Assembly (NCBI GenBank): GCA_049300435.1
Contig: JBAQJS010000145.1
Location: 13,044 to 77,043 of the forward strand
DNA from: Candidatus Acidiferrales bacterium
GTDB lineage: Bacteria; Acidobacteriota; Terriglobia; Acidiferrales; UBA7541
Length of the DNA: 64,000 nucleotides
Direction: 5' to 3'
The notes beneath the pieces are model-generated. The model saw only the letters and a list, made by a program, of their open reading frames with translations, made no database searches and was not told the DNA's origin. Of this stretch, positions 1-64,000 are shown piece after piece. The translations under genes were made by a program, and so were the position numbers. The stretch's first letter is position 1. The number at the start of each line of letters is the position of its first letter.

Positions 1-40
1 CTTGCCGTTTCTAGCGGCGCAATCTCGCGCGCCGCTCTCT

Positions 41-1204
41 TCACAATGCGATCGTCCCGCCGCTCTGCGCCGCCTGATAAATCGCCGTCATGATCTTCAT
101 ATCCCGCAATCCCTCTTCTCCCGGTGTCAGCGGCGTCTTGTTCTCCATCACGCATCCGGACATGTGATCCATCTCCGCCGTGAAATGATCGCACGGCGGA
201 AAGACGATCTCCTCCAGCGTGTCGCCCCGGCACACTCTCATCCGCAATCCCGTATAGGTGGACGCCGGATCCAGCTCGAAATATCCCTGCGGCGCCAGCG
301 CCCGAAAATGCGAAGGGCTGAAGCTGCCGTAGCTCGAACTGCAATTTGCCAGCACGCCACTGGGAAATTGCAACTGGAACAGAATATTTTCCTCCACTTC
401 CTTGAAACGCGGATCGCCCGGCGCCGTATGCCACAGCGCGTTCACCGCTACCGGCTCCTCGCCGGAAATATATCGCGCCGCCTGCAGCGAATAGATTCCG
501 ATGTCCATCAGCGATCCGCCTCCGGACATGGCCTTCTGCAGACGCCATTGCGTGGGATCGCCGATGTTGAACCCCGCCTCCGCCTCGATGATTTGTACCG
601 GCCCCAGCGTTTTCTCCCGCGCCATGCGGATCATTTCCTGATTGTATGGTTCGTAGCGGCAGCGATAGGCCACCATCAGCTTGCGATTCGCCTTGATGCC
701 CGCGTCAATCATCGCCTGGCACTCCGCCACCGAAATCGCCATCGGTTTTTCCGTCAGCACGTGCTTGCCCGCCTGCAAGCCGCGTATGGTGTACTCAGCG
801 TGCATGCTGTTGGGCAGCACGATGTAAATCACGTCCACTTCCGGGTTGTCGCGAATCGTGTCGTAATTCTCGTAGTTGTAAATATTCTTGGGATTCACTC
901 CGTAACGCAGCGCCAGGTTGTGCGCCTTTTCCGGATGCCCGCTAACCAGCGCCGTCACTTTCGATTTCTCGCATCCTGCGAATGCCGGCAGAATCTGGTG
1001 CATCGCCAGGTTGCCCAGCCCCACCACCGCCCATCCCAGCTGCGGTCCCGGAGGCGGCGGCACCACCAGCTGCGGCGGCACCTCTTTCTGTTGCGCCGCA
1101 GCATCCTTCAGCAGCTCCGCGGCCACGTTCACCGCTACTAACCCCGACCCCACCGATGAAAGAAACCCGCGCCGCGAAATCCTCTTCTCGTCGTCCTCGC
1201 CCAT
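41..1204 (-). CDS. Gfo/Idh/MocA-family NAD(P)-dependent oxidoreductase with Tat-type signal
   Basis: ORF 41..1246. The N-terminus SRRGFLSSVGSGLVAV is a twin-arginine signal. Rossmann segment VVGLGNLAMHQILPAF and LTEKPMA motif are typical of glucose-fructose-oxidoreductase-like enzymes. Start set at ATG 1204 (MGEDDEKRISRRGF). Confidence 0.8.
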   Translation of the reverse strand: MGEDDEKRISRRGFLSSVGSGLVAVNVAAELLKDAAAQQKEVPPQLVVPPPPGPQLGWAVVGLGNLAMHQILPAFAGCEKSKVTALVSGHPEKAHNLALRYGVNPKNIYNYENYDTIRDNPEVDVIYIVLPNSMHAEYTIRGLQAGKHVLTEKPMAISVAECQAMIDAGIKANRKLMVAYRCRYEPYNQEMIRMAREKTLGPVQIIEAEAGFNIGDPTQWRLQKAMSGGGSLMDIGIYSLQAARYISGEEPVAVNALWHTAPGDPRFKEVEENILFQLQFPSGVLANCSSSYGSFSPSHFRALAPQGYFELDPASTYTGLRMRVCRGDTLEEIVFPPCDHFTAEMDHMSGCVMENKTPLTPGEEGLRDMKIMTAIYQAAQSGGTIAL

Positions 1205-1677
1205 AGCGCCCAATCCCTCCCGGCAAATCGAACCACCCAACCGCAACCCGCGATTCTACTCCACACCCATCAAGCGCGCCCCATCACTACCACCCCCAAT
1301 CACCACGCAATCTCAAATCACGACGCAGATGCAAATCACCGCGTCGGGCGCCCCATGCTTCCCGCAAAGCGGGAAGCGTAGGGTCTTTGACGTTGTATTT
1401 GTATTGGATGTTGCCGCTGTCTTTGTATCCGTCGTTGCCCTCGACTTCGTCCGGCTCAGCCCATGATCCAAGACAAATCCCAACCATTCTCACTCGCGCG
1501 CCGCGCGGGTCCGGCGGCACATCGAACGGAGGGAGTTCGCGCAGCGGCGGTTCACACGGAGGAAGCTCGCACGGCGGCAAGAGCGGCGGCAATCATTCCC
1601 GCCGCTAACCGCTCGCTACACGGCGTGAGGTTCCGTTCGACGCCGCGACCGCCAGATCGTGGCCCCGAACGCGCGGC

Positions 1678-2574
1678 CTAATGCTGCACTCCGCCGCGAT
1701 CGAGGTATTTCACCAGCAGCACTTCATTGCCGTCTTCGTTGTAGATCAGTTCGTCCACCAGCTTTTGCGCCAGCAGGATTCCGTATCCGCCCGGGCGCAT
1801 CCCGCGGGCCTCGCGATACACCGCGTGGCGAATGGGATCGTCAATCGGATTCGCCACGGCGGCGTGCTGAATTTCATCCAGCGTGAAACCCGCGCCGGGA
1901 TCCTTGATCCGGCAGAGTACCATCCGCCGCGAGCGCACGTAGGAAATCTGCACGTACTGGTCCGGCTGGAATTTCCCGCCGTGTTCCATGGCGTTCAGCA
2001 GGATTTCGCGAAACGCGGTGGCCACCGCATTGCTTTCCGTTTCCGGTAGGTCGGCAATCTCGTGCAGGAATTGGATCAGCCGGTCGGCCGTGGTGCGGTC
2101 GCAACGCACCACCACGCGAATCCATTCCGGCGTTGCGGACACCACCTCGATCCCGTCGTCCCAGCAAGGCTTCTCGGTCGCGAGGCGCACCATTTCCGCC
2201 AGCGCTGCCAGCGAAAACGGCTTGGAGAAATAGCTGAAGGCGCGCTCGCGCATCGAATCAATCACGTAGGAAGGCGCGCTTTCATCCGTCAGGATAATCA
2301 GCCGCGTATGCGGCCGCGCCATGCGCAATTTACGGAGCAATTCCACGTCGTCTTTTCCGGAAGTTTTTTCGCTGGTCAGGATCAGATCGAAGTGGGTCGC
2401 TTCGGCCAGCGCCAGCGCGGTGCGATTGTCCGGCGCGTGGCGGATGCTCCATTCCAGGGGATCGAGCACGGTCGCGAGAAACGCGCGCGTCGCATCGTCC
2501 GCGTCAATGAGCAACGCTTTCTTGATGGGAAAAGGCTTAGCTGCGAGTTGCGAGGGGGAACACATCATTGCCAC
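1678..2574 (-). CDS. Response-regulator receiver domain fused to an HATPase_c/RsbW-like ATP-binding domain
   Basis: Receiver signatures KKALLIDADD, FDLILTS and FSKPF. C-terminal half has an N-box-like ILLNAMEHGG and a G-box-like KDPGAGF. Confidence 0.7.
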   Translation of the reverse strand: MAMMCSPSQLAAKPFPIKKALLIDADDATRAFLATVLDPLEWSIRHAPDNRTALALAEATHFDLILTSEKTSGKDDVELLRKLRMARPHTRLIILTDESAPSYVIDSMRERAFSYFSKPFSLAALAEMVRLATEKPCWDDGIEVVSATPEWIRVVVRCDRTTADRLIQFLHEIADLPETESNAVATAFREILLNAMEHGGKFQPDQYVQISYVRSRRMVLCRIKDPGAGFTLDEIQHAAVANPIDDPIRHAVYREARGMRPGGYGILLAQKLVDELIYNEDGNEVLLVKYLDRGGVQH

Positions 2575-2905
2575 CGAATTCCACCGAATGCCGGCGGACG
2601 CCGCCGAAACCGCACCCGTTCGAAAACACGCCCAGGCCGTCGAGCGGCCCGCATTCCGGCGCTGGCAGGCGAACGGATTGGGGCTAGCATGCCCGAAAGC
2701 CGCCCGCGGTTCAATCGGTTTCCATTAGACGCGCGGGCGGGATAAATCGCTTCTGCGATTTTTCTTCTCCGCTCGAGCCGGCGGCGGCGCCGGCTCACAA
2801 CTCGCGCCGCAGCGAAATCTACACCAAGCGCGAGCTGGCGTAAGCAAATCGCCGCGCGCTGCCTGACGCATCGGACTGCGCGGGTTCTTGCCATCGCCGC
2901 CGCCA

Positions 2906-3688
2906 ATGTTATTCTCTCGTGTGCACATTCCTCATCCGATTTTTCTTTTTTGCGCGGCCTTCATCGCAGGAGTTCTGAATTCGGTTGCCGGCGGCGGCAG
3001 CTTCATCTCGTTTCCCGCGCTGCTTTTCACCGGCATGGCGCCCATTTCCGCCAACGCCACCAGCACCGCGGCGATCTGGCCCGGCACCATCGCCAGCACC
3101 GTGGCGTATCGCCGTGCGTTTACGCCCGAGGCGCGCCGCCTGCTGCCGCCGCTGCTGATCACCGGGATCATCGGCGGCGTGCTGGGCGCGCGCATTTTGC
3201 TGAAGACGCCGCAATCCACTTTCTTGCGGATTGTTCCGTGGCTGCTGCTGGGCGCGACGCTGCTGTTCCTTTTCGGACCGCGCATCAGCGCGTGGGTCCG
3301 CAACCGCGCGGCGCGGCGCAACGCTTCCCGGCCGATGCTCATGGCGGGATTTTTTCTGGAGCTTTTCATCGCCATATATATCGGCTACTTCGGCGGGGGC
3401 GTGGGGATCCTGGTGCTTTCGCTGCTGGCGCTGCTGGGGCTGGAGGATATCCACACGATGAACGGGGTGAAAACGCTGCTGGTGAGCGTGGTGAACGGCG
3501 TGGCGCTGGTCACTTTCATGATCGCCAAAATAATCGTGTGGCCGCAGGCCATGCTGATGGTGGCCGGAAGCCTGATCGGGGGCTACGGCGGCGCGTACTA
3601 CGCGCAAAAAATGAATCCGCAGCACGTCCGCTGGGTAGTCATCACCGTAGGCTTCTGCATGTCCTTTTATTTCTTCATCCGCAAGTAG
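2906..3688 (+). CDS. TauE/SafE-family anion exporter (membrane protein)
   Basis: Multi-TM protein with VLNSVAGGGSFISFPALLF near the N-terminus and GGGVGILVLSLLALLG later, typical of TauE/SafE. ATG at 2906 preferred over TTG at 2888. Confidence 0.75.
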   Translation: MLFSRVHIPHPIFLFCAAFIAGVLNSVAGGGSFISFPALLFTGMAPISANATSTAAIWPGTIASTVAYRRAFTPEARRLLPPLLITGIIGGVLGARILLKTPQSTFLRIVPWLLLGATLLFLFGPRISAWVRNRAARRNASRPMLMAGFFLELFIAIYIGYFGGGVGILVLSLLALLGLEDIHTMNGVKTLLVSVVNGVALVTFMIAKIIVWPQAMLMVAGSLIGGYGGAYYAQKMNPQHVRWVVITVGFCMSFYFFIRK

Positions 3689-3824
3689 TCCGCCGCGAAG
3701 ATGCTCGGTTGCCGCCCAAGGTGTGCCCCGCGCATTGGTCTGTGCCGCCGCGCGGCCAGGGCCGGGCGCGGCGGCGATGTTGCGACCAAAATTAGCGATT
3801 GATTGGGTTCGCCGCTGTTTGTTT

Positions 3825-4454
3825 TCAGTGGTTTGCATCGTTTTCCGATTTCCGGACAGTAGCGATTGATTGGGGCTCGGCCGGGGGTGCGCAGGCCGGG
3901 TTTTCGGCCGGGTCCTCGGCCGCGGTCGCGGCTGGCAGCTCGCGGAGTTCGCTTGGCGGTGAGGCGAAGCGGGGCTGGCCGGGAGCGGCGCCGTCTTCGT
4001 GGCGGGCGAAGGAGCCGGTCGGGAGCGGTTGCGGGCGGCTGGCGGAAACTATCACTTCGGATTTGGTGGTGGGATGGACCCAGCGGCCGTCTTCGTTGAT
4101 GTGGGCGAAGGCGTAAGCGGCGCGGACGACGTCCTGCGGACCGGTGAGGGGGACGGTGTCGGCATTCTCGATCATGTTGCCGAGGGCGTAGCGCAGGTTG
4201 CGGTCGCGAATGGCGAAGAGTTTGAAGGCGTGGGCGTGATGGTAGAGGGCGGTCTGGGACTTGAGTTCGAAGACGCGCATGATGGTGCGGGGGCTGCGCC
4301 ATTGCAGGAAGGCTTCTTCGACGAGTTCGCGGGAGGGGTGGCGGCAGATTTCGCAGCGGAGGCTGTGATATTTGAGGTCAATTTCTCCATTGTCATAGAA
4401 ATCGCGGTGGTGGCTGGAGACGAGGGATTTCTGAGCACGGGTTAGGTTGCGCAT
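3825..4454 (-). CDS. Hypothetical protein (possible phage-derived; CxxC-containing N-terminal half)
   Basis: 209-aa ORF with balanced composition in the first ~130 aa (HSLRCEICRHPSRELVEEAFLQW) and a Pro/Ala-rich tail. Lies next to a DUF5131 phage-gene remnant. Confidence 0.45.
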   Translation of the reverse strand: MRNLTRAQKSLVSSHHRDFYDNGEIDLKYHSLRCEICRHPSRELVEEAFLQWRSPRTIMRVFELKSQTALYHHAHAFKLFAIRDRNLRYALGNMIENADTVPLTGPQDVVRAAYAFAHINEDGRWVHPTTKSEVIVSASRPQPLPTGSFARHEDGAAPGQPRFASPPSELRELPAATAAEDPAENPACAPPAEPQSIATVRKSENDANH

Positions 4455-4559
4455 GATGCGTCCTTTGGGGACTTCAGTAGTGCCCCGACTGACGCTAACA
4501 CAGTTCGGGCTCGAGTGCCACTGGTATCAATACACACACGGCAAGTGGCTGGAAGGTAA

Positions 4560-4715
4560 GAATGTGGGACCCGAATCGGAGCCGATTCTAACTGGGTTCG
4601 CGACATCCGCGAGCGGTGCGTAGAGGCTGATATCTGGTTCTTTTTCAAACAGTGGGGCGGCGTCCGCAGCGCGGGGACCACGAATCACGAGTCACAAATC
4701 ACGAAGCACGGGTGA
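4560..4715 (+). pseudogene. C-terminal remnant of a phage Gp37/Gp68-family (DUF5131) gene
   Basis: Frame opened after TAA 4557-4559 reads ECGTRIGADSNWVRDIRERCVEADIWFFFKQWGGVRS... to TGA 4713-4715. The W-x-R-x-IR-x-x-C ... FFFKQWGG pattern is the conserved DUF5131 C-terminus. There is no N-terminal part or start codon. Confidence 0.55.
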
Positions 4716-4780
4716 GCGCTGCCGCGCCAGTCTTGGCGGGCGGCGCGGTGGTATATTGGAGCTATGGGCGAGGGACTGAA

Positions 4781-6016
4781 ATGAGCGAGCGAAAGGCACC
4801 GTTTGCCAGCGTGGAAGAAGCGCTGGAAGAGATCCGCGCGGGGCGGATGATCGTGCTGGTGGACGACGAAGACCGCGAGAACGAGGGCGACCTGGCGATG
4901 GCCGGGGAGAAAGTGACGCCGGAAGCGATCAACTTCATGGCGAAATTCGGGCGGGGGCTGATTTGCCTGGCGATGACCGAGCAGCGCTGCGACGCACTGG
5001 GCCTGGCGCCGATTACGCCGCGCAACACTTCGATGTTCGGGACTCCTTTTTGCGAGCCGATTGACGCGCGGGTGGGCACCACCACGGGAACCAGCGCGGC
5101 GGACCGGGCGACGACGATCCGCGCGGCCACCAATCCCGACACGCGGCCGGAGGACCTCGCGCGGCCGGGACACGTGTACACGCTGCGGGCGCGCAACGGC
5201 GGGGTGCTGGTGCGCGCGGGGCAGACGGAAGCGTCTGTGGACCTGGCGCGGCTGGCGGGCCTGGACCATTCCGGTGTGATCTGCGAAATCATGAACGACG
5301 ACGGCACCATGGCGCGGATTCCACATCTGGTGGAATTCTGCCGCCTGCATGGGATGAAGCTGCTGACCGTGGCGGACCTGATCCGCTACCGCATGCAGCA
5401 CGAGCGGCACGTGCGGCGGATCGCGGAATCGGTGCTGCCGACGCGGCACGGAAATTTCCGGATGATCGCGTATTCAAACGACGCGGACCATGAGTTGCAT
5501 GTGGCGCTGGTGCGCGGCGAGATTGCCGCGGCGGTGCGCGAGGGCGAACGCGCGGGGGCGGTGGCGAGCGGCGTGGCGGATCGCGAGGCGCCTTTGGTGC
5601 GCGTGCATTCGCACTGCCTTACCGGGGATGCGTTCGGCTCGACGGCTTGCGATTGCCACACGATCATCGAGCGGTCGCTGGCGGCGATTGCCAAGGAAGA
5701 TCGCGGAGTCTTCGTGTATTTGCACCACACCGGGCGGGGATTCCAGATTGACGCGCCGCGCGAGGCGGACGCCGCAGAGCTGCCGCGCATCCGCTATCAC
5801 GCGCGCGAGGAAGTGGAGCAGGACCTGGGGCGGCAGCGGCTGGTGCAGCGCGAAAGCGGCATTGGCGCGCAGATATTGATTGACCTGGGATTGCGGAGGA
5901 TTCGCGTGTTGACCAATCATCCGCGCAAGGTGGTGGCGCTGGAAGGCTACGGGCTGGAGATTGCGGAGCAGGTGCCTTTGGCGATGGGCACGGCGCCGAC
6001 TGGCCATCCGGTGTAG
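4781..6016 (+). CDS. ribBA: Bifunctional 3,4-dihydroxy-2-butanone-4-phosphate synthase / GTP cyclohydrolase II
   Basis: [38 protein letters not shown] (DHBP synthase) followed by [20 protein letters not shown] (GTP cyclohydrolase II Cys cluster). ATG at 4781 chosen inside ORF 4652..6016. Confidence 0.9.
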
Positions 6017-6046
6017 CGGTTGCTGGCGACAGGAGTTCAAGGATTT

Positions 6047-6086
6047 AACACAGAGTTCACTGAGGAACTGCGGAGGGCGCGGAGAA
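6047..6086. repeat. Dispersed short repeat AACACAGAGTTCAC(T/G)GAG..., copy 1
   Basis: AACACAGAGTTCACTGAGGAACTGCGGAGGGCGCGGAGAA downstream of ribBA. A related copy lies at 44794-44870. Confidence 0.5.
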
Positions 6087-6105
6087 TGCGAGATTCGTTT
6101 CGCGG

Positions 6106-6423
6106 CTAGCGCGATTTCTGCTGCGGAGGTTTGACGATCACGTAGGGGCGAATTTTATCGAGGCGGGGCTGGGTGACGCCTTTGATGGCGAGCAGATCTT
6201 CGACGCGGCGGAAGGGGCCGCTCCTGGCGCGGAAATCCACGATGGCCTGGGCAGTTTTGGGGCCGATGCCCGGGAGTTCTTGCAGTTGCGCGGCGGTGGC
6301 GGAGTTCAAATCGAGCGGATGCTGCGGCGGATGCTTCTGTGCTGAAACGGTGTGGACGTACAGCAGTAGCGACAAAACTAGAATGATTGCGCGTCTCGAG
6401 TTTTTCCCACCACAACTTCGCAA
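6106..6423 (-). CDS. ComEA-like helix-hairpin-helix DNA-binding protein, secreted
   Basis: Signal peptide followed by LNSATAAQLQELPGIGPKTAQAIVDFRARSGPFRRVEDLLAIKGV, the ComEA HhH module. Confidence 0.75.
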   Translation of the reverse strand: MRSCGGKNSRRAIILVLSLLLYVHTVSAQKHPPQHPLDLNSATAAQLQELPGIGPKTAQAIVDFRARSGPFRRVEDLLAIKGVTQPRLDKIRPYVIVKPPQQKSR

Positions 6424-6440
6424 CTAGTCCGTTCCTCTGG

Positions 6441-7856
6441 TCACTTCTGCTGGTTTCCCTGGGCGTCGTATTCGGTGACTTCGCCGAATAGGGCGGCTTG
6501 CTCGGCGATTTGGGCGCGGTCGCCGACCAGGACGATTTGCGCGTTGGTGGAATCGAAGTGGCGGCGGGCGGCGGCGAGAACGTCGTCCGCGGCGAGCGCG
6601 TGAATTTTCTGGCGATAGGTTTCGAGATGGTTCTCGGGCAACTGGTCGAGATAGATGGTGGAGAGCTGGCCGAGCAGACCGTCCTGGGTGGCGACGCCGA
6701 GGGAAAAAACGCCGGTGAGATAACTGCGGGCGCTGGCGAGTTCTTCGGCGGTGACGGGGAGCGAGCGGATGCGGTCCATCTCGTAGAAAATTTCGGTGAG
6801 GGTGGCGGCGGCGACTTCGTTGCGCACGGCGGCGTGCACGCTGAAATAGCCGTGCTGGCGGAGCGACTGCAGGCCGCTGCGCGGGCTGTAGGTGTAGCCT
6901 TTTTGTTCGCGAATGTTGATGACCAGGCGGGAATGGAATGCGCCGCCGTAGATGGAATTCGCGAGCACCAGGCGGGACCAATCGGGATCGCGGCGGGTGA
7001 TGGCCATATTGCCGAGGAGCACCTGGGTCTGGACGCTGCCGGGCAAATGGACGAGGTGAACGCGGCGTCCAAAGTGGCGCGGCGGTGCCGCCGATACCAT
7101 GGCCAAAGGCGGCGAAGCCTGCCATTCGCCGAACACTTTTTCAATTTGCGCGAACATAGCGTCTGCGGAGAAATCGCCGACGACGATGAGCAGCGCGTTC
7201 ATTGGAGAATAATTGTGGCTGTAGAAATCCTGGAGCTGCGGCAGCTCGATGGCCGCGACTTGCTGTTCGGTGGGCGAAACGATCGCGTAGGGATGCTCGC
7301 CGAAAAGGACGCGGCGGAAGCGCTCGTTCGCGAGGAAGCCGGGCGTGGTGCGTTCGATGCGCAGGCCTTCGATTTTGCGGCTGCGTTCGCGCTCGAATTC
7401 CTCGGCGGGGAAGGAAGCGTTGCGGGCGAGGTCGGCGAGCAGGTCGAAGAGACCGGCGGAAAATTCGGCGAGGCCGGATATGGAGATGGCGCTGGAATCG
7501 GCACCGGCGTGCGAGCCGAGGTCCGCGCCCATGCGGCGGAGATCTTCTTCAATCTGGCGGCTGGTGCGCGAGGCGGTGCCGGTGCGCACGACGGTGGCGG
7601 TGATTTCGGCGAGGCCCGGCGCGCGGTGGGCGACGCTGGCATTGCCGCTGCGGAAGAAAAGCTGCGCGGTGATTTTCGGGAACGTGCGCAGCTCGGCCAG
7701 GACGACTTGCAGGCCGTTGGGCAGAGTGCGCACCGCGCGCTGGGGCCAAGCGACGGGGCGTTCGGGACCGAGAGCCGGCGGAACCGTGACGGACGGCTGC
7801 GTGGCGGCGGCAGAGTTCATCGTGGTAGCCAGGGGTTTGGTGGTTGTTCCGCTCAT
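6441..7856 (-). CDS. M16-family (pitrilysin-like) peptidase, non-catalytic-type partner subunit
   Basis: Start at MSGTTTKPL (ATG 7856) overlaps the upstream M16 gene stop by 4 nt. M16 fold-like sequence without an HxxEH motif. The long upstream extension of ORF 6441..8369 is Arg-rich and overlaps the neighbour. Confidence 0.75.
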   Translation of the reverse strand: MSGTTTKPLATTMNSAAATQPSVTVPPALGPERPVAWPQRAVRTLPNGLQVVLAELRTFPKITAQLFFRSGNASVAHRAPGLAEITATVVRTGTASRTSRQIEEDLRRMGADLGSHAGADSSAISISGLAEFSAGLFDLLADLARNASFPAEEFERERSRKIEGLRIERTTPGFLANERFRRVLFGEHPYAIVSPTEQQVAAIELPQLQDFYSHNYSPMNALLIVVGDFSADAMFAQIEKVFGEWQASPPLAMVSAAPPRHFGRRVHLVHLPGSVQTQVLLGNMAITRRDPDWSRLVLANSIYGGAFHSRLVINIREQKGYTYSPRSGLQSLRQHGYFSVHAAVRNEVAAATLTEIFYEMDRIRSLPVTAEELASARSYLTGVFSLGVATQDGLLGQLSTIYLDQLPENHLETYRQKIHALAADDVLAAARRHFDSTNAQIVLVGDRAQIAEQAALFGEVTEYDAQGNQQK

Positions 7857-9157
7857 GCGGCCACTTCCTTCGCGACGGGGCGGCGCACGAGGATGGCGCG
7901 ATTGGAGGGAACGAGATATTTTTTCGCGGCGGACTGCACCTGCGCCGGAGTGACGGCTTCGAAGCCGTCGAGAACGGTATTGATCCGGCCGGGATCTCCA
8001 TCGAACAGCGCGAAACAAGCGAGGTAGTGCATCAGACCGAAGCGCGGCATGTGAGCTCCCATTCCCCCTTCCAGATTGGAGTAATAATCGGCACGGAGTT
8101 TGACCTTGACGGGGGCCAGCTCGTCTTCGGCGATGCCGTTTTCCTGAATTTCGCGGATGATTTCGTCGAACGCGGCGATGGTTTCGCCGGAAGTGAATTG
8201 GGGATTGTGAAAAATGCGCGTGACCATCTGGGTGGGGCCGTTGGTTTCGATGATGTCCGCGCCGCCATCGGTTTCGACGGCAATCTGTTTTTCCAGGACC
8301 AGGCGGCGATAGATGCGGCCGACGCGGCCGCCGTGCAGAGCGCGGTCGAGAATTGAAGCGGCGTACCAATCGGGATTGCGGCGGTCCGGAACGGTGTAGC
8401 CGATGGCGATGGCGGGCAGCGGGCCGAATTTTTCGGCGACTTCGCCGCGGCGCTCCTCGGTTTGCGGGGGCTCAGTGACGTCCGCGCGGGGCGGCAGCGG
8501 GTGCGCGGGAATATTTTCGAAATGGCGCCGGGCGAGGGCGAAACCTTCGGCGGGGTCCAGGTCGCCAACCATGAGCAGGACGGCGTTATTGGGCGAATAG
8601 TAGGTGTGGAAGAAGGTGCGGACGTCTTCCAGAGTGGCAGCGTCGAGGTCGGCGAAATCGCCGTAGAAATTGTGGGCGTTGGGCCAATTGCGAAAGGCCA
8701 CGGGCGGAAGATCGAGCCAGGGGAAACCGCCGTAGGGCTGGTTCATGACGTTGACGCGGACTTCTTCTTTTACGACGTCGCGCTGGTTGCGGAGATTTTC
8801 ATCATCCACTTTGAGGGCGCGCATGCGGTCGGCTTCGAGCCAGAGCACGCGTTCGAGCGCGTTGGAGGGGACGGATTCGAAATAATTGGTGATGTCGTAA
8901 TTGGTGGTGCCGTTGAGCATGCCGCCAGAGGAATTGATGAGGCGAATGTGTTCCATCTTGCCGGCGTTTTCGGAGCCCTGGAACATCATGTGCTCGAAAA
9001 GATGGGCGAAACCGCTGCGGCCGCGAGGCTCGAGGCGAAAACCGATCTGATAGTAAACGCCGACGGTGACGACCGGCGCTGAGCGGTCGGGGGAAATGAC
9101 CACGCGCAAGCCGTTGGCGAGAGTGGCGTGTTCGACTGGGATGTGGAGATTCTTCAC
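7853..9157 (-). CDS. M16-family zinc metallopeptidase (HxxEH active site)
   Basis: GFAHLFEHMMFQGS contains the inverted zinc-binding motif HxxEH. Paired with a second M16 gene downstream. Confidence 0.85.
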   Translation of the reverse strand: MKNLHIPVEHATLANGLRVVISPDRSAPVVTVGVYYQIGFRLEPRGRSGFAHLFEHMMFQGSENAGKMEHIRLINSSGGMLNGTTNYDITNYFESVPSNALERVLWLEADRMRALKVDDENLRNQRDVVKEEVRVNVMNQPYGGFPWLDLPPVAFRNWPNAHNFYGDFADLDAATLEDVRTFFHTYYSPNNAVLLMVGDLDPAEGFALARRHFENIPAHPLPPRADVTEPPQTEERRGEVAEKFGPLPAIAIGYTVPDRRNPDWYAASILDRALHGGRVGRIYRRLVLEKQIAVETDGGADIIETNGPTQMVTRIFHNPQFTSGETIAAFDEIIREIQENGIAEDELAPVKVKLRADYYSNLEGGMGAHMPRFGLMHYLACFALFDGDPGRINTVLDGFEAVTPAQVQSAAKKYLVPSNRAILVRRPVAKEVAA

Positions 9158-10032
9158 TGCCGGTTCCTCCTGGGAATTTTCAAAGCGCGATCGATTTGCG
9201 GCAAAGTCTTGGCGGCGTCTTTCGCCAGAACGCGGGCGGAAAGGCGGGCGAGCGCGGCGTAGGCGTCGTTGATTTCGGCTGGATATTTGCGCAGGGCGGC
9301 GCGATGCCTTGCGACCGTCGAGTAATCGCGGCGAGCGATGGGACCGGTCCAGGCAGCCCGCGGGCCGTGCTGTTCGAAATTGGCGAGAGTCTGGCGGAGG
9401 AGAGGGAGCAACGCCTGGGCCGCGCGGCGGCGGGTGAAGCCGAGTTGCAGGAGCACTTGCGTGGCCGCCTCGGTGAGAGCGAGAGCGTGACCGGCCACCA
9501 GCACGCCGGCGGCGTGGTAGGCGGGCTTGGCGCGGCCGGACACGACGACGGGCACGCCGCCAAGCGAGAGCGCGATTGCGCGAGCCGCACGGCGCGCGCG
9601 CGGATGGCCTTCGATGGCGAAGATCACGCCGTTCAATTCAGGTTGCGAGCGCCCTGTAAATGTTTGCATGGGGTGAAGCGAACCTGTCCAAGCACCGAGT
9701 TGCGCGAGCGGCCGCAAAACGCCGCGGTCCAGCGCGCCACTCGTGTGCAAAATGATTTTTCCGCGGCAGTTTTTTCCCGCCAGTTGCGCCAGTTCTTGCG
9801 CGACCGCGGCCAGCGCGTCATCCGGCGTCGCTAACAGAATAACATCGGCACGCAGTACGTGTCGCGTGAGGGCGGCGAAGGGGGTGCCGGCGCCAATCGC
9901 GCGGACGGCGGCGCGGGAATGGGGCGCGGAGCGGGTGACGACGGCGACGATGCGCCATCCGCGGCGATGCAGGCGGCGGGCAAGCGTGCGACCCAGGCGT
10001 CCGGCACCGACGATGGAAACAGAGCGCTTCAT
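9154..10032 (-). CDS. Rossmann-fold NAD(P)-binding protein with DUF2520-like C-terminus
   Basis: MKRSVSIVGAGRLGRTLARRL dinucleotide-binding motif at the chosen start (ATG 10032). Stop overlaps the M16 start by 4 nt. Confidence 0.6.
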   Translation of the reverse strand: MKRSVSIVGAGRLGRTLARRLHRRGWRIVAVVTRSAPHSRAAVRAIGAGTPFAALTRHVLRADVILLATPDDALAAVAQELAQLAGKNCRGKIILHTSGALDRGVLRPLAQLGAWTGSLHPMQTFTGRSQPELNGVIFAIEGHPRARRAARAIALSLGGVPVVVSGRAKPAYHAAGVLVAGHALALTEAATQVLLQLGFTRRRAAQALLPLLRQTLANFEQHGPRAAWTGPIARRDYSTVARHRAALRKYPAEINDAYAALARLSARVLAKDAAKTLPQIDRALKIPRRNRQ

Positions 10033-10085
10033 GCAAAGTGATAGCATAGCGTGTTCGCAGTTCGCCTGCTGGAGGAAATTCTCGC

Positions 10086-11330
10086 TTGCACTGGTTCTGG
10101 ACAGGATTGCTGGGGGTGATTGCGCTGGCGTGGGTGCTGGCGGCTGTGGATTTGGCGCGTGGGGCGCTCGCGATTCCGGCGTTGCAAGGAAGTCAAAGGC
10201 AACAGCGCCCAACTGAAGATACGGCCGCAACCCTTCGATTCGGCGCAGCCGAATCTCAGGGTGAATCGCCCTGTGGGGCAATTCACAAGAGCAACACGAA
10301 AGGCGAGCCGCGGGTTTCGATTTTGTTTTCTGCGCGGGACGAGGGGGAAAAGTTGGCGGGGGCGGTTGCGAGTTTTTTGACTTTGGATTATGCGAATTAT
10401 GAGGTGATTGCGGTGAACGACCGGTCTGCGGATGCGACCGCGCGCATTTTGGAAGAGGCGGCGTTGCGCGATCCCCGGCTGAAAGTGGTGCAGGTGACTT
10501 CCCTGCCGGTTGGATGGCTGGGAAAAACGCATGGATTGCAGACGGCTTTCGAGCACTCGAGCGGCGAGTGGCTGATTTTTACGGATGCGGACGTGCATTT
10601 CGAGCCGGACGTGTTGCGGTTGACGGTTGCGCTGGCGGAAGAGAGAGGGTGGGACCACCTGACGCTTTTGTGCCGCGCGGAGATGTTCACGGTGGGCGAA
10701 AAAATCGCGATGACATTTTTCGCGACGGCGTTTCTGATGAGTTTGCGGCCGTGGCGGGTGAGCGATCCGCGATCGAACACGTATGTGGGAGTGGGCGCGT
10801 TCCAACTGGTGCGGCGCAGCGCGTACGAGAAGATGGGGACGCACCGGCGGCTGGCTATGGAAGTGGTTGACGACGTGAAGCTGGGGAAGCTGGTGAAGCA
10901 TGCGGGGCTGCGGTCCGGGATTGCGAAATCGGGGCGGACGGTGAGCGTGCACTGGCACGCGGGCCTAGGGAATATCGTGCGCGGGACGACGAAGAATTTT
11001 TACGCGGCGACCGGGTTCCGGCTGTGGATGGCTTGCGGGCAGGTTGCCGGGATTTTGCTGGCGTTCGTGGCGCCTTGGGTGGCGTTGCCGTTGCTGAGCG
11101 GGTGGGGACGGACATTCGCGGCGGTGGCGATTGTGTTGCCGGTGCTGGGGCAGGCGGGGGCCGCGGTGGAACTGGGCGAGTCGCCTTTGTATGGGTTGAC
11201 GCAGCCGATTGGGGCTTTGATTTTTGCGTGGATGCTGGTGCGGTCAACCTTTGTGACTTTGCGGCAGGGCGGGATTTATTGGCGGGGGACGTTTTATGGG
11301 ATTGAGGAGTTGAAGCGCGGGGTGGTGTGA
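10086..11330 (+). CDS. Family 2 glycosyltransferase, membrane-anchored
   Basis: VSILFSARDEGEKL...YEVIAVNDRSADAT and FTDADVHF (DxD) GT2 signatures with several C-terminal TM helices. Start is TTG at 10086 (uncertain). Confidence 0.7.
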   Translation: MHWFWTGLLGVIALAWVLAAVDLARGALAIPALQGSQRQQRPTEDTAATLRFGAAESQGESPCGAIHKSNTKGEPRVSILFSARDEGEKLAGAVASFLTLDYANYEVIAVNDRSADATARILEEAALRDPRLKVVQVTSLPVGWLGKTHGLQTAFEHSSGEWLIFTDADVHFEPDVLRLTVALAEERGWDHLTLLCRAEMFTVGEKIAMTFFATAFLMSLRPWRVSDPRSNTYVGVGAFQLVRRSAYEKMGTHRRLAMEVVDDVKLGKLVKHAGLRSGIAKSGRTVSVHWHAGLGNIVRGTTKNFYAATGFRLWMACGQVAGILLAFVAPWVALPLLSGWGRTFAAVAIVLPVLGQAGAAVELGESPLYGLTQPIGALIFAWMLVRSTFVTLRQGGIYWRGTFYGIEELKRGVV

Positions 11331-11357
11331 GATTTTGGCGCGTGGCGTTGCGACAGG

Positions 11358-11644
11358 GGCGAGGCAAGCCTCGCCTGAGAGAAAGCGGAAGCCTTTCGAA
11401 CCTGCCACTGGCAGGCTCTCAAGCCGAGCAAGTTCCCGCACTCCATCCGTGGAGCGCCTATGGCGTGGGTCCCGGTTGAGAGCGGCGGCAGGTTTGCGGC
11501 GCGGGCGGGATCGTCTGTGCCGCTGAGGCCACGCTGAGCGACGCACCATTCACGTCAAAGGCGGGCGCAGCAAGTAGCGCCCCTACCGTTGCTTCTACGT
11601 GGAGTCGTCCACGCCATCGGGCGCGGCACGCTGTGCCCCTACCG
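11358..11644. repeat. Cluster of GC-rich palindromic (REP-like) stem-loops
   Basis: GGCGAGGCAAGCCTCGCC 11358-11375, CCTGCCACTGGCAGG 11401-11415, GGGCGCAGCAAGTAGCGCCC+CTACC 11563-11587, CGTGGAGTCGTCCACG 11598-11613, GGGCGCGGCACGCTGTGCCCCTACCG 11619-11644. Confidence 0.8.
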
Positions 11645-11665
11645 ACAGGCCGGACTGGTCGTTGG

Positions 11666-12397
11666 CTATTTGAAGAAGGAGTAGCCGATGTAGATTACGC
11701 TGAAGTCCACACCGGGGTTGAAATCGTGGCGGTAGGCGTTGGAAATGTGCTGGTATTTGTAGCCGATGCGCCAGGCGCGGGTGCGGGAAGAATTGAAGAG
11801 GTCCACGCCGCCCTGAAAATCGAAAGTGAAATTGAATTGAGTGCCTCCGGGAATGTCCACGGGAACGGGACGAACGGAGGCGACGAAGCCGGCGGTGGAG
11901 GCGATGAAGGGCTGCACGCGATGCTGGCGGCGAAAATTCAGTTTTAGTCCGATGGGATTGAAGCCGCCGCCGTACACGGTTTCGCGGCCGCTGGAGCAAT
12001 AGCCATATATGCCAGGGTTCAGACATACCTGGTAGCTGGGTTGGCGGACGGTTTCGACGGGGATGACGTCGAGGGTGTATTGCAGCGCGGTGAAGGGCTT
12101 GTCATAGAGGGTGCGGGCGTAGCGCAGGGCAAAAAGGCCGACCTGGCGGTCGGACGTGCTGCCGAAAACCTGGGAATTGGCGAATGAATAGCCGCCCCAG
12201 ACGCCGAATTCGTTGCCCGGAGGATAGAGTGGGGCGGGGACCGGTCCTTGTGCCGGCGCTGGAGGCTGTGCCTGTGCGCGGGCTGTGGAGGATGAGGCTG
12301 CGACGGTTAGGAGTGTCAGCAGAAGCGGGAGCAGGAGCGACTTGGCGTGCGTTCGGATGAGGCGCAATGAGGTTTTCTCCGTCTGGGAAATTAGCAT
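11666..12397 (-). CDS. PagL-like acyloxyacyl hydrolase / lipid A deacylase outer-membrane beta-barrel
   Basis: Signal peptide (LLLPLLLTLLTVAASSSTARAQA), beta-barrel-like alternating pattern, HISNA His/Ser motif and aromatic C-terminus YIGYSFFK. Start ATG 12397 (MLISQTEK). Confidence 0.6.
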   Translation of the reverse strand: MLISQTEKTSLRLIRTHAKSLLLPLLLTLLTVAASSSTARAQAQPPAPAQGPVPAPLYPPGNEFGVWGGYSFANSQVFGSTSDRQVGLFALRYARTLYDKPFTALQYTLDVIPVETVRQPSYQVCLNPGIYGYCSSGRETVYGGGFNPIGLKLNFRRQHRVQPFIASTAGFVASVRPVPVDIPGGTQFNFTFDFQGGVDLFNSSRTRAWRIGYKYQHISNAYRHDFNPGVDFSVIYIGYSFFK

Positions 12398-12518
12398 GGG
12401 GATTTGATTGTAGCTCACGAATTTTTGGCTTGATGGGAAATCAGGGCGATTGGCGGAAGCCGGTGGCTGGACTGCGCAGCGCCGTGGATTGAGGCTTGGA
12501 AGCGTTGATGGAAGGCAC

Positions 12519-12759
12519 GCGAGGCAAGCCTCGCGCAATGCAAAGCGGCGGCAAGCCGCCGCACCCCAAAATGGTTAGCGGCCCGCGTCCAACGCGGGGA
12601 CGCGGGCACGGCATGGCTACAGCGGGCGGTTCGCGAACCGCCCGTACGGCGCCCTCGCGGGGCTGAAGCCGTGGCAAGCTGGGGCGCAGCAAGCAGCGCC
12701 CCTACCCTGATATTTCGGACGCTGGGCGCTGTGAACATGGGCACGGCATGCCGTGCGCC
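12519..12759. repeat. Second cluster of the same GC-rich palindromic stem-loops
   Basis: GCGAGGCAAGCCTCGC 12519-12534, identical to the 16-mer at 11359-11374. GCGGCGGCAAGCCGCCGC 12545-12562, CCCGCGTCCAACGCGGG 12582-12598, CGGGCGGTTCGCGAACCGCCCG 12623-12644, GGGGCGCAGCAAGCAGCGCCCC+TACCC 12681-12707, GGCACGGCATGCCGTGCGCC 12740-12759. Confidence 0.8.
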
Positions 12760-14921
12760 TATATCTTTGCGCTGCGTTTGCGGGGCTTGGCCGGCGACTT
12801 AGGTTTGGCTGGCGGAGCGGCGACCTGCGCGACTGCGTGTGTGGCGGCGGGCTCTTGCGGCTCTGCTTCTGCTGGGCTGGCGGAGGTTGGCGCGGGAGGT
12901 GGAGCGTCCGGTGGGGCGGGGGCGAAGATGGCGCCGAGGTCGCGTTGTTTCAGGGCGCGGACGCGGTCGCGGATTGTTGCGGCGCGTTCGAATTCGAAAT
13001 TTTTGGCGGCTTCGCGCATCTGGGTTTCTAGCTGGGCGATGGCGTGAATCATTTGCGCTTCGCTGGTGATTTCGCCGATGACCGGATCGTCGGCCGGGAC
13101 GGTGAGGTAATCGGCTTCGATGATGCGGGCAAGCTGCATATCCACGGACTTGATGATGGATTGCGGGGTGATGTTGTGCTCGCGATTGTAGGCTTCCTGG
13201 ATGGCGCGGCGGCGGCTGGTTTCACCGATGGCCTGGCGCATGGAATCAGTCATGCGGTCGGCGTAGAGAATGGCGCGGCCTTCGATGTGGCGAGCGCAGC
13301 GGCCCATGGTCTGGACTAAGGAGGTGGCGCTGCGGAGGTAGCCTTCCTTATCGGCATCGAGGATGGCGACGAGCGAAACTTCGGGGAGGTCGAGGCCTTC
13401 GCGGAGAAGGTTGATGCCGATGAGGACATCGAATTCGCCGCGGCGCAGGTCGCGCAGGATGCGGACTCTTTCCAGAGTGTCAATCTCGGAGTGCAGGTAA
13501 CGGACGCGAATGCCGACCTCGGCGAAATATTCGGCGAGGTCTTCGGCCATGCGCTTGGTGAGAGTGGTGACCAGGATGCGTTCGTTGCGCGCGGTGCGCT
13601 GCCGGATTTGTTCGAGGAGATCATCCACCTGGCCTTTCACGGGGCGAACTTCGACTTCGGGGTCCACGAGGCCGGTGGGGCGAATGACCTGCTCGACGAC
13701 GCCGCCGCCGGTCTTGGTGAGCTCGTAGGGGCCGGGCGTGGCGGAAACGTACACGACTTGATTGGTGCGGTGCTCGAACTCCTCGAAAGTGAGCGGGCGA
13801 TTATCGAGGGCGGAAGGCATGCGGAAGCCGTAGTTCACGAGAGTTTGTTTGCGCGAGCGGTCACCGTGATACATGGCGTGAAGCTGTGGAACGGTCTGGT
13901 GGGATTCGTCCACCACGAGAAGATAGTCTGAGGGGACGTAATCGAGCAGGGTGGGCGGCGCTTCGCCCGGCAAGCGGCCGGAAAGATGACGCGAATAATT
14001 TTCGATGCCGTGGCAGTAGCCGATGGTGCGCATCATCTCGATATCGAAATTGGTGCGCTGCACGATGCGCTGCGATTCGACGATCTTACCCTGGCGGCTT
14101 AGTTCGCCTTTCCACCACTCCATTTCCTCGTAGATGCTCTGGATGGCGCGCTCGCGCTGTTCGGCGGGCAGGACGTAGTGCGTCTTGGGATAGATGGGCT
14201 GGCGGGTGATTTCGCCTTCGCGGGTGAGGCGGATTTCGCCGGTGAGCGGGTCAATCTTGCGGATGGCTTCGATCTGGGTGCCCCAGAGTTCGATGCGGAC
14301 CGCGAGATCGTCGTAGGGAGGATAGATTTCGATGATGTCGCCGCGCACGCGGAAGGTGCCGCGGCGGAGATCTTCGCCGCGCTCGTACTGAATTTCGACG
14401 AGCTTGCGCAGGATGGTTTCGCGGTTGATGGACATGCCCTTTTCGAGCAGGAGCATCATGCCGTAATAAGCTTCGGGCGAGCCCAGACCGTAGATGCAGG
14501 AGACGGAGGCGACGATGATGACGTCGCGGCGCTCGAAGAGGGAGCGGGTGGCGCTCATACGGAGTTTGTCCAGCTCGTCGTTGATGGTGGATTCTTTTTC
14601 GATGTAGGTGTCGCTGGCCGGGACGTAGGCTTCGGGCTGGTAGTAATCGTAATAGCTGACGAAATATTCGACGGCGTTATCGGGGAAGAAGGATTTGAAT
14701 TCGTGGAAGAGCTGCGCGGCGAGAGTTTTATTGTGGGCGAGGACGATGGTGGGGCGGTTGATCTCCTCGATGACCTTGGCCATGGTGAAAGTCTTGCCGG
14801 AGCCGGTGACGCCGAGGAGGACCTGGTGGCGGTCACCGGCGGCGAGGCCAGAGAGAAGCTGGGAGATGGCCTGGGGCTGGTCGCCGCGGGGTTGGTAATC
14901 GCTGGCTAGCTTGAATTTCAT
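12759..14921 (-). CDS. uvrB: Excinuclease ABC subunit B
   Basis: [12 protein letters not shown] Walker [10 protein letters not shown] DExH box, helicase C motifs and UVR domain [15 protein letters not shown], then a ~65-aa Pro/Ala-rich tail. Confidence 0.95.
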
Positions 14922-15233
14922 GGGACCGCCCTCAGCGCGTGCGCCGCGCCCTGTGCAAAACTTTAATTATAACGCATTTGGGCACGGAGTGCAGAGGCGT
15001 TGCGGATGCGGGCGGTGAGTCGGTTTCCGACTGCGGCGTTGGAACGACCGGCGGGTCCATCTTGCCCCGCTTAGTTCGCGTGTTACGCGTAACAGCAGGC
15101 GAGCTCGGCCGTCGGAAAGTCCGAACTCGCCGTGGCCGCATGCGGCTGACCGGGCCTCTACTTCCGTTGCCAGCCCCAGATGAATCGTAATGCCTGACAA
15201 GTCAAGTCTGCGTGGCCACAATTCTGGCGAGGT

Positions 15234-15629
15234 CTAGCTCTCGCTGCGTACGGCGGCGCCGCGGGGCGTCAAAACGGCAAGGACGATGGCGACGATGAAT
15301 AACGCCGGGATGTCGCCGAGAAGGTGACCGTGCTCTGAAGGGGCATTGATCACTTGTACGGTCATGATCCCGGCATGGACAAAGCTCGACCATACGGTGA
15401 ACCAGATAAGGCTGCGGTTCTGCAAGGGATTTCGAGAAGCGATGAGGAGAAAGACGCCCAAAGTGGCATAGACACCGAGAATCATTTGTTCGTATTCGGG
15501 TTGATTGGGCTGCCAGCGCCAACCGGACGGCCACCAGAGCGTCATCATCGGATAGACGCCCGCAATAAAGATCAACCCAACGAGAACCAACGCTATGCGC
15601 AAAAAACGCAAGCGCGCGACATCGTTCAT
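15234..15629 (-). CDS. Hypothetical small integral membrane protein (4 TM)
   Basis: MNDVARLRFLRIALVLVGLIFIAGVYP... has four hydrophobic helices. Start ATG 15629 chosen within ORF 15234..15692. Confidence 0.5.
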   Translation of the reverse strand: MNDVARLRFLRIALVLVGLIFIAGVYPMMTLWWPSGWRWQPNQPEYEQMILGVYATLGVFLLIASRNPLQNRSLIWFTVWSSFVHAGIMTVQVINAPSEHGHLLGDIPALFIVAIVLAVLTPRGAAVRSES

Positions 15630-15743
15630 TTGTGACCTCCGCGAATCTTCGTGAGAAGGGACCGCACTTGAGCGGGATGCTAGACCTTGCACCGGGACAT
15701 GTCAACTCATCGCTACTCATGCAAAAACAGCCCTTGGACTGGG

Positions 15744-16955
15744 CTAGGGCTGCGCGGGGGCGACGTTGGGCAATTGGGTGATTTCGGACTGGGTTTCGAT
15801 TTTTCCGGCGTAGTGGATTTTCGAGCCGGAAATGGCGCTGACGATTTCGAAGTCCATTTGCTGGGAGCTGGTTTGGGTGGAGCGCACCAGCATGCCGGTG
15901 CGGAGCGAAACGTCGTCGAGGCTCTGGCCCTGGCCGGTCCAGGTGCCGGAGGTGCGCAGACCGTTGTGGCGATAGTCTTCGGGGGTGGCGTCGGAACCCG
16001 CGGAGCCGTGGCGCAGGATTTCAAAGCGGGTGAGGAGCACGGCGCAGAGGGGCTGGGCTGCGGCGGAGTTTGCGGCGGATTTTTGCGCGGGAGGTGCGGA
16101 GGCGTCGGGAAGCTCGCAGGGTTCGTCGCGCAGGTAAGTGGATTGGGTGCGCCAGAGCAGATTGGCGAGCGGGGTGTGGTCGAGAGGGCGCTCGTCGTCC
16201 CATTTTTGTCCGATGGCGATGCCGTCGCGCGGCAGATTCGCGCTGGGAGAGAAGCCGTCGAGCCAGTTGCGCATGGTGTTGGCGGCGGAGGGATTGGAGA
16301 GGACATCGTCGAGGCCGGTGACATGAGAAATTTTTCCGCCGGGCTCGATGGTGAATTCGACGTAGCGGCCTTGCAGGCGATTGTATTGATCGTCGAGAGA
16401 AGTGGCGGCGGGATCGTAGGCGTCGGTCTCGGTGGAGGCAGTGGCTTTTTCGTAGGTGGCGCGGAGGCGGTAGGCCTGGGGCGCGCCGTTCGCGCCGGGC
16501 TGGACGCCGAGGACGTCGAGGCGAAGCTGGAGGTCGGCGACTTGCTTGAGTTGCGAGGCGGCCTCGGGATTTACGATGGGCGTGGTGGTGATGCCGGTGG
16601 TGGTGGTGCGGGATTCGATGTGGTAGCGGAAGGATTGACCCATCGTGAAGTTGGGGGTGAGGTGGATGCGTTCGGGGGGGACGCCGCGCAGGTTCGCGGG
16701 CAGCAGGAATAGGGCGAGGATTGCGATGGCGGCGGTTGCGGCGAGGCGGTGCCGTTTGGGTTTTGGCGAGGGGAGAGATGGGCGGTGGCGTCGCGTCCGG
16801 CGCGCGCGTCGGAAGGCGGCCCATGCAAATTGAGAGACGAGGGCAAGAAGGCGGCAGGACGCCGGCGGTACGAATGCAACGGCGAATTCAGCGGCGGTTT
16901 CGACCGCAATTGCTCGCTGCTGGCTTGGCGGGGTTTGGTGGTGGGTTCTGTTCAA
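15744..16955 (-). CDS. Hypothetical membrane-anchored/secreted protein
   Basis: 403-aa ORF with one hydrophobic anchor (LAATAAIAILALFLLP) and balanced composition afterwards. No recognisable motif; start uncertain. Confidence 0.45.
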   Translation of the reverse strand: MNRTHHQTPPSQQRAIAVETAAEFAVAFVPPASCRLLALVSQFAWAAFRRARRTRRHRPSLPSPKPKRHRLAATAAIAILALFLLPANLRGVPPERIHLTPNFTMGQSFRYHIESRTTTTGITTTPIVNPEAASQLKQVADLQLRLDVLGVQPGANGAPQAYRLRATYEKATASTETDAYDPAATSLDDQYNRLQGRYVEFTIEPGGKISHVTGLDDVLSNPSAANTMRNWLDGFSPSANLPRDGIAIGQKWDDERPLDHTPLANLLWRTQSTYLRDEPCELPDASAPPAQKSAANSAAAQPLCAVLLTRFEILRHGSAGSDATPEDYRHNGLRTSGTWTGQGQSLDDVSLRTGMLVRSTQTSSQQMDFEIVSAISGSKIHYAGKIETQSEITQLPNVAPAQP

Positions 16956-16960
16956 CTCGG

Positions 16961-19597
16961 TTACTCCCTGGGACGGGATGCTGGGGGATTGATTAACTGA
17001 AATTCAGGGGCACGGAGGACGCCGGTTAGATGGAAGAGCTCGGGGGCTGCGGCCGGCACGTCGTTATTTGAGTTGGCGCCGGGAAGAGAGCGCAGTTGCA
17101 GGTCGAGGTTGCGGGAGAAGTCCACGGAGCCGGAAGCGTCGAATTCCTGGGTCGCGCCCTGCAGGCGCAGGCGGCGAAAGATGACTTTCCCGTCGTCGCA
17201 GGCAAATACGGCGGAGGCGGCGGGAAAGACGCTCGTGCCGGGGCGGCGCAGCGCTTCGCGGATGGATTCCGACAGGCTGATATTTTCCAGCTTTGCGTCG
17301 GTGATGCGCGCGTTGCCCTGGCATGCGAGCGAGGAGAGCAAATCGGCGCGCGTGGCGCCGCTGGAATCGAGCAAGAATTCGCCGGAGGCCGAGCCGGCAA
17401 AGAGATCGGCCAGGGCGGGAAAAGCGGAGGAAAGGGCGGCGAGGTCCACGCGCGTGTAATCGAGACGGACGCGGTAGGCGGGCGCGGCAGTGAGTTGGGC
17501 GTCGAGGGAGCCTTCGACGGCGCCGCCGTAGAATTGGGCTTTGGCGCCGGAGAATTCCATGTGGCGGCCACCGATTTTCAAATCGGTTTGCAAACGGCGC
17601 AGGGCGAGAGGCGCGAGCGAAAACTGGTCCACATTGATGCGGCCCTCGGCGCGGAGACTTTCGGGGACGGCGTTCACGGGCGAACTGGAATTCAGGAACG
17701 GCAGCATGCGGTCCAGAAAACTTTGCCGCCAGCGGGGATTGAGCCAGCGGTCCAGGTCCACGGCGGAGAGCGTGTCCGTGGATAGCGCGAACTGCCAACC
17801 GGTGGCGGCGTCGCGGCGATCGAATGTGCCGGACCAGCGCGAGCCGAAAGCTTCCGCGGAGGCGAGCGCGATGTGGCGCAGGCCGGGCTTCAAATCCGCG
17901 CGCGCCCTGATCTGCTTGACGGACTGATTCAAGAACGGCGTGAGTAGCGAAGCGCCGGTGGATTCCCCTCCCCAGTCAATCGTGCCGATGGGCTGGGTCT
18001 GCCAGGGATAGCGCGCGCCCTGCCACCGGAGATCGCAGCGCACCGGGCCAGCCAGATCCCAACCGCGGGAAATATTCCATCCCAGAGCTCCGACGGTGGC
18101 CACCAGGTCGCGCACTTGCGCGAGATTGCCGGACAAATGATAAGTGGAAAATTCGTGCAGCACGGGCGCTGCGATGGTTTCCAGGCGAAACGAACCATCG
18201 GAAGGCCCGTAGGAAACGACCGCGGGGAGCAGGGTGAAGGCGTCGTGGTCGTAGCGGAACTCGGTGCGGCTGAGGTGCGCGGGAACGCTTAGGCGGGCGG
18301 TGGATAGGTCGGCGCCGGCGATGGCGCCGGCGGCCGAGGTCAGGCGCGGCGGCCAGGCGGAGAAGGCGGCGCGGACGGTGGCGGAGCCGCGGAGAGAGGA
18401 GTCGTTCGCGACATCGGGGTGAAACGCGCGAATCCAGGCGAGCACGTCGCCCAGGTCCACTTGCGACTGGGTAATTTCAAATTGAGCGGGCGCAGCTTCG
18501 GGAATCTTGCGGGGCGGCTGCATTTCGACAGCAGCGGGCCAGTAAAAATGGGCGTCGGCGCGCGCCCAGGAATGCGGGGCCTCGATGGTCGCTTCGGTAA
18601 TGTCCAGTCCGGAGGCCAGCGGATAGAGAATCATCTTGGCGTTGACGTTGAGGGCGGGATTGTCGGGGCGGAGGCCGAAATCCCAGCGATGCAGGCGGCG
18701 AAGCTCGGCGCGGCCTTGCAGCAGCCAATTGCCGCCTTGGGTCTCGGCGTGGATGACCAGGCCGAAATCGCCGCGCACGCCGAAATCGTAGCCGCGCGCA
18801 AGATGCAGAACGTCGGAGAGCGAGGCATCCTGCCAGGCCAAATCCAGAACAGCGGGGAGCAAGCGCGAAGAGGTGCCGCCGACGTGGCCGGAAACGCGAA
18901 TGGTGCCGGCCTGCTGCAAGAGGACCGCGGCGCGCATGGGAACGGCCTCCAGGTTCATGGTCCAGCGGCCGGAGCGGTCGGGCTCGACGTAGCCGTTTAC
19001 GTCCACCAGAGCGAAGGGAAGCTTTTCGTCGCCGCGTTTGAAATTGATGCGGCCGGAGCTGACGTCAATGCGGCCGAAGCGGACGGGAGGGCCGGGCGAG
19101 GACGGCGGCGCGCCCGGCGCGGCGGAGTTTGCGGATTTGGGCAGCCATTCGGCGACGTTCCAATCGCCCTGGGCGTTGCGCACCAGATTCAGGCTGGGAC
19201 CTTCGAGAGAGATGGCGCCGAGTTCGATGTGGCCGCGGAAAAAGCTTTGCCAGCGAAGACGCACGGTGAGCGAATCGGCGCGCAGAAAATATTCGTGACC
19301 GAAGCGAGGATCTTCACCGAAGGTGACGGATTCAGCTTCGAGCGTGGGGCCGCCCCAGAGTGAGAAATCGTAGCGGCCGACTTCGACGCTGCGTCCGAAA
19401 ACGGATTCGAGGCGGGCGGTGAGCCTTTTCTGCAAGCGGGTGTGGCGAATCAGCAGCGAGACGGCGAAGCCGGCGAGCCACAGCAGGAGCACGAAGGCGA
19501 CGGGCCAGCGGAGCCAGCGCGTCCAGCGACGGCGACGGCGCGGCGCCGGGTCCGGCGGCGGGGTGTGGATGGCGGGTTCCGAGAGAGTTTGCGACAT
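16961..19597 (-). CDS. AsmA-family protein (large envelope assembly protein)
   Basis: N-terminal TM anchor (WPVAFVLLLWLAGFAVSLLI) followed by a long beta-rich repetitive region resembling AsmA/TamB-like proteins. Start ATG 19597 (MSQTLSEP) avoids overlap with lepB. Confidence 0.65.
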   Translation of the reverse strand: MSQTLSEPAIHTPPPDPAPRRRRRWTRWLRWPVAFVLLLWLAGFAVSLLIRHTRLQKRLTARLESVFGRSVEVGRYDFSLWGGPTLEAESVTFGEDPRFGHEYFLRADSLTVRLRWQSFFRGHIELGAISLEGPSLNLVRNAQGDWNVAEWLPKSANSAAPGAPPSSPGPPVRFGRIDVSSGRINFKRGDEKLPFALVDVNGYVEPDRSGRWTMNLEAVPMRAAVLLQQAGTIRVSGHVGGTSSRLLPAVLDLAWQDASLSDVLHLARGYDFGVRGDFGLVIHAETQGGNWLLQGRAELRRLHRWDFGLRPDNPALNVNAKMILYPLASGLDITEATIEAPHSWARADAHFYWPAAVEMQPPRKIPEAAPAQFEITQSQVDLGDVLAWIRAFHPDVANDSSLRGSATVRAAFSAWPPRLTSAAGAIAGADLSTARLSVPAHLSRTEFRYDHDAFTLLPAVVSYGPSDGSFRLETIAAPVLHEFSTYHLSGNLAQVRDLVATVGALGWNISRGWDLAGPVRCDLRWQGARYPWQTQPIGTIDWGGESTGASLLTPFLNQSVKQIRARADLKPGLRHIALASAEAFGSRWSGTFDRRDAATGWQFALSTDTLSAVDLDRWLNPRWRQSFLDRMLPFLNSSSPVNAVPESLRAEGRINVDQFSLAPLALRRLQTDLKIGGRHMEFSGAKAQFYGGAVEGSLDAQLTAAPAYRVRLDYTRVDLAALSSAFPALADLFAGSASGEFLLDSSGATRADLLSSLACQGNARITDAKLENISLSESIREALRRPGTSVFPAASAVFACDDGKVIFRRLRLQGATQEFDASGSVDFSRNLDLQLRSLPGANSNNDVPAAAPELFHLTGVLRAPEFQLINPPASRPRE

Positions 19598-19662
19598 GGC
19601 GATCGAACGCGACGCGTTTGAAAATCGAACCGCGGCGGCGGGCACGGGGCGGCGCGCGCCTG

Positions 19663-20484
19663 CTAATGCACCTCGCGGAGCATGCGGTGCCAGCGGGTTT
19701 CGGCGCGGAGATGCAGCAGAGAGTCGGCGAAGCCGCGCAGGATGTTGGAAGCGCCGCGGGAGCGATAGTCCTCCGAAGTGGCGCGCACCGACCAATAGAT
19801 CAGCATGGGCCGGCCCATGATGGAGTCGCGATCCACGAAACCCCAGTAGCGGCTGTCCGAACTGTGGTCGCGATTATCACCCATGACGAAATAGTGATCG
19901 GGAGGGACAAGCAGCTGGCCATCGTGCACGTAATCGAGCAACTGCGCGGCCCATTCGCTGCGCGCGGTGAATTCCACGGCGTCGCGCGTGGCGGGCGGGA
20001 AATTTTCGCCGTAGGGATCCTGAAAGGCGGGATCGTGCACGACGTAGGGCTCGTGCAGCAGAGCGCCACTGAGGTACACATCGCCATTGACGATGCGCAG
20101 GCGGTCGCCGGGAAGGCCGATGACGCGTTTGACATAGTGCGGATGATCGTCGAAAGGAAATTTGAAGACGATGATGTCGCCGCGACGGACGTCGCGATAG
20201 GGCAGCAGCTTGTCGTACCAGGCACCGGTACCTTCAAATATGAATTTATTGACGAAAACGTGGTCGCCGATGAGCAGCGTGGGTTCCATCGAGCCGGAAG
20301 GGATTTTGAAAGCTTGGACCACGAAAGTAGTGCCGAAGAGCGCGAGAAGCAGGGTGACCAGCAACATTTCCAGGAATTCCGCGAGCCAGCTGCGCGATGG
20401 CGCGAATTTTTGGGGCTCGGCCACGCCCGGGTCGGGAGGGCCGGGAACATCCGTTGCGGGCAAGGCGGTGGTTTCAGATGCCAT
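19663..20484 (-). CDS. lepB: Signal peptidase I
   Basis: PSGSMEPTLLIGDHVFVNKF (Ser nucleophile box), KRVIGLPGDRL and GDNRDHSSDSRYWGFV boxes. Confidence 0.9.
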   Translation of the reverse strand: MASETTALPATDVPGPPDPGVAEPQKFAPSRSWLAEFLEMLLVTLLLALFGTTFVVQAFKIPSGSMEPTLLIGDHVFVNKFIFEGTGAWYDKLLPYRDVRRGDIIVFKFPFDDHPHYVKRVIGLPGDRLRIVNGDVYLSGALLHEPYVVHDPAFQDPYGENFPPATRDAVEFTARSEWAAQLLDYVHDGQLLVPPDHYFVMGDNRDHSSDSRYWGFVDRDSIMGRPMLIYWSVRATSEDYRSRGASNILRGFADSLLHLRAETRWHRMLREVH

Positions 20485-20543
20485 GAGTTCACTTTAGCAG
20501 CTTGGGGAAAAAATCAGCAAGGGCGGTTGTGCGCCGCGCCGGA

Positions 20544-21260
20544 TCACGCGGAGGGTTTCAGAGCGGCGCCGCGGGCCTCGAGGATTTCGAGGGCAGCGGA
20601 GGCGGCTTCCTGCTCGGCTTCTTTCTTGCTGCGGCCGCAGGAGGAGGAGAGGCGCTCGCCGGCATGCCAGACTTCGACTTCGAAAACTTTCTGATGCTCG
20701 GGGCCGGATTCGCTGCGGATGCGGTATTCGACGGAACCGCGCGCGCGTTGCTGCAGCCATTCCTGCAAGGCGGATTTGTGGTCGGGGCGGCCGAGCGCGG
20801 CGGAGTGGTCCGCGAGCGCGGGATCGAGCAAGGTGCGCTGCAGAAAGGATGCGACGGCGGCGAGGCCGGCATCGAGATAAATCGCGGCGAGGATCGCTTC
20901 GTAAGCGTCGGCGAGGAGGCGCTTCTTATCGCGGCCGCCGGTTTTTTCTTCGCCGGGGCCGAGGCGGAGATAGTGGCCGAGCTGAAGTTTCTTCGCCGCG
21001 GAATGCAGCGAGGTGGCGTTGACCACGCGCGCCAAGCCCTTGGAAAGCTTGCCGGAATCCCAGTCGGGAAAGGTGCGGCAGAGGCGCTCGCTGGCGATGA
21101 GCCCTAGAACGCGGTCGCCGAGGAATTCCAGGCGTTCGTTGTCCGTGCCGTGGGAAGTCTGGCGGTGCGAGCGATGAGTGAGCGCGCGGTCCAGCTCCTC
21201 GGGGTGCTGGAAATGGTGCCCGAGGACGGCTTCGAGTTCGTTGCGCTCCTGCGGCGTCAT
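20544..21260 (-). CDS. rnc: Ribonuclease III
   Basis: HRSH...NERLEFLGDRVLGLIASE RNase III signature and C-terminal dsRBD (DHKSALQEWLQ...). Start ATG 21260 (MTPQERNELEAVLGHHF). Confidence 0.9.
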   Translation of the reverse strand: MTPQERNELEAVLGHHFQHPEELDRALTHRSHRQTSHGTDNERLEFLGDRVLGLIASERLCRTFPDWDSGKLSKGLARVVNATSLHSAAKKLQLGHYLRLGPGEEKTGGRDKKRLLADAYEAILAAIYLDAGLAAVASFLQRTLLDPALADHSAALGRPDHKSALQEWLQQRARGSVEYRIRSESGPEHQKVFEVEVWHAGERLSSSCGRSKKEAEQEAASAALEILEARGAALKPSA

Positions 21261-21412
21261 GACGCGGTCACCCCGCGCGAACTTGGCTTCCGAATAGATT
21301 GCTGTGATCGGGCAAACATGGCTTTCGAAACTAAGGAACTGCGAGCGCGGCGCTGGATGGCGGGGCCGAAGCCCTGCCCTTCCGTGCCAGCGACGCGCGA
21401 AACGGCTTCTCG

Positions 21413-22282
21413 CTACTTCGGCGCGGGCTGCGATGCCGCCTGCTTCTTGGCGTCGGCGCCCATTTGCTTGCAGCGATCCTGCAGGCCGCCGGGAATCGCG
21501 GCACACTTCTGAAATGCATCGGCGGATTCCGCGAAGCGCTTCAGCTGAGTAAGCTCGAAACCCATCACGTAAAGATCGGTGGGGTCCAGGTTGGCCGGGT
21601 CGGCGGTGGCCTTCTGCAGCTCGGTGATGGAATCCGCGAAATTCTGACGGCGGAAATAAACGAGGCCGAGGCCGCTGTGCGCTTGGGTTTCGAGCTGCCC
21701 CTTGAGCTTGGCGAACTGCTCGTCCGTGAGGTTCGCGGGCTTGGGCAGGGTGGGGAGAAGCTCCAGGGCGTGCTTTTCGTATTTTTCGGCTTTATCGAGC
21801 TGGCTCTCCGCGTCCAAATCGTTGGAATCGGAATGGTGCGGGATGACCCAGCCAACCACCACCAGCACGCGAACATCGTCGGGATTAATGGCCAGCGCCT
21901 TGTCCGCAGTGGCGTACATTTTCGGCAGATCCTGCTTGGCCTCGTACTCGATGGCCAGCGCCGAATAAACCTGCCCGGCGTATTTGCCGGTGGGATATTT
22001 CTGAACGTATGCCTCACCGAGCGGGATGATGGTGGCGGAATCTTCCGGCTTGGCGTCGGTGATGGCCTTGTAAGCGGCCTCTTCCGCGGGATCAACGGCA
22101 GGGGCGGCGGGAGCGGCGGCCGCGCCGGCAGCGCCGGATGCCGGGGCTGCCTGGGCGGCGGGAGCAGCGGGCTTGGGGGACTGCTGCTGGTCCTGCGCGA
22201 GAGAGGATGGCGCGGAGAGAAGCGCAGAAGCGAGGAGGACTGCAAGAGCTGCGATGCCAGTGCGGATTGACGCGAGAATCAT
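21413..22282 (-). CDS. Secreted TPR-repeat protein
   Basis: Signal peptide MILASIRTGIAALAVLLASALLSAPSSLAQ, a low-complexity Ala/Pro linker, then TPR-like repeats (GKYAGQVYSALAIEYEAKQD..., HSGLGLVYFRRQNFADS...). Confidence 0.7.
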   Translation of the reverse strand: MILASIRTGIAALAVLLASALLSAPSSLAQDQQQSPKPAAPAAQAAPASGAAGAAAAPAAPAVDPAEEAAYKAITDAKPEDSATIIPLGEAYVQKYPTGKYAGQVYSALAIEYEAKQDLPKMYATADKALAINPDDVRVLVVVGWVIPHHSDSNDLDAESQLDKAEKYEKHALELLPTLPKPANLTDEQFAKLKGQLETQAHSGLGLVYFRRQNFADSITELQKATADPANLDPTDLYVMGFELTQLKRFAESADAFQKCAAIPGGLQDRCKQMGADAKKQAASQPAPK

Positions 22283-22345
22283 TTTGTTCCCTTCCTTTTT
22301 TGGATGGCCCCGAACCCACCGCTGGCGAGCAGCGGCAGCCGAGGC

Positions 22346-24082
22346 TTACTGTTTGGGCGGACCGTTGCCACCGCTGGTGGCGCTGGAGCCGCGCGGATTA
22401 TAAGGCGCGGCAATGCCGCGCTGCGCAGCCACGCGAGCGGCTTCCGGCGCGCCATCAATGGCGAGCGCGGCGCGGTACTCGCTGAGAGCTTCGACGCGCT
22501 CTTCCGCGAAATCATGCATGCGCGCCAGATACACGTGCGACCAGGCGATGATCGCCGGGTCGGGGGCGCCCGCGGCCGGAGCAGAACCGGGTGCTGAGCC
22601 GTGCGTGGGCGCAGTGTTTACCAGTTTTTCAAAGAGCGCCTGGGCGCGTTCCGCATCGTGATTGAGCAAGGAAGCAACCGCCAGGCCGAAATTGGCGCGG
22701 GCGTTGTCCGGATAATTCACCAGAACCTGCTCGAAAGTCTTGATGGCCCCGGGAACATCCTGCAGCGCGATTTCATGATCGCCCTGGGCCAGGGCGTGCT
22801 CCAGGTCCGATTGCGGATCGCCCGATTGTCCTAGTTGCGCCGGTTTGGCCGGTTGCAAGCCGCCATGGAGACCGACCGGAGAGGCGTTCGCCGCGGCGGT
22901 TTCCTGCAAGTTCGCGAACTGGAAATTCTGCAGGCGCTTCAGCTCGGCATTGACGTCAATCCCGTTGATCAAGTCCGGGAAATAATACGACATCGCGGGT
23001 TCGGCTTTCTCAAACTTTTGCAGTTGCTCGACCAGCGGCCGGACCATCACGAATCCGTCCTGATCGTCCTGGGCCAACACCGCTTCTTGCTGCGGCGGCT
23101 TCAGTTGACGAATGCGCAGCTCGACGGATTTGATGAGGCATTCGTCGGCGTAGGCCATGAAATCGTTGCGGTATTGCTCGGGGAGGCGCGGCGAGCGCGC
23201 GGCAACATTGAGCAGGCCGCGCGCGCGCATCACATTATTGCGATATTTCAGGGGCAGAGGATCGAGAATGAAATGGAGATAAGCGTGGCGGACATCGGCT
23301 TCGGGGAAGTCGGGGCCACCGCCGACGACGATGGCGTAATGGTCGCCGTTATTGCGGAAATTGGTGCGGTTGCCGACCAGGGGTTCGATATAAACCGTAA
23401 AGGAGTGGGCATAGCGCGGGGTATAGATCTCGCGCAAGTAGGCGTTGGAAACGGTGACCACGCGGCGAACCGGAGACTGGTAGCGTTCGACGGCGCGGGC
23501 GTACTCCGGTTCGACGCTCGTCCAGCGCAGATCCAAGCGCGCTTCGTGATAGAAATTCGCGAGCACTTCCTGAAAGCCTTCGATGGCCAGGGCGTCGGGC
23601 GGCATCACCTCGCGATCCAGAAGAAAGGTGAAGTTCGGGGGCGGACCGATGACCAGAGCGAAGGTGATATAGCGCGAGAGGGTTTCGCCGGGGTCGGCCA
23701 GGGCGTAATCGCGGTAGAACTGGCGCAGCGCGTCGGTGGCGGGCCCTTGCATCCTGAGCAATTCGCCGCGCAGGGCCAGGCGCGAAGGCATTTCGGCGAG
23801 GGTGCTCTCATCGGCGGCGAAGCCAGCGGCGTCGAGCGCGCACATCACCGAGAAAATCTGCTCGCTGGCCTCGACGCTGACGCCGGTTTGGACGCCTTCG
23901 GAATTGGCCTGAGCACGCGTCGCGGAAGGAACAGCGGTGCCGAACAGCACGATGATGGCAGCGAGAAATCCGTACGCCAAGAATTTCTGGGAAGACTTTG
24001 GGATAACGAAACTCCTTACTGAGTTCTTCGAACCACCCGGAGCATAGGATCCGGGAACCACCGCAGGACCCCCGCGCGGCAA
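22346..24082 (-). CDS. Hypothetical exported protein with C-terminal TPR repeats
   Basis: Hydrophobic N-terminal segment FLAYGFLAAIIVLFGTAV. The C-terminal third has TPR-like repeats (ALQDVPGAIKTFEQVLVNYPDNARANFGLAVASL...). Start codon uncertain. Confidence 0.55.
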   Translation of the reverse strand: MPRGGPAVVPGSYAPGGSKNSVRSFVIPKSSQKFLAYGFLAAIIVLFGTAVPSATRAQANSEGVQTGVSVEASEQIFSVMCALDAAGFAADESTLAEMPSRLALRGELLRMQGPATDALRQFYRDYALADPGETLSRYITFALVIGPPPNFTFLLDREVMPPDALAIEGFQEVLANFYHEARLDLRWTSVEPEYARAVERYQSPVRRVVTVSNAYLREIYTPRYAHSFTVYIEPLVGNRTNFRNNGDHYAIVVGGGPDFPEADVRHAYLHFILDPLPLKYRNNVMRARGLLNVAARSPRLPEQYRNDFMAYADECLIKSVELRIRQLKPPQQEAVLAQDDQDGFVMVRPLVEQLQKFEKAEPAMSYYFPDLINGIDVNAELKRLQNFQFANLQETAAANASPVGLHGGLQPAKPAQLGQSGDPQSDLEHALAQGDHEIALQDVPGAIKTFEQVLVNYPDNARANFGLAVASLLNHDAERAQALFEKLVNTAPTHGSAPGSAPAAGAPDPAIIAWSHVYLARMHDFAEERVEALSEYRAALAIDGAPEAARVAAQRGIAAPYNPRGSSATSGGNGPPKQ

Positions 24083-24162
24083 GCGCGCCTACTACAAAAG
24101 ATGCAGAGAGACTCTAAATGGCAGCTTGGACAGAGTCAAGGAGGCAGCGGCCGCGGCGCGGG

Positions 24163-24861
24163 TTAGCCGCGGACGCGGACTTCGCTGAAGCTTACCAGCA
24201 CGCGGCCACCGGCCTGGGGACGGCCAAAGCTGAGCTGCGGGCTGAAGCGCGAGAAGAGCATCACCTGGTCGAGCTGGCGTTGCACGGCTGGATCGTTGGG
24301 CCCGGAAAGAATCTTGTAGGAGACGACTTCGCCCGCGGCGTTGAGCGTGGCTTCGAGCAGCAGCTCGCCGGATTCCGATTGCGGCGAGGAGCCGATCACT
24401 CCCGGCACCGGGAACGGTGCGAGGCTTTCCAGACGCGCGGGTTGAACCAAATTCAAGGGAAGATCGTTGGGCACGATGCCCGTCATGGGAACGCCCACCA
24501 GAATATTCTGCACCAGGAAAACGAAGGCGAAGAGCGCGGTGAGAATTCCGCCGGTGGCCGGCACGGCCAGGGGCTTGAGAATATTTTCAAAGGAGACGGC
24601 AGTACGCGACCACAAGCGCCGCAGGTCCGACCAGGGAGCGCCGGACTGGGCGGCGCGGACGCGAATGCGCACGGCAAGATCGGGGGGCGGCGCGGCTGGC
24701 GCAACGCTCGCCAGGCAAACGGCGAGACGGCGGAAACGTTCGAGCTGCGCGTTGCAATCCTGGCAGGCGGCGAGGTGTTCGCGAACCTGGGCGTGATAAC
24801 GGGGCGAGATCGCGCCATCGAGATAACCGGCGAGATGGCGTTCAGCCTGAAGGCAATTCAT
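24163..24861 (-). CDS. Anti-sigma factor (zf-HC2 type) with one TM and periplasmic domain
   Basis: MNCLQAERHLAGYLDG...HLAACQDCNAQL zf-HC2 motif. The 4-nt overlap with the upstream ECF sigma gene supports co-transcription. Confidence 0.7.
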   Translation of the reverse strand: MNCLQAERHLAGYLDGAISPRYHAQVREHLAACQDCNAQLERFRRLAVCLASVAPAAPPPDLAVRIRVRAAQSGAPWSDLRRLWSRTAVSFENILKPLAVPATGGILTALFAFVFLVQNILVGVPMTGIVPNDLPLNLVQPARLESLAPFPVPGVIGSSPQSESGELLLEATLNAAGEVVSYKILSGPNDPAVQRQLDQVMLFSRFSPQLSFGRPQAGGRVLVSFSEVRVRG

Positions 24862-25622
24862 CGGGCACCTCTTAGCGACGAGGCGGTCGCGTGGGCGGCT
24901 AGCGGTGCGAGCGACGGCGACGGGGTCGTCACAGCCGGCGGCGCGAGCGGTTGAGGTTGCCGTGCGGAGGAAGCAGGATAAGACAGGCCCGCGGAATCGG
25001 AAGAAACGGCGGCGCGTTCGGGAGCGCGCACCAGCGGATCGAGAATGTTCTTGAGCAGGCGGCGGCCGCGCAGGATGCGGGATTTCACGGTGCCGACGGA
25101 TACTTCGAGCACTTCAGCCACCTCCTCGTAGGAAAGACCTTCGAGGTCTCTCAGAATTACGGCGCCGCGAAAGGAATCGGGAATCTGCGCCAGAGCGCGG
25201 CGAACCGTGGCTTGCATTTCGCGCGTTTCGCACTGTTCGAAGGGCGATGCTTCGGAATCCTTCAGATCCAGCGCGGGGTTCTTGCCTTCTTCTTCCGCGT
25301 CAATCGAGATCTGCTGCCGGTGGTGGCGCCAACACCAGCGGCGATGGTTCAGCGCCTGGCGAACGGAGATGCGGTACAGCCAAGTCTTCAGCGAGCTGCC
25401 GCGGCGGAAACCGCGGATGCCGCGAAAAGCGCGGAGGAAAACATCCTGCGTGACGTCGGCGGCGTCGGCGGAATCGGAGAGAATGCCGTACACCAGGTTG
25501 TACACCCCGCCGTGATAATAGGTGACGAGCCAGTCGAATGCCGCGTCCGAGCCCGCCTGCAGTTCATTCACCAGCTCAGATTCGTCGCGGCCCCACGGCA
25601 GAGATTGCGCAAAGTCGGACAT
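24858..25622 (-). CDS. ECF-type RNA polymerase sigma-70 family factor
   Basis: Region 2 DVTQDVFLRAFRGIRGFR and region 4 HTH LSYEEVAEVLEVSVGTVKSRILRGRRLL, plus a C-terminal low-complexity tail. Confidence 0.85.
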   Translation of the reverse strand: MSDFAQSLPWGRDESELVNELQAGSDAAFDWLVTYYHGGVYNLVYGILSDSADAADVTQDVFLRAFRGIRGFRRGSSLKTWLYRISVRQALNHRRWCWRHHRQQISIDAEEEGKNPALDLKDSEASPFEQCETREMQATVRRALAQIPDSFRGAVILRDLEGLSYEEVAEVLEVSVGTVKSRILRGRRLLKNILDPLVRAPERAAVSSDSAGLSYPASSARQPQPLAPPAVTTPSPSLAPLAAHATASSLRGAR

Positions 25623-25676
25623 GCCGTTCTGTGTACCTCCGAAGCTTGAAGCTCCAGGGCGTGTCCCTCAGTATGG

Positions 25677-25706
25677 TTAGACACCAAGGCGCCCGGATTC
25701 GTTGCA
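25677..25706 (-). promoter_or_regulatory. Candidate ECF-type autoregulated promoter
   Basis: The minus strand reads TGCAACGA-N16-GTCTAA about 55-85 nt upstream of the sigma gene ATG. This resembles the GGAAC-N16/17-TCTNA class of RpoE/AlgU-type promoters. Weak pattern match only. Confidence 0.25.
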
Positions 25707-26037
25707 AGCATAGCAGAAAACGCCGGGCGGGGTATGCGCCGAAGGTACCGCGCGGGAAAACCCGGGTTTGGCGGTGCAAGTGGCTTAGATTCAGGGCGGT
25801 AGCAGCGGAACGGGAAGGGCGGTCGTTTCCGTTGGCCGCAAACCCTGGTACAGGGGTTCAGCCGCCACGAACGCGGCCTGAGCGCAGATGCGTCGGTTGC
25901 TGCATGCTCGCGGAGCGTCGTGCTAGGCTCTGCTGCGACTGGCGGACGATGGTGGAAACTGCACTGCGGGCTCGGTGTGAGGGCGTTTGACCGTGCGCGG
26001 GCGGGATGTTATAAACGAGTTAAGTCTTTCCGCGGTG

Positions 26038-26113
26038 GGGCCGTAGCGCAGTTGGGAGCGCGCCTCGATGGCATCGAGGAGGTCACGGGTTCGAACCCCG
26101 TCGGCTCCACCAT
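26038..26113 (+). tRNA. tRNA-Ala (anticodon GGC), CCA encoded
   Basis: 76-nt cloverleaf folded by hand. Acceptor GGGGCCG/CGGCTCC with the G3:U70 Ala identity pair, D stem GCGC/GCGC, anticodon stem CCTCG/CGAGG with loop ATGGCAT, T arm ACGGG-TTCGAAC-CCCGT. Confidence 0.9.
26095..26113 (+). repeat. attL core (3' end of tRNA-Ala)
   Basis: AACCCCGTCGGCTCCACCA, identical to 44464-44482. Confidence 0.8.
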
Positions 26114-26234
26114 TTGAAGAAATCAAAGACGTTACCTCAGAAAGCCGCTAACTGTTACCACGTACTGTTGCCACATTTGCATTTTCCTCTTGCATTCAAA
26201 CATGAATCTTTCACGCTCTGCGAGGAAAACAGAT

Positions 26235-27476
26235 ATGGCGCACTACACACTCATCGCACGCATCAACGCCGGCAACGGAAAATTTCCCTTCATGAATGTG
26301 CAGTTCTCGAAAAATCATCGTCCGATTCCCATAGAAGGAGCAACGTATTACCTCCGTCCGACGAGTCGCGCGAAACGCACACCCATCAGAATTGGCAAAG
26401 ATGTCGCGGTGGCTCACACTGCGATGATCAACATGGACGATGGCCGACCACTCGAACGCCCTGCCGAGCGAGAGGCACATCCGCCGTTGGTGGTTGCCAG
26501 TACGGTGCCTCGAAAGACGGTTGAGGATAGCGCGCGTGAATACATCCAACGCAGCAAGCAGAAATCGCGCAAGACGTACCTCGGCTACCGCACAGCCGTC
26601 AACCTATTTGTCGCAAGCTGCAAGAAAACCTTCTTCGACGAAATTTGCCGCGATGACATGCTCGACTTTCTGCACGAGTTGCGGACACGCCCCTCCGAAG
26701 CGACGGGAGCACCGATCGGCGAATCCACTGTATTCAACTATTTCCTGAAGACCATGGTTTTCCTGAACGACCGTGGCATCGGCAAGTACGTTGCGAGAGA
26801 GGACTGGGTGCAGAAGAAGGATTGGCCGATCAATGTGGACAAGCGGAACAAGAACAAGAAATATGCGACCTACACGGACCAAGAAGTCGCCGCCATGCTC
26901 AGTGTCGCGGACAACATCGGGGAGGCTCTCATCCGTTTTCTCGTTGGGACTGGCTTCCGCATCGGCGAAGCTGCGGTTGCTGAGTGGGCTGACGTCAATT
27001 GGGAGGAGAAGACCGTGTCGGTTCGCTTTAAGCCGAGGCTCGGTTTCAAGCCCAAGGACTATGAAGAACGAACCGTCGCGGTCAGCGACACTCTACTTGC
27101 CTGCCTTAAGAAATATCGCGTCAACGCGCTGGACGACGAGCTGATTTTCCCGTCTCCCGCGACACGAACGGTGGACAAGCACTTAGACCGTATCGTCAAT
27201 GATCTGATCCACAAAGCGAAGGTGGCGGGTTATACGGTTGATAAACCGGAGAAACCCTGCCATGCCTTCAGGGTATTGCACGCCACGCGGCGGCATCAGA
27301 ATGGAGTTGACATCGAAACCTTGCGGCAGGAACTTGGGCATTCCGATATCACAACGACTCAAATCTACTTGCGCACGGCCAACACAAAATCCGACAAACA
27401 TCGTGCCCGCATCAATGAGGCCGATAAGTTCTCCATCATCCCGAGTCACAGGCCTTTCCTTGTCGCAAGGCGGTAG
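26235..27476 (+). CDS. int: Tyrosine recombinase / phage-type integrase
   Basis: TGFRIGEAAV (Arg box), HAFRVLHATR (HxxR) and LGHSDITTTQIYL (catalytic Tyr). Start at ATG 26235 with GAGGAAAA upstream. Adjacent to the tRNA. Confidence 0.85.
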   Translation: MAHYTLIARINAGNGKFPFMNVQFSKNHRPIPIEGATYYLRPTSRAKRTPIRIGKDVAVAHTAMINMDDGRPLERPAEREAHPPLVVASTVPRKTVEDSAREYIQRSKQKSRKTYLGYRTAVNLFVASCKKTFFDEICRDDMLDFLHELRTRPSEATGAPIGESTVFNYFLKTMVFLNDRGIGKYVAREDWVQKKDWPINVDKRNKNKKYATYTDQEVAAMLSVADNIGEALIRFLVGTGFRIGEAAVAEWADVNWEEKTVSVRFKPRLGFKPKDYEERTVAVSDTLLACLKKYRVNALDDELIFPSPATRTVDKHLDRIVNDLIHKAKVAGYTVDKPEKPCHAFRVLHATRRHQNGVDIETLRQELGHSDITTTQIYLRTANTKSDKHRARINEADKFSIIPSHRPFLVARR

Positions 27477-27483
27477 CCTTATA

Positions 27484-28161
27484 TACCTCAACGATCTGTG
27501 GAAGTACAGCGCGGGCCAGTGGGCATGGATGAGCGGGGCGAACGTGGTCAACCAGAAGGGGACGTACGGGACTCAGGGTACGTCTGCCGCGAGCAACATC
27601 CCTGGTTCGCGCTCGGGTTCTATTTCATGGACCGACGCGACCGGGAATTTGTGGCTCTTCGGTGGGCGTGGTTACGATTCAGCGGGGACTTTTGGATACC
27701 TCAACGACCTGTGGAAGTACAGCGGGGGCGAGTGGACATGGATCGGCGGGTCGAACCTGACGAACCAGAGCGGGACGTACGGAACTCAAGGTACGGCTGC
27801 CGCGAGCAACATCCCTGGGGCGCGATTCCTTTCTACTTCTTGCACCGACGCGGCCGGGAATTTGTGGCTCTTCGGTGGGTATGCTTACGACTCGACGGGG
27901 ACACCCGGATTACTCAACGACCTGTGGAAGTACAGCGGGGGCGAGTGGACATGGATCGGCGGGTCGAACGTGCGTAACCAGAACGGGACATACGGGACTC
28001 AGGGTACGTCTGCCCCAGGCAACATTCCTGGTTCGCGCTGGGAGTCTATTTGTTGGACAGACGCGACCGGAAATTTCTGGCTCTTCGGTGGGTTTGGTTA
28101 CCCCTCGACGGAGTTCGGGACAAGCGGGGACCTCAACGACCTGTGGAAGTACGAGCCCTAG
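27484..28161 (+). pseudogene. Kelch-repeat protein, 3' fragment without start or signal peptide
   Basis: Just over four ~50-aa units of (Y/L)LNDLWKYSGGEWTWIGGSN...GTYGTQGT.AASNIPG.R...TDA.GNLWLFGG begin immediately after the integrase stop. The only upstream reading frame overlaps int out of frame. Confidence 0.6.
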
Positions 28162-28346
28162 AATGTAGACAGCAGGGATTCAACGCCGAGGTTTGAGGGT
28201 TTCGGATACCTAACAAGTTCGATTGGCCTTTCCGAAGGCACTACAGTGTGGGCAACTGGCAGACAGGCGCGGTCCTTCGGCGCGGCGGAAAGACCAATCA
28301 TGGCAAAACGCATATGCGACGGGGAATAACCCAAACCGACGGAGTG

Positions 28347-28562
28347 ATGCGTATGACTCGCGCGGATTGGCTATTGGGTCTTGGCGGTTTGCTCGTGGGT
28401 GCGCTCACTGCCTTTGCCATTTATTACGCTCCCATCGCTGCTGCTAAGAAACAACGAAAGTTGGACGAAGAACGTGAAGCGAAAAAACTCGAACGGGAAA
28501 TGTTGGAAAACAGTAGACCCGACAAAAACAGAAGCGGTCCCCCTGTTCTTCCCCGGCTGTGA
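28347..28562 (+). CDS. Hypothetical small single-TM protein
   Basis: MRMTRADWLLGLGGLLVGALTAFAIYYAPIAAAKKQRKLDEEREAKKLE: one TM helix then a charged coiled tail. No homology recognised. Confidence 0.35.
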   Translation: MRMTRADWLLGLGGLLVGALTAFAIYYAPIAAAKKQRKLDEEREAKKLEREMLENSRPDKNRSGPPVLPRL

Positions 28563-28650
28563 TGTTTCGGAGCGGATCGAATGACTCCCGTCCGCATGTT
28601 AACGATTTTTTACGTAGGTGGCCCATTTAACTTCAGGTTGGAGCCTAAAA

Positions 28651-28866
28651 ATGAGATATGACCTTTGCACTTCGGAAAATAAGGAAAAAATTGGCGACAT
28701 AATCCTGGACAAATCGCCGGGAAACGGGGATGTGGTTCGCTTCTCCGGCAGAGATTGGCAGATCAAGGAAATCGTCTGGGAGCGCGACGCGAATGACAAG
28801 ACTAACAGTACTTCCTCTGGCCTGCTCTGCCTCGAGCCTATCGAACCCAAAGTGGCAAAGACCTAG
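28651..28866 (+). CDS. Hypothetical small protein
   Basis: MRYDLCTSENKEKIGDIILDKSPGNGDVVRFSGRDWQIKEIVWERD... with a GGAG about 8 nt upstream of ATG 28651. Confidence 0.35.
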   Translation: MRYDLCTSENKEKIGDIILDKSPGNGDVVRFSGRDWQIKEIVWERDANDKTNSTSSGLLCLEPIEPKVAKT

Positions 28867-28922
28867 GCCCCGATCATCGCCGTATTTCTAACAAACCCTC
28901 AGTTTTCTGTTCACATCAAGGA

Positions 28923-29306
28923 CTAGGAATTCGAAGGACGTCCCAAGCGAACAGTGGCAGGCATCCCGCTCCACTTCGTGCGCGACGCGGCGCGCCTAGG
29001 CCGGACTTCAAATTGCACGCCCTCGGTTTCCTGCAAGTACTTGACGATCTCAAACAAATTTCGCGCTTGAGGATTGCCGCGCGGTCCGAGCATTCGCATA
29101 AGACTCTTTGCGGAACGATGCGTGATTTCGCTTGGTTTGGGAAACCCCACTGTGGCGTTGATGAAATCGCGAACGATGATCTTCCCGGTTTCAACGTCAC
29201 CCGAGAGAAAGTTTTCAATCCCCTCGCGCAGAAGCGCCTCGCGAAAACCGGGATCGCGTTGAACGCGCGCCTGGATCGTTTCCTTACAATCTCGTGTCAA
29301 CGTCAT
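28923..29306 (-). CDS. Addiction-module antidote-like HTH protein (HigA/TIGR02684-like), no cognate killer gene directly upstream
   Basis: ETIQARVQRDPGFREALLREGIENFLSGDVETGKIIVRDFINATVGF...SLMRMLGPRGNPQARNLFEIVKYL matches my recollection of the probable addiction module antidote family. Confidence 0.65.
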   Translation of the reverse strand: MTLTRDCKETIQARVQRDPGFREALLREGIENFLSGDVETGKIIVRDFINATVGFPKPSEITHRSAKSLMRMLGPRGNPQARNLFEIVKYLQETEGVQFEVRPRRAASRTKWSGMPATVRLGRPSNS

Positions 29307-29379
29307 TGCTTATTTCTCCAAGGCACAGGACCCGTGCTAGCGGGCCCGACCTCTTGACGGCACTGGGAGCACCGGAGCC

Positions 29380-29739
29380 TTAGACTTCGGCGTGCGCGTG
29401 CTTCCGAGATGATTTGCGTGGCGGGTCGTCCTCAGATAATTCAGATAGTACGACCGGTGCGCGATCAGGGAATTCAGCGACAATGCGCACGTCGCCGCCC
29501 ATGGCTTTGACCGTCTTTCGCAGTGTCGAGATCAACAGGTCGCTGCGTTTCTCAAGTCGTGAAACGCTGTCTTGGGTGATTCCGAGAGTCTTGGCGACGC
29601 GGGCCTGCGTGAGTTTGCGGGCCTTTCGGAGATCACGCAAGCTCATTTCCTCCGCGACTATCTCAGCCGCGCGGTCCTCGACCTTCTTGCGCTCGGCTGG
29701 ATTCAGTTTCCGAATTACTTCATTCACGTTCACGGACAT
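29380..29739 (-). CDS. XRE-family HTH antitoxin (HigA-like)
   Basis: LRDLRKARKLTQARVAKTLGITQDSVSRLEKRSD is a classic XRE HTH. Only 2 nt separate it from the upstream toxin gene. Confidence 0.8.
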   Translation of the reverse strand: MSVNVNEVIRKLNPAERKKVEDRAAEIVAEEMSLRDLRKARKLTQARVAKTLGITQDSVSRLEKRSDLLISTLRKTVKAMGGDVRIVAEFPDRAPVVLSELSEDDPPRKSSRKHAHAEV

Positions 29740-29741
29740 AG

Positions 29742-30101
29742 TTACGTCCCCTTTCCGATCCGGGCAAGATGCGCGTCAAAACGCTCATCTGCCTTCCTTA
29801 TCAGTTCGTGGTAGAAACGTTTTTGGCTCCCGCCCGATTTGTCTCCCGCTACGAGCAAAATCGCTTTGCGCCTGCGATCAAAAGCAAAAGCCACTCTCCA
29901 TTCACCGTCTGCCGCGCTGAATCGCAATTCCTTCATATTCGCGTACCGGGAGCCTCTCAGTGTGTCAACCCGTGGGCGACCCAACTGCGGCCCAAACTGT
30001 TCTAGAACCATCGAAAGCGCCAGAATCTCCCTCCGCACATCCTCGTGCAAAGCGTGAAATTCTGGTTCGAATTCATCGGCCATCTCAACGGCCCATCTCA
30101 C
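29742..30101 (-). CDS. RelE/ParE-superfamily toxin, HigB / Gp49 (DUF891)-like
   Basis: RGSRYANMKELRFSAADGEWRVAFAFDRRRKAILLVAGDKSG is the typical Gp49/HigB-like core. Toxin-first order is followed by an XRE antitoxin. Confidence 0.8.
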   Translation of the reverse strand: MRWAVEMADEFEPEFHALHEDVRREILALSMVLEQFGPQLGRPRVDTLRGSRYANMKELRFSAADGEWRVAFAFDRRRKAILLVAGDKSGGSQKRFYHELIRKADERFDAHLARIGKGT

Positions 30102-30546
30102 GTGTATAAATATGGCATGGAATACATTATGGAGTCAAGACCATATATCTGCGGACTGGCGGGTACGAGAGAGCGGTGTACGAGACCCCAGGAATCTTGC
30201 ACTTGACACTATGTACGTTATACACTACACTGGAAGCAAGCTTGGAGGCCCACATGCCTGTTCAATCCACAGAGAATCTGGCCTACCGCCGTCGAAGTAC
30301 GCTTTGGCTCTTCTATGGCGCTGCGGTAGTTTCTGCAATTGCGATCAGCGCAGTTGGCAAGGTTCCCTCTCTCCGGGTTCCTACGAGTTCGGGACGCTCT
30401 CCGCACCATTCGATGAGGAGGAACTACGAGCCGCGTGCTTTCCATGACAAGAAAAGCGGCCCAAAAAAGAAAGGTGGAACTATGTCGTCTAAGTCGCCGT
30501 TGCTCGACCGCATCGCGGTAGCATCACCTATCCGTCTGTTGATCTC

Positions 30547-33087
30547 TTGCGTGTGTTGGAAGCGACGCAACCAGCCACATCTCGTCCCGTCGTATTGCTC
30601 GGCGGGCGGGGACAGGGCAAATCCCATTTGATGGCCGCGCTGTGGCATACAGTGAATGACCCTGCTGCTGCGACCAAGTGGCTATCTGATTGGGCCACAC
30701 GGCTAAACCGCCCGGAACTGAACAATCTCAAGTTCCGCACAGATTTCTTCGTCATTGCTGAAAGCCTCCATCAGCAACGATTCAAGTTTTTGTGGGACAT
30801 TTTGTTTGATCGCCATCCGCAGGGCCAACTCGCCAAGGGCAAATGGCTTGCCGGAGGCGATGCCAAGACAAACGTTCCCAGCAGCGACCTTCTTCTTGAA
30901 ATGTTTAGGGCGAAACCAACCGTCCTGCTCCTCGACGAATTCCAAACGTGGTTCGATGGATTGAGCGATAACGGGAAAGCCAAAACGCAAACTTGGGCTT
31001 TTAATTTTATTCAACTTCTCTCAGAGATCGCCAATGATCATCCTGAGCTACTCGTGTTTGTTACTTCGATCCGCGACAATCAATCGCAAGCGTATCAGCA
31101 AATTCGTCGGATAAATCCGGTCCTCGTGGATTTTCAAGGCACACAGGCCAAGCAAGATCGCCAGCGTCTTCTTCTCTATCGTATCTTCGAGAATCGGCTC
31201 AACGTTCCAGACAGCCAAATCCGTACTCTTATTGCGACCCATGTCGCCGAATATGTTCGACTCGCGGAAGTTCCGCCGCCCCAACACGAAGCGAAGCGAA
31301 TAGAGTTTATGGAAGCGTGGCCTTACTCTCCAGCGCTAATGCGTTTGCTGGAAGACCAAGTGCTCGTCGCCACAGAAGCGCAAGAAACCCGCGATCTCAT
31401 CCGCATCCTCGTTGACCTGTTCAAGACTCGTGGCGAAAAATCACCAGTCCTCACCGCAGCGGACTTTGACATCAACAATGACAAAGGGAGCGTCACTTCG
31501 CTTCTGAGTTCAGTGGCCAATCAAATCCACCGGACACTGCTGGAAAAGGCGCGGCGCAATCTGGAAGCTGTTCGTACCGCTGTTCAGGATGCCGACAAGA
31601 ACATCCCGCACGCTGCTGACATCCTAAGCGCCCTCTGGCTTCGTTCCTTGAGCGTTGATCGGGTAAACGGTGCCGAGCCATCCGAGTTGCAGTCTGACAT
31701 CACTCGCATCGAGGCCATCGACGACAACACGTTTGCGGCTGAGATGGCGCTTATTCGTGAGAACAGCTTCAACATTCATCCGGTTGGAAATCGTCTCGTC
31801 TTCAAGGAAGAAGAAAACGCCGAGGGAAAGCTGCTCGCACACGCGAAAAATAACAAGCTCTTTGAAGCCAATCAGGACATAGACCAACTTGCGACGCAGG
31901 TCCGGTACGTGATCGGAGGTAGCGACGAAGTTTCGCGCAAGTTTCGCGTCGTGGTATTGCGAAGGAACTGGGAGAACGACCCGTGGGCGGAACTACCGGA
32001 AAGCGAGCGGCCTGACCGCTGGGACGCCCGGTTAACGCTTATTGTGTTGCCCGAACATCCCGAAAATGTGGGTGCGACCCTTGGCAAATGGCTCAAGCAG
32101 CATCTTCCCAAGCATCGCAACACGCTCCGGTTTCTTCTGCCGAAGAGAGCCTCGGGAGATATTTATTTCAACCGCGATTTGATCGTATACGCACGCGCCA
32201 TTTATCTGTCTAATATCTGGAAAGAAACCGACCCAGCGTTCCGCTCACTTCACACGACCTACCAGAACTCGCATCTTCGCCCAAGGCTTACGGACCTTTT
32301 CGACACTTTTGCGATTCTCGACATTTGGAATTTCGCTAAGCCAGAAGAATGTAGCTTTCTCGTTGAGCGGCACAACGCCACGGGCGACAGAATCCCAAAG
32401 GCGATTGACGACAAGATCGCAAACGAACTGTTCATCGCGGAGGACTTCGATGAAGCCGCTCTGAAGCAAGCCACCTCCAGTTCATCGCTGGCCAAGTTCA
32501 TTGGCGAACTACAAGAGCCAAGCATCGACAGCAAGCACTGTATCCCTTGGCTCGGGGAAATGGCTGTCAAGGAAAACACTTTGCGTCTTTGCGCTTCCGG
32601 AAAAATCGCCATGAACTATCGTGGTCTCGAACTCCTGCAAGCTCAAGCTGGTGAATCGGAAGACTCCGCGTGGCAACGCATCAAAGGGAAACTAGGGTCA
32701 GGCAAAGAACTTGAGCAAACTATCCTCATGTTGCCCGGTGCCTATCCCCAAAGTGGAGGAACTCTCCCTCTGCCTTTATCGCCGCCAGCGTCACAGCCGT
32801 TGGCCCCCCCATCACCTTGGGGGAGTGGTGCTCCCCCAAACTTATTTAGCGACCCGGCGAGCATCACACCGTCACCTACTCCAACGTTTAAACCGTTTGC
32901 GGCACCTCCGAAGACGCCGATGAACCTACTCGGCGAAGTAGAAAAGTGGGGTATAGGTGCCGCGACCAGCATCGCCAACGTAAACATCAACGTTTCTCAA
33001 ATGACCGGAGCACAACTGACCGATTTGCTGAAGAAACTCCCGGACGGCGTAACGTACTCGCTGAACTTGGAGAAAGAGTCGGAATGA
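30547..33087 (+). CDS. BrxC/PglY-like P-loop ATPase (DUF499-like), possibly N-terminally shortened
   Basis: PVVLLGGRGQGKSHLMAALWH Walker A and TVLLLDEFQTW Walker B in a large alpha-rich protein with a Pro-rich linker and small C-terminal domain. Stop overlaps (ATGA) the start of a PglZ-like gene. Start is TTG/GTG, and the frame is closed upstream by TAA 30490-30492. Confidence 0.65.
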   Translation: MRVLEATQPATSRPVVLLGGRGQGKSHLMAALWHTVNDPAAATKWLSDWATRLNRPELNNLKFRTDFFVIAESLHQQRFKFLWDILFDRHPQGQLAKGKWLAGGDAKTNVPSSDLLLEMFRAKPTVLLLDEFQTWFDGLSDNGKAKTQTWAFNFIQLLSEIANDHPELLVFVTSIRDNQSQAYQQIRRINPVLVDFQGTQAKQDRQRLLLYRIFENRLNVPDSQIRTLIATHVAEYVRLAEVPPPQHEAKRIEFMEAWPYSPALMRLLEDQVLVATEAQETRDLIRILVDLFKTRGEKSPVLTAADFDINNDKGSVTSLLSSVANQIHRTLLEKARRNLEAVRTAVQDADKNIPHAADILSALWLRSLSVDRVNGAEPSELQSDITRIEAIDDNTFAAEMALIRENSFNIHPVGNRLVFKEEENAEGKLLAHAKNNKLFEANQDIDQLATQVRYVIGGSDEVSRKFRVVVLRRNWENDPWAELPESERPDRWDARLTLIVLPEHPENVGATLGKWLKQHLPKHRNTLRFLLPKRASGDIYFNRDLIVYARAIYLSNIWKETDPAFRSLHTTYQNSHLRPRLTDLFDTFAILDIWNFAKPEECSFLVERHNATGDRIPKAIDDKIANELFIAEDFDEAALKQATSSSSLAKFIGELQEPSIDSKHCIPWLGEMAVKENTLRLCASGKIAMNYRGLELLQAQAGESEDSAWQRIKGKLGSGKELEQTILMLPGAYPQSGGTLPLPLSPPASQPLAPPSPWGSGAPPNLFSDPASITPSPTPTFKPFAAPPKTPMNLLGEVEKWGIGAATSIANVNINVSQMTGAQLTDLLKKLPDGVTYSLNLEKESE

Positions 33088-33665
33088 CGGTAGATCGCGA
33101 CCCGAAACTCGACTCAGTTCTCACAGCCCCGCCCAAGGAAGCGTGGCAAGCTCTCTTTGAGCAGCTTTGGAGAATCTTTTCCGCCCCGCTTGCTCCCGAA
33201 AACGCAGAACAAGAAATTGCCAAGCGGGAGCGAAGGGTCAGTGAAATTGAACTGCTACTCTCTGGCTCCGCGTGGGAACTTTGGCAGGATTTTGAAAACT
33301 CAGTTCCTCGCACGGCTCAATCCATCATCGACTTTTGGAATCGGACGACAGAAGGCAAGGCTGTTCTCATTTTGGACGCTCTTTCTCTGCGTGAATCACC
33401 GTGGCTGCTGCAAGAAGCCAAGCGTCGTGGGTATCACATTCATGATTCCGGTGTGCGCGGCTCAGAGCTACCGAGTGACACTACATCGTTCGCGAAGGCA
33501 CTTGGGTTCGGGCAACGGTCGGCAATCGAGAATAACGGTGCGGGTTCAGCGCACCGTCTTTCCGGCGCACGTACGGAAAGTTTGGATTCTGCTTGGGACT
33601 ATTGTGTGGGGTGGATCGCCTCCGGTCCCGGTATCGTGCTTTGGCACCACTGGCCTGACGACCGT
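33084..33665 (+). pseudogene. PglZ-domain (alkaline-phosphatase superfamily) gene, 5' fragment of about 190 codons
   Basis: GKAVLILDALSLRESPWLLQEAKRRGYHI...SELPSDTTSFAKALGFG resembles the start of the PglZ domain. The frame then runs without a stop into Kelch-repeat sequence, so the rest of PglZ is missing. Confidence 0.55.
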
Positions 33666-33722
33666 ACGGCAACAGCCAACGTGACGAACGTGGCCGTTGC
33701 TTGTGGCGCCACTACTGGTCCC

Positions 33723-33881
33723 AACGAATGGACTTGGGTGAATGGTGCTAATTACACCGACGAACCGGGAACGTACGGGACTCAAGGTACGGCCGCCGCG
33801 AGCAACATCCCTGGGGCGCGCTCGGGTTCTACTTCAAGGACCGACGCGGCGGGAAATCTCTGGCTTTTTGGTGGGTATGGT
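33723..33881 (+). pseudogene. Kelch-repeat gene fragment (one repeat unit)
   Basis: NEWTWVNGANYTDEPGTYGTQGTAAASNIPGARSGSTSRTDAAGNLWLFGGYG, clearly homologous at nucleotide level to the repeats at 27484-28161. Confidence 0.6.
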
Positions 33882-33894
33882 AACAGTACAGGGC

Positions 33895-34095
33895 TTATCG
33901 GATACCGCTCGCGTCGCCTCGGTCAATGGCGGCTCGCAGAGCTGCAAGTTTTGCTTCATCCTGCTCTTCCTCGCGCTCCAAAATCCGCAACCCGGTGCGA
34001 ACAACCGCACTGGCGTCTCTGCAACGCCCGGTCTTAACCCTCCGGGTCACAAAGCGGTCAAGCTCGTCGGTTATCCTGATTTTGCGGGTCGGCAC
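33895..34095 (-). pseudogene. ParD (CC2985-family, RHH) antitoxin, truncated at C-terminus
   Basis: ITDELDRFVTRRVKTGRCRDASAVVRTGLRILEREEEQDEAKLAALRAAIDRGDASG matches the ParD antidote pattern. It ends at the junction with the Kelch fragment, and no parE lies downstream. Confidence 0.5.
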
Positions 34096-34188
34096 CGGGT
34101 TCCTTATCGATGGATTCCGAGCGAATCACAACACGGCGAAATTTCCAAGAGACGAGATCAATCCTGACCACGGTCTCCAGCCGCTCCG

Positions 34189-35268
34189 CTAGAGCATTCG
34201 GTCAAGCCGCTGTTCCAAGGCCTTGCATTCGACCTCAGCGAGGCCAGCCATTTTGTAGAGAAGTAGATCGATCAGGTCCTGGTAGGGTTGAGCCTCAGAT
34301 GCAAGCTGCGATCGTTGGTGACGAGTTACTTCTCGGGATGACTCGATGCCGCAGATGCTGCGAGCAGCGCCGATAAGTATGTCGGCAATTGCAACGCCAA
34401 AAGGTGGCGCGGCCAGCGCCGGTGCCAAGATGTGAGGAATCTCGGAAAATCGGTGTTGCCGGAGCGCAGAAAGGGAATCCTTGGCGATTGCGCCGTGTGA
34501 CCCGGAACGGTCGGGGGAGAATCGTGGGCACGGCAGAATGTCGAACTGGTACTCGTTCACTTTGGAATTTGTGCTGCCAAGCCGAAAATACCAATCCAGA
34601 AGTTTGCTGTTGAGCAAGGCTAACAAGAGAAAAAGCGGGATGCGAGTTTCGTTTTCAGGGACGTAGCTGACTGTGTCGAAGCAATACTGGCCCTTCGGTA
34701 TTGGACACGCAATGATGCGCCGAAAATTATTCTGAGGGGAACTACGCTGGAAGCCGATGCGCTCATAGCGGTGAGCATAGGCCTTCGAGTCATCGCCTTT
34801 GCCGTCCAGGAAGTGCCGCTCTGACAGGTACAAGTCCTCTCCTTGGGAGGCGTCGCGGAGCGCGTATAGACTGACGCTCGCACCACGTAGCACGAGAGGA
34901 CCGGGGGGCCGTTCCGAGAGAGAACCTCGTGGTCTTTCATTTGTCTCATTAACCTCGCCTTGGTACTGCGTACACTGGGAGGCCAGACGTTCCATTCGAC
35001 CGGATTGCATAATGCGAACAGCCAAATCCCAGTCGTCTTGAGAACAACTGGTGATGGTCATGTTCTCAGGGTCATACAACGGAATGTCCGCTGTAGTCAG
35101 GCGGAGTTTCGGCGCGTTCGTTTCAATCTTATTTTCTGAATGGGTGCGGAGTATGAATGGCGCTGCCTTCGCTTGCGGCGCTTGGGTTTTATGTACAATG
35201 ACAATCGCAGTCGATATTGCCGACGACGATGTCTTTATACGTCTTTGCAGAGCCCTCAGGCTCCCCAC
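34189..35268 (-). pseudogene. C-terminal (TaqI-like target-recognition) part of a PglX/Eco57I-type N6-adenine methyltransferase, catalytic domain missing
   Basis: NNFRRIIACPIPKGQYCFDTVSYV...LFLLLALLNSKLLDWYFRLGSTNSKVNEYQFDILPCP fits the TaqI_C specificity-domain pattern. There is no SAM-binding or NPPY/F motif in the ORF. Confidence 0.55.
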
Positions 35269-35283
35269 GGTGTCGCGCTAGCC

Positions 35284-35421
35284 ATGTCTGCGCTGCGTTT
35301 TTCGCGTCGCGCCGAGGCCGACTTGAGGCGTATCTGCGGGCGCGATATATACCTCCTGTTGCTGCTCGAGCGCCAGAGCATGCGCTTCACCTTTTTAGTA
35401 CGCACTGAATCCGGTGAGTAG
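35284..35421 (+). pseudogene. Possible ParE-toxin N-terminal remnant
   Basis: MSALRFSRRAEADLRRI resembles the conserved ParE N-terminus (A-x-x-D-L-x-x-I). The remainder is unlike ParE and stops after 45 codons. Confidence 0.25.
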
Positions 35422-35680
35422 TACAGCCCCCGTAGCTGTCATGGCTGAGTTGGCGGGGATTTTACCAGACGGTTCCGAATCCCGGCAAAATCACGATGAA
35501 ACTGAATGGTTATCGTCACGAATTGTTGGGGCGTCTATGTGTGTGAGACTGAGAGGCTCATGCGTTTTGTCCTGAGGAATTAATAGTGTCGATGGCCACA
35601 TAATCTAGAATCCTGATAACTACCAGTCAGGGTTTCGCTTTCTATTCTGCCTTGTGCTATGACGTATTGGGAGGCGGTAC

Positions 35681-36565
35681 GTGGCTTTAGAGGACACTCT
35701 CAAATCTTGGGCGAAGGCTCCGGGTTAGACGGAGTTGGATAAATGTGACAACGCCGTCACTGCCGTCCGCAAGGCACTCGCTGCAAGCTCAGCCTTATCG
35801 AAGCTCATCATCAAAGTGTTTGCGCAGGGATCGTATTGCAACCGCACCAACGTCCGGGAGGATAGCGACGTGGATGTTTGCGTGCGTTGCAGCGACAGCT
35901 TCTTCTATTACCTTCCGCCTGAGCTCAGTCCTCAAGTGGCTGGTTTTGTTGTGCCGGGACCAGTGAACTATGCGACCTACAAGAACGATCTCGGTGCAGC
36001 GTTGACCGCCTACTTTAAAGATGGGCATGTGACTCGGGGCAACAAGGCGTTCGACATCAAAGAGAACACGTATCGAATCGCCGCCGACGTTGTGCCATGC
36101 TTCGAATTCCGTCGCTACGCGATGGACGGATCACATATCAAGGGCACGGCGTTCGATCCTGATAACGGCGGTCGCATCCAGAATTGGCCCGATCAGCACT
36201 ACGCAAACGGTGTAAGCAAGAACACGGACACTGGCGGGCGATTCAAAGACGTTGTTCGTATATTCAAGCGGCTGCGCTACAAGATGTGCGAAGAAAAGAT
36301 CGCTGCTGCTGATCCCATCCCGTCGTTCTTGGTCGAATGCTTGGTGTGGAACGCTCCCAACAGTGCATTCGGGCATGAAACGTACACGACCGACGTTCGT
36401 GAGGTGCTGGCGAACCTGTTCAACGACACGATCAAGTTCGAGACGTGCAGCGAGTGGGGCGAGATTAACGAGTTGAAGTATCTGTTTCGCACCGGACAAC
36501 CTTGGACTTTGACGCAAGCGCACGCTTTTATCTCAGCGGCTTGGGACTATTGGGGTTTCGATTAA
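35681..36565 (+). CDS. CD-NTase (cGAS/DncV-like nucleotidyltransferase, SMODS type) with in-frame TAG at codon 16
   Basis: QGSYCNRTNVREDSDVDVCV (GS...DxD) and third acidic site IAADVVPCF. GTG 35681 is preceded by GGGAGG (35668-35673), giving MALEDTLKSWAKAPG-TAG(35726-35728)-TELDKCDNAV. The alternative restart is TTG 35735. Confidence 0.8.
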
Positions 36566-37191
36566 TGGAGAGCGTCAAGAAGGAAGCTCTGATCTATTTC
36601 ATGTTGGGCGTGATACTCGCCATTTGGGTCGGCGTGTTGCACTTCACCGAGACACCTCTGGCGATCAATTGGGAAGCGATCACGAAGCTGCCCGATGTCG
36701 TGACGATCTTCGTAGTTCTCTCCGTGATCTTCACCAAATGGCTGTGGCGGTTGCCGGTTTTCCGAGGCTGGCTCGTGACCGTGCCGTACATCCAAGGAAC
36801 GTGGCACGGGGATTTGCAGAGCACGTGGGTTAATCCGAAGACGGGCGCGGAGATTCCTCCGCTGAAAATGATCTTGGTTGTGCGTCAGACGTTCAGCACG
36901 ATGAGTTGCACATTATTTACGAAGGAATCGGAGAGTTTCAGTCGTGCTGCGCAGATCGCATTCGAGAAGGAAACGGGTCTCGTCACGGTCAGCTACAACT
37001 ACACCAATCGCTCGAAGGCTGACATCCGGCATCGCAGCCCAATCCACGATGGCGCTGCTCACCTGCGGGTCGTCAGAGTGCCAACACGCATGCTCGAAGG
37101 CGAATACTGGACTGGTCGATGCACCACGGGCAAGATTAAGCTGCTGTACCGCACGAAGGATTTGCTCGAAGCTTTTCCCGAGGACCTATGA
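36565..37191 (+). CDS. CBASS effector, two N-terminal TM helices plus beta-strand-rich domain (S-2TMBeta / Cap15-like)
   Basis: TM1 ALIYFMLGVILAIWVGVLHF and TM2 VVTIFVVLSVIFTKWLW, then GTWHGDLQS...LVVRQTFSTMSCTLFT...VSYNYTN...HDGAAHLRV...LEGEYWTGR...GKIKLLY. ATG overlaps the cyclase stop (TAATG). Confidence 0.7.
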   Translation: MESVKKEALIYFMLGVILAIWVGVLHFTETPLAINWEAITKLPDVVTIFVVLSVIFTKWLWRLPVFRGWLVTVPYIQGTWHGDLQSTWVNPKTGAEIPPLKMILVVRQTFSTMSCTLFTKESESFSRAAQIAFEKETGLVTVSYNYTNRSKADIRHRSPIHDGAAHLRVVRVPTRMLEGEYWTGRCTTGKIKLLYRTKDLLEAFPEDL

Positions 37192-37385
37192 CGATTCAAA
37201 CCAATCCCGAAATGTTCACTCGGTCACTGCCAATCCATAAGGTTACAGACATCGACCGAATCGCTGATATCGTAACGTTGAGCGGTTCGGACGGAAGTTC
37301 CTACGAAGTTCCTCTGAATCTTTGGGGACCGTGGGAAGAAGCTCAGCCTTTGGTCGGTAGCGAAGTCCAACTACTCGGCCGCTGA
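37188..37385 (+). CDS. Hypothetical 65-aa protein translationally coupled to the CBASS effector gene
   Basis: ATGA overlap (37188-37191) with the effector stop. Reads MTIQTNPEMFTRSLPIHKVTDIDRIADIVTLSGSDGSSYEVPLNLWGPWEEAQPLVGSEVQLLGR. No recognisable family. Confidence 0.45.
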   Translation: MTIQTNPEMFTRSLPIHKVTDIDRIADIVTLSGSDGSSYEVPLNLWGPWEEAQPLVGSEVQLLGR

Positions 37386-38318
37386 GGATGCGTATCGTTC
37401 ACTACATCCCTTGGCTTTACTACAGCGGATGCGAAAGGTCCGTCTCGAATCTATGCATGTGCAACGAAGAGACGGTGAGTTCTCTCTTCATCAAAGACGC
37501 GGGACCATTTACTCGACAATTTCAGGTCACGTCTGGGCCGATCATCCGCTAAATCGGTTCAAGACTTGGGAACAACTTGGGAACAAATGCTGCCAAACAC
37601 CGTAAAGAGCCGTAATGCATGACATAGGAAAATGCTAGACGAACCAACTACTTAACGTTCCTGCTCTTGCCTTGGGCGCAGGAGCGCCACGGTTCCTAAG
37701 TAAGAGAATCCACTTGTTTGAACGCGATTTTTTCGGTGCGATTCTCTGGGAATCGAATCGCTTCGGAGCCGCCCGCCATCCAGAGTCGATGCCAAGCGCG
37801 GAGATCACTTCCTGCAAGCGGACTTCTGGCCCGCGATATCTTCCGCGTTGCCTGTGGTCCGAGAACGGATGCCCAGCCCCGGGATCACTTCTGACAAGCC
37901 GACTTGAGAGGACGGATCGGTCGGATCGCTGCGAACGCATGCCATTGGTGCGCGCCAGCAAAGCTCCAGATGATTCAGGCGCGGGACATTCGCCGCTTTC
38001 GATAGCTCAGGCTGGTGCGGTCAGGACTTGGATGGCTCACTTTCGAGACTGGGCCGCTCTGGCACATGCGCCGGTCAGCCTCCTCCCGGGGAAGGCAGGG
38101 TACTTTCCGCTTGCTCCCAGGAGGCTTCATCTCTTTAAATTAAACATGCTGCTAGCCTCCCTTTGGGCACGTTATTAGTTTCAAGCCGCCCGATCACGAT
38201 CAAGTATCGCGGTTTCACGTATCTTACGGCCGCTGGTGTGCTGGTCTTTCGATTAGATATTTTGCTAGAGTCTGAGTCAGACACTACATGATTTTCGACG
38301 AGCGCTTGGAGGTTTGAT

Positions 38319-38756
38319 ATGGCGAAGGCCCCACTGATCTTTACGTATTACATCGCCGCCCCCGTGGAAAAGGTCTGGGACGGGTTCGTTTCGAAGGAGG
38401 CGAATCAGAAGATCTTCATGGGCGCAGACTTTGAGTTGGACCTGAAGCCTGGCGGAGCGATGACGTGGTCGGGGCCGAGTAAAGATGGGAAGCGGATGCG
38501 GTATGTGACGGGTGAGGTGCTGCGGGCGGAGCCGCCAAAGGTGTTTGAGTACAAGTTCGGCATGGGCGATGGGGCTGTGATGTCGAGAGTGAGGGTGGAG
38601 CTGACTCCGGAGTCGGAAGCAGTGAAGGTTGTGGTAACGAATGATGACTGGGCGGAGGACGATCCGGCGTATGCTCAGAACGCAGATGGGTGGCCGCGAA
38701 TTCTCTCGCGATTGAAGACTCTGCTTGAGACGGGGAAGACCTTCCGACCGCATTAG
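38319..38756 (+). CDS. SRPBCC-superfamily protein (AHSA1/START-like)
   Basis: PVEKVWDGFVSKEANQKIFMG...YVTGEVLRAEPPKVFEYKF...VELTPESEAVKVVVTND...GWPRILSRLKTLLETG is typical of the Activator-of-Hsp90-ATPase-homolog-1-like family. GGAGG precedes the ATG. Confidence 0.75.
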   Translation: MAKAPLIFTYYIAAPVEKVWDGFVSKEANQKIFMGADFELDLKPGGAMTWSGPSKDGKRMRYVTGEVLRAEPPKVFEYKFGMGDGAVMSRVRVELTPESEAVKVVVTNDDWAEDDPAYAQNADGWPRILSRLKTLLETGKTFRPH

Positions 38757-39558
38757 GCTAGTTTCATATTGAGAATGAGCTGACCTTCAATCCATTGCCT
38801 TGGACGCGCCGCGAAGAGCAAGATTCAAGTCGGAAGGATCCCAACCTCGCCTGCAATAACCGTATCAGCATATCGCTAGGGATCGAGCGCGGTTCTGGCA
38901 GAGCCACGAACAGCTCTTAGACAATCGTACGACGAGGAACGAATAGGACCGCTATGTGCGTCATGCTTAGAAAGATCAGTCCTGACAAACGCGCTTGTGT
39001 CCTAGAACGGTGTAGCTCCCGGATTGTGGGGGCTACGGAAGATATCCGGAAACGGGGTTGTGGGAAATTGTCAGCGCAAAATCTGGTGTCAGTTTTGGTG
39101 TCAGTTCGATTGACCAGATGAGGCACGCTCTGACGCACGCGGGCATCCGCCGAGCTAGGATGTAATTGAAATGGGATGGCTTGACGGGTCTCGGCGCGCC
39201 GAGGCAAGTCGTGACGCTGGCGGAAAAATGGCTTAAAAGGCCCCTGCTTTGGGTTAAGTATCAGATTCCGATGCCTTCTCAGCCGCCCGCGATACCCAAT
39301 TGCCAGACGATAATCTAATTTCCCAGAAGCGGACTTCTGGGGAATCAGGGAGGACTCACGTTTCCGTTTATCAGGCGGAACCCGAAATTGTTCCGGCGAA
39401 ATCTAGGCGCAGACTCTGCGGGTCAAGGCGATGACGATCTCCTTGATACGCGTTTGCGGGGCACGACAAGATGAAATTCCGGATGTGAGACGCCAGCGCG
39501 TTGGCAAAAGCCCGAATGGGGCATACGCCATCGACGTGTGATATACAATGTCGGTAAT

Positions 39559-39816
39559 ATGCCTTTTGAACGAACCCCAACGAAGATCAAGGAATTACTT
39601 TCCAGGGTCTACGACAACCCCGAAATTAGCGATGACTTGGAGCGCACTGGGACACGCCGCGACGTTCTAGGATCTGCGCTGGAGGCCCGCACCGAAAATA
39701 TTTGGCGCTCGGCTACGGAGCAGATCAACGCCTTTAATGGGCTGGAGCATAGCGAGGACTCCGCTGCGGAAAAACTCAAGAGGACTGTTCCCCGACGTCC
39801 CCGCTACTTCGTCTAG
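39559..39816 (+). CDS. Hypothetical small protein
   Basis: MPFERTPTKIKELLSRVYDNPEISDDLERTGTRRDVLGSALE... has balanced composition but no recognisable motif. Confidence 0.3.
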   Translation: MPFERTPTKIKELLSRVYDNPEISDDLERTGTRRDVLGSALEARTENIWRSATEQINAFNGLEHSEDSAAEKLKRTVPRRPRYFV

Positions 39817-39929
39817 TTACTGAAGTAGTTGGTCTTTTTGAAGAGCGGCCCCTAAGACAAGTCAAACCTCGCAATCACGGTTTGGTTTGGATGCTCGAGG
39901 ATCTCATAGCCTCGCAATGGCCCGAGCAG

Positions 39930-40229
39930 TTATACGTCGCCGAATAAATATCCGTGTTCGTATCCGCATGCGCCGCCGGCACAACCGCCGCAAAAAACGG
40001 CACCGCCGCTGCACTCCACAGTGTCTTCCGCAGAGTACGTCTCCTGAAGGTTGGATTCCCAGATTAGGCCGAAGGCGGGGGAAGAGCCCCGAGCGTGTCC
40101 CGGGCTGGAGCGCGGTACATTATTCCATCTCGCCCACACGTCAAATTGAATTTCCGCCAACCTGGCGCGAAAAGCCTCGCGCGTGAAACGGTACGTGGCA
40201 CATAAATATCGAGACAAAAGATCTCTCAA
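39930..40229 (-). CDS. Possible 99-aa ORF with Cys/Gly-rich C-terminus, last gene of the DUF262 operon
   Basis: TTG start overlaps the upstream stop (TTGA at 40226-40229). The N-terminal half RDLLSRYLCATYRFTREAFRARLAEIQFDVWARW looks protein-like. The C-terminus is ECSGGAVFCGGCAGGACGYEHGYLFGDV. A competing plus-strand ORF is Arg-rich. Confidence 0.3.
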   Translation of the reverse strand: MRDLLSRYLCATYRFTREAFRARLAEIQFDVWARWNNVPRSSPGHARGSSPAFGLIWESNLQETYSAEDTVECSGGAVFCGGCAGGACGYEHGYLFGDV

Positions 40230-41164
40230 TTGGTAACGATTCGAAGGTGATCGCCGACGTAGCCGACGAGAATGCGTTTCGTCTGGGCGTGCTCTAGAAA
40301 GTGAATTCGGGTGTCGTTTCGTTTCAGATGGAACTCGAAAATCCTAAATTCGCCGTCCGGGCAGAGAAACGTCCGTTCACCGCCGAATCTCTGCAATGTT
40401 GACTGGCTCTCACCGGACGCCCGCGATAGTGCATTGATATCGAAATTATCGGTAACCCAATTACCACAATATCGCTGCAAATCTGAAAAGCCCCGCAACA
40501 CCAGCTGAAAGCGCCGTTGATTACCCCCTAAGATTCGTATCTGCGACTCGACCGATGCGCAAAAGTCCAAGTTCGGAAACAATTCCACCCGGCGATCCCA
40601 CAAATCGTGCCCATCCACTGGCGGCGCTGTCTCTGTGGTTTGAAGCCATGTAAGGTTTGCATCCAAGTGCGCCGAAGTGGAAGCGTGCGGGACTCGATCC
40701 TCGGCGGTATGCACGTTTTCCCCTTCTATCCAAGTCTTCTCAAAGCGAAGTGACGGTGTGTCCCACTCGTGTTCCGAGGGAAGACTCACAGCAAGTCCGC
40801 CTTCGCTGTGCGCGACGCGTACGCCGTTGGCAACGCGTCCTCCGTATGCGCACTCCATTTCCAAATCTGTGCTGTTCCGGACTTGTACGAAGTGGTCGAA
40901 ATCTACGCGTCTGTCGATCAGTAATTTCGTCGCAATACCTCTGTCCCGCTCATTCCAGCGTTCCGTTGACAGCCACCTCCCGATCGAAAATCCAATGCTG
41001 ACTTGCATGCTAAGAAATTCGCGAGGGGTGACCAGTAGTCTGCGACCTCGAATTCGTCGATCGAGAAGCACGTCGGAAAATTGCCGTAAGTACTGTGCTC
41101 CAAGCGGTGGGTCCGCGATAGCCGCAGGTATTGAGAGTTCGTTGAAAACAAGGATCGCAGTCAT
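40226..41164 (-). CDS. Hypothetical 312-aa protein, third gene of DUF262/ATPase operon (no recognised domain)
   Basis: ATG 41164 lies 1 nt after the ATPase stop (TAG 41166-41168). The C-terminal motif is FLCPDGEFRIFEFHLKRNDTRIHFLEHAQTKRILVGYVGDHL. Composition is balanced throughout. Confidence 0.7.
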   Translation of the reverse strand: MTAILVFNELSIPAAIADPPLGAQYLRQFSDVLLDRRIRGRRLLVTPREFLSMQVSIGFSIGRWLSTERWNERDRGIATKLLIDRRVDFDHFVQVRNSTDLEMECAYGGRVANGVRVAHSEGGLAVSLPSEHEWDTPSLRFEKTWIEGENVHTAEDRVPHASTSAHLDANLTWLQTTETAPPVDGHDLWDRRVELFPNLDFCASVESQIRILGGNQRRFQLVLRGFSDLQRYCGNWVTDNFDINALSRASGESQSTLQRFGGERTFLCPDGEFRIFEFHLKRNDTRIHFLEHAQTKRILVGYVGDHLRIVTN

Positions 41165-41165
41165 T

Positions 41166-42281
41166 CTAGTTTCCGTCGAGAAGGCTGTCGAGTGAACGCT
41201 CGGTTTCGTCAAAGAATCCTTCGGGCCAATCGGAAAGGCGTCCACGATTATCAACAGTGACCGGAGTTAGAGTGGGCGAAGTACCACCCGTCTCCCACTT
41301 ACTGTAGTAGATGGAGATTATAGAGGGATCAGGAACCGCTCCCGAGTGCACGGCGATTCGAATTCCGTTCAAAACGTGCTCACTATGTGTTTCGACAATG
41401 ACCTGGACACCCGCCGAAGCCGCGCGAGCGATCAGCTCGCCGATCTTCACCTGGCCACGCGGATGCAAATGAGCTTCTGGGTTTTCGACGATTACAAGTC
41501 CGCCCACCCTTGCGGACAATAAAGCCACGACCACCGGTAGAGCATACGTGATGCCGAAACCGACGTTTGTCGGACGGTATTCAGTACTTGCGACTTGGCC
41601 ACCCAACATGTACGAGACGCCGAATGTGATTAGATCGATGTCGGAGTATAGCGTTACGTTCAGCCGAACCCCGGGACTAATCTCCGCCATCCAGGCTTCG
41701 ACCTGAGATTTGAGGGCATTCGACAACGCTAACGAGTGCCGAAGCCCGAAGTGCTCCATCGCCTCACCACCGTACACCGACAAAAAATGCGTTGCATACT
41801 CTCCACTTATTCCAATTCTTCGGTGTCTTCGGACCTCAAAGTCGGATAGGCCGAAGGAAGTGCGCGGCCCGAGACGTTCTGCACGAAGATACTGAAAATT
41901 GTCCGTGAACAGATTCATGCTCCAAACATCGCCGACGGGTCGAATGTAACTGAGGTCCAACACATCGCTATTTTCCTGGTATGAGAACGTCAGAGACAGG
42001 TCCATCACGGCGTCCTCGACCAACCTCAATCTGACCTGATCTGCGTCCGCCTCCTCGTGTAACACGTCTTTAGCTGTGCCCAGCTGGGCCAAGGGGCCGT
42101 TAATCGCCAATCCGATGTCGGGAAGCATGTTTTCTACGTAGGACTGCCTAAGCAGAAGCAGAGATTGAATAATCGTTGATTTTCCCGAGCTGTTTAGTCC
42201 TGTAAGAAGAGTCAGCTGACCAAACTTAATTGTTTGGGATCTGAAACATTTGAAATTGGTTAAATGGATCTCTCTGATCAC
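41166..42281 (-). CDS. ABC/AAA_15-21-type ATPase with DUF3696-like C-terminus
   Basis: IHLTNFKCF...LLTGLNSSGKSTIIQ (Walker A), GGLVIVENPEAHLHP (Walker B/D-loop), VIVETHSEHVLNG (H-loop) and C-terminal GRLSDWPEGFFDE. The GTG start overlaps the DUF262 stop (GTGA). Confidence 0.85.
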   Translation of the reverse strand: MIREIHLTNFKCFRSQTIKFGQLTLLTGLNSSGKSTIIQSLLLLRQSYVENMLPDIGLAINGPLAQLGTAKDVLHEEADADQVRLRLVEDAVMDLSLTFSYQENSDVLDLSYIRPVGDVWSMNLFTDNFQYLRAERLGPRTSFGLSDFEVRRHRRIGISGEYATHFLSVYGGEAMEHFGLRHSLALSNALKSQVEAWMAEISPGVRLNVTLYSDIDLITFGVSYMLGGQVASTEYRPTNVGFGITYALPVVVALLSARVGGLVIVENPEAHLHPRGQVKIGELIARAASAGVQVIVETHSEHVLNGIRIAVHSGAVPDPSIISIYYSKWETGGTSPTLTPVTVDNRGRLSDWPEGFFDETERSLDSLLDGN

Positions 42282-43807
42282 GCGAGAGTCTCCTTAATAA
42301 TTCCCTCAACTTTTAAGAACCGAAGAAGAACCTTTCGGGGATCGCCAGTACCGAAAGATATCGCCGCATCAAAATCCGTGTCTTCCAATAAACTAACGAA
42401 TCGGTCGTTCAACTCGAGTTTTTTGCCGTCCAAAACCTCAATGTCAGCGGGATATAACTGCTCGATGTTAGTCGCCCACACTTCGAACAGTGCTCGGTTG
42501 ATGGGATAGCGCCTCGAATTGTTGCGGCTTTGCTTTCTGAACGCTTTCTTTCCAAACAAACGTCGGCAATCCACCATCGCTCGGGTGAATCTGGTTCTAA
42601 GCTGCTCGATTTCCTCCGGGGAGTATCCGTTTAGATCAAGCATGCATTGATTCAAAAAGCTGTCCAAGTTCGGAGACCTATACTGCCGGTAATTGGTTCG
42701 CATAAATGCGACGGCCCGAAGAACGCACTCTCGATCGCCCATGCGGTCGTCACGAATCCCCAAGTTTGTCGCGATTCTGAAAGCCGAGCCCGTAGCTAGG
42801 TCCTTCAGCATTCGGGTGGCTTCTCCCTGATACAATGCGTGTCGAATCTCTTGTGCCGACAGGGGAAGACCGCCCGTATTAATTCTTTTGAAAATATTGA
42901 ATTTGACCTCCGGCGGTGTGTTTTCTTGGATGAGAAAAACAGTCACCTGCGTTTCCAAAATCCGTCTCTGCAAACCGCGCGCTAATTGGTCGAAAGTGGC
43001 TCCATTGCAATTGCTGAGAAACTCTAGGCCCGTTAGCTGGAGAGTCTTGTCGAGAACAAAACTCTTGAGGGTGGAAAGCCGTTGAAGGCCGTCCACAACC
43101 AGCCATTTGTTTTCGTCGCTTCCGTCCATATAAAAGGCAGGAAGAGGGATGCGAATCAACAACGATTCAATTAGCTGGCTTCTGGCTTGCCTGTTCCAAA
43201 TCCCAGCTTTCCGTTGAAAGTCGGGTGCTAGATCTATTTCATTGTTCTTAATCCGATCCAACAGAAGTTGGATTACCATCGGCTTTGTTTCAACTCTTAT
43301 GCGCCCTGGATCGAATGGCTCAGTAATCTCAAAGGTATCTTCTCCGTCATCGCCCGTCTCGTCTTCAAGGCCGGTGCTCTCCACCTCATCGGAGGCCGGC
43401 ATGTCGAGTCGTTTCTCGCCCTTTTCACCGATGTCTTTCCAACCGCGAGCACTGGCCTCGTTCCCAGGGTCAATCGATGGCTTCAAAGGCTCGATGCTAT
43501 CCGCGGCGCCCGAAGCCGCTTGAGCCACACTAATCATGCCCATCGTCCACTTGAACCGCGACTGCAGCCCACGCCTCCCTTCGATGAACCGCCCGCAATT
43601 CTGTTGTTCCAGGTCCCTAAAGAGCCCGATGATCTCAGAGCGTCTGAAATCAGACCCTTCTTTCCGCAAGAGGTAGCGGATGCGGGAAACCGGTGTCACC
43701 GTTTGCTCGCGCTCACGCCGTGCGATGTGGTCAAAGAACGCCTTCGCAACGGCACTGCCGACGTAGAGCGATCTCAAGCCATCAACGGTGGCTGGTTTGC
43801 CATCCAT
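42278..43807 (-). CDS. DUF262 (ParB/Srx-like, GmrSD N-terminal-type) protein with N-terminal extra domain, no DUF1524/HNH half
   Basis: IDLAPDFQRKAGIWNRQARSQLIESLLIRIPLPAFYM and WLVVDGLQRLSTL (DGQQR-type motif). An N-terminal ~110-aa basic domain plus acidic linker precede it. Confidence 0.85.
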   Translation of the reverse strand: MDGKPATVDGLRSLYVGSAVAKAFFDHIARREREQTVTPVSRIRYLLRKEGSDFRRSEIIGLFRDLEQQNCGRFIEGRRGLQSRFKWTMGMISVAQAASGAADSIEPLKPSIDPGNEASARGWKDIGEKGEKRLDMPASDEVESTGLEDETGDDGEDTFEITEPFDPGRIRVETKPMVIQLLLDRIKNNEIDLAPDFQRKAGIWNRQARSQLIESLLIRIPLPAFYMDGSDENKWLVVDGLQRLSTLKSFVLDKTLQLTGLEFLSNCNGATFDQLARGLQRRILETQVTVFLIQENTPPEVKFNIFKRINTGGLPLSAQEIRHALYQGEATRMLKDLATGSAFRIATNLGIRDDRMGDRECVLRAVAFMRTNYRQYRSPNLDSFLNQCMLDLNGYSPEEIEQLRTRFTRAMVDCRRLFGKKAFRKQSRNNSRRYPINRALFEVWATNIEQLYPADIEVLDGKKLELNDRFVSLLEDTDFDAAISFGTGDPRKVLLRFLKVEGIIKETLA

Positions 43808-44463
43808 GCCGCGGCCCCCTTTTGTGTCGTAAAACCCTGGCGGATATTACCACGAAGGTTCGCCCGCCACGCCGCAGCGAATCGCTCGTACATGGCCGTC
43901 ATCCAGAGGATCGAAGCGACGAAGGATCTCTCCGCACATTGCTGCGTTTATGTTGTGTGTGTACCTTTGAGTTCATATTGACTGCGTATTATCATGCATC
44001 GCTGTGTGTGCTTGGCGACGAGCGCGCAGGGGGGCGACGAGGACAATGTGAGGTTCAGACGGGTGGCTTTGCTATTCGAAATTTACGGCATAGTGTCCGC
44101 CGCATCTGATAATCAAATCGATGTGATATCACAACATTGCGGTTGAACACTATCGAAGGTTATCGCAGTGATAAGCAATTAGTTTGTTGATGGCATATTC
44201 ATTGCCTAACGTCGCTTCGCGGCTGGAAATCAGTCTCTATTCCGAAATCGGCCCAGCGGGACGGGGACTCATAGACGGAGTCTTTCAGAGAAATTTGCAA
44301 ACTGTACGCTACCGATTGTTGCCAACTGTTGCCAGAATAGGGCAATATGAGGGTGCCCAGAGAACCTCAGAGGGTTTCTAAGGGCCATTGGAAGAATCAG
44401 CAAGTGGCAATAAACGCCGGACTTTAGCGGTTTTTCTTCGGTTTTCTTCAAAGGGCGAGCTAC

Positions 44464-44482
44464 AACCCCGTCGGCTCCACCA
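44464..44482 (+). repeat. attR core (duplicated tRNA-Ala 3' end)
   Basis: AACCCCGTCGGCTCCACCA, identical to 26095-26113, with no tRNA body upstream. Confidence 0.8.
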
Positions 44483-44524
44483 AATCTCGTCGGGCCGCCC
44501 TCCGGTCGGTTCCTAACAGAGTCC

Positions 44525-44713
44525 ATGTCCAACAAAGTTACGCTTGGAAAGCCACAAGCTGCGCGCCCGCTTGGGATGGACTGGGGCTCGGTCAGAATTG
44601 CGAACGACTTTAATGCGCCTTTGCCGGCGGAGATTTTGGAGCATTTCATCGGATCTTTAAGAGAGTCAAAACGCAAATCGGCCCGAAAAAAACCCGGATC
44701 AAGACGCCGATGA
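44525..44713 (+). CDS. Possible orphan VapB-like antitoxin fragment
   Basis: GMDWGSVRIANDFNAPLPAEILEHF resembles the G-x-I-x-I-x-DDFDAPLP C-terminal motif of some PIN-toxin antitoxins. No toxin gene follows. Confidence 0.3.
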   Translation: MSNKVTLGKPQAARPLGMDWGSVRIANDFNAPLPAEILEHFIGSLRESKRKSARKKPGSRRR

Positions 44714-44793
44714 ACGGATGAACTGAACAGAGTGCAAAATTGCGTTGTTCGTGATTTCGGAATCCCGCGTGTGAATTACTCGGCAAAGGATCT

Positions 44794-44870
44794 AACACAG
44801 AGTTCACGGAGAAACCGGCACCGAGGACACAGAGAAAGGCTCTCGCGCAGAGTTCGCAGAGAGAGCGCGT
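44794..44870. repeat. Dispersed short repeat AACACAGAGTTCAC(T/G)GAG..., copy 2 with internal reiteration
   Basis: AACACAGAGTTCACGGAGAAACCGGCACCGAGGACACAGAGAAAGGCTCTCGCGCAGAGTTCGCAGAGAGAGCGCG. Confidence 0.5.
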
Positions 44871-44910
44871 TGTGAGCGCCTCTTGGCGGCGCGAGCGCCC
44901 GGCAGCTTAC

Positions 44911-45543
44911 TTAGCGGCCACCTTTAAACCAGCTGTAGCCCACCGTGAAGAGGAACGTGCCGTTGTAGCCGGGGTTGTGGTTGCCCAGGCTGGCGTTGGA
45001 CATGTGGCCGAAGGAGCCTTCCAGAAACAGGGCGCGTCGCGGATTGACGAAAATATGGGTGCCGACGATAAATTGCGGCGTGAAATTGACCTGCGAAGTG
45101 TCGCCGGGAGGGACGTTGCTGGTGGTGAAGACCACGCCTCCGGCGGCGGCGAGATAGGGCGAGACTTTCTGCCATCTGGTGAAATTCCATTGCCAGATGG
45201 CCGGCTTGATGCTGCCGCCGTAAACGCCGCCAGCGGGCGGCAGGACGGCGTAGAGCGGCAGGATGTCCACGGCCCATTCAAAATTGCCGCGCATGATGCC
45301 GTGCAAATGATTGCCGGTGAGGATCCAGCCGACGCGTGCGCCGGCGTAAGCGAACTGGGTGTTATCGGATTTGCCGAAGCCGAGGCCCCCGCCGCCGAGG
45401 AAGCCCAGTTCCCAGGCGTGCCGGGTTAAGGACTGCGCGGCCCAATCCTGCGCGACCGGGGCGGAAGGCGCGGTGGGCGCATCCTGCGCGGCGGCGACTG
45501 TGGCAAGCAGCAACGTGCACATCATGGCGGCGATCCATTTCAT
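44911..45543 (-). CDS. PagL-like acyloxyacyl hydrolase / lipid A deacylase outer-membrane beta-barrel (paralog of 11666-12397)
   Basis: Signal peptide MKWIAAMMCTLLLATVAAAQ, HMSNA His/Ser motif and aromatic C-terminus FTVGYSWFKGGR. Confidence 0.6.
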   Translation of the reverse strand: MKWIAAMMCTLLLATVAAAQDAPTAPSAPVAQDWAAQSLTRHAWELGFLGGGGLGFGKSDNTQFAYAGARVGWILTGNHLHGIMRGNFEWAVDILPLYAVLPPAGGVYGGSIKPAIWQWNFTRWQKVSPYLAAAGGVVFTTSNVPPGDTSQVNFTPQFIVGTHIFVNPRRALFLEGSFGHMSNASLGNHNPGYNGTFLFTVGYSWFKGGR

Positions 45544-45852
45544 TTTTCGTGTCCCTGCCCAGTGAAAGCTAAGTGACCCAGCAAATCGTAGTCCGCGCGA
45601 TTGGGCGTGCATTCTGACGTTCCTTCCTCATCGCGCGCCGGCAAAGAAACCGCCGCGCCCGCCTAAAGGCGTCCGATGCAAAGGCGAACCCGAACGAACC
45701 GCGCGCGCCCTTGGTCTGCGCCGCGAATTGGTGAGCCTACGGTGGGGATGGCCGCCGGGTCAAGCGCAAATCGCGGCGGAACGTTTCCGCCGCTATGCGG
45801 CGCAATAATCCACGTGGAACCGCGCGGGAGATGAGCCTAGAATGCACGGGCC

Positions 45853-47250
45853 ATGGCGAAAATCACGTTTCTGGGCGCGGCGGGAACGGTCACCGGCTCG
45901 AAATATCTGCTGGAAGCGGGCGGCAAGCGGCTGCTGGTGGATTGCGGCCTGTTCGAGGGCGCGAAAGAACTGCGGCAACGGAATTGGAATCCGCTGACGG
46001 TGGAAGCGGCGACGATTGATTGGGTACTGCTGACGCACGCGCACATTGATCATACCGGGTATTTGCCGCGGCTGGTGGCGGCGGGATTCGGCGGGCCGAT
46101 TTATGCGAACGCGGCGACGCGCGAATTGTGCGAACTGCTGCTGCCGGATTCCGCACACCTGCAGGAGGAGGACGCGCAATTCGCGGCGCGCAAGAAATAC
46201 AGCAGCCACAAGACGCCTTTGCCGCTGTACACCGTCGCGCAGGCGCAGCAGGCGCTGGCGGCGTTCCGGGAAATTCCGCGCGCGGACGCTTTCAGCATCA
46301 GCCCGGAATTTTCGGTGCGGCCGCACGACGCCGGGCACATCCTGGGGTCTTCGTGGCTGGAATTGACGATCACGGAAAACGGCAAGAAGACGCTGGTGGT
46401 TTTCTCCGGCGACGTGGGGCGCTACGATCAGCCGATCCTGAAGGATCCCGAGCCTCCTGCGCGCGGGGATTTTCTGCTGTGCGAATCCACCTACGGCGAT
46501 CGCGAGCACGGCACGGCTTCGGTGCCGGATGAGCTGGCGGCGGTGATCAACCGGGTGGCCAAGCGCGGCGGGACGGTGGTGATTCCCGCCTTCGCGGTGG
46601 GGCGGACGCAGACGCTGATGTATTACCTGCGCGAGCTGGAGGACGCGCAGCGCATTCCCAAGCTGCCGGTGTACGTGGACAGCCCGATGGCCATCAGCGT
46701 GACGGATATCTACGCGCGGCATCACGAGGATCACGATCTGGATTTCACGCGCGACGAACAGCAAGGACAGCGCGACCCGCTGAACTTGCGCGAAGTACAC
46801 ATGACGCGGGCGGTGGAGGACTCCAAGAAGATCAACGACGTGACTTCCCCATGCATCATTATTTCCGCCAGCGGCATGGCCACCGGCGGGCGCGTGCTGC
46901 ATCACCTGGCGAAGAGGCTGCCGGATTCGCGCAGCGCGGTGCTGCTGGTGGGTTACCAGGCGGAGGCAACGCTGGGCCGGCTGCTGCAGGACGGCGCGCA
47001 GTACGTGCGCATTCACGGACAGGAAGTGCCGGTGCGCGCCGAGGTCGTGACGCTGGACCAGCTTTCCGCGCACGCCGGACGAAGCGAACTGCTGCGCTGG
47101 CTTTCGGGATTTACCGTCCCGCCGCGGCAGACGTTTCTAGTGCACGGCGAGCCGAGCGGCCTGGAGGGATTGCGCGCCGGAATCGCGAGTCGCTTTCACT
47201 GGCCGGTGGTGGTGCCGGAGTATCTGGAGAAGTTCGATCTGAACGCCTAG
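45853..47250 (+). CDS. MBL-fold metallo-hydrolase with beta-CASP / RNA-specificity domain
   Basis: VDCG...LLTHAHIDHTGYLP (HxHxDH), beta-CASP region and C-terminal FLVHGEP motif. Confidence 0.85.
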   Translation: MAKITFLGAAGTVTGSKYLLEAGGKRLLVDCGLFEGAKELRQRNWNPLTVEAATIDWVLLTHAHIDHTGYLPRLVAAGFGGPIYANAATRELCELLLPDSAHLQEEDAQFAARKKYSSHKTPLPLYTVAQAQQALAAFREIPRADAFSISPEFSVRPHDAGHILGSSWLELTITENGKKTLVVFSGDVGRYDQPILKDPEPPARGDFLLCESTYGDREHGTASVPDELAAVINRVAKRGGTVVIPAFAVGRTQTLMYYLRELEDAQRIPKLPVYVDSPMAISVTDIYARHHEDHDLDFTRDEQQGQRDPLNLREVHMTRAVEDSKKINDVTSPCIIISASGMATGGRVLHHLAKRLPDSRSAVLLVGYQAEATLGRLLQDGAQYVRIHGQEVPVRAEVVTLDQLSAHAGRSELLRWLSGFTVPPRQTFLVHGEPSGLEGLRAGIASRFHWPVVVPEYLEKFDLNA

Positions 47251-47278
47251 CCGCGGACTGCGGAATTGCGGCGGCGGA

Positions 47279-47671
47279 TCAGCCGGCGACGGTTTGCGGC
47301 GTGAACGCGGGGACTTCAACCAGGCTGCATCCGAGGACGAACAAGGGATGCGGGGCGACGCGGCCCCAGCGAGTTAGTTCGAATTTTGCGCGCAGGAAAC
47401 GAATTTCCGGCTTGAGCGAAAGATCCAGAACCTGGCGCGTCTCGCCGCGATAGAAGCGCTGAGGCATCTTCAGCAGCGGCATTTTTCCCCAGTCCTGCCC
47501 GTCGGCGGAGCCCCAGATGGAAATGTCCACGGATTCCTGTTCGAGCTGCGCGGTGATCTCCAGAAAGCAGAGGAACGTGCGGGTGTGGCTGGAGGCGATT
47601 TCTACGGCTTGGCCTTCCCCGCTGGCGGTGAGGCGGGTGCCTGCGGGAATCAGCGCGAATTCCGCGGCCAT
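47279..47671 (-). CDS. Hypothetical protein
   Basis: 130-aa ORF with balanced composition (DISIWGSADGQDWGKMPLLKMPQRFYRGETRQVLDL). No motif recognised. Confidence 0.45.
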   Translation of the reverse strand: MAAEFALIPAGTRLTASGEGQAVEIASSHTRTFLCFLEITAQLEQESVDISIWGSADGQDWGKMPLLKMPQRFYRGETRQVLDLSLKPEIRFLRAKFELTRWGRVAPHPLFVLGCSLVEVPAFTPQTVAG

Positions 47672-47785
47672 CGGCGTTCTCCTGGGCGGCTGCGCGATTC
47701 TAGCACAGGTCCTGGGGAGTAATTTCGCGAACGCGGCGGGAACGGATCCGGCGGCGACGATCCGGGCTGGCGCGCAAAATTCGGA

Positions 47786-48985
47786 TCACGCGGATATTTT
47801 CAGTTTGGACAGGCGCTCGGCGGCGGCCTGGAAGGTTTTTTCGGTCTTGCAGAAAGTGAAGCGCAGGTGGGTGCGGCCGTCGGCGGGGTCGCGATAGAAA
47901 CTGGAGCCGGGAACGGCGGCGACGCCGATTTCGGTGACGAGATATTTCGCGAAGGCGACATCGTCGGGGAAACCGAACGCGGAAATGTCGGTCATGATGT
48001 AGTAGGCGCCGCGCGGCTTGAAGCAACGAAAGCCCGCGCCGGTGAGGATTCCCAGGAGGCGTTCGCGGCGCTGCGCGTAATCACTCGCGAGGGTCGCGTA
48101 ATATTCCGGCGGGGATTGCAGCGCGATGGCGCCCGCTTCCTGCAACGGAGCGGCGGCGCCGACGGTGAGAAAATCGTGCACTTTGCGGATGGCGGCCGTT
48201 ACTTCAGGCGCGGCGATGGCCCAGCCGACGCGCCAGCCGGTGACGCTGTAGGTTTTCGAGAGCGCGTTGATGGTGATGGTCCGGTTGCGCATGCCGTCGA
48301 GCGTGGCCATGGAAATGTGCCGCGCGCCGTCGTAGAGCATGTGCTCGTAGATTTCGTCGGTAATGGCGTAGGCATTCCAGCGCAGGCAAAGCTCGCGGAT
48401 CTGTTCGAATTCGGTGCGCTCGAAAACCTTTCCGGTGGGATTATTGGGCGTATTGAGAATGATGGCTTTGGTTTTGGGGCCGAAGGCCGCGGCGAGCTCT
48501 TGCGGATCGAACGTCCAATCGGGCGCGTGCAGCTTCACGAAACGCGGCGTGGCGCCGGAAAGAATCGCGTCCGGGCCGTAATTCTCGTAGAACGGCTCGA
48601 AGACCACGACTTCGTCGCCGGGATTGACGATGGCCAGCATGGAGGAAATCATGGCTTCGGTGGAGCCGCAGCAGACGGTGATTTCGCGTTCGGGGTCAAT
48701 GGGGGCGCCGCTGGCGCGGGAGAAATTTTCGGCGATGGCGTTGCGCAGGGATTTCGAGCCCCAGGTGATGGCGTACTGATTCACGTCCGCGGCGATGGCT
48801 TCCTGCGCGGCGCGCTTGATGTGGGCGGGCGCAGGGAAATCGGGAAAGCCCTGCGAGAGATTGACGGCCTGATGCTTCAGAGCCAGACGCGTCATTTCGC
48901 GGATCACGGACTCGGTGAACTGCGCGGCTTTCGAGGAAAGGCGCGGACTAGTGGCCACGGCGGGCTGCGGCAGTGAAGGATTCAT
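47786..48985 (-). CDS. Class I/II pyridoxal-phosphate aminotransferase (MtnE/kynurenine-type)
   Basis: FTESVIREMTRLA..., NTPNNPTGKVF and the PLP-lysine box INALSKTYSVTGWRVGW. Start ATG 48985 overlaps the upstream gene end by 38 nt, so the start is uncertain. Confidence 0.85.
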   Translation of the reverse strand: MNPSLPQPAVATSPRLSSKAAQFTESVIREMTRLALKHQAVNLSQGFPDFPAPAHIKRAAQEAIAADVNQYAITWGSKSLRNAIAENFSRASGAPIDPEREITVCCGSTEAMISSMLAIVNPGDEVVVFEPFYENYGPDAILSGATPRFVKLHAPDWTFDPQELAAAFGPKTKAIILNTPNNPTGKVFERTEFEQIRELCLRWNAYAITDEIYEHMLYDGARHISMATLDGMRNRTITINALSKTYSVTGWRVGWAIAAPEVTAAIRKVHDFLTVGAAAPLQEAGAIALQSPPEYYATLASDYAQRRERLLGILTGAGFRCFKPRGAYYIMTDISAFGFPDDVAFAKYLVTEIGVAAVPGSSFYRDPADGRTHLRFTFCKTEKTFQAAAERLSKLKISA

Positions 48986-51263
48986 TCTTCGGACCTCGCG
49001 CGGATTGCGGCTCATCCAGCTTGCGCCCATATAACCTACGATAGATGTCCGCGTTGCGCGTAACGATTTCGACGTAGTCGCGCGTTTCGGTGAAAGGGAT
49101 GGAATCCACGAATTCAGCGGGCTCGCGATAGGTCTGGCCCGCGGTCCAGAAGGAGACGCGGTCTTCTCCGGCATTGTAAGCGGCGAGCGCCGATTCCACG
49201 TTGCCGAAATTCCGCTGCAACCCGGCGAAATAAATGGTGCCGATGCGGATATTGTAATCCGGTTCGAAGAGCATGGGTGTGGAGTAGCGCACTTTGGCCT
49301 GCTTGGCGAAGCGGCGCGCCGTCTTCGGCAGAAGCTGCATCAGGCCGAAGGCGTTGGCGTGCGAGCGCGCCTCGGGATCGTAGGCGGACTCCTGGCGGAT
49401 GAGCCCGGCGGTCAGCATGGGATCCACGCCGGCGCTGGAGGAGCGCGTGACGATGGAGGACTCGAAAGGCATGGCGTAGGCAGTGAGCCATACCTCGCGC
49501 GGAACTTCGTTGAAAGGACGCCACTCGAGCTGCGGATAAATCTGGCGCACGGTGACGATGGCGGCGCCCACGTGCCCGGCATTCACGGCTTCCTGCGCGG
49601 CTTCGAGCAGCAGGCGGGGCTCACGGGTCGCGGCAAAGGCGGCACGCAATTCGAGTTCGGCGGAAGCGTCAAAGGCGATGGAGCGGAGCGCGTCGGCGCG
49701 CGCCTGGCGGCCCGCCGCAGCGGCCGGAATCGTCGGGCCGAGGGTCAGCGCGGGAAGCACCGGCGGAATCGTTGCGAGGACGTCCGCATCGGCGGCTGGA
49801 CCCGGACCGAGGGCGCGCAGGCGCTTGGCCGCGGCAGCCTGAAAATAATTCTCCGGGAAGCGTTCCTGCAATTTCGTGTAGTAGGTGCGCGCGAGGGCGG
49901 AGTTCCCTGCTTCCTCGGAAAGGCGGCCGAGCCAATAGAGGGCGTCAGGCGAAAATTGCGAGCCGGGAAAACGGCGCAGATGTTCCGCGAGATCGGCGGG
50001 CGCCTCCGGCTCGCGCTTCAGGACCGCCGCCCAGGTGTAGCGCCACTGCGCGGGAAGCGCTTCGGCGGATGACGGAAAATTATCGGAGAGGCGCTTGTAG
50101 TAGGTGGCGGCGCGGTCGCGCTCGAGCATCACCCAGTAATAATTCCCGGCGAGGAAGAGCGCCGATTCGGACCAGCGGCTGTCCGGAGCGCGCGCCACAG
50201 CGGACTCCACCGCGGCGACCATCTGCGCTTCGGAGGGGCGGTCGCGATAGTAATTGGCGATGGAATAGTAACGCTCGGCGTCCACGTCCGGGTCGGTGAT
50301 GCTGAGGGCGGAGATTTCGGAGACTCCAGCGCCCAGCGCGACGCCGCATTCCAGGATGCGCAGCTCGGCGCGTTCACGGTCGGCGCCGGTCAACTGCGGC
50401 AGCAGGTGCGAGTATTCGCTGCGCGCGTCGCCCCACTGATGGCTCATGAATATCGTGGAAGCATGTTCGATCTGCTGTTCGACCGGGATGGCGGGAAGCT
50501 TGTCGCCGAGAGAGCTGCGCAGAAAGGCAAGCTTCTCGCCGGCTTCGCGGGCCTGCTCGTCCAACGGGAAACGCAAATAGATCGTCTGGTAATCGCCGGC
50601 CGCTTGCAGCAGTTGCGCGGATTGTTCACGGGCTTCGGCGCGCAGGAAAAGCAGAGCGGGCTTTTCCCTGGCCGGCGGGTAAGCGTCGAGGGCGGTGAGA
50701 ATTTCCTGCGGCTTACCGAGCGCGAGTGCGGCCACGCCCAGAGATTGCAAGACTTCGTCGGTGATCACCGAATCGGGGTAGTCCTTGCGAAATTCCTCGA
50801 GTTGCGCCAGAGCTTCGGCGTTGTGGTTGAGCGCCAGATTGGTTTGCGCGCTCCAGTAGAGCGCGTAGTCGCGCAGCAACGGGTCGCCTTGTGCGATCTT
50901 CAGCCACTTTGCGGACTGCGCGTAGTGCTCCTTCCCGTAATCGTAATATCCCAGGGCGAGCGCGGCGCGAGCACCCAGCGCGCCGGAGGGCTTGCGCATG
51001 GCCAGGGCGCTCAGCTTCGCGTAGGCCACCGCGGGATTTTTCTTCTTCAGGGCGCGAGACAGTTCTTCGAGCTGCTTAGCAGCGGGCGTTGCGGAGGGGC
51101 GAGTGGCGGGGACGGCTGTGGACTTCTTCGCGTGATGTGAAGGGGTCTTCTGGGATGGCGCGGGCGCGGATTGTGGCGCCGCGAAAGCCGCCGGCAAACA
51201 CACCACGACCGAGAACACGAATAGAACAGCGATTCCGCGAATCACAGGGCCGAAGAACCTCAT
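48948..51263 (-). CDS. slt: Soluble lytic murein transglycosylase (Slt70-like): superhelical TPR-like N-domain plus SLT domain
   Basis: Signal peptide, long alpha-helical repeat region, and C-terminal SLT domain LTAGLIRQESAYDPEARSHANAFGLMQL...AYNAGEDRV. Confidence 0.8.
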   Translation of the reverse strand: MRFFGPVIRGIAVLFVFSVVVCLPAAFAAPQSAPAPSQKTPSHHAKKSTAVPATRPSATPAAKQLEELSRALKKKNPAVAYAKLSALAMRKPSGALGARAALALGYYDYGKEHYAQSAKWLKIAQGDPLLRDYALYWSAQTNLALNHNAEALAQLEEFRKDYPDSVITDEVLQSLGVAALALGKPQEILTALDAYPPAREKPALLFLRAEAREQSAQLLQAAGDYQTIYLRFPLDEQAREAGEKLAFLRSSLGDKLPAIPVEQQIEHASTIFMSHQWGDARSEYSHLLPQLTGADRERAELRILECGVALGAGVSEISALSITDPDVDAERYYSIANYYRDRPSEAQMVAAVESAVARAPDSRWSESALFLAGNYYWVMLERDRAATYYKRLSDNFPSSAEALPAQWRYTWAAVLKREPEAPADLAEHLRRFPGSQFSPDALYWLGRLSEEAGNSALARTYYTKLQERFPENYFQAAAAKRLRALGPGPAADADVLATIPPVLPALTLGPTIPAAAAGRQARADALRSIAFDASAELELRAAFAATREPRLLLEAAQEAVNAGHVGAAIVTVRQIYPQLEWRPFNEVPREVWLTAYAMPFESSIVTRSSSAGVDPMLTAGLIRQESAYDPEARSHANAFGLMQLLPKTARRFAKQAKVRYSTPMLFEPDYNIRIGTIYFAGLQRNFGNVESALAAYNAGEDRVSFWTAGQTYREPAEFVDSIPFTETRDYVEIVTRNADIYRRLYGRKLDEPQSARGPKNESFTAAARRGH

Positions 51264-51282
51264 TCTGATTATCTTTTATATC

Positions 51283-52161
51283 TTAATGCCGCAAGACAGG
51301 CGAGGGATACGGATATTCCCCGAGGGCGTTGGCGTCGCCATCGGCGAGGATTTGCACCATCCAATCGTAGAAATAATCCACGGGATGGTCCTGAATGGCG
51401 CGAAAGCGCCGGTCGTATTCCTTGCGGGCCTTATCAATGTCAACGCGCAGCCTGGCGCAAAGGTCCTTATGTTCGCGCCCCAGACGAACTTCCTTCGGCT
51501 GCAATAATTTGATGTCCTGCATGGCCACTTTGGCCACGCGGTTGGCGCGGCGATGCAGTTCCTGCTCTTCCTTGGGGAGCGCGCCAACGTCGAAAGCCTC
51601 TTCGGCGGCGAGTTCTGCCTCGGCCAGAACCGCTTCGGGGGGCGCGGGAGCAGCGTCGGCGGCGGCCGCGGGAGCTGCGCCCAGCACTTCTTCAGGCTCT
51701 TCGACCCATTCGAGTTCCGGCTCGGGCGCCGCGGGAACGGCTGCCGCAGCGGGAACCTCCGGCTCTTCTTCCGCGGCCTCGAGAGCTTCCTCTTCCACCG
51801 CGACAGATGAGGGCGCGGAGGACTGCTCGTCCCCGGACGAATGCTGCTCGCGCGGGTTCAGCGCCACGGCCACAAAATTCGAGAGGACGGACAGCCCCGC
51901 GGCCAGCGCGGCGGCAGCGGTCTGCGCGCGCAGCAGCGCCGGCAAAGCGTTGCTGGGACGGCTGGAACCGCAGGCCGCGACTAAATCCGCGTAGGCGTGA
52001 TGCAACTCGTCGGCGGTGCGCTGCAGCGGCGCGAGGTTGTCGCGCAGAGCGCGGGATACCGCCTCTTCCAGGGCGTGCTCGAGCGAGGATTGCCTGGGAG
52101 CCAAAGGAATCGTTGCCTCTTCTGGATTATGGAAACGGTAATTGGGGGTGTCAACCAACAT
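51283..52161 (-). CDS. Hypothetical protein with acidic Ala/Glu/Pro-rich centre and conserved-looking C-terminal domain
   Basis: C-terminus LHRRANRVAKVAMQDIKLLQPKEVRLGREHKDLCARLRVDIDKARKEYDRRF.... Start ATG 52161 chosen (MLVDTPNYRF). Confidence 0.45.
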   Translation of the reverse strand: MLVDTPNYRFHNPEEATIPLAPRQSSLEHALEEAVSRALRDNLAPLQRTADELHHAYADLVAACGSSRPSNALPALLRAQTAAAALAAGLSVLSNFVAVALNPREQHSSGDEQSSAPSSVAVEEEALEAAEEEPEVPAAAAVPAAPEPELEWVEEPEEVLGAAPAAAADAAPAPPEAVLAEAELAAEEAFDVGALPKEEQELHRRANRVAKVAMQDIKLLQPKEVRLGREHKDLCARLRVDIDKARKEYDRRFRAIQDHPVDYFYDWMVQILADGDANALGEYPYPSPVLRH

Positions 52162-52252
52162 TACCGAAGCGCGTGCCTGCCAGACAGCGGTCGGTCCGAC
52201 TCCGCGGCAATTCGACCTCGCGGACGGCGCGCAGACGCGCTCGCTTCGCATT

Positions 52253-52783
52253 TCAGAGCAGCCGTTGTATCTCCGCCTCGATGACTTTCGTGTACTCGAA
52301 TCCGATTACTTTGTAACGCAGCACGCCATGCCGATCGTACAGCATGGTCGTCGGCAAGCCCTGGATCGGGCCGAATTTTTCGGCAAGATCATCGGTGGCG
52401 ACAACAAGGGGATAACGAACGCCAATTCTACGAGCAAACCTTTCGGGATTTTCCGTATCCGCCATTACCGCGGACTTCAGACCGATGACAGCAAATCCTT
52501 GCCGATGGTAGCGGTCCGCCAGTTTCTGGTAGCCGGGCATCTCTTTCTTGCACGGCTGACACCAGGTAGCCCAAAAGTCAACCAGCACGACTTGGCCTCG
52601 AAAACTGGCGGACGAAATATCGCGTCCCGAGAGGTCCTTCATCGTGAAATCCGGTAGCTGCGAACCGATTTCACCGGCGCGGAGCGCAGCTTGCGTGGCC
52701 CGGGAAATGGGCGCAGGGCGCTGACGGCACCCAGTCATAGCAGCGCCGGCAAGTAAGATCAACATGACGTATCTCCCCATCAT
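52253..52783 (-). CDS. TlpA/ResA-like thiol:disulfide oxidoreductase lipoprotein
   Basis: Lipobox LLAGAAMTGC, thioredoxin motif FWATWCQPCKKEMP. The ATGA overlap with the upstream HMA gene stop supports co-transcription. Confidence 0.8.
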   Translation of the reverse strand: MMGRYVMLILLAGAAMTGCRQRPAPISRATQAALRAGEIGSQLPDFTMKDLSGRDISSASFRGQVVLVDFWATWCQPCKKEMPGYQKLADRYHRQGFAVIGLKSAVMADTENPERFARRIGVRYPLVVATDDLAEKFGPIQGLPTTMLYDRHGVLRYKVIGFEYTKVIEAEIQRLL

Positions 52784-53304
52784 TCCCTCTTCTGGACTTC
52801 GAGTATCAACAACTTGATGGCAGCCGACGGGTCCGTTTTCTTTTTCCCCGGAGGCTTCTTGTACAATTGGCCGCGCAACGTAACCTCTGTCGCGGAGCCG
52901 GCCAGCGCTTCGAGCTGTTTCGAAAGATCATTGGGCACAACCGGGAACGACCGATTGGGCGCAACCCGGAACATCAGTTCGCCCGCGGCGTTCTTGAACA
53001 AGGTTCCGCGCGCGACCATGTCCATTTCGGCAACGCTCACGCCGCTATCGTATGTGGCCTTGATGAGCTGGACAGGATCAATCTGTCCATCTTCCTTGGG
53101 CGTCACATCCACTTTTCCGTCAATCAAGCTGACTTCCACGTTTTGAACGCCAGACTGGCGTCCGAGGTGTTGTTTCACCCCGTATGCTCAAAAATTTCAG
53201 GTCATGCCTTCGACGCGCATTTCAATGTGCTTTACCTGGGCTTGCGTTACCGGCGTGAGCGCCGCGCCCAGCAACGCCAGCAGCGCAATTTTCCGTATGT
53301 CCAT
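52780..53304 (-). CDS. Secreted heavy-metal-associated (HMA) domain protein with TGA at both CxxC positions (candidate UxxU selenoprotein)
   Basis: AAGGAG-N5-ATG 53304. Signal peptide MDIRKIALLALLGAALTPVTQAQ, then VKHIEMRVEGMT-TGA(53197-53199)-NF-TGA(53188-53190)-AYGVKQHLGRQSGVQNVEVSLIDGKVDV, i.e. the GMTCxxC HMA motif with both Cys codons replaced by TGA. The frame otherwise stays open to TGA 52780-52782. Confidence 0.55.
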
Positions 53305-53318
53305 CGTTGCTCCTTTCA

Positions 53319-54296
53319 TTAGAGATGAAAGCGAAACTGCTGCGTGATTCCAAAACTGATGTGGCGGCGAACGGGCATGAACATCGCGCCCGTCGAGTGC
53401 GCGACATCCCAATCCATTCCAAGCCAGATATGCATGCCCGGCCGAACGCCCGCGTACGTGGTAATACCCGCGAGCAGCGCGTCGCCGCCGCTTCCAGGTT
53501 GATTTACTCCCGCGATCTGGTCGTCCTGCGAGTGGAGCCACGTGACTACAGGACCGATGAACCATTCGCGACTTGCGTCTCTGGCTTCATACGGCCGATA
53601 CGACAGCCAAAAACGGGATTCGACGCCGTCGCCGAGCTTGGTTCTCTGGATTCCCTGGGACCGGACGATCGCGTGAAAATCCTCATCGGCGACCAGGCGG
53701 CGCAGATTGAATAGTCCCGTGTACGTCCAATTCACGGCGGCAAAAAGATCTGTAGAGCCTGAGCCTGGCTGTAACGAGGCAGGCAATCGGGCGCCGTCAT
53801 CGTCCAGCAAATCGGTTCGTCCCGTCGGCAGTTTGGGGCCCAGCGTCATGGATGCTTGCGTCGTTCCGCGTTGCGAATCGCGCCGGTAAAATCGGTACTT
53901 TACCAGCAGCATCGTGTCGCCCAGACCTGTTCCACCTAGCGTGCCGCCTGTCCCGTGCATCCCAAATTCGTTGGTTACCAGCGGCAGCAGCACCGTGAGA
54001 TCGAAATTGCGATAGAAACCCCAAGTAAAGTTGAAATCACCCTCGTGTGAAAAAGTTGGCCTAGCCGTCGCCGGGATGCTCGCCGATGAAACGGGATCCA
54101 GACCGCGCGTCGTGAAAATGGAGTTGTAAGAAATGAGCGCCCCGCCCGGAAACAGCGTCGGAGCGGTTTCCGGCGCGACGCCTTGCGCTCTCGCTCTGGG
54201 AGCGGAAAACGACAAGGACAGCAACAACATCGCTTGCAACACTTTGCGTCGTCTCACAGTTTTCCTTCCAATGGAAAATGCCGGCGGCCCAAACAC
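53319..54296 (-). CDS. Outer-membrane beta-barrel protein (MetA-pathway/transporter-like)
   Basis: Signal peptide LQAMLLLSLSFSAPRARAQ, alternating beta pattern, aromatic C-terminus GITQQFRFHL. Its TAA stop is the TAA of the TAATG junction at 53317-53321. That ATG (53319) is an in-frame alternative start 5 codons upstream of the HMA start chosen here (53304). Confidence 0.55.
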   Translation of the reverse strand: MFGPPAFSIGRKTVRRRKVLQAMLLLSLSFSAPRARAQGVAPETAPTLFPGGALISYNSIFTTRGLDPVSSASIPATARPTFSHEGDFNFTWGFYRNFDLTVLLPLVTNEFGMHGTGGTLGGTGLGDTMLLVKYRFYRRDSQRGTTQASMTLGPKLPTGRTDLLDDDGARLPASLQPGSGSTDLFAAVNWTYTGLFNLRRLVADEDFHAIVRSQGIQRTKLGDGVESRFWLSYRPYEARDASREWFIGPVVTWLHSQDDQIAGVNQPGSGGDALLAGITTYAGVRPGMHIWLGMDWDVAHSTGAMFMPVRRHISFGITQQFRFHL

Positions 54297-54333
54297 ACGG
54301 GCGCGCCAAATCTATTTTTCGATTGGAAGGTGG

Positions 54334-54684
54334 CTAGATACGAAGCGGCGTGAGATCCGAAAGATCCAGGATGGGCGGAGCATGCGAGTGGGCAACGACG
54401 GCATACGCGGAAGAAATCTTGCTTGCGCGGTCGCCATTTTCAGATAGCACCGACAAGAGGGCGAACGGGATAGAGGCAACGCGGACCGCGGACGACTTCA
54501 CGAAGGGAGCGTGCATCGCCGGCATCGTCTTGCAACAATCCTGACTGTGGCCGTGCGACGAGCAGGGCATCGTATTGCAGCACTGCATAGCTTCCGCCGG
54601 CGAAGCCATCGCCGAACAATCGAACGCGTAAAGCGCCAGTGCGAGCGCGATGAACGCCATCAGGATTGATTTGGCAAGACGCAT
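54334..54684 (-). CDS. Small secreted Cys/His/Met-rich protein (putative metal-binding)
   Basis: MRLAKSILMAFIALALALYAF signal/TM, then CSAMASPAEAMQCCNTMPCSSHGHSQDCCKTMPAMHAP. First gene of the operon with the HMA and TlpA genes. Confidence 0.5.
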   Translation of the reverse strand: MRLAKSILMAFIALALALYAFDCSAMASPAEAMQCCNTMPCSSHGHSQDCCKTMPAMHAPFVKSSAVRVASIPFALLSVLSENGDRASKISSAYAVVAHSHAPPILDLSDLTPLRI

Positions 54685-54805
54685 CGAGATGAAGTTAGAC
54701 TGGTTCGCTTTCCAAGTCAACGCGAGTGTGATGGAGTTGCCATGCCGGAAGGCGCAGGCGGCAAACCACGAGCCTTGCAATGCTCGCAACGGAGAGAGAC
54801 CGGTT

Positions 54806-55306
54806 ATGCCGACAGCGGAGCAGATTCGCGAAATCTTGAAGTTGCGGCCGCACCCGATCGAGGGTGGGTACTTCGTCGAAACTTACCGCGGCGGCCAAAT
54901 GCTGCCGGCGAGCTTGCTGCCGGGCTATCCCGGGGAGCGGGCAATCTCGACGGCGATTTACTATTTGCTGACGCCGGACACTTTTTCGGCGATGCACCGG
55001 GTGCGCGGTGACGAAATGTTTCATTTTTATCTTGGCGACGAGGTGGAGATGCTGCAATTGCATTCCGACGGCACCGGCGAGGTGCTCTGGCTGGGGCAGG
55101 ACATCGCGGCGGGTATGCGATTGCAGCACACGGTGCCCGGAGGCGCGTGGCAGGGTTCGCGCGTGCGCGCGGGCGGCAAGTTTGCACTGCTGGGCACGAC
55201 CATGGCGCCGGGGTTCGAGTATGAGGACTACGAAACGGGGAAGCGGGCGGAGCTGGGCGCGCAGTTCCCTCGGTATGCGGAGATGATCGCGGCGTTGACG
55301 CGGTAG
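54806..55306 (+). CDS. Cupin-superfamily protein (DUF985-like)
   Basis: LKLRPHPIEGGYFVETYR...STAIYYLL...FSAMHRVRGDEMFHFYLGD...GGAWQG is characteristic of DUF985 cupins. Start ATG 54806. Confidence 0.75.
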   Translation: MPTAEQIREILKLRPHPIEGGYFVETYRGGQMLPASLLPGYPGERAISTAIYYLLTPDTFSAMHRVRGDEMFHFYLGDEVEMLQLHSDGTGEVLWLGQDIAAGMRLQHTVPGGAWQGSRVRAGGKFALLGTTMAPGFEYEDYETGKRAELGAQFPRYAEMIAALTR

Positions 55307-55526
55307 GATGCGAGCCGAACGGGGCAGGAAGCGATGGGCTGCAGTGCCCGGTCTGCCAGCGCCAGACCCGCCGCTACATGATCCTCTCCATCTACAGGCT
55401 TCTGTGAAAGCCCTCACCGAGCACCCCATCAGGCTTCCGTCGCCGGGAGCTGCACAGGAAGGAACCGCTTCGCAGGGCAGCGAATTGGCTGTCGTGCCAC
55501 GCGGTGGTATCCTAATAAGGACCGAC

Positions 55527-55880
55527 GGGGGCGCAACGGTTTCGACGGAAACTGTAGCGGCTCGAAGGCATGCCGGGACCCACCTCCCCGAAAGATGGTG
55601 GAACAACACAACTGGCAACTCACAGTTGGCACTCGCAGCCTAACTCAAATTAGGCTACGCGCTCCCCCAGGCGTTACCTACGCGCGTGGGTCGGGGCGTC
55701 ACACAGTAGGCTGGCTGTCGCGTTTCGGTCCGCAATGCGGCGGCGAGATCATCGGACTAGCTGGCAGCGCGTCTTGCCTGTTCTGAGCGCTGCTCGCGAA
55801 ACCAACGGAACGGGATAAGCATGTAGTCTTCGTGTTGCAAGGTTTCTCGGACGGGGGTTCAACTCCCCCCGCCTCCACCA
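55527..55880 (+). ncRNA. ssrA: tmRNA (SsrA)
   Basis: 5' GGGGGCGCAACGGTTTCGACGG and 3' GGACGGGGGTTCAACTCCCCCCGCCTCCACCA form the tRNA-Ala-like domain (G3:U pair). The tag reading frame ends ...GNSQLALAA-TAA (stop 55641-55643). Confidence 0.9.
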
Positions 55881-56869
55881 TTTGTATCTAGCTGTTGGCA
55901 TTTAATTTAAGCATTTGGACGAATTGCCGTGTAGCGTTTGTATAGCGGATTCTGGCCGTTTGAGCGTTTTATCAGGCATGTCGAACAACACCGACTCTGT
56001 CAATCTCTTTTTGCGCGCACTCCCACATTCACTCCTGAGAGCGTCTTCTTTCGTAATGTTCTCTGGTCCCAGCATCAACGAGCACGGCTCGCCTGTAGAC
56101 TCTCTCATTCACGGTGGTACAAGAACTCGGGCTGGTCACTATTTAAGGCAAGGAGGTCCATCCGCAACAATTCTTGAGTCAAAAACGCTTCCTGTTTTCA
56201 GCGACTTGGATCTCTGATGATTGTGCACAGTGGCTCAAACGGGCGCTACTTTGCACAGTTCGAGCACAGTCTGGACCAATACTTTGCGGATCAGCAACCG
56301 TCAGTTGTCCGGTGAGGGCGTTTACCAAGGCTTGAGCAATAAGGGCGCAGTCGCGCGAAATTGCGAGTTACTTCTTGAGGATCGAAGCAGGCCACCACAA
56401 TACGAGAACGGCGATGCCGATTGAGCTGGCACGGTCCGGTGATCGGAATTGCGTGACGGAATCCGTTATCTGCGGTAACGTAGGCGACTCGTAGTTGCAG
56501 TTCAGGCCCTTCGTCCCAGTTCGGAGGGTGGTTTGCGTGCTTCGGGCTTTTCTCTTGCACTCGCTCTCATATGGTACATCGGTCTCGCGGTTCCTGTAAT
56601 CTTACAGACCGGCCGCGCGCGGCGTGTACATGTTTCCCTGACCAACCTTTGCGTTACCGAAGGAACGATCACCGCTTTGCCCGCCCATCGTCTCCTGGTC
56701 ACCGACCCGAACGTCCACGCAACCATGAATCGCGAAACGCCGCAGGATATTGAAGCACATTTTGTCTATCTTGGGCCCAGCGACGACAGCGACACCCCTT
56801 CCTCTGGTCAAAACCACCACCAGTTTGGTTTCGAGCTGTACGCTCAGGACGCCTGCAACCTCGTGTATG

Positions 56870-57967
56870 TCATGTGGCGTCTTGAGCCCGAGTCAAACAT
56901 TGCTGTTTTCGTGAAAAGTAATCCCGAACAACACATCCACGCCGAGTGCGGCAGGCGCGGTACGACATCATTACCAGCAAGACGACTCCTCCTCCGGACA
57001 AAACCAGACCTGCGAGTCCGGCCGTGTAACCCATCAGAGTCTGGAGAAATTCGGGAATCAAGACCAAAGTGCTGAAAAGCATGAACCCCATCATGAACAT
57101 CATCAGGTTCGCTGCGGCGAAGTTGAAGCTCTTGAACATACGGACGTCCACGATCGGATCTTTTCGGAACCATTCCCAGATGACCAGTGTGATCAAGCAA
57201 ACTGCCGCAGTTATCGCCAGGGTGGTGATGAAATGCGAGCCCAACCAGTCGTCTTCCTGCCCCTTATCCAGAAGCACCTGCAGCGATCCAACTCCAAGCG
57301 CCAACATGGATATTCCCATGTAGTCCACGCGGATCCCCCCTCTTTTTATCCGGCGAAGGAACGGCGGATCTTCAACCAGTGTATAGGTCAAATAGAGAGC
57401 CAGGAGAACCGGAGGCAAGGTAATGAAAAAGATCCAGCGCCAAGAATAGCTGTCTGTAATCCAGCCTCCCAGCATCGGCCCGACTGTGGGGGCGAGAACC
57501 GCGGAGATGCCGTAAAGAGCAAATGCGACGCCGCGCTTCTCTGGAGGAAAGGAATCGTTGAGAATCGCTTGCGCCATCGGTTGCAAACCGCCTCCACCGA
57601 TGCCTTGCAGAGCGCGAAAGAACAGCAGTACAGGCAGACTCGGCGCGAGTCCGCAAAGCAAGGAGCTGACCGTGAAAATAGTGAGGGAGAACATGAAATA
57701 CTTCTTGCGGCCGATGATTTCGGCAAGCCAACCGCTCATGGGCAGGACGATGGCGTTTGCTGCGAGGTATGACGTGAGTACCCATGTGCTGTCGTCGTAA
57801 CTGGCTCCCAAGCCTCCCGCGATGTAAGGCAATGCTACGTTGGCAACGCTGGTATCCAGAACTTCCACAAATGCCGCAATCGAAACAGTGGCGCCGATCA
57901 CCCAGGGATTTACCTTAGGACGCCAGATCACCTGCTCCGAAGGAAACGTTGCGGCTGCAGAGCTCAT
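56870..57967 (-). pseudogene. emrB: EmrB/QacA-family (DHA2) MFS efflux transporter, 3'-truncated
   Basis: The first ~330 aa match the EmrB pattern (VANVALPYIAGGLGAS, GWLAEIIGRKK, ALQGIGGGG...). After GGGVVLLVMM the sequence becomes non-membrane junk and stops at 365 aa, whereas 14-TM DHA2 proteins are about 500 aa or more. Confidence 0.7.
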
Positions 57968-59238
57968 CGCAAGTACACCGTCGCTTCCACGTTCATGCCG
58001 GGCCGCAGCTGATGGTCACGATTTTCGCCCGGTTCCAGAACAATCTTCACCGGTACGCGCTGCACGATTTTTACGTAGTTTCCCGTGGCATTTTCCGGAG
58101 GCAGCAAACTAAACAGAGGTCCCGTGGCTCCCGCGATGCTATCCACATGCCCGTGGTAGGTGCGGCCGTTCGAGTCCAGGTGGATGTCAGCTTTCTGGCC
58201 CACGCGCATGTGTTTCAGCTGGGTTTCTTTGAAATTCGCGGTAATCCAGACTTGATCCAGGGGCACCACGGTGAGCAGCTGCTCTCCAGGCTCCACATTT
58301 AATCCGACGACAACTTTTTTCGTCACCTCGCCGGTTACGGGGGCGAGTATTTTGGTGTACCCGAGATTCAACTGGGCCTGTTCAAACGCGGCTCTTTTTT
58401 GGCGTATGTCCGCAACGGCAGCAAGGGCTTTGGCCTGCGTCGAGGCCACGCGCTGCGGTCCCGCTTGAGCGTCTTCGTACCGTGCTTCGGCCTCAATGAG
58501 ACGGCTGTGCGCTTCCCGAACGGCTTGTTGTGCGGCCGCCTCGCCCGCTTCCGCCGCCGCTACGGCCGCGACGTCGCTCGCGGCGGCGGCATATGCATGG
58601 TCGTAGACCTGCTGGGGTACCTCGTCTTTCGCGAGCAATAGACGATAGCGGGTGACATCATCCTGCGCCTTTACGTTTTCCGCCTGAGCTTCCAAAACGC
58701 GGGCATGGGCCGCCGCGGCTTCCTTTTCCGCTGCCTCGATGGCTGCCTGGGCATTCTGAATATCCGAGGAGGTGAACTTCAGTTGGCTCGACGCCTCAAC
58801 CGAAGATATGGGCACGTCGAGATGCAAGCTCTGCGCGGCAGCGTCTGCATTGTCCAGTGCGCCCTGCGCTCTTGCCAACGCCACTTCATTGTCTTTTGGA
58901 TCGATTTCCACGAGCGTAGAACCTTCCTCGACCCATTGGTTGTCCTCAACGTTGACCTTCTGGATATATCCGGAAATGCGAGCGCTGACGGGGTAGAGAT
59001 GCACGTCCACCTGGGCGTCGTCGGTGGACTCGAAGCCGGAAAAATACTCCCAGAGGAAAACGCCGCCAACGACCAGAACTACGAGCGAGGCAAGAAGGAT
59101 CAGACGTTTGCGCGAGCGCCTCCTGGGATAGGCTGGAAGTGGCGCCTCGACTGCGCCGGAATCGCTCGTTGGCGCGTTTTGTACTGGCGGAGTGACTTGC
59201 GGTGGATTCGATGCCTGATTTTGTTCAGCCATACTCAC
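57964..59238 (-). CDS. emrA: HlyD/EmrA-family membrane fusion protein
   Basis: N-terminal TM, long coiled-coil (AAIEAAEKEAAAAHARVLEAQAENVKAQ...) and beta-barrel/lipoyl segments (ILAPVTGEVTKK, VWITANFKETQL). The 4-nt overlaps with neighbours support an operon. Confidence 0.85.
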   Translation of the reverse strand: MSMAEQNQASNPPQVTPPVQNAPTSDSGAVEAPLPAYPRRRSRKRLILLASLVVLVVGGVFLWEYFSGFESTDDAQVDVHLYPVSARISGYIQKVNVEDNQWVEEGSTLVEIDPKDNEVALARAQGALDNADAAAQSLHLDVPISSVEASSQLKFTSSDIQNAQAAIEAAEKEAAAAHARVLEAQAENVKAQDDVTRYRLLLAKDEVPQQVYDHAYAAAASDVAAVAAAEAGEAAAQQAVREAHSRLIEAEARYEDAQAGPQRVASTQAKALAAVADIRQKRAAFEQAQLNLGYTKILAPVTGEVTKKVVVGLNVEPGEQLLTVVPLDQVWITANFKETQLKHMRVGQKADIHLDSNGRTYHGHVDSIAGATGPLFSLLPPENATGNYVKIVQRVPVKIVLEPGENRDHQLRPGMNVEATVYLR

Positions 59239-60839
59239 TCTCCTTTCAGGTACTCGGCAAAGCGCGACTCCGCGACCCCGACCGCTCTTGCCAGAGATAT
59301 TTTTGCGAGGTTGTAGCTGTAAAGGCTGGCGATGTACGCGTCATTCGCTGTCGCGAGCGCGTCTTGCGCTTGAACCACTTCTATGTTGTCCGTAACTCCC
59401 GAGCTGAACCTATCGCGAGATTGCTGCAGCGTCTCCGTAGCGAGCGTTACCGCGCTTTTCTCCACAGAGACTTCTTGCCCGGCCGCCTCCAGATCGAGAT
59501 AAGCGTCGCGAACCTCCTGATCGATCTGGGCTCGCAAGTCTTCGAGTACCTGCTTTGCTCTTTGCAGCGAGGCATCGGCGCGCAAAACGTCGCTGTGCAC
59601 TTTTCCGCCCTGAAAAATCGGGACGCGGAGCGTCACAGCCGCATCAACGGTGCCGTGTGTGGAAGCCGGATTCACTCCGGTGATTCCATAATCGGCTACC
59701 TGTTCCAGCGACGGATAACGTTCCGCAGAACTGGCTTTTCTCTCGAGCTCGGCTGACTGGACCTGTTTCATCTGGCTCTGAAAATCAGGGCGAGCCTTGT
59801 ACGCGCTTTGTATCGCGTCATCTAGAGGCGGTATGGAAAGATCTTGGTAACCGACCTGTGTGATTATTTCGAACTTTTGCCCCGGAGGGAGCCCGATTGC
59901 TCGCGCCAGAACCAATTTCTGCTTTTCCAGATTATTCTGCGCGACGAGCAATTTCTGTTTACGTGATTGCAGCTCGACCTGTGAACGCAGAACGTCCACG
60001 GCCGCCGCAAGGCCTGCGGTGTGCTGATCGGACGTCTGCCGAAAAAGTGCTGTGGCGGTGTCCCTTTGCGATAGCGCCGATTCAACTTCCGACTGGTCGG
60101 CAATGACCAGCAGATAGTTGGAGGCAATGACGGTTACAACAAGCTCGCGCGCATTTCTGTAGCCGTACTCGGCCGACTTCAGCTGCGCCTGGGAAGACCG
60201 CTTCCGCTCGATGGATTCCCAATCAAAAATGGTTTGCTTGAGATAAGCCCGCGAGTCGAAATAGCCAAATGGGCCAATGATTTTTGGCACTCCGGGTATA
60301 TTCAGACCAAATTGCGCCCTCAAATCAATTTGACGAGCGCCAAATCCGGTGTCGGTAGTCACATTCGGAAGTAACTCGCTCAGGGCTTGCCATTTCTGTG
60401 CACGCGCATCCGTCACTGAATCGCTAGCCAAGAAGCCTCCGAGGTTTTGCTTGAGGCCACGTGCGACGGCGTCTTCCAGCGAGAGGGGTATCGGTATTGC
60501 GCTCCGTTCCCCGACGGGAACTCCACCGAGGTAGGGATTCTGCGACAAAACTGCAGAATTATTCTGCCCAGCTCGCACGGCCGCCTGCGCCGGGCCGGCA
60601 ACTTCTTCCTCAGCAATCGGACTTGGAAGCGGATTGTACTGTGCGAATGTGGCTGCTCCGCTAGAGAACGGAAGACAGAGCAGCAGCAGTCGAATCCAGG
60701 GTTTGAGCCGCACTTTCCCTCGTCGGGAGATGCTTCTATTTTCAGTGGAGTTCGCTGCCCCAACGACATAGACCTTCTGGAGCCCGGCCTGTGACGACGT
60801 GTTGTTGACGATCGTGCGTCGTTCCGACTTGATTTCCAT
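59235..60839 (-). CDS. TolC-like outer-membrane efflux protein
   Basis: Two OEP repeats with characteristic coiled regions (LSLEDAVARGLKQNL..., ...AVTLATETLQQSRDRFSSGVTDNIEVVQAQDALATANDAYI). Start uncertain. Confidence 0.8.
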   Translation of the reverse strand: MEIKSERRTIVNNTSSQAGLQKVYVVGAANSTENRSISRRGKVRLKPWIRLLLLCLPFSSGAATFAQYNPLPSPIAEEEVAGPAQAAVRAGQNNSAVLSQNPYLGGVPVGERSAIPIPLSLEDAVARGLKQNLGGFLASDSVTDARAQKWQALSELLPNVTTDTGFGARQIDLRAQFGLNIPGVPKIIGPFGYFDSRAYLKQTIFDWESIERKRSSQAQLKSAEYGYRNARELVVTVIASNYLLVIADQSEVESALSQRDTATALFRQTSDQHTAGLAAAVDVLRSQVELQSRKQKLLVAQNNLEKQKLVLARAIGLPPGQKFEIITQVGYQDLSIPPLDDAIQSAYKARPDFQSQMKQVQSAELERKASSAERYPSLEQVADYGITGVNPASTHGTVDAAVTLRVPIFQGGKVHSDVLRADASLQRAKQVLEDLRAQIDQEVRDAYLDLEAAGQEVSVEKSAVTLATETLQQSRDRFSSGVTDNIEVVQAQDALATANDAYIASLYSYNLAKISLARAVGVAESRFAEYLKGE

Positions 60840-61226
60840 TTGCGTCTCCCAATGTCCGAGTCAGGAAGCTCTCGTGGCGACCCGTCCTCAGGTCGGACGT
60901 CGCAAACCTGACTCATAGCAATCAATTCAGACTGTCCGCAAAGTGGGGCTAGTGCGATCAACGCCGCGCGGAGTGCGATCAGCCTGCTGCGGAACTCTGC
61001 GCGATTACCTGTTAACATCCGGAGAGCTGCGAAATTCGCGATGCCCTCCCCGTTTGTTGTGCACCTCCGAGAAATCCTGCCGCATACATGCCCACATTCT
61101 GTCTGTGGTTAAGCGATCAGCAATTTGAAAGAGATGCGAGCCCGAGTCTCGCGGCCATTTTCACGATCCCGCAGTCCCACGTCAAGGAGCGTCGCAAGAC
61201 ACCAGGGAGTTTACGACCATGCCGGC

Positions 61227-61613
61227 TCACATCCGAATGCCGACGCGATAGCATGTGACGCGAGGTTGCGTGACCTCGAAAAGTGCGGTGCCGATCTGAA
61301 AGCGATCGCCGATGCACACCGCATCATCAGCAAATCCTTCGATCGTAAAGTTCTCACCGAACTGTCCGTAAACGAAATCGCTCCTCTTCAATTGCTCCTG
61401 CCAATAGCGATACGATTCGATCTGATACACGAAGACGGCTCGGTGTTCACCTCCGTGCCCGGCCAGGTCGCCTTGACCGTCTCCCTCGAGATTCAACCGG
61501 CCGGCGCGACAGCGACCAGTCACCGGATTCTTCCAGACGCCGGTGTGTACAGTGCGCCCTTTCCACACGATGTCGCGCGGAAGCCCAACGTTGACTGATA
61601 GCAGCCGAGTCAT
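61227..61613 (-). CDS. MOSC-domain protein (YiiM-like), apparently C-terminally truncated or frameshifted
   Basis: MTRLLSVNVGLPRDIVWKGRTVHTGVWKNPV...GDGQGDLAGHGGEHRAVFVY...FGENFTIEG...IGDRFQIGTALFEVTQPRVTCYRVGIRM then TGA. YiiM-type proteins normally continue about 70 aa further. Confidence 0.6.
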   Translation of the reverse strand: MTRLLSVNVGLPRDIVWKGRTVHTGVWKNPVTGRCRAGRLNLEGDGQGDLAGHGGEHRAVFVYQIESYRYWQEQLKRSDFVYGQFGENFTIEGFADDAVCIGDRFQIGTALFEVTQPRVTCYRVGIRM

Positions 61614-61665
61614 TCCGTCAGGATTCCTCCCGCACAAATCTTCCTGTTGCCGAAGGGACGCTCGA

Positions 61666-62139
61666 TCACCTAAGTAACTTGCCGGCGAGCCAGTAATCGA
61701 CACTGAACTTTCCCGGACCCGAGCAGATCAGCCAGATAAAGAAGAGCACGTACAGGACTTCCGGAAGGTAGAGGAAATCGTCGAGCCAGCTGAGAGGCGA
61801 AAGTCCTTTAGGCATGGTGGAAAGCGTGTCGGTCAGGACGGCGACAATCATATCGATCAATAACGCCACGCAGGCCGGGCTCGAAAGAAACCCCACGGTC
61901 ACCAGGGATCCGCCAACGAACTCGACACCCGACACGAAATAAGCCGTCAGGCGGGGAAACGGGACTTTGGCCTTAACGAGCGTTTCGTAAACGGGTTTCG
62001 TGCCGCCGGCGACAAACAATTTGTTCGCCCCGGAGATGGCGAAGAACAGCCCGATCGAAACGCGCACCAGCAGGATGGCATATTGTTCAAAATCACTGCT
62101 ACCCGACAGCGCAAACTGGAGCAACCGTTTCCAATCCAT
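61666..62139 (-). CDS. DoxX-family membrane protein
   Basis: LLVRVSIGLFFAISGANKLF... with four TM helices, typical of DoxX. Start ATG 62139. Confidence 0.7.
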   Translation of the reverse strand: MDWKRLLQFALSGSSDFEQYAILLVRVSIGLFFAISGANKLFVAGGTKPVYETLVKAKVPFPRLTAYFVSGVEFVGGSLVTVGFLSSPACVALLIDMIVAVLTDTLSTMPKGLSPLSWLDDFLYLPEVLYVLFFIWLICSGPGKFSVDYWLAGKLLR

Positions 62140-62315
62140 CTCTTGTCCCTCCATCGGAGGAGGTGCTGCAACGATCCCCCATATCACGCAGTTCGACTTC
62201 TCCGGTAACCGCGTTCATCAGGACTTAGCGGGTCTCTGGCGTGAATCTCTGTTCTCGACAATTATGCTGCAAACCTCAAATGGCGATGTCGTTAGAGAAT
62301 TCTCGCGCCTCGAGA

Positions 62316-62729
62316 TTATGTGTCCATCCGTTCGACCCATTGAGCGCGGAATGCGGGGGCCACGAATGGATCCGCAAAGTACTGTGTTTCCCGCGCAACC
62401 TTGTCGCCCCTGAACTCCATGATGCTCACGGTGTAGGACGGCTTGCCGTCATACGTCAGGATGAATTCGGTGACCCAAAGCTCACCGCTGCCAATGATTC
62501 GTCGGATAGAAAACCGCTTGTTGCTCGGCTGACTGGCGCGTTGGCCCTGTATGTTGCGCCGACCGCGGGTCAGCTCGCCTGACTGCGGGTACTCCAGCAC
62601 CGCGTCCTCGAGATAGATGCGGTGCTCTGTTTCAAAATCGTTGGCATCGGACGCCGCCCAATGCTGATCCAGTGCCGCACGGATTTGTTGCTCTTGCGGT
62701 GTCTGCTCCAGCTGCGGTTTCGAGCTCAC
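62316..62729 (-). CDS. SnoaL-like / NTF2-superfamily protein
   Basis: IRAALDQHWAASDANDFETEHRIYLEDAVLEYPQSGE...EFILTYDGKPSYTVSIMEFRGDKVARETQYF fits the NTF2-like polyketide-cyclase fold pattern. GTG start. Confidence 0.65.
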   Translation of the reverse strand: MSSKPQLEQTPQEQQIRAALDQHWAASDANDFETEHRIYLEDAVLEYPQSGELTRGRRNIQGQRASQPSNKRFSIRRIIGSGELWVTEFILTYDGKPSYTVSIMEFRGDKVARETQYFADPFVAPAFRAQWVERMDT

Positions 62730-62802
62730 GTACGCTCTCCTTTCGGAATAAAACCCGGAATGCCGGTTTTCACCACTTCATTCGGCCTCTGTCTGGTCTG
62801 AA
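62709..62802. repeat. 94-bp imperfect direct repeat, copy A (AKR 3' end plus RBS plus first codons of next gene)
   Basis: CAGCTGCGGTTTCG...CTCCTTTCGGAATAAAACCCGGAATGCCGGTTTTCACCACTT..., about 85-90 percent identical by eye to 63198-63291 at a constant offset of 489 nt. Confidence 0.7.
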
Positions 62803-62919
62803 GGTTTCTTTGCTCTAGGGGACATCGGAATGCGACCTTCCTTTCCGCGTCGCTCTCCTCGGTTCGGTCCAAAGCGTAATTTAAAGCCAGGTAGCGGGGC
62901 TCGGGCGCTTTGAGGCCGC

Positions 62920-63171
62920 CTAAGGTTGGTACCCGTCCGCGATCCACTTTGCGAATAGCTCGATGCGAGCTTGGGGCCAAGGACCTTCTCCTCTTGGCGG
63001 TGGCGGCGGCATTACCGCTCCACCGATTCCCCGAATGCGGTCGTAGATGGCGGCCGCGTGCGCTTTGACTTCATCGTAGCTTGCCAGGTTGAACCCCTTG
63101 ATCATGCCTTGAATGTCTCGCTCGGTAAAAAGCGGGCGAATGTCCGCTTGAAAGCTCGTCAGTTTCGTCAT
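62920..63171 (-). CDS. Hypothetical small conserved-looking protein
   Basis: MTKLTSFQADIRPLFTERDIQGMIKGFNLASYDEVKAHAAAIYDRIRG...MPPPPP...WPQARIELFAKWIADGYQP. Lies between two copies of a 94-bp direct repeat. Confidence 0.5.
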   Translation of the reverse strand: MTKLTSFQADIRPLFTERDIQGMIKGFNLASYDEVKAHAAAIYDRIRGIGGAVMPPPPPRGEGPWPQARIELFAKWIADGYQP

Positions 63172-63197
63172 TGGTACCTCACACTGTCTGACCATTC

Positions 63198-63291
63198 CAG
63201 TTGCGGTTTCGCTTCCATGCTCATCCTCCTTTCGGAATAAAACCCGGAACGCCGGTTGTTACCACTTGATTCAGCCTCTGCCTAGTCTGAA
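63198..63291. repeat. 94-bp imperfect direct repeat, copy B (true 3' end of the AKR gene)
   Basis: CAGTTGCGGTTTCG...CTCCTTTCGGAATAAAACCCGGAACGCCGGTTGTTACCACTT... pairs with 62709-62802. Confidence 0.7.
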
Positions 63292-64000
63292 TGCGATTGA
63301 TTTCGTCGAGCGCGTCTTCCGGCAGAACAGAGATGTCGAAATTCTCCCTCGCGCGGGCCGCAGTCCTGGGCGTGGTAAGCAACGCCGTGCCGCGCTGCAC
63401 CGCCCAAGCAAGCAGCACTTGTGCCGGCGTCTTTCCAACTCGGGCGGCGATCGCTGAAATGACTGGATCCTCGAGCAGTCCCGGCTTCATCCCGTGGCCT
63501 AACGGCGCAAAAGCCAAAAACACAATGCCCTTCTCCTTGCAGTATTCCAATAGCTCCGTTTCCGGCAGATACGGATGTGATTCTACTTGGATCACGGCTG
63601 GCTTGATTCTCGCTGATTCGTAGATGGGCTTCAGTTCGATTAGACCGATGTCCGAAAGTCCAATGGCCCGGCACTTGCCGTGGTCCACGAGACTTTCCAT
63701 CGCTTTCCAGGTGTCGAGCAAAGTCACGTCGTGGTCGTAAAGGACATTGCCGTTTTGATCTCGCGGATCCTGCTCGTCCCCGGGTTGAAATGCAAATGGA
63801 GTATGTATGAGATAAAGATCCAGATACTCGAGCCCGAGTCTCTCCAGACTCGCCTCGAAAGCCGATTCGACGCGCCCGGGCCGGTGATTGGAGTTCCACA
63901 GTTTCGTGGTAACAAAAATGTCTTCGCGCGCGATCCCCCCAGCGGCAAGTCCTGCCTGCAACGCCCTGCCTGCCTCGCGCTCGTTCCGGTATCGCTCCGC
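63221..64000 (-). CDS. Aldo/keto reductase (5' end beyond window)
   Basis: IFVTTKLWNSNH, LEYLDLYLIHTPFAF, AIGLSDIG and LLAWAVQRGTALLT AKR signatures. The reading frame stays open to the window edge (…AERYRNEREAGRALQAG). Confidence 0.85.
   Translation of the reverse strand, partial: AERYRNEREAGRALQAGLAAGGIAREDIFVTTKLWNSNHRPGRVESAFEASLERLGLEYLDLYLIHTPFAFQPGDEQDPRDQNGNVLYDHDVTLLDTWKAMESLVDHGKCRAIGLSDIGLIELKPIYESARIKPAVIQVESHPYLPETELLEYCKEKGIVFLAFAPLGHGMKPGLLEDPVISAIAARVGKTPAQVLLAWAVQRGTALLTTPRTAARARENFDISVLPEDALDEINRIQTRQRLNQVVTTGVPGFIPKGG

Follow-up and report, generated by a model that had tools for sequence, protein, structure and literature searches.

A very probable double-selenocysteine heavy-metal-associated protein encoded in a conserved gene cassette of soil Acidobacteriota

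Selenocysteine (Sec) in place of cysteine at heavy-metal-associated (HMA) sites, including in the UxxU form, has already been predicted in the literature. The family catalogued as NF041115, a UxxU protein with two Sec residues, has been reviewed as a "putative mercuric reductase" and was first predicted in the metagenome of the Olavius algarvensis symbionts (PMC13188914, PMC9312934). The GOS metagenome yielded a predicted "MerP" with Sec (PMC2398784), and other predicted HMA-related selenoproteins comprise a MerT/CopZ fusion (NF045683) and an E1-E2 cation-transporting ATPase with a UxxC motif (PMC2398784, PMC13188914). A UxxU diselenide motif is also found in eukaryotic selenoprotein L (Shchedrina et al. 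2007, as summarized in PMC2398784).

Here we describe a gene, conserved in at least 76 species-level genomes of soil Acidobacteria, that very probably encodes a real secreted metal-binding protein with two Sec residues. It extends the earlier predictions and does not introduce a new principle. The gene lies in a 64-kb window (the whole stretch of DNA analyzed here), where an earlier note made from the sequence alone had picked it out as a candidate UxxU selenoprotein. That reading is supported, since most of the tests proposed with it were passed.

The gene and its two UGA codons

The gene and the parts of its product are as follows.

52780..53304, minus strand: candidate selenoprotein gene, 174 codons plus a TGA stop, encoding a signal peptide, an HMA domain with the UxxU motif, and a C-terminal β domain
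53310..53315, minus strand: Shine-Dalgarno sequence AAGGAG, 5 nt 5' of ATG 53304
53239..53304, minus strand: putative signal peptide, residues 1-22, with predicted cleavage at TQA/Q, read by eye from the sequence
53035..53235, minus strand: HMA domain, β-α-β-β-α-β and ferredoxin-like, residues 24-90 (Pfam PF00403 over residues 29-83)
53197..53199, minus strand: UGA1, predicted Sec36, first ligand of the GMT-U-NF-U motif
53188..53190, minus strand: UGA2, predicted Sec39, second ligand of the GMT-U-NF-U motif
52783..53034, minus strand: C-terminal β-rich domain, 84 residues (91-174), with no Pfam family

Read on the minus strand, the translation is MDIRKIALLALLGAALTPVTQA/QVKHIEMRVEGMT-UGA1-NF-UGA2-AYGVKQHLG. 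The properly spaced start (AAGGAG at 53315-53310), the signal peptide leading into an HMA opening in which both ligand Cys codons are TGA (53199-53197 and 53190-53188), the 174-codon frame with no other interruption, and the ATGA overlap of its stop (TGA 52782-52780) with a TlpA-like gene had all been reported in the earlier note, and each is present as described. Most of 80 related loci likewise have a GGAGG-type site ahead of the start codon, and in the signal peptides of homologs the hydrophobic core is variable and AQA/Q is kept. Counts from a promoter and terminator scan of positions 52000-55000 were at chance level.

Conservation of the UGA pair is the central observation. TGA occupies exactly these two codons in all 80 related loci, which represent 76 species-level Acidobacteriota genomes, and both sites are TGA in 81/81 aligned sequences; this is far beyond chance. 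The earlier note had named Cys/Sec pairs among homologs as a sign in favor of its reading and frames disrupted at varied positions as a sign against it. Homologs carry TGA at the same two codons, show no such disruptions, and include both CxxU and CxxC forms, giving pairs at both positions. Among 106 complete gene copies overall, 93 are TGA/TGA, 10 are TGC/TGA (CxxU), and 3 are TGC/TGC (CxxC), so that TGC stands at UGA1 in 13 members of one subclade and at UGA2 in the three CxxC forms only. At the protein level, P0003-P0006, P0009, and P0010 read GMTCN(F/Y)CAFG, with Cys opposite both Sec positions. Because the CxxU and CxxC forms are all nested within a single 17-member subclade of the 106 copies, UxxU seems to be the original state in the family, with Cys a later replacement; the direction of change is from Sec to Cys, and the Cys forms are rare, recent derivatives. 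The carriers are soil Terriglobia and include the complete chromosomes OY969555.1 and OY969419.1 and the contig CAWADX010000002.1. A relative of the protein occurs in at least 171 species-level genomes; at E <= 0.001, homologs number 3,080 proteins, of which some are generic HMA proteins.

The codons ahead of the first UGA are translated. In the 11 codons before UGA1, diversity at the first, second, and third positions is 0.028, 0.019, and 0.346, respectively, and the ratio of third-position to first- and second-position diversity is about 15 upstream of the TGAs and 6 downstream. This third-position excess indicates purifying selection on the reading frame. Thr35, for example, is invariant, yet all four Thr codons are used across the sequences.

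The domain that carries the UGA pair is recognized by the Pfam HMA model (PF00403) at 35.8 bits against a cutoff of 24.8 bits, with Cys put in for both TGAs, and its closest solved structures by sequence are the Cu(I) domains of ATP7B and CopA. The predicted fold is taken from the AF2 model of a Cys homolog, P0004, which is 66% identical to the window protein; mean pLDDT is 75, with low confidence near the metal-binding loop. In Foldseek, this model matched CopZ, Atx1, ATP7B, and MerP, with CopZ, Atx1, and MerP at TMt values of 0.64-0.77. The model thus agrees with an HMA fold in which the ligands would sit in the loop and helix after strand β1. The C-terminal domain is modeled as six β strands and one helix (block pLDDT about 76-92) and, in Foldseek, weakly resembles YgiW (1nnx; E 3.7e-3), an OB-fold protein of the periplasm.

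The downstream RNA element and the Sec machinery

Two hairpins lie immediately 3' of the UGA pair.

53164..53181, minus strand: hairpin 1, GGGGUG-AAACAA-CACCUC, starting 15 nt after UGA1 and 6 nt after UGA2
53145..53163, minus strand: hairpin 2, GGACGCC-AGUCU-GGCGUUC, the best bSECIS candidate

Both had been named in the earlier note and are found where it placed them (53181-53164 and 53163-53145). They are formed by the 42 nt 3' of UGA2, in which synonymous sites are nearly frozen: synonymous diversity is 0.118 in codons +5 to +18 versus 0.433 elsewhere (Mann-Whitney p = 3e-6). The folding energy of the native element is -20.2 kcal/mol; synonymous recodings average -9.9, and 0.2% of them are equally stable. 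The z-score of the element as a single-sequence fold is only -1.84.

Hairpin 2, which the earlier note had singled out, lies in a stretch whose synonymous sites hardly vary. The codons CGC, CAG, TCT, GGC, GTT, and CAA that span it are 98-100% invariant, 99.8% of cells are paired across the alignment, all changes preserve the pair, and the hairpin is unchanged in homologs with only 57-59% protein identity. It has a stem of 7-8 bp, a loop AGUCU (N1-G-U-N-N2), and a folding energy of -10.3 kcal/mol; its distance is 31 nt to UGA2 and 40 nt to UGA1. The published bSECIS consensus has a loop of 3-9 nt, a stem of 4-16 bp, a G in the first two loop positions, a distance of 16-37 nt from the UGA, and a minimum free energy of -7.5 kcal/mol or lower (PMC13188914). 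For UGA2, hairpin 2 agrees with this consensus; for UGA1, it is 3 nt past the distance range.

Hairpin 1 is at 21 nt for UGA1, with an energy of only -6.9 kcal/mol. Its loop has no G in most sequences, which leaves its role uncertain. It is 93.8% paired across the alignment, 1.3% of synonymous recodings are equally stable, and its variants retain or lengthen the pairing (locus L119 gains a C-G pair, and locus L118 shifts register).

Covariation, which the earlier note had looked to for support of the structure, is not seen: no base pair of either hairpin in the alignment has a strict double-compensatory change, because the element hardly varies. Support for the structure therefore comes from conservation, from the nearly frozen synonymous sites and the recoding comparison, and from one-sided, pair-preserving changes, which affect three pairs of hairpin 2 and two of hairpin 1. 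The CxxC forms carry hairpin 2 unaltered, and it could accordingly have a role other than as a SECIS; since the Cys forms are recent derivatives, however, its presence there is uninformative on function. A search of Rfam, which has no general bacterial SECIS model, gave no SECIS match in the whole window at the gathering threshold or in 53050-53350 by E value. A search for other genes with the hairpin core GCCAGTCTGGC turned up a single instance, as expected by chance.

We infer recruitment of SelB from the conservation of the element and its fit to the bSECIS consensus. Published work places Sec users among the Acidobacteria. The earlier note had asked after Sec-decoding genes. The window itself holds none of selA, selB, selD, and selC; a tRNA-Sec lies 7.6 kb from the gene on the same contig of a related metagenome-assembled genome, L013 (ARAGORN; Rfam RF01852 at 65.8 bits). 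It is the only tRNA-Sec that ARAGORN detected over all loci, and its neighbors are not sel genes. A tblastn search of 1.65 Mb with SelD and SelA baits returned nothing, a weak negative given that the baits were unvalidated and the locus flanks searched are effectively random.

The gene cassette, a proposed mechanism, and competing readings

The gene is the third of four in a conserved cassette, which runs in the order Cys/His/Met-rich small protein, outer-membrane barrel, selenoprotein gene, and TlpA-like reductase.

54334..54684, minus strand: small exported or anchored Cys/His/Met-rich protein, first cassette gene; the likely start is the methionine of MRLAKS
53319..54296, minus strand: outer-membrane β-barrel-type protein of the PF13557 family (start at 54257 according to another gene caller)
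52253..52783, minus strand: TlpA/ResA-like thiol:disulfide oxidoreductase (WCQPC), whose start overlaps the selenoprotein stop as ATGA

By a tally of positions, the barrel gene is directly upstream in 80/80 loci (family present in 101 loci), and the TlpA-like gene is directly downstream in 76/80 (family present in 98). The barrel protein scores 24.7 bits against a 22-bit cutoff with Pfam Phenol_MetA_deg. The TlpA-like protein, whose motif is always CxxC, matches Pfam AhpC-TSA, Redoxin, and Thioredoxin, with NCBIfam ResA and TlpA below cutoff. The Cys/His/Met-rich protein has no Pfam or NCBIfam family; it is kept in 75 loci with the motif AMQCCxSMPCSSHGHHGQDCCKTMP...HAPP...PLRI. The cassette is conserved, and all genes beyond it vary among loci. 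Next to the cassette, 8 loci have a MerR-family regulator and 9 have a CDF-type cation efflux gene.

The explanation that we favor, and hold to be likely, is that this is a genuine selenoprotein in which both HMA metal-ligand cysteines are Sec (GMT-U-N-F-U) and which acts as a secreted soft-metal binder within an envelope metal-handling cassette. Ribosomes would start at ATG 53304, and the RNA element in the next 15-56 nt would bring SelB and Sec-tRNA(Sec) to UGA1 and UGA2, which are 9 nt apart. Hairpin 2, with its AGUCU loop, would be the SECIS proper, and hairpin 1 would act as a spacer or as an additional SECIS-like element for UGA1. The precursor would be exported via its signal peptide, leaving a mature periplasmic protein made up of the HMA domain and the OB-like β domain. 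A soft metal ion would be held between the two selenolates, most likely Cu(I), or else Hg(II), Ag(I), or Cd(II). Since the U-x-x-U pair would otherwise form a diselenide in the oxidizing periplasm, the probable task of the translationally coupled TlpA-like reductase is to keep it reduced. The outer-membrane barrel and the Cys/His/Met-rich protein may complete a self-contained envelope metal-handling module.

In a more specific version, which we advance tentatively, the two UGA codons are served by a tandem recoding element. SelB would be brought into place for UGA1 by hairpin 1, which the ribosome would unwind as it advances, leaving hairpin 2 to serve UGA2. The product would be a periplasmic bis-selenolate/diselenide chaperone for Cu(I) or another soft metal, kept reduced by its dedicated TlpA. 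Sec would have an advantage over Cys in the acidic periplasm of these soil and peat bacteria, where a selenol (pKa about 5) would remain ionized and could still bind metal. If Sec is favored in this way, the preponderance of UxxU (93/106 copies) and the rarity and recency of the Cys forms would be explained.

A different reading accepts the UxxU selenoprotein and assigns it redox chemistry instead of metal binding, with the HMA scaffold using a diselenide/selenol couple to trade electrons with the TlpA-like protein, for example, in reducing an envelope substrate or in detoxifying an oxidant or metalloid. Such a function would suit the tight translational coupling to a thioredoxin-fold reductase in 76/80 loci and a conserved four-gene core that has no metal transporter, and catalogued bacterial selenoproteins are mostly redox enzymes with UxxC or CxxU. 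However, all sequence and structure matches of the domain are to metallochaperones and metal-ATPase domains, the first cassette gene encodes a Cys/His/Met-rich product typical of metal-binding proteins, and MerR-type regulators and a CDF transporter stand beside the cassette in some loci. TlpA-type proteins are also known to reduce copper-site cysteines, those of ScoI and CoxB in Bradyrhizobium. We consider a purely redox role unlikely.

Far less probable is that the UGAs are real stops and that the product is a 132-residue protein translated from GTG 53178, perhaps accompanied by a separate leader peptide of 35 residues. NCBI and other gene callers give just this 132-amino-acid fragment (P0001), and the GTG codon is invariant in 81/81 sequences. 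Yet the fragment would lack the signal peptide, strand β1, and the entire HMA metal-binding loop, and a G-run abuts the GTG, so that no correctly spaced Shine-Dalgarno sequence precedes it. The 35 codons upstream are in frame, have their own Shine-Dalgarno sequence and ATG, and are under strong purifying selection, with IKHIEMRVEGMT invariant; in the TGC-bearing relatives, the two parts form one continuous protein of 170-174 amino acids.

We assign an equally slight chance to the reading of UGA as a standard amino acid (Trp, Cys, or Gly), through suppression or a reassigned code and with no part for Sec. Several database entries do give W at both codons (GMTWNFWAYG), from pipelines that used genetic code 4 or 25, and the Sec machinery is not seen within the window. 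Against this, 12 of 28 long open reading frames in the window have TGA as their true stop, more than have either other stop codon, and this gene ends in TGA as well, so there is no reassignment of the code. At both HMA ligand positions, homologs have Cys, the canonical partner of Sec; a SECIS-like element under RNA-level selection lies 3' of the codons, and a related carrier genome has a tRNA-Sec. Finally, a pseudogene or a sequencing or assembly artifact, as two in-frame stops less than 12 nt apart and a truncated annotation might suggest, has next to no probability and is refuted by the same state in 80/80 loci of 76 genomes from different projects with long and short reads, by purifying selection on both sides of the TGAs, and by the lack of further frame disruptions in any copy. 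A second assembly of the sample is identical (a Logan contig of 8,358 nt from run SRR28041854, 100% identical to window positions 47515-55872 with both TGAs included, which may come from the same reads as the window assembly).

If confirmed, the favored selenoprotein reading would place a widespread two-Sec protein in one of the dominant soil phyla. Because the database entries examined are truncated at 132 residues or carry Trp at the Sec positions, Sec use by soil Acidobacteriota is probably undercounted. The gene offers a natural system for asking how bacterial SelB and SECIS elements decode two UGAs only 9 nt apart, and the series of UxxU, CxxU, and CxxC forms in one clade is a ready comparison for a bis-selenolate site in a metallochaperone fold. 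Together with the genes conserved beside it, for TlpA, an outer-membrane barrel, and the Cys/His/Met-rich protein, it makes up an uncharacterized envelope metal-handling module.

Comparison with known families

The nearest catalogued relative in kind is NCBIfam NF041115 (UxxU_metal_bind, "metal-binding (seleno)protein"), which is HMA-like, as is the window protein, and has Sec for both Cys of CxxC by bioinformatic prediction only. The earlier note knew of no characterized HMA protein with a double-Sec site; this calls for qualification, as a UxxU HMA-like family and further HMA-type selenoproteins were already on record as computational predictions. The window protein aligns to positions 2-47 of the NF041115 profile (E 7e-9) and scores 35.7 bits against a cutoff of 95, no better than against CopZ or MerP models. 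It has 174 residues, including a signal peptide and an extra 84-residue β domain, whereas the profile has 74 positions; it belongs to a distinct four-gene cassette of soil Terriglobia, whereas NF041115 is found in marine Deltaproteobacteria. The score far below cutoff indicates that the window protein represents a distinct, uncurated family.

MerP (TIGR02052; PDB 1afi and 1osd), a periplasmic Hg(II) binder, likewise combines a signal peptide with a single GMTCxxC HMA domain and matches in fold and in sequence (E 7e-9). However, the score against TIGR02052 is 36.1 bits for a cutoff of 92.55, the mer operon (merT, merA, and merR) is absent from the conserved core, and MerP has no C-terminal domain. 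The best matches in both sequence and structure are CopZ, Atx1, and the domains of Cu(I) P-type ATPases (ATP7B and CopA), which share the GMTCxxC ligand loop (ATP7B domain 5, E 4.6e-29 for the whole chain; CopZ 2qif, TMt 0.75). These proteins are cytoplasmic, Cys based, and either single domain or part of an ATPase, in contrast to the window protein with its signal peptide and second domain, which misses the cutoffs of 85-95 for all three CopZ models (47.2 bits for NF047957, where 85 is required, 42.2 for NF033795, and 28.8 for NF033794).

The MerT/CopZ fusion NF045683 and the E1-E2 ATPase share with the window protein the use of Sec for a metal-ligand Cys in a heavy-metal-handling protein. 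Both are membrane proteins, the ATPase having a single Sec, and the match to NF045683 (33.5 bits; cutoff, 375) covers only the HMA part of the profile. In Bradyrhizobium, TlpA-type proteins reduce the copper-site cysteines of ScoI and CoxB, and there too a metal site of the CxxC type has to be kept reduced, the protein that bears it being genetically and functionally paired with a periplasmic thioredoxin of the TlpA type; the client in that case is a Sco or CuA protein, whereas here it would be an HMA selenoprotein, a partnership suggested by gene linkage alone. Eukaryotic selenoprotein L has two Sec residues as UxxU, able to form a diselenide, as in the motif of the window protein, but its fold is that of thioredoxin, its SECIS is a eukaryotic 3'-UTR element, and its sequence is unrelated. 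Together, these comparisons indicate that the window protein belongs to a new family, of a kind of selenoprotein that had been predicted before.

A gene with two in-frame UGAs and its relatives

The earlier note had described a candidate UxxU selenoprotein with a strong start, a signal peptide, an HMA opening, TGA at both Cys codons and an ATGA overlap with the next gene; the sequence agrees on each point.

53304..52780, minus strand: selenoprotein gene, 174 open codons
53199-53197, minus strand: UGA1, in-frame TGA
53190-53188, minus strand: UGA2, in-frame TGA

AAGGAG lies 5 nt 5' of the ATG. The protein opens with a typical signal peptide (MDIRKIALLALLGAALTPVTQA|Q), followed by VKHIEMRVEGMT-TGA-AAT-TTT-TGA-GCA-TAC-GGG-GTG, and the gene's own TGA stop shares an ATGA with the start codon of the downstream gene. 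With both TGAs replaced by Cys, the protein passes the Pfam HMA model PF00403 (35.8 bits versus a threshold of 24.8). The Logan assembly of SRR28041854, which may derive from the same reads, matches the window at 100% identity across 8,358 nt, both TGAs included.

A search at the protein level yielded 3,080 relatives. Most top matches are exactly 132 amino acids long; these gene calls, among them NCBI's own annotation of the locus (P0001), begin at a GTG shortly after UGA2. Several pipelines' translations carry Trp at both codons (GMTWNFWAYG), and in a few full-length relatives the motif is GMTCN[FY]CAFG. When one genome was scanned for each GTDB species, 171 genomes encoded a relative, and the best 80 loci (76 assemblies) come nearly all from Acidobacteriota/Terriglobia metagenome-assembled genomes (MAGs) of soil and peat. 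Rather than disruptions at varied positions, TGA stands at the same two codons in 80/80 of these loci within an otherwise intact GMT-U-N[FY]-U-A[YF]G motif, which rules out a pseudogene or sequencing error. The reading frame opens with ATG in 78 of the 80 and with TTG in 2; all encode a signal peptide, and a Shine-Dalgarno site precedes most of them. Within the signal peptide the hydrophobic core is variable, while the AQA|Q cleavage site and subsequent IKHIEMRVEGMT are kept. Across the 11 codons 5' of UGA1, nucleotide diversity is 0.028/0.019/0.346 for first, second and third codon positions, and the invariant Thr35 uses all four codons (31/23/15/12); this segment is therefore translated in the frame of the downstream segment. 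The Phe codon between the UGAs (53191-53193, minus strand) is TTT in 80/80 although TTC is synonymous, and may reflect a constraint on codon context when two UGAs so near each other are decoded.

TGA is the commonest genuine stop among the window's long ORFs (12/28) and also ends the selenoprotein gene, so code reassignment is excluded. Public gene calls render the TGAs as Trp (database proteins P0002, P0007, P0008, P0035 and P0087; loci L118 and L119), and two such calls overrun the true TGA stop (...QKEW...). Pipelines evidently used genetic code 4 or 25 on these contigs, placing spurious Trp-containing sequences in protein databases.

Three codon states came to light when metagenomes were scanned with the Cys forms as seeds: TGA/TGA (UxxU), TGC/TGA (CxxU) and TGC/TGC (CxxC). 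The Cys/Sec pairs sought among homologues are present, with 93 UxxU, 10 CxxU and 3 CxxC forms among 106 complete gene copies. In a neighbor-joining tree, all Cys-containing forms fall inside one 17-member subclade, and CxxC has at least two origins (locus L097 among UxxU neighbors; L081 and L087 among CxxU neighbors). This nesting and the separate origins make UxxU look ancestral within the family and the Cys forms recent replacements.

A conserved RNA element and the Sec machinery

Codons +5 to +18 from UGA1 (YGVKQHLGRQSGVQ) are under strong synonymous constraint (CGC 81/81, CAG 81/81, TCT 79/79, GGC 80/81, GTT 79/81, CAA 80/80, GTG 81/81 and CAC 70/70), while four-fold sites outside vary freely (e.g., Val +20, 29/27/14/11). 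Mean third-position diversity is 0.118 in the block versus 0.433 outside (Mann-Whitney p = 3e-6). Two neighboring hairpins make up the fold of the block.

53181-53164, minus strand: hairpin 1
53163-53145, minus strand: hairpin 2, GGACGCC-AGUCU-GGCGUUC

For the native 42 nt the folding energy is -20.2 kcal/mol, versus an average of -9.9 for synonymous recodings of the same peptide, only 0.2% of which are as stable (n=2,000). Pairing in hairpin 2 is kept in 99.8% of alignment cells, its sole changes being A-U to G-U (15), G-U to G-C (2) and G-C to G-U (1), and it is unchanged in homologues with only 57-59% protein identity.

Published bacterial SECIS (bSECIS) criteria ask for a 3-9 nt loop with a G among its first two positions, a 4-16 bp stem, an energy no higher than -7.5 kcal/mol and a distance of 16-37 nt from the UGA (PMC13188914). 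The suggestion that downstream stem-loops could serve as a SECIS fits hairpin 2 and UGA2: the loop has the N1-G-U-N-N2 pattern, in which N1 can pair with N2, the stem is 7-8 bp (-10.3 kcal/mol) and the distance is 31 nt. From UGA1 the distance is 40 nt, 3 nt outside the range. Hairpin 1 is suitably spaced for UGA1 (21 nt to the loop), is weaker (-6.9 kcal/mol) and usually has a loop without G. Its variants keep pairing: in L119, A to C plus A to G makes a new C-G pair, and in L118 and the G-to-U/C-to-A variants a register shift gives a perfect 5-6 bp stem. The alignment contains no strict compensatory covariation in the hairpins because the element scarcely varies.

Hairpin 2 is also unaltered in the CxxC forms; we take it there for a relict SECIS that has outlasted a recent change to Cys, though it may have a second role. 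Together, the conserved TGA pair, the Sec/Cys pairs and the bSECIS-like hairpin 2 support the candidate reading, and we are confident that this gene encodes a genuine UxxU selenoprotein.

The 64-kb window contains no tRNA-Sec, and no sel gene turned up among the ORFs annotated here. A related Acidobacteriota MAG carries a stand-alone tRNA-Sec 7.6 kb from its selenoprotein gene (locus L013, 973-kb contig CAWADX010000002.1).

L013 2293-2391, minus strand: tRNA-Sec, anticodon TCA (ARAGORN); Rfam RF01852, 65.8 bits versus a threshold of 47

No sel genes adjoin it; the genes beside it encode an RND permease and a TPR/peptide-cyclase-like protein. Acidobacteria were counted as Sec users, with three families, in 2006 (PMC1794560), and Occallatibacter riparius has three selenoprotein genes (PMC12013277).

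The cassette and its proposed function

A four-gene, same-strand cassette is kept across loci, and its surroundings differ everywhere.

54334-54684, minus strand: small Cys/His/Met-rich protein gene, first in the cassette (75 loci)
Cassette: PF13557-type outer-membrane barrel gene (101 loci)
Cassette: HMA selenoprotein gene (109 loci)
Cassette: TlpA/ResA-like thioredoxin gene, always CxxC (98 loci)

The AlphaFold2 model of the Cys homologue P0004 (mean pLDDT 75, pTM 0.71) has an N-terminal HMA fold matching CopZ, Atx1, ATP7B domains and MerP. Its C-terminal beta domain weakly resembles YgiW, a periplasmic OB-fold protein. The nearest solved structures by sequence are ATP7B and CopA domains that bind Cu(I). 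Beside the cassette, 8 loci have a MerR-family regulator and 9 have a CDF cation-efflux protein. The fold, these nearest structures, the cassette make-up and its neighbors point to an envelope module for soft-metal handling, with Cu(I) the most likely metal. The role of the TlpA-like protein would be to hold the U-x-x-U site in its reduced state; we give this combination of metal chaperone and TlpA an even chance of being correct.

The small protein has no family assignment and was overlooked by one gene caller. Its motif (AMQCCxSMPCSSHGHHGQDCCKTMP...HAPP...PLRI) is strikingly kept, and it is probably metal binding in its own right.

Four assemblies hold two gene copies each, on different contigs or at different positions (L019+L045, L008+L069, L075+L077 and L047+L054; e.g., OY969555.1 at 4.26 Mb and 4.49 Mb). 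In the stretch compared, L075 does not differ from L077. These are paralogous cassettes or duplicated contigs. Copies L047, L054, L066 and L074, about 70% identical to acidobacterial genes, come from MAGs labelled Dormiibacterota and Limnocylindria (Chloroflexota), and represent mis-binned contigs or horizontal cassette transfer. The window cassette has a GC3 of 0.63-0.65 versus 0.72-0.77 in its neighbors; with the variable context, this would fit mobility.

Two other features of the window were recorded.

55527-55880, plus strand: tmRNA (ssrA), tag peptide GNSQLALAA, Rfam 173.6 bits
26037-27476: tRNA-Ala(GGC) gene, then directly a tyrosine integrase (PF00589)

The ssrA gene lies ~740 nt from the cassette start, with a DUF985 cupin gene, divergent from the cassette, in between. 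For ~17 kb beyond the integrase, to ~44700, ORFs have a GC3 of 0.50-0.62 versus 0.70-0.81 in flanking housekeeping genes; this region is probably a genomic island or prophage that has integrated at tRNA-Ala.

Comparison with known selenoproteins

Reviews of the prokaryotic selenoproteome include related predictions, namely the UxxU metal-binding family NF041115 ("putative mercuric reductase"), a fusion selenoprotein of MerT and CopZ (NF045683), a MerP that contains Sec and a UxxC cation-transporting ATPase; each of these has been predicted by computation. Against NF041115 (cut-off 95) the window protein reaches 35.7 bits; its scores against the CopZ and MerP models are comparable, and it stays under every curated cut-off. 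Further differences are its signal peptide, its extra domain, its operon context, its taxon and its habitat. Our literature search found no paper on this family. Given these scores and differences, the literature result and the truncated NCBI annotation, the window selenoprotein represents a new family, one that no curated model covers, of a kind already known and not a new principle. The family is widespread and commonly mis-annotated. Its UGAs, 9 nt apart, raise the mechanistic question of double decoding, and its UxxU, CxxU and CxxC forms provide a natural comparison series.
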